From IMG/VR virus record IMGVR_UViG_3300027672_000058, positions 1 to 28,815 of that record: a DNA stretch of 28,815 nucleotides, one strand, 5' to 3'. Shown in pieces: positions 1 to 28,815 of this stretch (the first letter of the stretch is position 1; each line of letters starts with the position of its first letter). Below the pieces are notes generated by a model, which saw only the letters and a program-made list of their open reading frames with translations, ran no database searches and had not been told where the DNA came from. This stretch comes from a virus. Lineage: Duplodnaviria > Caudoviricetes. The translations under genes and the position numbers were made by a program.

Positions 1-2
1 AA

Positions 3-194
3 CAGGGATTAGATGCACTACGCAATTATCGTAGAGTGTTTGATGAAAAAAGAAATGTATTTCATGATAGACCATTTCACGACTGGGCATCTCACGCAAG
101 TGATGCGTTTCGTTATTTAGCAGTAGGGTTAGATGAATCACCTATGGAAGCATGGAGTAAACCACTAGAACAAAACAGGATATGGATAGTATAA
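3..194 (+). CDS. terL: Terminase large subunit, C-terminal fragment (5' truncated by window)
   Basis: Frame 3 reads QGLDALRNYRRVFDEKRNVFHDRPFHDWASHASDAFRYLAVG...IWIV*. HDWxSHxxDAFRY is typical of TerL nuclease C-termini; stop abuts the portal ATG. Confidence 0.88.
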   Translation, partial: QGLDALRNYRRVFDEKRNVFHDRPFHDWASHASDAFRYLAVGLDESPMEAWSKPLEQNRIWIV

Positions 195-2381
195 ATGGCA
201 TATAAAAAGAAAACAAATGTAGATTCAGATGAAAGTAATCATCTTAGTACCATTATTGGTTCGTATATTGATGACTCATTAGGATTTATACAAACTGAAA
301 CATCATTACAAAGACAAGTCGCTCTTGAGTATTATCTAAGAGAGCCTTATGGTAATGAAGTGGAAGGTCGTTCAGCTATTGTAACAGGTGAAGTTGCTGA
401 AGTCGTAGACGGAGCACTCCCTCAAGTAATGAAAGTATTTACTACCTCATCTAAAGCAGTAGAGTTTGAGCCAGTGAATGAAGGTGATGGTCCTTTAGCC
501 GAACAAATAACATCCTATGTTAATCATATATTCTATAAAGATAACAATGGTTTTGAAATAATGCACGACTGGTTTAAAGACGCTTTATTACAAAAGGTAG
601 GCGTAGTGAAAGCTTACTGGGATGATAAAAAAGATGTAACCACAGAGAAATATGAAAACCTAACAGAAGATGAGCTTGCACTCATTATGCAGGACGAAGA
701 AGTAGAAGTGGTATCACAAGAAGTAATAGAAGAAGTAATAGAGCAAGACCCACAGCCATACATAGACCCACAGACTGGACAACCTATGTTAGATGAGATG
801 GGTACGCCTATGATGACAGAAGTTCCTCCCATTATTAATTCTTACTATAATATTAAATGTAAACGCACTAAAGATTCATCAAGAATTAAAATAGAAAATG
901 TAGCACCAGAAGAGTTCTTAATAGACAAGAGAGCCACAACGATTCAAGACTCTACCTTTGTCGCACAAAGAAGTTTAGTTACTCGTTCAGATTTAATAGC
1001 AATGGGTTATGATAAAGAAGTTGTCGCAGGTTTGTCTACAGGTGATACTTTAGACTTCACTCCAGAGAGGATAGCTAGATATGGTGCAGGCGAAGAACCT
1101 TTTAATACTAATAATTCTGATGATGAGTCAATGGAGTTGGTTGAATATTATGAGTGTTATGTAAGAACAGACATAGAAGGTGAGGGAGTAGCTTCACTAC
1201 ATAGAGTTTGCTATGCAGACTATCAAGTATTAATGCACGAAGAATGTGATTATATTCCATTCCATAGTGTATGCCCAATCCCAGTCCCCCATAAATTCTT
1301 TGGACAATCTTTAGCAGATAGAGCTATTGACTTACAACTAATTAAATCAACAGTTACTAGACAAATGCTAGATAACTTATACCTAACTAATAACTATCGT
1401 GTAGGTGCAGTAGAAGGTCAAGTTAATCTTGATGACTTACTAACATCCACAGCAGGTGGTGTTATTAGAATTAAGAACCCTAATGCGTTAGTACCACTTA
1501 CAGTACAATCTAGTGCTGGACAATCATTCCCTATGCTTGAATACTTAGATGGCATACAAGCTAAAAGAACAGGTGTAAGTGATGCACAGCAAGGACTTAA
1601 CCCAGACATACTATCTAATGTAACAGCAACAGCAGTATCAGCAATGACTTCTGCTTCACAAGGTAAGTTAGAACTTATATCTCGTATCTTTGCTGACACA
1701 GGTATGACCTCTTTATTTAAAGGCATATTACAACTCGTTTGCAAATACCAACAGAAAGAAAGAATCATTAAAGTTCATAATAGCTTTGTTCCAATGAATC
1801 CTAGAGAATGGGACAACGAATACAATGTGACTGTTAATGTAGGTTTAGGTACAGGTGGTAAGCAAGAGCAGTTAGCGACTATGCAAATGATTCTACAGAA
1901 ACAAGAAGAAATTATTAAAGGCTATGGCTTAAACAATCCTTTAGTTAATCTTAAACAATATAGAGATACCCTAGCAAAATTTGTAAACATGGCTGGCTTT
2001 AAAGATGACTCTGCTTTCCTCATGGAAATTTCAGAGGAAGAAGCTCAAGCTATGGCTAAGCAAGCAGCTGAAGCTCCACCAGAAGAAGACTCTAATACTA
2101 AGGCTGCAGCTATTCTAGCAGAAGTAGAAAGAGAAAAAGCTCAAATGCAGATGCAAGCTAAGATGGCTCAACTTGAATTAGATAAACAACAAATGGAATT
2201 AGATGCTTCTAAAGCTTTAATTAAATTAGAACAAGAGAAGTTAAAATTTGAAAAAGAAATGGCTATGAAGGAATTGGAGTTAGCACAAAAAGCTTCTAAT
2301 GATAATGAGAAAAATAATCTAAATCAATCAAGAGAACTAGTTAATGCTTTAGACAAGATTAATAACATTGCAGGAATGTAA
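195..2381 (+). CDS. Portal protein (head-tail connector), 728 aa
   Basis: Follows terL; size, FKDALLQKVGVVK, ENVAPEEF and P..FFGQSLAD motifs and a coiled-coil C-terminal barrel resemble P22-like/podoviral portals. Confidence 0.88.
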   Translation: MAYKKKTNVDSDESNHLSTIIGSYIDDSLGFIQTETSLQRQVALEYYLREPYGNEVEGRSAIVTGEVAEVVDGALPQVMKVFTTSSKAVEFEPVNEGDGPLAEQITSYVNHIFYKDNNGFEIMHDWFKDALLQKVGVVKAYWDDKKDVTTEKYENLTEDELALIMQDEEVEVVSQEVIEEVIEQDPQPYIDPQTGQPMLDEMGTPMMTEVPPIINSYYNIKCKRTKDSSRIKIENVAPEEFLIDKRATTIQDSTFVAQRSLVTRSDLIAMGYDKEVVAGLSTGDTLDFTPERIARYGAGEEPFNTNNSDDESMELVEYYECYVRTDIEGEGVASLHRVCYADYQVLMHEECDYIPFHSVCPIPVPHKFFGQSLADRAIDLQLIKSTVTRQMLDNLYLTNNYRVGAVEGQVNLDDLLTSTAGGVIRIKNPNALVPLTVQSSAGQSFPMLEYLDGIQAKRTGVSDAQQGLNPDILSNVTATAVSAMTSASQGKLELISRIFADTGMTSLFKGILQLVCKYQQKERIIKVHNSFVPMNPREWDNEYNVTVNVGLGTGGKQEQLATMQMILQKQEEIIKGYGLNNPLVNLKQYRDTLAKFVNMAGFKDDSAFLMEISEEEAQAMAKQAAEAPPEEDSNTKAAAILAEVEREKAQMQMQAKMAQLELDKQQMELDASKALIKLEQEKLKFEKEMAMKELELAQKASNDNEKNNLNQSRELVNALDKINNIAGM

Positions 2382-2611
2382 TGGACAAACTAGCAGAACT
2401 TAAAACCGTATTAAATACAGAAGCGTTCCTTGAGGAAACACAAAGTATGACTCAAGAATGTTTTGACGAAATAAAAAACTCTAACCCTGAAGATATAGAA
2501 ATAAGAGAACGAGCTTATAACAGGATTAAAGCAATAGATAGCATGATGACTAGACTTCAATCAGTCGTAGATAGCGACAAGATTAAGGATAAATCATGGA
2601 CAATATTATAG
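2381..2611 (+). CDS. Hypothetical protein between portal and scaffold
   Basis: 76 aa, TAATG overlap with the portal stop, helical character. Confidence 0.7.
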   Translation: MDKLAELKTVLNTEAFLEETQSMTQECFDEIKNSNPEDIEIRERAYNRIKAIDSMMTRLQSVVDSDKIKDKSWTIL

Positions 2612-2663
2612 GCATATAGCCTGTATGGTAATGCCACACCTAGATGGCGATTAAGGAAATACA

Positions 2664-3686
2664 ATGAGTGAAGAAACCACGACTCCAGAAGTTGGAAGTG
2701 GGAATGATAACCCTATAACAATAGATGATGCAACATCTGCATTTGAGGGTATGTTATCCGCACCAGAGGACTCGAAAGAGCAACCAACTGACCAGGAAGA
2801 AAATACACAAGAATCAGAAGTAGAGGAAACAGAAGAAGAAGATGTAGAGTTTGAAGCTGAAGAAGCTGATGATGATACAGAAGAATCTGAAGATGACTCC
2901 GAGATTGAGGATGAAGAAGTAGTTGAGGAAGAACAAACTTTCACAGTCAAAGCGGCTGGTGAAGAAAAAGAAGTTACCCTTGATGAACTTAAAAAATCTT
3001 ATCAACTTGGCAGCGACTATACGAAGAAGACTCAAGAAGTAGCAGAACAGCGTAAGGTCATTGACCAAGAAGCTAAAGCTATTATTGAAGCTAGACAAGT
3101 TAGGGATGAATATTCACAAAAACTTAAATCAGTAGAAGAATTTTTGGTTGGCAGCAATGACAGTCAGGAAGACTTATCTGAATTAAAAGAGAACGACCCA
3201 ATAGGATACGCAGTTAAGGTCGCAGAGATGACCGAGAAGAAAGAACAGTTACAACTTGTGCAAGCTGAACAGAACCGAATTGCTCAACAGCAAAACTCGG
3301 ATAGGTCAGCACAAATGCAAAGGTATGTAGCAGCGGAAGCACAAAAATTAACTCAATCCTTGCCAGAGTTTTCAGATAAAGCCAAAGGCGAACAAACTCG
3401 TAATGAGATTCGTAATTATGGAAAAAAGGTTGGATTCACAGATGCGGAATTATCCCAAGTCTATGATTCACGCCATGTTCTAGTCTTGCATAAGGCTGCA
3501 CAATATGACAAATTAATGGCAGGTAAAGCTGGCGTTAAAAAGAAAGTAGCTAATGCTCCCAAGACAATGAAAGGTGGAGCTAAAGTAAAGCAAACTGTAA
3601 CAGATAGAACTAAAAAACAACACAAGAGGTTACTGCAAACTGGTGATGCCAGAGATGCAGCAGCTTTATTTGAAAACTTTATTTAA
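2664..3686 (+). CDS. Capsid scaffolding protein
   Basis: Very acidic N-terminus, EVTLDELKKSY..DYTKKTQEVAE motif, coiled coils, basic C-terminus; immediately upstream of MCP; AAGGA SD. Confidence 0.82.
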   Translation: MSEETTTPEVGSGNDNPITIDDATSAFEGMLSAPEDSKEQPTDQEENTQESEVEETEEEDVEFEAEEADDDTEESEDDSEIEDEEVVEEEQTFTVKAAGEEKEVTLDELKKSYQLGSDYTKKTQEVAEQRKVIDQEAKAIIEARQVRDEYSQKLKSVEEFLVGSNDSQEDLSELKENDPIGYAVKVAEMTEKKEQLQLVQAEQNRIAQQQNSDRSAQMQRYVAAEAQKLTQSLPEFSDKAKGEQTRNEIRNYGKKVGFTDAELSQVYDSRHVLVLHKAAQYDKLMAGKAGVKKKVANAPKTMKGGAKVKQTVTDRTKKQHKRLLQTGDARDAAALFENFI

Positions 3687-3698
3687 GGAAAAATAACA

Positions 3699-4694
3699 AT
3701 GGCAGCATTTCATACTTATCAAGCAATTGGTATTCGTGAAGATTTATCTAACACGATTTACAATATCGCTCCAACAGAAACTCCTGTAGTTTCTTCAATC
3801 GGCAAAACTAAAGCAACAGCAACTTTACATGAGTGGCAAACTGACACCTTAGGTGCAGCAGCTAACACAGCTCTTGTTGAAGGTGCAGATGCAGCAGCAT
3901 TTACAGCAGTACCTACAGTTCGTGCTACTAACAGAACACAGATTATGGGTAAAACAGTAAACATTACTGGTACTCTTGATTCTGTTGATACTGCTGGTAG
4001 AAAAACATCCACTGCTTATCAATTAGCTAAAGCAGGACAAGAACTAAAACGAGACATAGAGTTTGCTGTTCTTGGTAACATTGCACCAGTAACATCAGCA
4101 GGTGGTGCAGCACCAAAGATGGCTTCTTTACAAACTTGGATTAGAACTAATTGGACTTCAGTTGGTACAGTAGCAGCAGGCGCTCCAGCAGCTCCAGCAG
4201 CACCTGCAGGTTCTGCAATTAGAACTAAATCAGCAGCAGCTAACACAGCAGCGTTTACAGAAGCATCTTTAAAAATTGCTATGAAAGCAGCGTTTAATGC
4301 TGGCGGTACTCCAACTATGTTGGTTGTTCCACCTAACCAGAAAGTTAAAGTATCAGCTTTTGCTGGTATTGCAGCTAATCGTGTTTCTACACCTAATGCA
4401 GGCACTACTACAAAAGCAGCATCTATTGTAGGTGCAGCAGATGTGTACTTATCAGACTTTGGTATGCTTTCAGTAATTCCAGAAAGATTTATGACTTCTG
4501 ATTATGCAGCAAACAATGGTGAACAAGCTCTTATTTTAGACCCAACAATGTTGGCTCTAGCAACATTAAGACCTTTCCAGTCTAACCTATTGGCTAAAAC
4601 TGGTGATGCTGAAAAACATCAAATGCTTACAGAGCTAACTCTGCAAGTAAGTAACGAAGCAGCTCATGCAATCGTTGCTGATTTAACAGCTTAA
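3699..4694 (+). CDS. Major capsid protein (DUF5309/SU10-like)
   Basis: REDLSNTIYNIAPTETP, HEWQTDTL, NRTQI, ELKRDIE and LAKTGDAEK motifs; AAGGA SD; strongly biased codons; terminator follows. Confidence 0.88.
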   Translation: MAAFHTYQAIGIREDLSNTIYNIAPTETPVVSSIGKTKATATLHEWQTDTLGAAANTALVEGADAAAFTAVPTVRATNRTQIMGKTVNITGTLDSVDTAGRKTSTAYQLAKAGQELKRDIEFAVLGNIAPVTSAGGAAPKMASLQTWIRTNWTSVGTVAAGAPAAPAAPAGSAIRTKSAAANTAAFTEASLKIAMKAAFNAGGTPTMLVVPPNQKVKVSAFAGIAANRVSTPNAGTTTKAASIVGAADVYLSDFGMLSVIPERFMTSDYAANNGEQALILDPTMLALATLRPFQSNLLAKTGDAEKHQMLTELTLQVSNEAAHAIVADLTA

Positions 4695-4710
4695 TTACAC
4701 ATTAAGTATT

Positions 4711-4741
4711 GATATAGCCCACTTCGGTGGGCATATCTTTT
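4711..4741 (+). terminator. Rho-independent terminator after MCP
   Basis: GATAT-A-GCCCAC-TTCG-GTGGGC-ATATC-TTTT: stem with C(UUCG)G tetraloop followed by a T-run. Confidence 0.85.
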
Positions 4742-4751
4742 AAGGATAATT

Positions 4752-5096
4752 ATGGCAGACAATAAGAAAAAATTTAAAAGTGCTTGGTCACAACCAATAA
4801 AATACAGACACCAAATAAAACACGATGACCATGATAATAATGGTTATGTGATAGAAACAAAACAAGATGTAACAGATATTATTGAAACAAACAAAGAAGA
4901 AATTATTACTAAATCCACAGGGTGGGGTAATGATATGTTTGACAATAAGATTGCATCTATACCAATGACAGTTATTGATGACTTAAACCATAAACAGATT
5001 ATGCAAGGATTTCAAATATTAGATATGAAAAAGTTTAAAGAATTTTTAAACCATCCAGACAATAGGTTTTTTAGAACAAAACAGGGCAGAATATAA
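4752..5096 (+). CDS. Hypothetical phage protein (head region)
   Basis: 114 aa with SD; IASIP...FLNHPDNRFFRT motif of the kind seen after MCP in aquatic phages. Confidence 0.7.
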   Translation: MADNKKKFKSAWSQPIKYRHQIKHDDHDNNGYVIETKQDVTDIIETNKEEIITKSTGWGNDMFDNKIASIPMTVIDDLNHKQIMQGFQILDMKKFKEFLNHPDNRFFRTKQGRI

Positions 5097-5723
5097 ATGG
5101 CATTTTTCACAGACTATACAACACTACAAGCGACTATCGCTAGTTACTTAGCTCGGAATGATTTAGCAACATCTATTCCAGAGTTTATTAGATTAGCTGA
5201 AGATAGATTAAGTAGAGATTTGCGTATTAGACAAATGTTGCAAATAGCAACGACTACTATTACATCTACTGATGGAACTGTAGAGATACCTGATGACTTT
5301 TTAGCTATGAGGGATATACATATATCTTCTAGTGACCCTATACAAACTGTTAATTTTCAATCACCTAGTAATTTCTTTAGAAATACAAGAGCATTAGAAT
5401 CAGGATTGCCTGCTTTTTATACTGCACTAGGTAGTGAGTTTAGATTTGCTCCGATTGGTTCTTCAACAGATACATTACAAATGCTCTATTATGTGAAGCC
5501 ACCATATATGAGTTCAACAGTTTCATCAAACCTTTGGTTAGCAAATACACCTGATTTACTGCTTTATGCAGCACTTGGTGAAGCAGAACCATTCCTGATG
5601 AATGATGAGAGATTAGCAACTTGGTCAGCAATGTATGACAGAGGTGTTAATGCTTTAACTAAATCAGATGATGAGGGGGAATTTCCTGCTCATCCAATGT
5701 CTATAACTTTAACTACGAGGTAA
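5097..5723 (+). CDS. Head-tail adaptor / tail tubular protein A-like
   Basis: YTTLQATIASYLARNDL..IPEFIRLAE N-terminus and PDLLLYAALGEA motif; position in the operon. Confidence 0.72.
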   Translation: MAFFTDYTTLQATIASYLARNDLATSIPEFIRLAEDRLSRDLRIRQMLQIATTTITSTDGTVEIPDDFLAMRDIHISSSDPIQTVNFQSPSNFFRNTRALESGLPAFYTALGSEFRFAPIGSSTDTLQMLYYVKPPYMSSTVSSNLWLANTPDLLLYAALGEAEPFLMNDERLATWSAMYDRGVNALTKSDDEGEFPAHPMSITLTTR

Positions 5724-5729
5724 ATTACT

Positions 5730-6122
5730 ATGGCAGATATGTCAGACTTCTTAGAAGTCGCTTTATTAAATTCAACACTAAACGGTGCATCATTTACTCC
5801 TGTAAATAATCCATATATTTCTTTACACACAGCAGACCCTACAGATGCAGGAACAGGCACAGAAGTAACAGGTGGTTCTTATGCTAGAGTTGCTTCTTCT
5901 TTTCCAACAGCTTCTGGAACTACTGGAATTGTAGTATCAGATGCAACAGCAACCTTTCCTACAGCAACAGCAGGTTGGGGTGCAGTAGGATGGATTGGTC
6001 TTTGGGATTCATTATCAGGTGGCAATATGATTTATCATACGGCTTTAGATGCACCAAAAACAATTGATGCTGGTGATATTTTTAAAATTTCATCAGGTAA
6101 TTTAAAAGTAACACTAGCATAG
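5730..6122 (+). CDS. Virion structural protein (tail-associated)
   Basis: YISLHTADPTDAGTGTEVTGGSYAR and GWIGLWDSLSGGN motifs; beta-rich, 130 aa. Confidence 0.68.
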   Translation: MADMSDFLEVALLNSTLNGASFTPVNNPYISLHTADPTDAGTGTEVTGGSYARVASSFPTASGTTGIVVSDATATFPTATAGWGAVGWIGLWDSLSGGNMIYHTALDAPKTIDAGDIFKISSGNLKVTLA

Positions 6123-6133
6123 AGGAATAACAC

Positions 6134-7891
6134 ATGGCTTTGAATGTAAACTCAAGGATAAAAGAAAGTACCACAACTACTGGAACTGGCACAATTACAT
6201 TAGCTGGTGCAGAAGATGGTTTTCAATCATTTGCTGTTATAGGCAATACGAATACCACTTACTACACTATTATTAATGGTAATAATTGGGAAGTAGGCAC
6301 AGGTTCTTATACTGTATCAGGAACAACTTTATCAAGAGATACGGTATTAGCATCTAGTAGCTCTGGGTCTAAAATTACTTTATCTGGAAAAAGTGATGTG
6401 TTTTGTACTTATCCAGCCGAAAAAGCATTACTTTTAAATGCTAGTAATCAAATTAATGGCAATAATGTTGTTATAGCTGCAAACATTTTAGATAATGCTG
6501 TTATTACTTCTAAAATATTAGACAGCAATGTTACTACAGGAAAAATTGCAGACAGCAATGTTACTACAGGAAAAATTGCAGACAATGCAGTTACACTTGC
6601 TAAAATGGATAGTGGTACAGATGGTAATATTATATCTTATGATGCTTCAGGAAATCCAGTAGCCGTAGCAACTGGTTCATCAGGACAAGTACTAACTTCA
6701 GCAGGAGCTGGAGCAGTACCAACATTTGCTGATGCAGCTAGTGGACTAGAATGGCAGTCATCTATAGTAACAGCATCAACTTTAACAGCAGTAGGTAACA
6801 GAGGTTACTGGATAAATACAACATCTAATATATGTACTATTACATTGCCTAGTTCAGCCACAGTTGGCGACAGATTAGTTTTTACTGACTATGCTAGAAC
6901 TTGGAATACGAATAAAATTGTTTTAGATTCAAATGGACTTAATTATCAAGGTAGTCCAGATACCATGACTGTTGAATACAGTACTGATGGACAATCACTT
7001 GATATTGTTTATTCAGGAGCAACAAAGGGATGGATTGCAAATACTGATGAAGCTACTGTAAGATATATTCCAGCTTATGATATAGATTATTTAGTTGTTG
7101 GTGGTGGCGGTGGCGGTGGTGGTAATTCTGGTGCTGGTGGCGGTGCTGGTGGATTTAGAACATCAACTCAATCTATGCCTACTGGAGGATTACTAGTTAC
7201 TGTAGTTATTGGAGATGGTGGTGCTGCAGCTATTAGTGGTAGCCTTTCTCAATTTTCTGGTCCAGGACTTACAACAATTAGTTCTGCAGGTGGTGGTGGT
7301 GGTGGAGGATTTGCTATTGCAGGTAGTTCAGGTGGTTCAGGTGGTGGCGGTGGTACAGGTTCTGATATTGGGGCTGTTGGTGCAGGTGGTGCTGGTAATA
7401 CACCAAGCACATCTCCATCTCAAGGTAATAATGGTGGAAGTGGTAATCCTAATACATCAATTGGTAACCCATATACTGAAATTTCTGGCGGTGGTGGTGG
7501 CGGTGCTGGAGCAGTAGGTACGGCTGGTATTGATAATGTTGCAGGTAATGGTGGTGCAGGTACAGCTTCTTCAATTACAGGAGCTTCTGTAACAAGAGCA
7601 GGCGGTGGTGGTGGCGGTACTTATGGTACAACTGCTGGTTCAGGCGGAGCAGGGGGTGGTGGTGCAGGAGCTAAAGGCTCAGGTGCAGCAACAGCAGGAA
7701 CTGTTAATACAGGTGGTGGCGGTGGTGCACAAGGGGTTGGTGGTACTGGTTCATCAGGTGGTAAAGGTATTGTTATATTAAGTATACCAACTGCAAGTTA
7801 TTCTGATATTACTTCAGGAAGCCCTACAGTTTCAACATCAGGGTCTAATACAATACTTACCTTTACAGGTTCAGGAACTTACTCAGGATAA
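6134..7891 (+). CDS. Glycine-rich tail fibre protein
   Basis: KESTTTTGTGTITL N-terminus, 10-aa VTTGKIAD repeats, GQVLTSAGAG linker and a C-terminal poly-Gly domain (YLVVGGGGGGG...GGKGIVIL). Confidence 0.75.
   Translation: MALNVNSRIKESTTTTGTGTITLAGAEDGFQSFAVIGNTNTTYYTIINGNNWEVGTGSYTVSGTTLSRDTVLASSSSGSKITLSGKSDVFCTYPAEKALLLNASNQINGNNVVIAANILDNAVITSKILDSNVTTGKIADSNVTTGKIADNAVTLAKMDSGTDGNIISYDASGNPVAVATGSSGQVLTSAGAGAVPTFADAASGLEWQSSIVTASTLTAVGNRGYWINTTSNICTITLPSSATVGDRLVFTDYARTWNTNKIVLDSNGLNYQGSPDTMTVEYSTDGQSLDIVYSGATKGWIANTDEATVRYIPAYDIDYLVVGGGGGGGGNSGAGGGAGGFRTSTQSMPTGGLLVTVVIGDGGAAAISGSLSQFSGPGLTTISSAGGGGGGGFAIAGSSGGSGGGGGTGSDIGAVGAGGAGNTPSTSPSQGNNGGSGNPNTSIGNPYTEISGGGGGGAGAVGTAGIDNVAGNGGAGTASSITGASVTRAGGGGGGTYGTTAGSGGAGGGGAGAKGSGAATAGTVNTGGGGGAQGVGGTGSSGGKGIVILSIPTASYSDITSGSPTVSTSGSNTILTFTGSGTYSG
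6521..6580 (+). repeat. Exact 30-nt tandem repeat x2 within the tail fibre gene
   Basis: GACAGCAATGTTACTACAGGAAAAATTGCA at 6521-6550 and 6551-6580, flanked by degenerate copies (ILDNAVITSK, IADNAVTLAK). Confidence 0.9.
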
Positions 7892-7894
7892 ATT

Positions 7895-8188
7895 ATGGCT
7901 ACTTTCGCAAAAATAGGATTAAACTCAAAGGTAATAACTTCTTTATCTGTTCATAATAATGAATTATTAGATAGTAACGGAGTTGAACAGGAAGTTAATG
8001 GAATTACTTTCCTAACAAACTTAACTGGTTGGAGTATCTGGGTACAGACCTCATACAATGGAAACTTTAGAAAGAATCATGCTGGTATTGGTTATACTTA
8101 TGATGAAGATAGAGATGCTTTTATCCCACCTAAACCAAATGCAGAGGCAATTTTAAATGAAGAAACATGTTTATGGGAAACTAACTAA
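7895..8188 (+). CDS. Protein accompanying Gly-rich tail fibres, possibly C-terminally shortened
   Basis: WVQTSYNGNFRKNHAGIGYTYDEDRDAFIPPKP motif. Confidence 0.7.
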   Translation: MATFAKIGLNSKVITSLSVHNNELLDSNGVEQEVNGITFLTNLTGWSIWVQTSYNGNFRKNHAGIGYTYDEDRDAFIPPKPNAEAILNEETCLWETN

Positions 8189-8250
8189 TGGCTAGTATAA
8201 AATGGAAAGATGCAATAGCACAAGTAAAATTAGATAATCCAAAAGGATAA
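8188..8250 (+). pseudogene. 20-aa mini-ORF / remnant of a tail-fibre-associated gene
   Basis: MASIKWKDAIAQVKLDNPKG*, TAATG-coupled; WKxAIxxVKxxNPK resembles C-termini of phage tail accessory proteins. Confidence 0.45.
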
Positions 8251-8253
8251 TAA

Positions 8254-8610
8254 ATGTTTGGAATAAGTGCATTTTCTGAATCACCATTTAGCTCATTAGC
8301 TAGTTCTGCTTTTAGTGGAATTGCCTCTATTAGTGGCACAGCAACTATGACAGTTCATGTTGTTGATTCCTTAGTATTTGGTGTTGCAAATATATCAGGA
8401 TTAGCAAATCTTCAAGCGTTAGGTGGGTTTACAGCAGAAGTTATTGTTTATATTAATGCAACAGCTATAGTTACGGCAGCTGCAAAATCTGTTTTTTCAG
8501 GAGATGCTTCAATTTCAGGAACAGGGTCAGTAACAGCTATTGGTCGTATACAAGGTAACAATTGGACAGTCGTTCCAGTAGGAACTAACACATGGTTAAG
8601 GATAGGATAA
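8254..8610 (+). CDS. Virion structural protein
   Basis: MFGISAFSESPFSSL N-terminus, Ala/Ser/Gly beta repeats, W...W C-terminus. Confidence 0.65.
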   Translation: MFGISAFSESPFSSLASSAFSGIASISGTATMTVHVVDSLVFGVANISGLANLQALGGFTAEVIVYINATAIVTAAAKSVFSGDASISGTGSVTAIGRIQGNNWTVVPVGTNTWLRIG

Positions 8611-8611
8611 T

Positions 8612-9340
8612 ATGTCAAGAAATAAAATAAGTGAATGGTCATCAACACCAGGTTCAAATACAGATATAGGTGGAATTAATATTAATGAAGGATGTCCTCC
8701 ATCAACAATAAACAATGCTATTCGTGAAGCAATGGCACAGATTAAAAATTTACAAGCAGGAACAAGTGGAGATTATTTACCTATTTCTGCTGGTGGAACT
8801 GGAGCAACAACAGCAAGTGGAGCAAGAACAGCTCTTGGTTTAGTTATTGGAACTAATGTTCAGGCTTATGATGCAGATTTAACTACATGGGCAGGAAAAG
8901 CAGTTCCTACAGGTGTAGTTGTTGGAACAACAGATACTCAAACATTAACAAACAAAACACTTACATCTCCAGCAATTACAAACGGAACTATTGCAACTGC
9001 TACGCTAACTAATCCTACAGTCACTAATTATACAGAAACATTATATGCACCTGCTGCTGGAAATTCTTTTTCAGTAGTTTTAACTAATGGCACTATACAA
9101 AAATTTACTTCCAACTCTAATATATCAATAGCATTACCTGCTGCATCCGTTGGAAAATCATTTGTAGTTATTGTTGCTTATGGTGGAACACATACATTAA
9201 CATGGTCAGGCGGTGGAACATTAAAATGGAATGGTAACGAAGAACCTACAGCCACTTCTGAATCTGGAAAATTTGATATATTTACTTTCTTTTCTGATGG
9301 TACTAATACTTATGGTGCAACATTTGGTCAGGGTTATTAA
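8612..9340 (+). CDS. Tail fibre / spike protein
   Basis: INEGCPPSTINNAIREAMA anchor; GGTGATTASGARTALGL, NVQAYDADL and TQTLTNKTLTSP fibre motifs. Confidence 0.75.
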   Translation: MSRNKISEWSSTPGSNTDIGGININEGCPPSTINNAIREAMAQIKNLQAGTSGDYLPISAGGTGATTASGARTALGLVIGTNVQAYDADLTTWAGKAVPTGVVVGTTDTQTLTNKTLTSPAITNGTIATATLTNPTVTNYTETLYAPAAGNSFSVVLTNGTIQKFTSNSNISIALPAASVGKSFVVIVAYGGTHTLTWSGGGTLKWNGNEEPTATSESGKFDIFTFFSDGTNTYGATFGQGY

Positions 9341-10056
9341 TGTTTAGTTTAGCAAGTAAAACAAGTGCTAAAAAATTACCTCAAAGATTTGAAGTAGTTT
9401 CATCAGGCAGAGACTTTGATACTAGCGGTAGTACACATAGTATACCTACTTCAATACAAGCAGGTGATGTAATGGTAATATACAACAATGCTAGAAATAT
9501 TGTTGTTGGAGGTTCTTCACCTACATCAGTTGTTGCAGTTGGATTTACTGAATTAATAACAGGAGTGCTTGATATTTCAAATGTTGTAGCTAGATGTATT
9601 ACTTCTTATAGAGTTTTAACTGATGCTGATGCAGGAAGGTCTATTACAGTAATGGATGCTAGAGAAATGGTATACCATTATGCAGTATTTAGATTTCCAG
9701 TTCCAATAATAAGTGTAACTGGCACTCAGCAACATGGAAATGAATATTGGGGGGGTAGAAGTACTCTAAGCCAATCATTTGATGCTGGAACTTCTCCAAC
9801 ATTATTTATAGGTTGCAATAGAAGTCAATTTGTAAATTCTAGCAACCCAGATGTAGCTAATTTGTTTTTTACAACACAGACAGGAAATACAAATACTCTT
9901 ACTGGAGATAGTCAAGACCCAGGCATTTCTTATTATAATGGGTTTGACACAACTGTTGCTAATACTTACTCTGGCTTTGTTGAAGCAAGATATGGTTACG
10001 CAAATAGTTTGTGGGATATAGTTCAATCTGGTAGATTAGACCTTAGTATTACATAG
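9340..10056 (+). CDS. Hypothetical protein, possible receptor-binding/tail accessory
   Basis: 238 aa, beta-rich, TAATG-coupled to the fibre gene. Confidence 0.55.
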   Translation: MFSLASKTSAKKLPQRFEVVSSGRDFDTSGSTHSIPTSIQAGDVMVIYNNARNIVVGGSSPTSVVAVGFTELITGVLDISNVVARCITSYRVLTDADAGRSITVMDAREMVYHYAVFRFPVPIISVTGTQQHGNEYWGGRSTLSQSFDAGTSPTLFIGCNRSQFVNSSNPDVANLFFTTQTGNTNTLTGDSQDPGISYYNGFDTTVANTYSGFVEARYGYANSLWDIVQSGRLDLSIT

Positions 10057-10063
10057 GAAAAAT

Positions 10064-11491
10064 ATGACAACACAAAGAGTACAATTTACAGAATGGTTGC
10101 CAGACCAACCTTCTAATGCTGGCAGTTTAAATGAAGCATTAAATGTGTTTCCAGTATCTGTAGGATATTCACCTTTTCCTAATTCAGTAGATTTTAGTGG
10201 AGCAGCTTCTGAAACACTTAATTCTGTATACGCAGCTAAATTTGGTTCAGAGGTAGCAGTGTTTGCAGGTGGAGCTACTAAATTATTTAAGTTTAACGCA
10301 ACCACAGAAGCATTAGAAAATAAATCATTAGCAGGTGGATATTCAAGTGCATCTAAATGGAACTTTGCTTTATTTGGGTCTGAAGTATTAGCTGTTAATC
10401 ATGCAGCTAAAGTACAAAGATGGACGATAGGAACTTCTACAGCATTTGCTGATTTAGCAACAGCAGCTCCTGTATCAAAGTTTATTACAGTTGTAAGAGA
10501 TTTTGTAGTATGTGCCAACATAGGAAGTTTAGCCAATAAAGTTCAATGGTCGGATATTAATGATGCCACCGATTGGGTATCTGGAACAACATCACAGGCT
10601 GATTACCAAATTATGCCTGATGGTGGAAATATTACTGGTATTACTGGTGGTGAATTTGGAATTGTATTTTTAGAAAAAGCAATTGCTAGAATGTCATATA
10701 CTGGCTCTCCTTTATTCTTTCAATTTGATACTATATCAAGAGGATTAGGATGTATAGCAGGTGGCTCAATAGCACAATATGGTGGATTAAGTTTCTTCTT
10801 ATCTGATGATGGATTTTATCAAACAGATGGTCAATCAGTTACAGGCATAGGAAATGAAAAGGTAGATGATTGGTTTTTTTCAGATGTAAATTTATCTGAC
10901 ATAGATTCTATGACTTCTGCTGCTGACCCTAAAAGAAAAATAGTAGTTTGGAATTACGCAAATGTTGCTGGTGGTAGAAGCATTATTATATATAACTGGC
11001 AATTAGGTAAGTGGTCAAGAGCTAATACAAATGCAACTGTTGTAGGCGATATAGCGACTGCTGGAACAACTTTAGAAGGTTTAGGTACTCTAGGGTACAC
11101 CGACATAGATACTATGCCAGCCTCTTTAGATGCAAGATTATGGGTAGGCGGAAAGTTCTTATTTGCTGGAGCAGAAAGTACTAAAATTGTAACTTTTACT
11201 GGCTCAACTTTTAACTCTGAATTAGTTACTACAGATGTAGAAGTTGGCTACAATAGTGTTGTAACTTTAGCTAGACCACAAATTGATAATGGTTCTGCTA
11301 CTGTATCAATAGCAAGCCGCAGAGAATTAGATGACACAATAATATTTAGTGCAGAATCTACAACCTCATCAGAGGGGAGAGCAGATTTAAGAAGTGCTGG
11401 AAGATACCATAGAATATCTGTTAAACCTACAGGTGCTTGGACAACAGCTATGGCAGTAGATATAGATGTTAAACCACAAGGTCAGAGATAA
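10064..11491 (+). CDS. Tail nozzle / tubular protein B-like (packaged DNA stabilisation)
   Basis: FTEWLPDQP N-terminus; VQWSDIND, GLGCIAGGS and FFLSDDGFY beta-propeller-like motifs. Confidence 0.72.
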   Translation: MTTQRVQFTEWLPDQPSNAGSLNEALNVFPVSVGYSPFPNSVDFSGAASETLNSVYAAKFGSEVAVFAGGATKLFKFNATTEALENKSLAGGYSSASKWNFALFGSEVLAVNHAAKVQRWTIGTSTAFADLATAAPVSKFITVVRDFVVCANIGSLANKVQWSDINDATDWVSGTTSQADYQIMPDGGNITGITGGEFGIVFLEKAIARMSYTGSPLFFQFDTISRGLGCIAGGSIAQYGGLSFFLSDDGFYQTDGQSVTGIGNEKVDDWFFSDVNLSDIDSMTSAADPKRKIVVWNYANVAGGRSIIIYNWQLGKWSRANTNATVVGDIATAGTTLEGLGTLGYTDIDTMPASLDARLWVGGKFLFAGAESTKIVTFTGSTFNSELVTTDVEVGYNSVVTLARPQIDNGSATVSIASRRELDDTIIFSAESTTSSEGRADLRSAGRYHRISVKPTGAWTTAMAVDIDVKPQGQR

Positions 11492-11955
11492 TGGGATTGT
11501 TAGATAAGATAATAGACTACACTACTACAATTACTGGTGGGAAATATGTAGATGAAGGATTTGATAATTATGGTACTGCTGATGATGGTGGCTCTATGAT
11601 GAGTTCAGACGCAATGAGGCATTTATTATGGACAGCTGAAATGTCAAGAAAATTTAGTCCAGAAACTGCTAAAAATGTTAGTGATTGGCATGAGAAGGAA
11701 ATTCCTTTTGGTTTCTTTGGCGGCACTCATAACCAACCAGAAGACCAGAAACAAATGGATTTATATAATAATGCTCTAGGGATAAAGATAGGTCAAAAAA
11801 GTAATTCATATGAAGATACTGTAAGGTTAGCTAGAGAAACAGTAGATAGTGGTAAGGCTTATATAATTAATGAACCACCACAACGAAATCATCGTTTATA
11901 TTTAGATAATAAACTAGAAGGATTATTAGATAATTGGAAACAAGGCAATAGATAA
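11491..11955 (+). CDS. DUF6973-like protein inserted in the tail module
   Basis: DAMRHLLW...HE...MDLYNNALG motif set. Confidence 0.6.
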   Translation: MGLLDKIIDYTTTITGGKYVDEGFDNYGTADDGGSMMSSDAMRHLLWTAEMSRKFSPETAKNVSDWHEKEIPFGFFGGTHNQPEDQKQMDLYNNALGIKIGQKSNSYEDTVRLARETVDSGKAYIINEPPQRNHRLYLDNKLEGLLDNWKQGNR

Positions 11956-12254
11956 TGTATAGAACATTAAACTACATGGGTTCTAATCCAAGAGAAGTAG
12001 CTGAAGTAGTAAATAATGCTGTTAATGGGAAGACCAATAATACTGGGAGTGTTCTTTTGAGAGCTTCTAATACAACAACAACATTAAATGATGAAAGATT
12101 AGGTTTTGATAGTGTGATTCTATTATCACCATTGACTGCTAATGCAGCAGCACAGACACCTTATGTTTCAACTAAAGCAAAGGGTAGTGCGGTGATTACA
12201 CACACAAGTGTTTCTTCTACAGACCTAGACTTTGATTACATTATAGTAGGGTAA
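11955..12254 (+). CDS. Hypothetical virion protein
   Basis: 99 aa, coupled start; PREVAEVVNN..GKTNNTGSV motif. Confidence 0.65.
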   Translation: MYRTLNYMGSNPREVAEVVNNAVNGKTNNTGSVLLRASNTTTTLNDERLGFDSVILLSPLTANAAAQTPYVSTKAKGSAVITHTSVSSTDLDFDYIIVG

Positions 12255-12291
12255 TGTGTTAAAATAGAGCTTTATATTATAGACATAAATT

Positions 12292-12696
12292 ATGAAATTA
12301 TATATTGTACCTACTACTCATGTACAGCAATACTGGCACTTAGCTGAACCATTATTACAACTAGCATTAGATAAAGGTAATGATGAATTTACAGCAGCCC
12401 AGCTAAAATTATTAGTAGCACAAGGACAACAACAACTACTGCTATTAATGAAAGAAGATAAATGTTATCTGGCATTAACTGTCCAATGGATTATGTACCC
12501 TAATGACAGAGTTTGCTATATCACATATATAGGTGGTAAGAACACCAAGCAAGGATTTGAACAATTTAAGAACTGGGCAAAAAGTAATGGTGGTACTTGT
12601 ATTCAAGGTGCGACTAAATTTGAAAGTATAGAAAGACTTTGGGCAAGACTATACAACTATAAAAAGAAATATACATTAATGGAGCTAAAATTATGA
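12292..12696 (+). CDS. Hypothetical protein, possible GNAT-like fold preceding ejection proteins
   Basis: 134 aa; ITYIGGK...WAKSNGGTCIQG pattern; same position as T7 gp13-like genes. Confidence 0.5.
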   Translation: MKLYIVPTTHVQQYWHLAEPLLQLALDKGNDEFTAAQLKLLVAQGQQQLLLLMKEDKCYLALTVQWIMYPNDRVCYITYIGGKNTKQGFEQFKNWAKSNGGTCIQGATKFESIERLWARLYNYKKKYTLMELKL

Positions 12697-13502
12697 TACA
12701 CGATTATTTTCCAGAACTAGACGGAAATCAATCTACTGACAATGGTAAGATGGGTAGAAGTATGCACAAAGGTGGAGGTGGTGGTTCATCTGAAACTAAA
12801 CAATCTATTGACCCTGCGATACTACCTTATATTACTTATGGTTTAGAAGAAGCTAAAGGTCTTTATGGAGCTCCTGGACCTACTTATTATCCAGGTCAAA
12901 CCTATGTAGACCCATCATCACAAACAACAGAAGGGTTAGGATTAGCAGAGGCTAGAGCAAGAGAAGGAAGTCCACTTATTCCAGCAGCACAAACTCAAGC
13001 ATTAAGTACAATACAAGGCGATAGATTATCAGCAGGTAATCCTTACTTTGCAGCAATGATGTCTAGTGCGGCTAAGCCAATCGTATCAGAATTTAATACA
13101 GCTATTAGAGATATTGGTAGCAGAACAGCAGCATCAGGTAGATATGGTTCAGGAGCTATGGGTGAAATGGAATCACAAGCATCTGAAAATCTAGCAAATG
13201 CTTTATCATCAAGAGGTTCAGAATTAGCTTATCAAAACTATGCTAATGAAAGAGGAAGACAAGATGCAGCAATAGGCAATGCTGGAGCTATAGCTAATCA
13301 AGACTATAGTGATATTCAGCAACTAATGAATGTCGGTAAGTCTAATGAGGCTTATGATTTACAAGCATTACAAGGTGATATTTCTAGATATGATTACGGA
13401 CAAAATGCTCCACAACAAAAACTATCCTCTTATCTAGCAGCAGCTTATGGTGCACCTACTCCTATGAATCAAACTTCAACACAATCAGGTGGAGGTAAGT
13501 AA
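12693..13502 (+). CDS. Internal virion / DNA ejection protein
   Basis: KGGGGG..TKQSIDP N-terminus, Gln/Ala/Gly-rich helical body. Confidence 0.6.
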   Translation: MIHDYFPELDGNQSTDNGKMGRSMHKGGGGGSSETKQSIDPAILPYITYGLEEAKGLYGAPGPTYYPGQTYVDPSSQTTEGLGLAEARAREGSPLIPAAQTQALSTIQGDRLSAGNPYFAAMMSSAAKPIVSEFNTAIRDIGSRTAASGRYGSGAMGEMESQASENLANALSSRGSELAYQNYANERGRQDAAIGNAGAIANQDYSDIQQLMNVGKSNEAYDLQALQGDISRYDYGQNAPQQKLSSYLAAAYGAPTPMNQTSTQSGGGK

Positions 13503-14203
13503 TGGCTTTTGTACCTTATATGGTAGGTGGTTTTGCAGTAGATAAAATGATGGGTGGTAATGGATTAAAAGGTGCGGCATTAGGTGCAGGTGGTAGTTTC
13601 TTAGGACCAGAGATATTAGCATCTGGAGCAGCAGAAACAAGTACAGCAGGAATTGTAGCTGATGCAACAGCAGCCGAAGGGCTTGCAACAGCAGGTATGG
13701 GTGGTATGCAAATTGGTAGCCAACCTGCATTTGGTCAAATGATGGCTGAAGGTATCAGTCCATTTACTCCATTAGGAACTCCTGTAGGACAATCAACTGG
13801 TTTACTTGGTCAGGAGATATCTAACCAAGCACTTAATTCTTCATTGACTGGAGTTCCAGGATTTTTTGAACAGCAATTAGGAAATACATTTGTTGATGAT
13901 GGTTTTAATTTATTAGGTAAAGGTAAAACTGCTATTGATGAAGGTTGGGATGATATGTCTTTATCAAATAAAATATCTACAGGAACTGGAGCAATAGCAG
14001 CAACAGATAATATGACAGCACAACCACAGAATATGATTGTTCCTGAAGTAGCACCAATAGATAGAAGAAACCCAAGTCCAACAATGGGTAAACCATTGGT
14101 TACTCAAATACAAGGATTACAACAAGCAGCACCTTCAGCTATGATGGGACAATTAAGCCCTAAAGAAAAAGAAGAATATTATTCATTATTAAGAAGCATC
14201 TAG
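13502..14203 (+). CDS. Internal virion / DNA ejection protein
   Basis: Gly/Ala-rich hydrophobic N-terminus, low complexity, TAATG-coupled. Confidence 0.55.
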   Translation: MAFVPYMVGGFAVDKMMGGNGLKGAALGAGGSFLGPEILASGAAETSTAGIVADATAAEGLATAGMGGMQIGSQPAFGQMMAEGISPFTPLGTPVGQSTGLLGQEISNQALNSSLTGVPGFFEQQLGNTFVDDGFNLLGKGKTAIDEGWDDMSLSNKISTGTGAIAATDNMTAQPQNMIVPEVAPIDRRNPSPTMGKPLVTQIQGLQQAAPSAMMGQLSPKEKEEYYSLLRSI

Positions 14204-14215
14204 GAAAAAATATAT

Positions 14216-15484
14216 ATGGCAAATTACTTTGATTTTATGAAAGACCTTAAGAATCCTTTTGCTGGAATGGGGAAATCAATTACTGACCCACTAGCTAAAG
14301 GTGGATTAAGTATACTTGGTTCTGAAGTTCCAGAAGAATATGCCGCATATGAAAATGCTGGGCTATTAGGTCCTGGAGTATATGATAAGTCAATTGCTGC
14401 AGCAAAAACTAGAGGAAATCGTAATGCTGTTATACAAGGTCTTCTAAAGTTTGGTACTCAAAATTTTAACAAAGGTGTAGGTAGTATATTTAATCCAGCA
14501 TATTTAGGCGACCCATTAATAACTGCTATGAACGCATCACAAAAACAATTTGATAAGTTAGCACCTAATGCTATGAACCTAGAGAAACTTAAAACATTCA
14601 AAGCAACTAAAGATAAAGAAGTTAATAGACTTGCTATGGTTGCAAAAATTAAAAGTAATCCAAATCTAACTGAAGCAGAGAGAGAGATGGTAGACTTCAT
14701 GTCTATGCCTGAATTAATAGCAGCTAGTAAACCAAAAATACATAAAGCTCCAACAAAAGGAGAAAGAGAATATAATGAAAATGGTGTTCAAATGGTACAA
14801 GACCAATTATGGAATAGTACAGATAAGGCGTTTGTAGATAGAGAAACCCCTCCAAGAAGAAAATGGCAACAAAAAGCAGCACCTGTTCCAAAAAATCCAC
14901 AGTTTCAAAACTTAGTAAACGAAGCGGGATTAACACAAAGATGGCAGGTAGTAGGAGATAATCTTAAAGATACAAATAACGATAATGTTCCTGATGAATG
15001 GATACCTAGAGGCGAACCATACAAATCAAGAGAGCAAAAAGATAATATTAAGTCTGCTGGAAAGTCATTACAAATGGCAAGTCTGGGAATCGTATCGTCT
15101 GAATTAGGATTTAAACCTCTAGATAGCAAATTAATGTTAGCAGCTAGTTATGATTTAGCTCAAGCTGCCCAACAAATTAAAGTTGAAGCGGCTAGTAATG
15201 ATGAATTTATTAGTGATGCTGAGTCATTAAATAGAGCTAAAGAACAAATGATAACAAGTGGTGCTTATACTGAAAACAGCACATTTGGACCAGATGAGGC
15301 TTATGATAGAAATAAGTTTTTAACCTCAATGACTCCTATACAAAAAAGATTAACACCAGAAACTAATTCTCAATCCACAACAAAGCCACATGGAATAATG
15401 AGGAATGGAGTAATAATCCCTATTGAAATACAAGGGACTGGGTATGTTTTCTCTGATACTAAAGAACCTGTACCTACTCAATAA
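14216..15484 (+). CDS. Internal virion protein
   Basis: 422 aa helical protein in the ejectosome position. Confidence 0.55.
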   Translation: MANYFDFMKDLKNPFAGMGKSITDPLAKGGLSILGSEVPEEYAAYENAGLLGPGVYDKSIAAAKTRGNRNAVIQGLLKFGTQNFNKGVGSIFNPAYLGDPLITAMNASQKQFDKLAPNAMNLEKLKTFKATKDKEVNRLAMVAKIKSNPNLTEAEREMVDFMSMPELIAASKPKIHKAPTKGEREYNENGVQMVQDQLWNSTDKAFVDRETPPRRKWQQKAAPVPKNPQFQNLVNEAGLTQRWQVVGDNLKDTNNDNVPDEWIPRGEPYKSREQKDNIKSAGKSLQMASLGIVSSELGFKPLDSKLMLAASYDLAQAAQQIKVEAASNDEFISDAESLNRAKEQMITSGAYTENSTFGPDEAYDRNKFLTSMTPIQKRLTPETNSQSTTKPHGIMRNGVIIPIEIQGTGYVFSDTKEPVPTQ

Positions 15485-15492
15485 GGATATAT

Positions 15493-18400
15493 ATGCCAAT
15501 ACCTTTACCACCTGGAGCTATAGAACTAGATTCTATTTTAGAAACTCCTAATGATATAAAAGTACCTCCATTACCCAAAGGAGCTGTTCCGCTTACACTT
15601 AATGAAACTGAAATACCTTTACCACCTGGAGCTGTTTCTTTAGCAGAGCCTTATGAAGAATGGCAAGCTGATGCTAGAGGATATGGTTCTGAAATAGGTA
15701 CATCTGATGTAGGTCATCTTGCGAGAATGGCTAAGTCTAAATTCCCACAAATGCTAGACGGTATAAGATACAAATCAAAACTTATAGATGGTGAGGAAGT
15801 ATATTTCTCTAACCTAAATCAACCAATGGATAAAGCTGTTGCTGAAAGACAGAACAGAAGATATGATGAATTTCAAGCACTAGAAACTTATGATGAAAGA
15901 AGGGAGTATCTTAAACAGCAAAATCTTGATGATGCTGCGGAGAACTATCCTAACTTAACAGAAGAAATGAAAGATAGTGGTCAAGCTTTAATAGGTGAAA
16001 TTGGTGGTAGCTTAGTAAGCCCAACTACATTAATAGCAGGTCCAGTAGCATTACTATCAAAGGGTTCACTAGCTGTTAAAGCTGCTAAATTTGGGGTAAT
16101 GTCTGGGTTATTTGGTGGAACATATTCTGCCGCACAACAAGCTTCAGACGAAGGTAGTATTGACCCTGCTAGACTAGCAAAAGATACAGCTTTAGCTACA
16201 GTAGGGGGTACAGTATTAAGAGGTGCAGCTCCATTAGTTCTTAAAGGAGTACAAAAGGCAGGTAATGTTGCAGCGAAAGGTGCTACAAAAGTTATAAATA
16301 AAACTGAAGAATCTATAGGTAAGTTAGTATTAAAAAGTAAAGCTGATGTAACGGCTGTACAATTTATGGACGAGATAAATGTTCAGGCTGCTAAAATTAT
16401 AAGGAATAATGGTGGTAGAGATTACATGGATAAGTCTGGAGTATTTACTTCTAGCGGAGTTGTTAATCAGAAAGTTTTAACAAAGTTAATAAAAAATGAT
16501 TTAATAAAAGAAGCTAAATTAACTCCTGAACAATTTAAAATAATGGAAAGAGAAGCAGGTATACAGTTTAAAGTACCTGCCAATCAGACAGAAGCACTAG
16601 AAAGAATTGGTCAAACAAGATTTGATAAGTATACTAATCCAGATAAGAACCCTTTTAAGCACAAAGTTTTACAGCTAATATCTGAAAAGGCAGTTATAAC
16701 AGGAAGGAATGTTGAAACTCTTATTACTCCTGCTTATGAAAAATTAAAAGCATTTGCTCCAGAGATAGCATCTAAAATGATGAGGATGGATTTTAATATA
16801 TTAACAAAAGCTAACAGGCTTGACAAGGATGTTAAAGTTTTTCGTGAACAAGTAAAGGCTTTATCTAAAGACAATAAAAATTTATTAAAGAAATCATTAT
16901 CTAATGGTGATTTTTCAGCAGCAGAATCCTTACTAGGCAATGATGTTGGATTTTCAAATGTTAGAAAGGTACTAGAAAGATTAAGAACTGAATCAATTAA
17001 AGCAGGAATAAAAATAGATAAGGTAGAAGACTATTTCCCAAGAGTTGTTAAAAACCATCAAAGATATTTAGATAGAATTAATGCAAAGCTAGCTAGTCAA
17101 AATAGTAAGCAAGTTCTTACAGAGTTTAATAGTGTAATGAGTGACCTCAAGAAAACAGTTATAAGAAAAAGAGGGGAAAATGCTCAAGCAACTGCCGAAG
17201 AAAAGATGAACGCACTTAATCAATATCTTCAAGGTGGAGCAAAAAGAAAACCATCTAGGGTTATGCTAAGAATTGATTTAAATTTAATAGATGAATACTT
17301 AGACCCAATGGAAGCGTTAGAAGCTTATATGGCTAATAGTATTCATAAAACAGAGAAAGCTAAATTTTTTGGTAGACATCTAAGGTTAGATAATGAAGGA
17401 AAATCTACAGGTAATGATTTTCTTGATGAGTCCATAGGTGCTATGTCTTCCGATATTCAGTACGGCAATAGACAGGAGGAACTTCAAAAAATAATAAAGG
17501 CTAGAATAATTAATGGGGAACAAGGCTCTGGTTGGATGCAACCTCTTAAAAATATAAGTTACATAACGCTTTTAGGTAACCCATCATCAGCAATAGTTCA
17601 GGGTGGAGATATTGGTTTTTCAGCGGCACAAAGCGGTATGTATCGTTCAACTAAAAATCTACTAAAGCAAATGGGAAGACAAAAGTTTGGAGATAAACTT
17701 GCATACAGTATAGATGAAATAGGTTTAGGTAGAACGGTATCAGCAGAAATGGGTGGTACTCAAAAAGGATTAGACAAAGCCGTGAGTGACCTATTTGATT
17801 TATCTCAATTCACTAGGGTTGATAGGGTTGGTAAGACAACCTCCATAAACTCTTCATTAGAAAAAGCTATGGATGTGGTTAAGCTTAATAAGAAAGGCAC
17901 ACTATCAAACCCAAAACAATACCAACAATTTAAAAATGAATGGGAAGGTATTTTAGGTAAGGATGGGTTTGTTAATATGGTAGCTGCAATGAGAACAGGT
18001 AGGAAGACTGATGATGTAGGGTTCTATTTGTTTAGTGAGTTATCTAAAGTACAGCCTATTAGCTTATCTCAAATGCCTGTTGCTTATTTAAATGCTAAGA
18101 ATGGTAAGATTTTCTATACACTTAAATCGTTCGCATTAAAACAACTTGACTTTGCTAGAAGAAAGATAGTTACTGAACTAGCAAGAGGTGAATATAAATC
18201 AGCATTTAAAAACACCCTTGTACTATCAGCTACATTAGGTGGTGCTCAAACTACAACAAAACAATTACAAAAGTTAATCGTAGGCTCTCCAGAGGAAATA
18301 AAAATAGAAGATATGCCTGATGAGTTTGTTGAAACTTTAGCAAAAGGTCTTTTCATTAGTAAGTACAGCAGAGAGAAGTTAGCTGAAACTGGAGATGTTC

Positions 18401-18660
18401 TAGGATATATATACGATAACACTTTACCTGCCGTATCACCTTTGTTTGATATTGGAAGAGATGTATATGATTATATGGACACCCCAGAAACTGCTGAAGA
18501 GATAATGAGGTCAGTTACAAATCCTAAAGTTCCATTCAAGAGGAGTAGAAAATTCATTCCTGTTGGTGGTAGAACTTATGATGAACAGACTGTGAAGAAA
18601 CCAAAAAGAAGACAGGAAGAATTAAGGGAATTAATGAGAGGATTAAGCCTAGATGAATAA
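15493..18660 (+). CDS. Large internal virion (ejection) protein
   Basis: 1055 aa, three N-terminal PLPxGA repeats, Gly/Ala membrane-like segment, DYFPRV motif; last of the internal proteins. Confidence 0.62.
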   Translation: MPIPLPPGAIELDSILETPNDIKVPPLPKGAVPLTLNETEIPLPPGAVSLAEPYEEWQADARGYGSEIGTSDVGHLARMAKSKFPQMLDGIRYKSKLIDGEEVYFSNLNQPMDKAVAERQNRRYDEFQALETYDERREYLKQQNLDDAAENYPNLTEEMKDSGQALIGEIGGSLVSPTTLIAGPVALLSKGSLAVKAAKFGVMSGLFGGTYSAAQQASDEGSIDPARLAKDTALATVGGTVLRGAAPLVLKGVQKAGNVAAKGATKVINKTEESIGKLVLKSKADVTAVQFMDEINVQAAKIIRNNGGRDYMDKSGVFTSSGVVNQKVLTKLIKNDLIKEAKLTPEQFKIMEREAGIQFKVPANQTEALERIGQTRFDKYTNPDKNPFKHKVLQLISEKAVITGRNVETLITPAYEKLKAFAPEIASKMMRMDFNILTKANRLDKDVKVFREQVKALSKDNKNLLKKSLSNGDFSAAESLLGNDVGFSNVRKVLERLRTESIKAGIKIDKVEDYFPRVVKNHQRYLDRINAKLASQNSKQVLTEFNSVMSDLKKTVIRKRGENAQATAEEKMNALNQYLQGGAKRKPSRVMLRIDLNLIDEYLDPMEALEAYMANSIHKTEKAKFFGRHLRLDNEGKSTGNDFLDESIGAMSSDIQYGNRQEELQKIIKARIINGEQGSGWMQPLKNISYITLLGNPSSAIVQGGDIGFSAAQSGMYRSTKNLLKQMGRQKFGDKLAYSIDEIGLGRTVSAEMGGTQKGLDKAVSDLFDLSQFTRVDRVGKTTSINSSLEKAMDVVKLNKKGTLSNPKQYQQFKNEWEGILGKDGFVNMVAAMRTGRKTDDVGFYLFSELSKVQPISLSQMPVAYLNAKNGKIFYTLKSFALKQLDFARRKIVTELARGEYKSAFKNTLVLSATLGGAQTTTKQLQKLIVGSPEEIKIEDMPDEFVETLAKGLFISKYSREKLAETGDVLGYIYDNTLPAVSPLFDIGRDVYDYMDTPETAEEIMRSVTNPKVPFKRSRKFIPVGGRTYDEQTVKKPKRRQEELRELMRGLSLDE

Positions 18661-18720
18661 CTTATGGCAAGACCTAAAACTCCCCCCAATTAATTTATAC
18701 ACAGTACCAAAAAGGAAATA

Positions 18721-18924
18721 ATGACCGATATAAACCCAGTAGAATTTGGCAAGATGAAAGAACAAATCAACCATCTCCAACACACACAAGATGAGCTACA
18801 AAAAGACATGAAAGAAATACTCGCTTTAGCAAACCAAAGTAAGGGTGGCTTCTGGATGGGTATGGCTATCGCTAGTTTTGTTGGTGGAATAGTATCTATA
18901 TTCATTAGGAACTGGATGCAATAA
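18721..18924 (+). CDS. Small coiled-coil + TM protein (holin/XhlA-like)
   Basis: N-terminal coiled coil then KGGFWMGMAIASFVGGIVSIFI TM segment; AAGGA SD. Confidence 0.65.
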   Translation: MTDINPVEFGKMKEQINHLQHTQDELQKDMKEILALANQSKGGFWMGMAIASFVGGIVSIFIRNWMQ

Positions 18925-19271
18925 TGGAATATTTAATTTTAGCTTTTGGTGCTAAAGTAGCTTGTGTAATTACATCTATTATTGGTGGCTTATGCAACTA
19001 TAATACAAAAAAAGTTAAATCAAGAAAAGGTACTTCTGGTGGTCATATTAAATGGGCAGTAGAAAGACACAAAGCTAGAAAAGATTTATTTTTATCTTTA
19101 GTTATAGCTGTAATTTCTGTTGAATTATTTATACCTCCATTGTTAAACCAGTTTGGGCTTCATATTACTTTAGCTCCTTTGTTAGCTTTTTTTATAGGCT
19201 ATTCAGGAATGAGATTATTACCAGCAATTGAACACAAAATAACTAAATTTTTAGATAAGGTTTTTAATTAA
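18924..19271 (+). CDS. Multi-TM membrane protein, putative holin
   Basis: Three hydrophobic segments; AFFIGYSGMR motif. Confidence 0.55.
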   Translation: MEYLILAFGAKVACVITSIIGGLCNYNTKKVKSRKGTSGGHIKWAVERHKARKDLFLSLVIAVISVELFIPPLLNQFGLHITLAPLLAFFIGYSGMRLLPAIEHKITKFLDKVFN

Positions 19272-19426
19272 TGAATTGTCCTAAATGCAATATAAAAATG
19301 ACAAATAAAAATGAAAATAGCATAGGAACACTTAGCAATGATTCTGGTTATCTTATTATGTCTAAAATGGAATGTTCTAAATGCAAATTAAACATTTATA
19401 TTAATGGAAGTAAAGAAAATGAATAA
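19271..19426 (+). CDS. 51-aa Zn-ribbon protein (not in ORF track)
   Basis: MNCPKCNIKM...MECSKCKLNIYINGSKENE*; two CxxC pairs; TAATG-coupled. Confidence 0.65.
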   Translation: MNCPKCNIKMTNKNENSIGTLSNDSGYLIMSKMECSKCKLNIYINGSKENE

Positions 19427-19544
19427 CAAACAAAAATCTTTTGATAAACTATTTAGCAAACCAGTAATATTTACATTAGTTGTATTAGCAGCATTACCTA
19501 TTACACCTGTTATTTTAGCTTTAATTTATGGATGGAGTAACTAA
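19419..19544 (+). CDS. 41-aa membrane peptide (not in ORF track)
   Basis: MNNKQKSFDKLFSKPVIFTLVVLAALPITPVILALIYGWSN*; overlaps both neighbours (TAATG with the next gene). Confidence 0.6.
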   Translation: MNNKQKSFDKLFSKPVIFTLVVLAALPITPVILALIYGWSN

Positions 19545-19939
19545 TGTTAAACTTACTACTGCCTTTAATATCAAATGTTATTGATAAAGTTATCCCAGAT
19601 AAAAATGCTAGTGCTAAAGCTAAACAAGAAATAGAACAGACACTTGTAGCTAATATGGCTCAAATTAATATAGAACAGATTAAAACTAATCAAGTAGAAG
19701 CAAGTTCAAGAAGTATATGGATAGCAGGATGGCGACCATTTATAGGATGGGTTTGCGGTATTGCTATGGCATGGCACTTTGTAGGCGTACCCTTTATTAC
19801 CTTTATAGCCGCATGGACTGGAGCTGTTATACCTCCACTTCCTGTGTTTGATATGAGTAGTCTGATGACTGTCCTTATGGGTCTATTAGGATTAGGTTCT
19901 ATGAGAACATTTGAGAAGATGAAAGGTTTAACTAAATGA
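19544..19939 (+). CDS. Holin (GTA holin 3TM family)
   Basis: AGWRPFIGWVCG and GLLGLGSMRTFEKMKG signature; directly upstream of the endolysin. Confidence 0.82.
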   Translation: MLNLLLPLISNVIDKVIPDKNASAKAKQEIEQTLVANMAQINIEQIKTNQVEASSRSIWIAGWRPFIGWVCGIAMAWHFVGVPFITFIAAWTGAVIPPLPVFDMSSLMTVLMGLLGLGSMRTFEKMKGLTK

Positions 19940-20379
19940 TAATGGCTAGTCCACACTTTAGTATAGATGAACTCACCTTCAGCGAAACAGCAACCAGAAA
20001 TAATATAGATAACACGCCAGATGAACATCAATTAGACAATCTTTTAATCACAGCTATGGAGATGGAAAATGTTAGAGAACTTCTTGGGAATAATTTTATA
20101 CATATCTCTAGTGGCTTTAGGTGCATTGAGCTTAATACACTTATCGGAAGTAAAAAAACATCTAGTCATGTGCGTGGCTTGGCTTGCGACTTTACGGCAA
20201 GGGGTTACGGCAATCCCAATGACATTGTATCTGCTATTGTTGATTCCGATATTGATTACGACCAACTTATTTTGGAATATGATTCATGGGTTCACATCTC
20301 TTTTTGTGAAGATGAAGAAGTACCTAGAAAGCAAGCATTAATCATTAATAAACAAGGAACTATGTTATACTCTAAGTAG
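19936..20379 (+). CDS. Endolysin, peptidase M15A family
   Basis: HFSIDEL, ISSGFRC, SSHVRGLACDF and WVHIS Zn-peptidase motifs. Confidence 0.88.
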   Translation: MIMASPHFSIDELTFSETATRNNIDNTPDEHQLDNLLITAMEMENVRELLGNNFIHISSGFRCIELNTLIGSKKTSSHVRGLACDFTARGYGNPNDIVSAIVDSDIDYDQLILEYDSWVHISFCEDEEVPRKQALIINKQGTMLYSK

Positions 20380-20394
20380 TTTATTTAGAGGTAA

Positions 20395-21141
20395 TTGATA
20401 ATGAAGATTCTTATTTTAGATATTGAAACATCTCCGCATACAGGCTTTCATTGGGGACTATGGCAACAGAACATTAGTATAGGACAGTTGATAGAATGTT
20501 CCTCTGTTTTATGTTGGGCTGCTAAGTGGTTAGATGGTAAGAAAGTACACTTCTCTAGCATCTATGATACAACGCACACTAAAATGATAAAAGAAATACA
20601 TAAGCTGATAGACGAAGCTGATGCCATCATTACCTATAATGGTAAAAGATTTGATATGCCTACACTCAACAAAGAATTCCTTTTAGCAAACCTACCTCCT
20701 CCTAGTCCTTACAAAGACATAGACTTACTTAATACAGCAAGAGCAAAGTTTAGGTTCGCTAGTAATAAACTTGACTATATTGCTCAACTATTAGGTATAG
20801 GTATGAAGACCTCACATGAAGGTATGCCACTATGGATTGAGTGCATGGCTAAAAATCCTAAAGCATGGAAGCTAATGAAGAAGTATAATATTAATGATGT
20901 TAAATTAACAGAGAAAGTTTATAAGAAATTACAAGGTTGGATTCAAGTTCACCCTAACCATAACTTATTGACAAAAGAAATAGTTTGTCCTAATTGTGGT
21001 GGTCATCATCTACAGAAAAGGGGAACGCTATTAGCACTAACAAAAGTATGGCAAAGGTATTCGTGCCAGTCATGCGGAAAGTGGAGCAAAGGAAACAAGG
21101 CAATAGCAACAGTAAAATCAGAGTCGGCTTTACCCATATAA
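20395..21141 (+). CDS. RNase H-like / DnaQ-type 3'-5' exonuclease with C-terminal Zn ribbon (start probably 20401)
   Basis: LDIET, YNGKRFD and YNINDV DEDDy motifs; CPNC...CQSC. Confidence 0.82.
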   Translation: MIMKILILDIETSPHTGFHWGLWQQNISIGQLIECSSVLCWAAKWLDGKKVHFSSIYDTTHTKMIKEIHKLIDEADAIITYNGKRFDMPTLNKEFLLANLPPPSPYKDIDLLNTARAKFRFASNKLDYIAQLLGIGMKTSHEGMPLWIECMAKNPKAWKLMKKYNINDVKLTEKVYKKLQGWIQVHPNHNLLTKEIVCPNCGGHHLQKRGTLLALTKVWQRYSCQSCGKWSKGNKAIATVKSESALPI

Positions 21142-21152
21142 GGAAGATACAG

Positions 21153-21314
21153 ATGGACATTCATTTAATTGCAGAACATATGACAGACAAGATAATAGAA
21201 GATGTTGATATTGTGGATGGTGCTTCTGAAATGGTTATTACTCTATCGGATGGAAGTTCGGTGGAGATAGTAGTAGATAGTATCTATATGAATGTTCAAG
21301 ACCTAGATGACTAA
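21153..21314 (+). CDS. 53-aa acidic hypothetical protein (start corrected from 20994)
   Basis: AAGGA SD just after the exonuclease stop, then MDIHLIAEH...LDD*. Confidence 0.6.
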   Translation: MDIHLIAEHMTDKIIEDVDIVDGASEMVITLSDGSSVEIVVDSIYMNVQDLDD

Positions 21315-21740
21315 GTCTAATGTTCTGTAAGTTTTTCCGTCACTCCATTGTTTATCAATCTTTTCTTTGTATAAATTAATCACTTCATCATAACCTTTAA
21401 ATATAGGTCTGCTATTATTCTTAAAACAAAAAGCATAAATAAGGGGACATTTTTTACTGTGATAAACATCAGCGATTTGAGGCAGCATTTTTATTTCACT
21501 CTCTTTTATATTGGCTGTACCCTTTACATTACAAACAAATGTTTTATCTTTTGCATTAATAAAATAATCAGGCATGTTTCTTAATACTGGGTTTATATTA
21601 TAAAATAATGGAATAGAATTATTCTTCTCATCAAATCCTAGTCTAGCAATATAATAATCTTTACAGTAATTCTCAAAGAAATCTTCTGCGAAGTTGTTAC
21701 CTTTATTCCTATCAGCATAACTCATACTAGCATCAGGCAT
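21303..21740 (-). CDS. PD-(D/E)XK-like nuclease-fold protein
   Basis: AEDFF...MPDYF...VCNVKGT; Asn at the expected second acidic position. Confidence 0.5.
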   Translation of the reverse strand: MPDASMSYADRNKGNNFAEDFFENYCKDYYIARLGFDEKNNSIPLFYNINPVLRNMPDYFINAKDKTFVCNVKGTANIKESEIKMLPQIADVYHSKKCPLIYAFCFKNNSRPIFKGYDEVINLYKEKIDKQWSDGKTYRTLDLVI

Positions 21741-22059
21741 ATATCCTCCTACTTGCCATAGTCATAAGATTGTCCATTGCTAAATCTAAATTCACTTCAT
21801 AGTCTACAGGCTTATTACCCTTCAACCATCTATAATAAACAGCTTCTTTCTGTTCTTTGATTAAGCTATCTATACAAGCATTGATTATCTTAATGTTATT
21901 GTTATCACACTCCCCTATCATGTCTTCAAATACATCTGATGTAGACTCACCACCAGATGAAAAGTATGATGTCTTACTAGGATAGCCTAGCCTATGTGAA
22001 TCAGCTTTCATCCACCTAGACCAGTCCTCTAGCACATCCATTAATCTACCTATCCTCAC
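21733..22059 (-). CDS. Antiterminator Q-like protein
   Basis: VLEDWSRWM N-terminus and INACIDSL...AVYYRW resemble phage Q proteins. Confidence 0.55.
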   Translation of the reverse strand: MRIGRLMDVLEDWSRWMKADSHRLGYPSKTSYFSSGGESTSDVFEDMIGECDNNNIKIINACIDSLIKEQKEAVYYRWLKGNKPVDYEVNLDLAMDNLMTMASRRIYA

Positions 22060-22305
22060 TTACTTAACACTCCATGCAGTATTTCCCCAATTGCCTTTCT
22101 TTCTTACCTGTCTAGTTGTCATGGCTTTAGGTAACTTAAACTCTCCACTTGCTTCAAGCCTTAGTAGCACCCCCACTCCAACACCTACATAACCACTAAT
22201 CCTAGTCCTATTTGCTTCTGGATTTCTTGTTATAAAATCTTTTGCTCTTACAATAAAGTTCTGTTCTTCTTCATGCGTATAGTTGCTTCTTTGTTTTTCG
22301 TACAT
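22060..22305 (-). CDS. Hypothetical protein, possible HTH
   Basis: AAGGAG SD; NRTRISGYVGVGVGVLLRL HTH-like pattern. Confidence 0.6.
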   Translation of the reverse strand: MYEKQRSNYTHEEEQNFIVRAKDFITRNPEANRTRISGYVGVGVGVLLRLEASGEFKLPKAMTTRQVRKKGNWGNTAWSVK

Positions 22306-22898
22306 ATTAATCTCCTTATATTTAATATTTTATTTCCCACCTAATTTTATCACTTTTTGTTTGCATTTCATTTCTTTTTTCTCCGATATGCCATGCAACA
22401 GATTTACTTCTTTTTGTGTTACTCCACCCTGCGGCTTTATATATAGTTCCTTTATGATGGTCTACAGCCTGATAACTTAATAAGCCTAATATTTCTGGAA
22501 ACTTTCTATGTATTAATTTTCTCATAATACTTAACATTCTTGTAGCTGTATTTTTTGGAGCATCATTACTAATTGCAAGTCTTCTTAATTCTAGCCATAA
22601 TAATCCATCTTTAATTCGATTACTAGCAATCGGAGAAGTTAATATCGCACTTGCATAATATTTATTTTTATATGTAGCAGCATAAAAAACTTTATATCTA
22701 GTTCTAACAAGATTAGATTTATTCGTTTCTGGCAATACAGAGTGCCATAATTCATTTAACTCCATAGCTTTATCAACGCTTATTTCCCCTATTAAAAGTT
22801 GGAGCGGAGAGATTGGAATTGCACCATCACCTTCCTCTTGGAAAAGAGGATGTACTACTGTTGTACTATCTCCGCATTTATTAATATTAATCTCCTTA
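22304..22898. repeat. 15-nt direct repeat flanking the mom-like gene
   Basis: ATATTAATCTCCTTA at 22304-22318 and 22884-22898 (minus strand TAAGGAGATTAATAT, an SD-containing leader). Confidence 0.8.
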
Positions 22899-22909
22899 AC
22901 TAACATCAA
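22322..22909 (-). CDS. mom: Mom-like GNAT DNA adenine-modification enzyme (start uncertain; possibly ATT at 22885)
   Basis: LWHS, LELRRLAI...PKNTATRML, LLSYQ...HKGTIYKAAGW and final KIRW match Mu Mom-family motifs. Confidence 0.75.
   Translation of the reverse strand: MMLVKEININKCGDSTTVVHPLFQEEGDGAIPISPLQLLIGEISVDKAMELNELWHSVLPETNKSNLVRTRYKVFYAATYKNKYYASAILTSPIASNRIKDGLLWLELRRLAISNDAPKNTATRMLSIMRKLIHRKFPEILGLLSYQAVDHHKGTIYKAAGWSNTKRSKSVAWHIGEKRNEMQTKSDKIRWEIKY
22800..22875 (-). tRNA. Atypical tRNA-Gly-like element embedded in the mom-like CDS
   Basis: 76 nt: acceptor GCGGAGA/TCTCCGC, U73, CCA; D stem GTAC/GTAC; anticodon stem TCCTC/GAGGA with loop TTTTCCAA; T arm GATGG-TGCAATT-CC(A)ATC. Confidence 0.75.
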
Positions 22910-23219
22910 CGATTCTACTTACCCATTTGTTATCTTTCTTGTGCCAACCTTCTACTAAAAGAACCCAGTCTGCACTCCGCAGAGAGGGCGTAGAGGGACT
23001 ATCTGTTATTTTCTTTACCCTAGCACTAATGTTACTGTAACTCGTCACCTGAAGCCCTACAGTGTTGCCCTTACTATCTATTGCTAGTATGTCTATGATT
23101 CCAAATAAGTCCTGTCGTATTTTAGCAAATGCGTTCCATCTTTCTACAATAGTTACTAATGGATAATCTCCACTATCTCGCAGTCTTTTTAAAGTTCTTT
23201 GTGTTGGTGATATTGCCAT
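22896..23219 (-). CDS. PD-(D/E)XK endonuclease, Holliday-junction resolvase-like
   Basis: VERWN...QDLFGIIDILAI...GLQVTS motif. Confidence 0.65.
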   Translation of the reverse strand: MAISPTQRTLKRLRDSGDYPLVTIVERWNAFAKIRQDLFGIIDILAIDSKGNTVGLQVTSYSNISARVKKITDSPSTPSLRSADWVLLVEGWHKKDNKWVSRIVDVS

Positions 23220-23361
23220 CTTTATCCTTTAATGAGTTTAAGTGTCGCTCCTTTACATCTTCATCTTCCCATGCAACTTTTTTTTTGTTGTTAAAAATCC
23301 TATCATAATTATCAACAAACTTTTTGTCATCTGTTGGTCTGCGACTGCTTCCTTTACCCAT
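23173..23361 (-). CDS. Small hypothetical phage protein
   Basis: MGKGSSRRP...NYDRIF motif; GGAG SD. Confidence 0.65.
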   Translation of the reverse strand: MGKGSSRRPTDDKKFVDNYDRIFNNKKKVAWEDEDVKERHLNSLKDKDGNITNTKNFKKTAR

Positions 23362-23512
23362 TACTTATCTCCCTAACACAAGTATAAGTTTTCCAATCAA
23401 CATAGTGTACATTTGCATAAGTAAATGCTTCCTGACATGAGTTAAACGACCCAGCATAAACATTATCAGAAGGAAGTCCGTTTAAACTAATTAATAAAAT
23501 AAATTCAATCAT
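23354..23512 (-). CDS. 52-aa protein, paralog of the adjacent 93-aa ORF (not in ORF track)
   Basis: MIEFILLISLNGLPSDNVYAGSFNSCQEAFTYANVHYVDWKTYTCVREISNG*; AGGAG SD. Confidence 0.7.
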   Translation of the reverse strand: MIEFILLISLNGLPSDNVYAGSFNSCQEAFTYANVHYVDWKTYTCVREISNG

Positions 23513-23786
23513 TATCTTCTCCTATAAAAGTTCTTGTATCTACCCCAATAAATCCACAACTCTGCCCTTCTCTAATCGTATCAAAATCAAATTGACTTGG
23601 TGATACATGGTCAGGTGGTATATTGCTATATTCTTTTAGTAAGCAACTCGCTGCTTTATGCTCTGAACAATTCTCTTTAAAATAAATCATAGCAGTAGGA
23701 CAATCGTTAAAATAGCCTACAAATTCTAGGTCATCATAATTACCGCTTAAACTTACAGTTAATATAAATATCCCTTCCGCTAACAT
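23505..23786 (-). CDS. Hypothetical Cys-containing protein
   Basis: 93 aa, AGGAG SD, hydrophobic N-terminus. Confidence 0.68.
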   Translation of the reverse strand: MLAEGIFILTVSLSGNYDDLEFVGYFNDCPTAMIYFKENCSEHKAASCLLKEYSNIPPDHVSPSQFDFDTIREGQSCGFIGVDTRTFIGEDND

Positions 23787-23795
23787 AATTTACTC

Positions 23796-23954
23796 CTAAA
23801 AATTTCCTTTAGTAATAACCTTTCCTGTTGACTCATGAATAACATAAAATTCTTTTTCATTATAAGTCATTATGTATTTCCATCCTTCCCAAATCCATTG
23901 GTGTTCTTTCCATTCTTTTTTATTTTTCTTTAATATCTCTTTGCCTTTTGCCAT
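23796..23954 (-). CDS. 52-aa Trp/Lys-rich hypothetical protein (not in ORF track)
   Basis: MAKGKEILKKNKKEWKEHQWIWEGWKYIMTYNEKEFYVIHESTGKVITKGNF*; fills the gap in the operon. Confidence 0.6.
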   Translation of the reverse strand: MAKGKEILKKNKKEWKEHQWIWEGWKYIMTYNEKEFYVIHESTGKVITKGNF

Positions 23955-24090
23955 TTTTGCACACTCCACTCATATTGTATGTTCCTATTTCTGATATTAA
24001 ACTACACCACCATAACTTACCATCATGGTAGCATGCGTACTTGTTACACGCATGGCATAAGTGCTGCTTCCTTAAATCAATCTTCGTCAT
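23920..24090 (-). CDS. Small Cys-rich protein (start probably MTKIDL)
   Basis: CHACNKYAC...WWC...VC possible Zn finger. Confidence 0.55.
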   Translation of the reverse strand: MTKIDLRKQHLCHACNKYACYHDGKLWWCSLISEIGTYNMSGVCKNGKRQRDIKEK

Positions 24091-24385
24091 GAAGTTCGTC
24101 AAACTGTTTATCAATCATAATATCTTCTATGGTTGGCTTGTCTATCTTAAACCTACCTTTAGCTTCAGCATAAAATTGAGTCCATGTTTCATTAGCTTTA
24201 TCTAAATCTTGCTCCTGTATTACGGGGTCTTGATTCTTTTCCAGCCAGCGGAAACAGTATTTAACATGATTGCTCATATGGATGACTTCCATAGGAAATA
24301 GATTGTGAGTTAATACTCTAATAACCGTATAACACTCAATCCCGAATCTTACATACCATCTTGGTTTACATACTTCATCATTCAT
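24077..24385 (-). CDS. Hypothetical protein (start probably MNDEV)
   Basis: GGAG SD before the ATG at 24385. Confidence 0.55.
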   Translation of the reverse strand: MNDEVCKPRWYVRFGIECYTVIRVLTHNLFPMEVIHMSNHVKYCFRWLEKNQDPVIQEQDLDKANETWTQFYAEAKGRFKIDKPTIEDIMIDKQFDELHDED

Positions 24386-24602
24386 TTTTATCTCCATTAA
24401 TACAAACTTCATACTTTCTTTTTATAAAAACATTACTATCTGGACTGGCTGACTCAAACAATACACCCTTATCATTACATATATAATTAGAATGATTGGC
24501 GTTATAAGTAACATACAACCCCCACATCTTAAAACAAACTGCTATCGTTATTAAATAAATAACTAAATTCTTTGTAACAATACTTTGAATCCATTTAAGC
24601 AT
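24378..24602 (-). CDS. Hypothetical membrane-anchored protein
   Basis: AAGGAG SD; N-terminal TM segment; further Cys residues in the soluble part. Confidence 0.62.
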   Translation of the reverse strand: MLKWIQSIVTKNLVIYLITIAVCFKMWGLYVTYNANHSNYICNDKGVLFESASPDSNVFIKRKYEVCINGDKNE

Positions 24603-24694
24603 TTTACTTACTCCTTATTCATACATTTCTCTCTAATAATCAATGTACTTATTAAGTATAATAGAGTCTTGATTAACTATTAAAGGACTCTGCT

Positions 24695-24766
24695 ATGTGG
24701 ACAACACCTCAAGCTACTGAAATGCGTTTCGGTTTTGAAGTAACAATGTACATAATGAACAAGTAA
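24695..24766 (+). CDS. pqqA: Pyrroloquinoline quinone precursor peptide PqqA (not in ORF track)
   Basis: MWTTPQATEMRFGFEVTMYIMNK*: W-x-x-P N-terminus and RFGF-E-V-T-M-Y (ExxxY); AAAGGA SD at 24682-24687; TATAAT at 24657-24662. Confidence 0.93.
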   Translation: MWTTPQATEMRFGFEVTMYIMNK

Positions 24767-24780
24767 CTTCATAAAGGAAA

Positions 24781-24839
24781 GAGCCACCTATATTAATCAC
24801 AACATATAAGACCTTATAAGCATTAGTCTTTGGTGGCTC
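24781..24839. terminator. Stem-loop between convergent pqqA and ssb-like genes (possible terminator)
   Basis: GAGCCACC (24781-24788) / GGTGGCTC (24832-24839) plus inner AAGAC/GTCTT; TTTCCTTT follows on the minus strand. Confidence 0.45.
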
Positions 24840-24858
24840 ATTACTTTAACTTAATTGG

Positions 24859-25125
24859 CTAGAAAGGAACATCGTCTTTCATATCAGTTATAGTTTCAAC
24901 TGGTCCATTACTTTCTGTAGCACTAGCAGCACTAGCATCATAAGGCTCACTCATCTGACCACTCATGTATGAATTGCCGTTCTTGTCCTGTCTTAGCCAA
25001 GCACTCAATCTCTTTTCCTTATTGCCTTCAAGAGTGATTCTGCCTGTATAATCAGGTTGTGTTTCTTTAGTCTTATTGTTTTTAAACAATGCAAAGCTAT
25101 TAGTATTATCATATTCCTGTGCCAT
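24859..25125 (-). CDS. Single-stranded DNA-binding protein-like
   Basis: LFKNNK..QPDYTG...LSAW; acidic DDVPF C-terminal tail; next to the recombination genes. Confidence 0.7.
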   Translation of the reverse strand: MAQEYDNTNSFALFKNNKTKETQPDYTGRITLEGNKEKRLSAWLRQDKNGNSYMSGQMSEPYDASAASATESNGPVETITDMKDDVPF

Positions 25126-25745
25126 TACTGATTCTCCTTAATTGATTTAATCTTATCATCTACTTCTGACAAGAACTTACTTACCGCTACTTCCAAATGA
25201 CCTATGAGGTCATCATCTCTTTCAACTCTCTTGATAAAGAGTTTACAGTCTTCTGGGAAAGATGGTTGGTATGATACAAAGTCGCACCATTTCTTACCTG
25301 TACAAGCCATCTGCCATTGCATCTGGTGGATATACTTCCTAGCAATCTCACTTGATACTAATGTTTCTGTATGCGTGATTGGTTGTGGACATTTAATTTC
25401 AATCAATCCATCCTTACCTACTAGTCCATCTGGACTCGCACCACTCATATGTATGCTAGGGTGGTCTATGAATCCAACTTCCCTAACATCTGTATCTATC
25501 AGCAACTTCATTTTATTGGCATACTCAACCCTAGCTTCATCTTCATACTCCACACCATGAGCCATTGCAGCGTTCATAAATAAGGGAACGACCTTGTTAG
25601 TGAGTCTTTCTGTTACTAACTGTAACTTATATCGTTTAGTATATTGTGATTCACCTGACTTAGTCTTAGACATAATGTCATCTATCTTGCTAGCAGTAAC
25701 CTTACCTAATCTAGCAGAGAACCATTCAGCACTTCGTTGTTCCAT
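25125..25745 (-). CDS. YqaJ / lambda exonuclease-like alkaline exonuclease
   Basis: QRSAEWFSARLGKVTAS, GASPDG, IEIKCP and YIHQMQWQM motifs. Confidence 0.92.
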   Translation of the reverse strand: MEQRSAEWFSARLGKVTASKIDDIMSKTKSGESQYTKRYKLQLVTERLTNKVVPLFMNAAMAHGVEYEDEARVEYANKMKLLIDTDVREVGFIDHPSIHMSGASPDGLVGKDGLIEIKCPQPITHTETLVSSEIARKYIHQMQWQMACTGKKWCDFVSYQPSFPEDCKLFIKRVERDDDLIGHLEVAVSKFLSEVDDKIKSIKENQ

Positions 25746-26242
25746 TACTTATCTCCCTTAACTTTTTCTATGAACGGTGTACATAACTTTCTATCCGCAC
25801 CATCTAAGGTATTGAAATACTTTCTAGCTTCATCTATCCCTTGTTCTTTATAAACATTCTCTATATGTTCTAGTACATCTGCTTCAGGCAAGTCTTCGCC
25901 GTAGTACAAATGAAGTGAAATTCCAAATAAAGCAATAGCTTTTGCCAGACATCTTTGCATAGCAGTATTCAACTGCATAGTATTGGGGTTCTTAATTGCT
26001 TGGTTCTTAAAGTCTAGTACAGGTAGCTGTGCTGTCATAGTCTTTCCAAAGGAAGTCAATGAACAGAACACCATCATACTACCATCAGGTAAAGTCAATG
26101 GTTCTTTGTACTCCCATGTAGCAGACTCATCATGTTGTAATAAAGTATCAACACCCCATGCCCATGATAGATAGGTAAACTTACCTTTCTTTTCTGTATG
26201 CTTACTAACATCAATCTTTCTTAATTCTTTAAATTTACTCAT
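25745..26242 (-). CDS. Sak3-like (DUF1071) single-strand annealing protein
   Basis: TYLSWAWG and NTAMQRCLAKAIALFG..LYYGEDLP motifs. Confidence 0.85.
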   Translation of the reverse strand: MSKFKELRKIDVSKHTEKKGKFTYLSWAWGVDTLLQHDESATWEYKEPLTLPDGSMMVFCSLTSFGKTMTAQLPVLDFKNQAIKNPNTMQLNTAMQRCLAKAIALFGISLHLYYGEDLPEADVLEHIENVYKEQGIDEARKYFNTLDGADRKLCTPFIEKVKGDK

Positions 26243-26435
26243 TAGCTTCTCTCCATTGTCGGTTAGGCAAATCGCTCATCCAATCGGATAGTGCAATTGA
26301 ATCTCTTGCCTTTTCTTTTAACTCTGCCTTATCATTCTCTTCTTTAAGTTCAGCAGTCGCACACGATAAGTTCCAAGCTATATACTCTAGCTTGTCTTCT
26401 TGTAGTAACTGGTTTGAATTTTGTTTTGTACTCAT
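26235..26435 (-). CDS. Hypothetical protein, 66 aa (start corrected to MSTKQ)
   Basis: GAAGGA SD and a sigma70 promoter lie within the longer track ORF, upstream of ATG 26435. Confidence 0.65.
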   Translation of the reverse strand: MSTKQNSNQLLQEDKLEYIAWNLSCATAELKEENDKAELKEKARDSIALSDWMSDLPNRQWREANE

Positions 26436-26481
26436 GGTATTTTCCTTCTTCTTAAAGGTTAATAAATTGTTTCTTGGGGTA

Positions 26482-26509
26482 AGTATAGTCACTTGAATTT
26501 GTCTGTCAA
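26482..26509 (-). promoter_or_regulatory. Sigma70-type early promoter
   Basis: TTGACA (26509-26504)-N16-TATACT (26487-26482). Confidence 0.75.
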
Positions 26510-26599
26510 GCTGTTTATTAATAAAAACAATAAATAAATCCAACAGAATAATGATGTTGCAATCATAACCGCTAAGGTTAAACCTAGTAATGTAGTCAT
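26489..26599 (-). CDS. 36-aa single-TM peptide (not in ORF track)
   Basis: MTTLLGLTLAVMIATSLFCWIYLLFLLINSLTDKFK*. Confidence 0.55.
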   Translation of the reverse strand: MTTLLGLTLAVMIATSLFCWIYLLFLLINSLTDKFK

Positions 26600-26608
26600 G
26601 TTTAGTAG

Positions 26609-26628
26609 TAGGGGTGTTGCCACCCCTA
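26609..26628. promoter_or_regulatory. Perfect 8-bp hairpin with GNRA loop
   Basis: Minus strand TAGGGGTG-GCAA-CACCCCTA, intergenic. Confidence 0.65.
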
Positions 26629-26640
26629 TCCTTTTAAAAG

Positions 26641-26880
26641 TTAAACCTTACTATAAACTTGGTTTGTTAAAGATGTCAACTCTGAACATTCCCTAGCTTT
26701 CTTTCCTTTCTTATATGTCTCTATAATATCGTAGCAACTATCTATAGAGTCTCTTACATCTAAAGGGTTAATACGAAGTTTCGTAATAACTACTTCCTTC
26801 GCATCATCTTTAGACTCTGCTTCAACTTCTATTTCAAAGTAATATGTTTCTGAAAGCCTTACTTTATATTTACTTTTCAT
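26641..26880 (-). CDS. DpnD/PcfM-like small protein
   Basis: YKVRLSET...IEVEAESKDDAKE motif; AAGGAG SD. Confidence 0.6.
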   Translation of the reverse strand: MKSKYKVRLSETYYFEIEVEAESKDDAKEVVITKLRINPLDVRDSIDSCYDIIETYKKGKKARECSELTSLTNQVYSKV

Positions 26881-26939
26881 TTGTTACTCCTTCTTTTTAA
26901 AGGTTAATAAACAACAGTCAAATTGCTAACTGTTAATAC

Positions 26940-26968
26940 AGCTTAACATATCTCATTTCATTTGTCAA
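26940..26968 (-). promoter_or_regulatory. Sigma70-type early promoter with extended -10
   Basis: TTGACA (26968-26963)-N17-TAAGCT (26945-26940), preceded by TGT. Confidence 0.7.
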
Positions 26969-27116
26969 ATTTATTTTTCTGGTCATACCCACTAGACTTA
27001 AACACAACCCCTTCTTTGCTAGTCGCTTTGTATTCAAAGTTAGGGAATGACTCCCTAAACTCTTTTAAGAATTGATTAATAGTTATTGGTTGATAATCCA
27101 AACTGGCTCTCCGCAT
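26958..27116 (-). CDS. Small hypothetical protein (start uncertain)
   Basis: C-terminal part INQFLKEFRESFPNFEYKATSKEGVVFKS looks protein-like; overlaps the helicase end. Confidence 0.4.
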   Translation of the reverse strand: MRRASLDYQPITINQFLKEFRESFPNFEYKATSKEGVVFKSSGYDQKNKFDK

Positions 27117-28011
27117 ATCTAAAAGTTTTATTACAAAAATAGAATCCCTTAGTCCCTTCCCACCCAGTACCATGTCTTTGCTTAACTATGCTAACAAAAC
27201 AATCAAACTTCTTACCTTCCTCATCTTTATCTGTATCTTCTTTAGCCATATTTTCCTCTTTCTTTTTATTTCTAAAGACGGATAAACAATTGTCCGCTAA
27301 GTTAGTGATATCACTACTGCCCATTACATCAAACTTGTTAGGCTTACCACCCTCATCTACTGTCTTGCGACTATGAGCGACTAAGAATATATGTACACCA
27401 ATATCTCTAGCACAAACACATAGCTTATTCACAAAGGCTTTCTGCTTATTATAATCATCACTATTAATACCTACCTTAGTCAATGAATCAAAAACAAACA
27501 CATCCACACCTAATTTCTCTTTAGCGTAGTAAATTACTTGGAGACATTTTTCAGGACTGGTTTCACCTTCTGCGTCATACAAGAATAGATTGTCATTTAT
27601 CCTTTCTAAGAAAGTATCTATACATAATTGCGTAGGTTCTTTAGAAGATGAATCTTGTTGTACCATTCTACCCAATGTTGCTCTAGGTTGCATTTCAAAG
27701 CTACCGATTAAACATTTCTGTTCAGCTAACATCTTTAGAATAACAAAGTTTAACCATGCACTCTTACCATGTCCACTATACCCAGATACAATAGTCACCT
27801 CATGTTTTCTTATCTTAAATAACTCATCAAACTTTGAGAAAGGTAGAGGTATTCCACCATTCACATCTTCTGTAAAGTAATCCATAATATCTTTGCTAAA
27901 GATTTTAGGTTCTTTAATTTTATGATGCTCACTATTATCTCTACTAGAAAAATAGTTATCTATATCTTTATCTTCAATGATTAAGCTCTTTACTTTATCA
28001 TTTAATGTCAT
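27076..28011 (-). CDS. DnaB-like / T7 gp4-type SF4 replicative helicase
   Basis: Walker A GYSGHGKS, SFEM, Walker B VFVFD, LVAHSRK, GSSDITNLAD and KQRHG motifs. Confidence 0.9.
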   Translation of the reverse strand: MTLNDKVKSLIIEDKDIDNYFSSRDNSEHHKIKEPKIFSKDIMDYFTEDVNGGIPLPFSKFDELFKIRKHEVTIVSGYSGHGKSAWLNFVILKMLAEQKCLIGSFEMQPRATLGRMVQQDSSSKEPTQLCIDTFLERINDNLFLYDAEGETSPEKCLQVIYYAKEKLGVDVFVFDSLTKVGINSDDYNKQKAFVNKLCVCARDIGVHIFLVAHSRKTVDEGGKPNKFDVMGSSDITNLADNCLSVFRNKKKEENMAKEDTDKDEEGKKFDCFVSIVKQRHGTGWEGTKGFYFCNKTFRYAESQFGLSTNNY

Positions 28012-28408
28012 TATATAATCCCCTTAACCTACTCGTAACTTCCAGTAGTTTTTGTTTATCTGAATCTTCTAACGGACTAGAGTTACTTACTTGACTCGCA
28101 CATAATGCAACAAATAAAACATCATTCCTTGTCGCCTTTAGTACTGCGTATGGATTAAACTTCATACTGCCCTTAGCGTCATCATCTCTTGAATCAGGCA
28201 TAACATCACCCCAATCTAGTCCTGACGCTTGTAGGATAGACTCCATACTACACCCCGCAAAGCAATTCAGTATCATCTTATCCTCTTTAAACTTTAGACC
28301 TAGACTAGCGGTACTATCATCATGGCTAGGGCATAAGCATTGATACTCACCCTCACCAGATTTATATACCTTGCTAAATCTTGATAGTATTTCAGGTATT
28401 GGAATCAT
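27998..28408 (-). CDS. Primase-type Zn-binding (CHC2) domain protein
   Basis: CLCPSHDDSTASL...LNCFAGC; no Toprim domain in 136 aa. Confidence 0.78.
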   Translation of the reverse strand: MIPIPEILSRFSKVYKSGEGEYQCLCPSHDDSTASLGLKFKEDKMILNCFAGCSMESILQASGLDWGDVMPDSRDDDAKGSMKFNPYAVLKATRNDVLFVALCASQVSNSSPLEDSDKQKLLEVTSRLRGLYNDIK

Positions 28409-28559
28409 TAATCATATCCTTTATTTCATACTGCCTTAGTTTAGGTATGCCAGTTGTTTTCCAATAGAAAACCGCCTGTCTGGATATAGGCGGGTCAAAC
28501 TTCTCTGCTAATTGAGTTGCGTTTACTTGTAACTTTTCAAAGACTTCTGTTAGTGACAT
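28392..28559 (-). CDS. Cro/YdaS-like HTH regulator, 55 aa (not in ORF track)
   Basis: MSLTEVFEKLQVNATQLAEKFDPPISRQAVFYWKTTGIPKLRQYEIKDMINDSNT*; ISxQAVxxW...IPxxRxYEI Cro signature; AAGGAG SD. Confidence 0.72.
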   Translation of the reverse strand: MSLTEVFEKLQVNATQLAEKFDPPISRQAVFYWKTTGIPKLRQYEIKDMINDSNT

Positions 28560-28810
28560 GCTGTTTCTCCTTTTTTAATCTCTTCACTTTCTTGTTCTGC
28601 GTATTCTTTAGCAAAGGCTATTAGTTGGTTCATTGCCTCTAAACTAGGTGCGTATGAATAACCAAAATTAATTATGCTAGATAAAACCCCCGCCATGTGA
28701 TTAGCGTCAGGCATACCATTAGTTTTCTTTCCTAATTGGTCAATCAAATCTATCCCTAATTCATACCCTACATTAAATCCTTTTTCAGTATCACCTTTTT
28801 TATTCTTCAT
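28550..28810 (-). CDS. Hypothetical protein
   Basis: 86-aa ORF overlapping the cro-like start. Confidence 0.6.
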   Translation of the reverse strand: MKNKKGDTEKGFNVGYELGIDLIDQLGKKTNGMPDANHMAGVLSSIINFGYSYAPSLEAMNQLIAFAKEYAEQESEEIKKGETACH

Positions 28811-28815
28811 TTGTT

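Follow-up and report, generated by a model that had tools for sequence, protein, structure and literature searches.

A 76-nt cloverleaf resembling tRNA-Gly lies within the reading frame of a Mom-family DNA-modification gene in the viral sequence studied here (the window, 28,815 nt), and related RNAs lie in or beside mom genes of other viruses and prokaryotes. We put the probability at roughly two in three that this RNA is cut from the mom mRNA, processed and charged by GlyRS, and that it avoids the ribosome to serve as a glycine donor for Mom.

The cloverleaf in the window

The features of the locus are collected in Table 1. The cloverleaf reported by the first-pass annotation is present on the minus strand letter for letter, with the perfect acceptor stem, U73, CCA and anticodon described there: by inspection of the sequence, all seven acceptor pairs are Watson–Crick and UCC occupies positions 34–36. 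It is also translated in frame, as had been stated, and corresponds to nt 35–110 of the ORF 22909–22322, within its first 150 bp. The only Rfam match in the window was RF00005 (tRNA), which scored 34.2 bits (gathering cut-off 29; E = 0.001). The minimum free energy fold of the 76-nt element is the cloverleaf (z = −3.2), and none of 200 shuffled sequences was equally stable.

A tRNA search at relaxed thresholds had been proposed as a check, and its outcome was divided. The Rfam model recovered the RNA above its cut-off, but ARAGORN did not call the window element at default settings and miscalled it as Trp at -ps90, with one other match in the same run. Across 222 copies of the element ARAGORN called 74, of which 21 were called as tRNA-Gly; the element is thus overlooked by annotation.

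Table 1. Features of the mom locus, in window coordinates.
Feature	Position	Strand	Remarks
tRNA-Gly-like RNA, 76 nt	22800..22875	minus	codons 12–37 of mom, in frame; Rfam 34.2 bits, fold z = −3.2, covariation
Acceptor stem, 5′ strand	22869..22875	minus	G1, C2, G3 = glycine identity, paired with 22810–22804 (PMC9976931)
D-arm	22852..22866	minus	4 pairs; 7-nt loop without GG
Anticodon arm	22833..22850	minus	6 pairs, 6-nt loop; UCC = 22842–22840
T-arm	22811..22828	minus	G49-C65, A50-U64, bulged A (22813), U51-A63; loop G55
Acceptor stem, 3′ strand	22800..22810	minus	discriminator U73 = 22803; encoded CCA = 22802–22800
Ribosome-binding-site string AAGGAGATTAAT, then in-frame ATT	22883..22897	minus	candidate AUU start lying 3 codons 5′ of the RNA
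12-nt ribosome-binding string, second exact copy	22306..22317	minus	before the ATG of the next gene
Mom-family GNAT gene	22322..22909	minus	longest ORF, 195 aa from TTG; PF25680, phrog_1384, Foldseek
GNAT core, residues 38–195	22325..22798	minus	H56, R110 (Mu R111), T123 (Mu S124), A148 (Mu D149 column), Y157

The RNA has several features of a canonical decoding tRNA-Gly, namely the cloverleaf itself, G1-C72, C2-G71, C35, C36, U73 and CCA. It lacks the regular 5-pair T-stem, an extra A (22813) bulging out of the 3′ strand between pairs 50–64 and 51–63, and the usual 7-nt anticodon loop, which is here a 6-nt loop on a 6-pair stem (8 nt with the inner pair open). Also absent are G18G19, U55, G49-U65 and G51-C63, in place of which the RNA has G55, G49-C65 and U51-A63. 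The first-pass annotation had singled out the loss of the D-loop GG and the presence of G55, which holds for the window copy but not family-wide: among 159 76-nt copies at the 5′ end of mom, GG is present in 87, U55 in 106, and GG and UUC together in 81. The mark that the family does share, and that was missed there, is the bulged T-stem with loss of G49-U65 and G51-C63.

The mom gene, its product and its neighbours

The assignment of the gene to the Mom family, made earlier from the sequence, is borne out by PF25680 (Mom), which the window ORF matched at 43.9 bits (cut-off 27.1), by phrog_1384 (E = 2.5e-14), and by Foldseek, in which Mu Mom (8bv8) took PDB ranks 1 and 2 (E = 4.2e-9, TM 0.65). 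The same entry was the only PDB sequence match of the Mom profile. None of 50,697 phage records covered 80% of the window protein, and the 31 weak matches were all to Paenibacillus phage. The AlphaFold model has a mean pLDDT of 86.8. Residues 1–30 form a block at pLDDT 49–57 and the first strand begins at residue 39, which suggests that the element ends where the GNAT fold begins, in agreement with the earlier reading.

The glycine that Mu Mom attaches to adenine in double-stranded DNA, yielding 6-NcmdA, comes from Gly-tRNA-Gly, and the enzyme needs the terminal ribo-A of the tRNA (Silva et al. 2026, PMC13219725); this donor had been named correctly by the first-pass annotation. The window protein shares with Mu Mom the GNAT fold, the Pfam family and equivalents of R111 and S124. 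The former, R110, was found in 116/116 homologues, and position 123 is S or T (T in the window). Unlike Mu Mom, the window protein has Ala at the D149 column, where the 116 homologues have D in 66 cases and A in 41. D150 and an invariant H152 lie near the Mu D149/R151 sites, with no Arg there. The HTH-like helical insertion (175–209), which is required for the activity of Mu Mom (PMC13219725), is also absent; the model has a 19-residue coil instead, between strands 163–168 and 188–194. Because of the Ala and the short coil, the product of the window enzyme may differ from that of Mu.

The two exact copies of the 12-nt string flank the mom cassette on both sides. The true start of mom is probably later than the TTG of the longest ORF; an ATG at 22906, inside the upstream gene, is an alternative, and a homologue (L091) carries a GTG spaced almost like the window ATT. 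The portal proteins of the window phage and of Methylophilales phage Venkman share 80.6% identity; in Venkman the two neighbour genes adjoin each other with no mom cassette between them. Taken together, the sequences suggest an accessory mom cassette with an AUU start, which, if used, would hold the level of Mom low. A promoter and terminator scan of 21200–25000 returned 17 promoter-like sites against 18.1 expected, none of them usable. Three RNA-library runs contained minor portions of the region, in contigs that cover neither the RNA element nor the core of mom. Elsewhere in the window, a stand-alone DnaQ/RNase H-like exonuclease with a zinc ribbon is encoded after the lysis genes (20395–21141, plus strand).

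Conservation and covariation of the RNA

The comparison started from 169 anchored loci, namely the window and 168 others retrieved by protein; 166 of them had enough flank and gave 125 distinct 76-nt stretches. The in-register set comprised 104 of these stretches, chosen by a GCG start and at least 6/7 acceptor pairs; the other 21 were 7 length variants and 14 stretches without a model match. UCC was found at positions 34–36 in all 104 copies, and all five T-stem pairs, which were not a selection criterion, were likewise formed in all 104. The bulged base was A in 103. The copies fall into two subtypes one nucleotide of register apart: subtype A (71/104), to which the window copy belongs, has a 7-nt D-loop and a 6-nt anticodon loop, and subtype B (33/104) has loops of 8 and 7 nt, respectively.

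Cloverleaf conservation and covariation among homologues had been named beforehand as a check, and both were found. In 53 dereplicated subtype A copies, 97.9% of cells were paired, against 79.0% after shuffling and 38–50% when slid, and there were 214 two-sided changes against 47 after shuffling, with compensatory changes in all four stems; these pairing statistics ignore kinship among copies and, for the acceptor, D and anticodon stems, involve some circularity. The codons are constrained as well. Phe is encoded by TTC in 100/100 cases within the element, compared to 99/325 downstream, and the codon after Phe encodes Q, R, P, H or L, yet its first base is always C36. We considered the possibility that the cloverleaf is a by-product of protein conservation and rejected it, since synonymous choice is fixed and the peptide of the copies at the 3′ end of mom differs, being read in three frames. 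As judged from these comparisons, the cloverleaf is under selection at the RNA level and is not a product of chance.

In six loci (L009–L011, L016, L073 and L078), the RNA has decayed through synonymous changes while the encoded peptide is still present.

Occurrence and layouts around mom

A DNA pattern that is blind to protein, made up of the bulged T-arm, acceptor strand and CCA, matched at least 119 viral loci (in 24 of 64 parts of the viral set) and 43 loci in 185,579 prokaryotic genomes, counts that include repeats of the same contig. A Mom match was present in the flank at 143/162 pattern loci, with the RNA at the 5′ end of mom in 120, at the 3′ end in 20, farther away in 2 and unlabelled in 1. 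The remaining 19 consisted of 11 without a cloverleaf, 4 with a cut or broken mom, 1 with a GNAT gene on the opposite strand and 3 with no mom nearby. A Pfam check found Mom in 53/54 ORFs, covering all 15 distinct 3′ cases and 39 diverged 5′ cases. In five whole genomes the best 7 covariance-model matches were all at mom genes; one of these (L497) was a copy not found before, in which the bulge is flanked by T-stem pairs with compensating changes.

Core-only alignments were also used to scan loci, with a narrower alignment in place of the broad Mom alignment, which was too diverged for this purpose. In these scans, which were seeded from element-bearing proteins and are therefore not a census of the Mom family, the RNA was found at the 3′ end in 60/80 loci (62/80 if CCA was not demanded) and, in another Mom clade, at the 5′ end in 16/80, the other 64 being without it; here, too, a contig may be counted more than once. 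The bulged A was present in 58/60 of the 3′ matches and 16/16 of the 5′ matches. Scans of the opposite strands gave no matches when the bulged A was required and 9 in 1.15 Mb when any base was allowed.

Many 3′ copies are only 67–71 nt long, with the D-arm lost and the T-loop degenerate, but keep the acceptor pairs, U73, the CC loop and the bulge, and some 3′ copies without an encoded CCA retain U73. The D-armless copies of 67–71 nt (L333–L339, L344–L351 and others) stand just after PYPK codons and are candidate minimal GlyRS substrates. Free-standing copies were found upstream of mom in L183, L232, L294 and L299, the last hundreds of bases off, and downstream in L321, L327 and the cultured Salinibacter phage B2_17, where a bulged copy lies immediately 3′ of mom. 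In the Arthrobacter phages Shade, Sicarius2 and Sonny (L518, L519 and L520:1201–1274), a 74-nt unbulged tRNA-Gly-like RNA overlaps the end of mom, and in Microbacterium phage Appa (L521:1254–1328, minus strand) a tRNA-Gly(CCC) follows mom on the opposite strand. No such RNA was found in the regions fetched from phiEf11, HGTV-1, the Venkman stretch and Mu.

Several loci deserve separate mention. The RNA of Shade, Sicarius2 and Sonny is unannotated, contains the mom stop codon, has no encoded CCA and, in Shade and Sonny, has A51-U63. A bulged copy at L172:558–631 (minus strand) follows and faces a GNAT gene (PF00583) that is not recognized as Mom. Those at L291:78–152, L297:1150–1226 and L302:1150–1226 have no mom within 1.2 kb, their neighbours including a ferritin-like gene, a PNPOx-like gene and a transposase. 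In L248:813–977 and L049:1510–1586 the mom frame is broken just after or inside an intact RNA, which may reflect pseudogenes, sequence errors or phase switches. At L012:650–761 an Rfam Betaproteobacteria-1 RNA (69.9 bits) lies about 750 nt upstream of the mom element.

When 192 Mom cores were placed on a tree with FastTree, all main clades sampled included carriers of the RNA, and Mu grouped with four 3′ carriers. The distribution was patchy, with 26 label changes over the 192 rows of a tree that carries long-branch warnings, does not distinguish gain from loss and includes several "none" labels that are detector misses. Fourteen relatives without the RNA keep the ELRR and HxGTIY motifs. These relatives, together with the 64/80 loci of one clade that are without the RNA, show it to be dispensable for Mom, and we regard it as an optional booster and not as a requirement throughout the family. 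Its patchiness, and its decay in some lineages where the peptide persists, would be expected of a relic without a current role, either an integration-site tRNA copy or a selfish in-frame repeat. This we think very improbable, as it is largely refuted by the covariation and the compensatory changes in all four stems; moreover, the element is unlike the host tRNA-Gly of the same genomes and is not dispersed away from mom.

Overlap with the Mom reading frame

The Mom frame has no stop codon across the element in 104/104 in-register copies, while the other two frames are stopped in 97 and 86. An in-frame ATG occurs at most 8 codons upstream of the element in 78/104, compared to 12 and 22 in the other frames. 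Counted over each layout, 172/173 5′ copies (other frames, 13 and 26) and 67/69 3′ copies (31 and 21) leave the Mom frame open throughout the RNA, or 59/59 and 40/42, respectively, after dereplication. The 3′ copies show no conservation of the peptide; their CCA falls in any of the three frames (41, 21 and 5 copies), and the stop codon lies a median of 6 codons past it. An open Mom frame in both overlapping layouts implies that passage of ribosomes through the cloverleaf is maintained. Such selection would likewise be expected if the RNA acted in cis or if translation of the next gene were coupled to that of mom. A tRNA placed upstream of a shorter ORF was considered and rejected: 72/104 copies offer no in-frame ATG in the 40 codons that follow CCA, and the length of the 5′ element is 73, 76 or 79 nt in 146/147.

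The first-pass annotation had left two options, a dedicated donor or a substrate mimic acting in cis, and the first fits better. If the RNA acted in cis only, Mom or GlyRS would bind the mimic in the mRNA and tune the translation or decay of a toxic enzyme. This would account for selection on the ORF overlap in both layouts and for the closeness of an ATG to so many 5′ copies, and it would suit an enzyme whose overexpression is lethal and which Mu keeps under tight control (PMC7261163). There is also a precedent for tRNA mimicry in autoregulation in the E. coli thrS operator, a tRNA-like structure in the mRNA of a tRNA-binding enzyme (PMC11088916). That operator, however, precedes the start codon and imitates anticodon loops alone, whereas the window RNA is a whole tRNA with CCA, downstream of the start, and its relatives vary in position inside or beside the ORF. 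An RNA that is found in frame at the 5′ end, in frame at the 3′ end or free beside mom favours action in trans, and neither the copies at the 3′ end, hundreds of bases upstream (L299) or free downstream nor the opposite-strand tRNA-Gly copies beside mom (Appa) or a GNAT gene (L172) are expected of a cis element. An internal CCA is not chargeable, yet CCA and U73 are retained. We therefore consider a purely cis-acting role improbable, and a donor acting in trans the better account of these layouts.

Glycine identity and the loss of EF-Tu features

Among 249 distinct copies at mom genes the anticodon is UCC in 193, ACC in 29, CCC in 20 and GCC in 2, and 5 have no CC hairpin. C35-C36 is thus retained in 244/249 while the wobble base is free. 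To our knowledge, tRNA-Gly(ACC) is close to absent in bacteria. The discriminator is U73 in 231 copies and A73 in 18; A73 occurs in 16/33 subtype B copies and in 0/71 of subtype A, and may track the type of host GlyRS. G1-C72, C2-G71 and G3-C70 are found in all 249, being fixed by the detector, and they were invariant where first seen. CCA is encoded in most copies. The first-pass annotation had pointed to glycine identity elements, which both match the published GlyRS set (G1-C72, C2-G71, C35, C36 and U73; PMC9976931) and are kept across the copies; on the sequence evidence, what is retained is the GlyRS identity set and not the decoding set.

The T-stem bulge is present in 247/249 copies, G49-U65 in 2/249 and G51-C63 in 6/249, while 9/9 host tRNA-Gly from five element-bearing genomes have both pairs and no bulge. 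Two copies of the Arthrobacter type and three viral ones (L387–L389) have no bulge, which counts against the donor reading. G49-U65 and G51-C63 are the EF-Tu elements that are lost in the staphylococcal non-proteinogenic tRNA-Gly (PMC12256121), and T-stem pairs set the affinity for EF-Tu (PMC3239215). With the energy table of the latter paper, which covers pairs alone and contains no bulge term, the T-stem pairs sum to +0.1 kcal/mol in 197/249 copies and +0.6 in the window, compared to −0.9 to −1.1 in the hosts. The idea that the bulge serves to fix the reading frame was rejected, as ordinary 74-nt phage tRNA-Gly is unbulged and the free-standing and 3′ copies keep the bulge.

RNase P prefers U before position 1. 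The base before G1 is U in 75/176 5′ copies and 5/71 3′ copies, so that U is not favoured, which we count against the donor reading. The RNA might still be a cleavage signal and nothing else, an RNase P or RNase E site that keeps down the amount of mom mRNA or divides the transcript of the operon, with the freed RNA as waste. The acceptor stem, T-arm and CCA are indeed the best-kept parts, also in D-armless copies, and cutting would destroy the ORF in both layouts. This explanation is a long shot, given that a cleavage site would not depend on C35-C36, U73 or the first three pairs, which almost every copy retains, and that free-standing copies exist.

A charged RNA might also have a use other than Mom, either as a decoy for toxins or nucleases that act on Gly-tRNA or as a spare tRNA for translation. 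TacT reads U73 and G71 of Gly-tRNA-Gly (PMC9976931), the anticodon loop of subtype B is of normal length, and the three loci with no mom within 1.2 kb would be understandable. Such a use is unlikely, however, for an RNA located almost exclusively at mom, and the ACC anticodons, 6-nt loops, D-arm loss and T-stem bulge speak against decoding.

Relation to known systems

An RNA of this kind has been described once in print, in the ssrA islands of Dehalococcoides, where a 76-bp tRNA-Gly-like "pseudo-tRNA" with anticodon "DCC" lies in a mom homologue in 16 island modules and one fosmid; no function was proposed in the available text (McMurdie et al. 2011, PMC3146451). The window locus is a further member of this element: both are 76 nt long, lie in the first 150 bp of a mom homologue, fold like tRNA-Gly and vary in the first anticodon base. 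Chloroflexota copies L290, L293 and L303 in our set have TCC, CCC and ACC. The likeness is drawn from the published description, in which the pseudo-tRNA loop is 5 nt, as opposed to 6 or 7 nt here, and the available text of that paper makes no mention of a T-stem bulge, of 3′ or free-standing layouts, or of phages.

Mu Mom, in contrast, uses host tRNAs and has no such RNA near its gene. Term searches for an embedded tRNA were negative in the searchable text of Silva et al. 2026 (PMC13219725) and in the main text of its 2023 preprint, and a literature search, mostly without subscription papers, returned none that ties the embedded element to the Mom donor.

A parallel is found in the staphylococcal NP1, NP2 and NEW tRNA-Gly (PMC12256121, PMC4574755, PMC3239215), which also keep glycine identity while G49-U65 and G51-C63 are lost; the additional loss of G18G19 and U55 seen in the NP type is matched by the window copy but is not general in the family. 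Their partners are the Fem transferases, which, like Mom, are tRNA-dependent transferases of GNAT fold. The staphylococcal RNAs, however, are ordinary genes in tRNA/rRNA operons with anticodon UCC, whereas the mom-linked RNA has a bulged T-stem and a free wobble base and usually lies inside the frame of its enzyme on mobile DNA.

A probable private glycine donor for Mom

In the mechanism we propose, host RNase P and 3′ trimming would release the RNA from the mom transcript, and host GlyRS would charge it with glycine. The bulged T-stem would weaken binding to EF-Tu and so keep the RNA off the ribosome, leaving the glycine to be taken by Mom as a private donor for modification of the phage DNA. 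Release would remove the start region of mom in the 5′ layout or its stop codon in the 3′ layout, and each transcript would therefore give either enzyme or donor, with ribosomes crossing the cloverleaf setting the split between the two. More speculatively, with the odds somewhat against it, mom may thus be a two-product gene, each transcript yielding the enzyme or its co-substrate, a ribosome-excluded carrier marked by the bulge and D-armless in some lineages, with ribosome traffic setting the ratio and restraining a toxic enzyme.

Against a donor role stand the many mom genes without the RNA, among them that of Mu in the region fetched, and the observation that each of the three tRNA-Gly isoacceptors of E. 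coli can serve Mu Mom (PMC13219725). The 6-nt anticodon loop or the lost D-arm may also hinder charging.

If the donor reading is correct, dedicated non-ribosomal tRNAs extend from staphylococcal cell-wall synthesis to viral DNA hypermodification, and the reading frame of an enzyme gene also contains the co-substrate of that enzyme. This reading connects a genomic oddity of 2011 with the Mom chemistry of 2023–2026, and can be tested by the published coupled GlyRS/Mom assay. The natural series of bulged, D-armless, ACC and A73 copies would serve as a map of the tRNA features read by GlyRS, EF-Tu and Mom, and the family may be a source of ribosome-orthogonal aminoacyl carriers.
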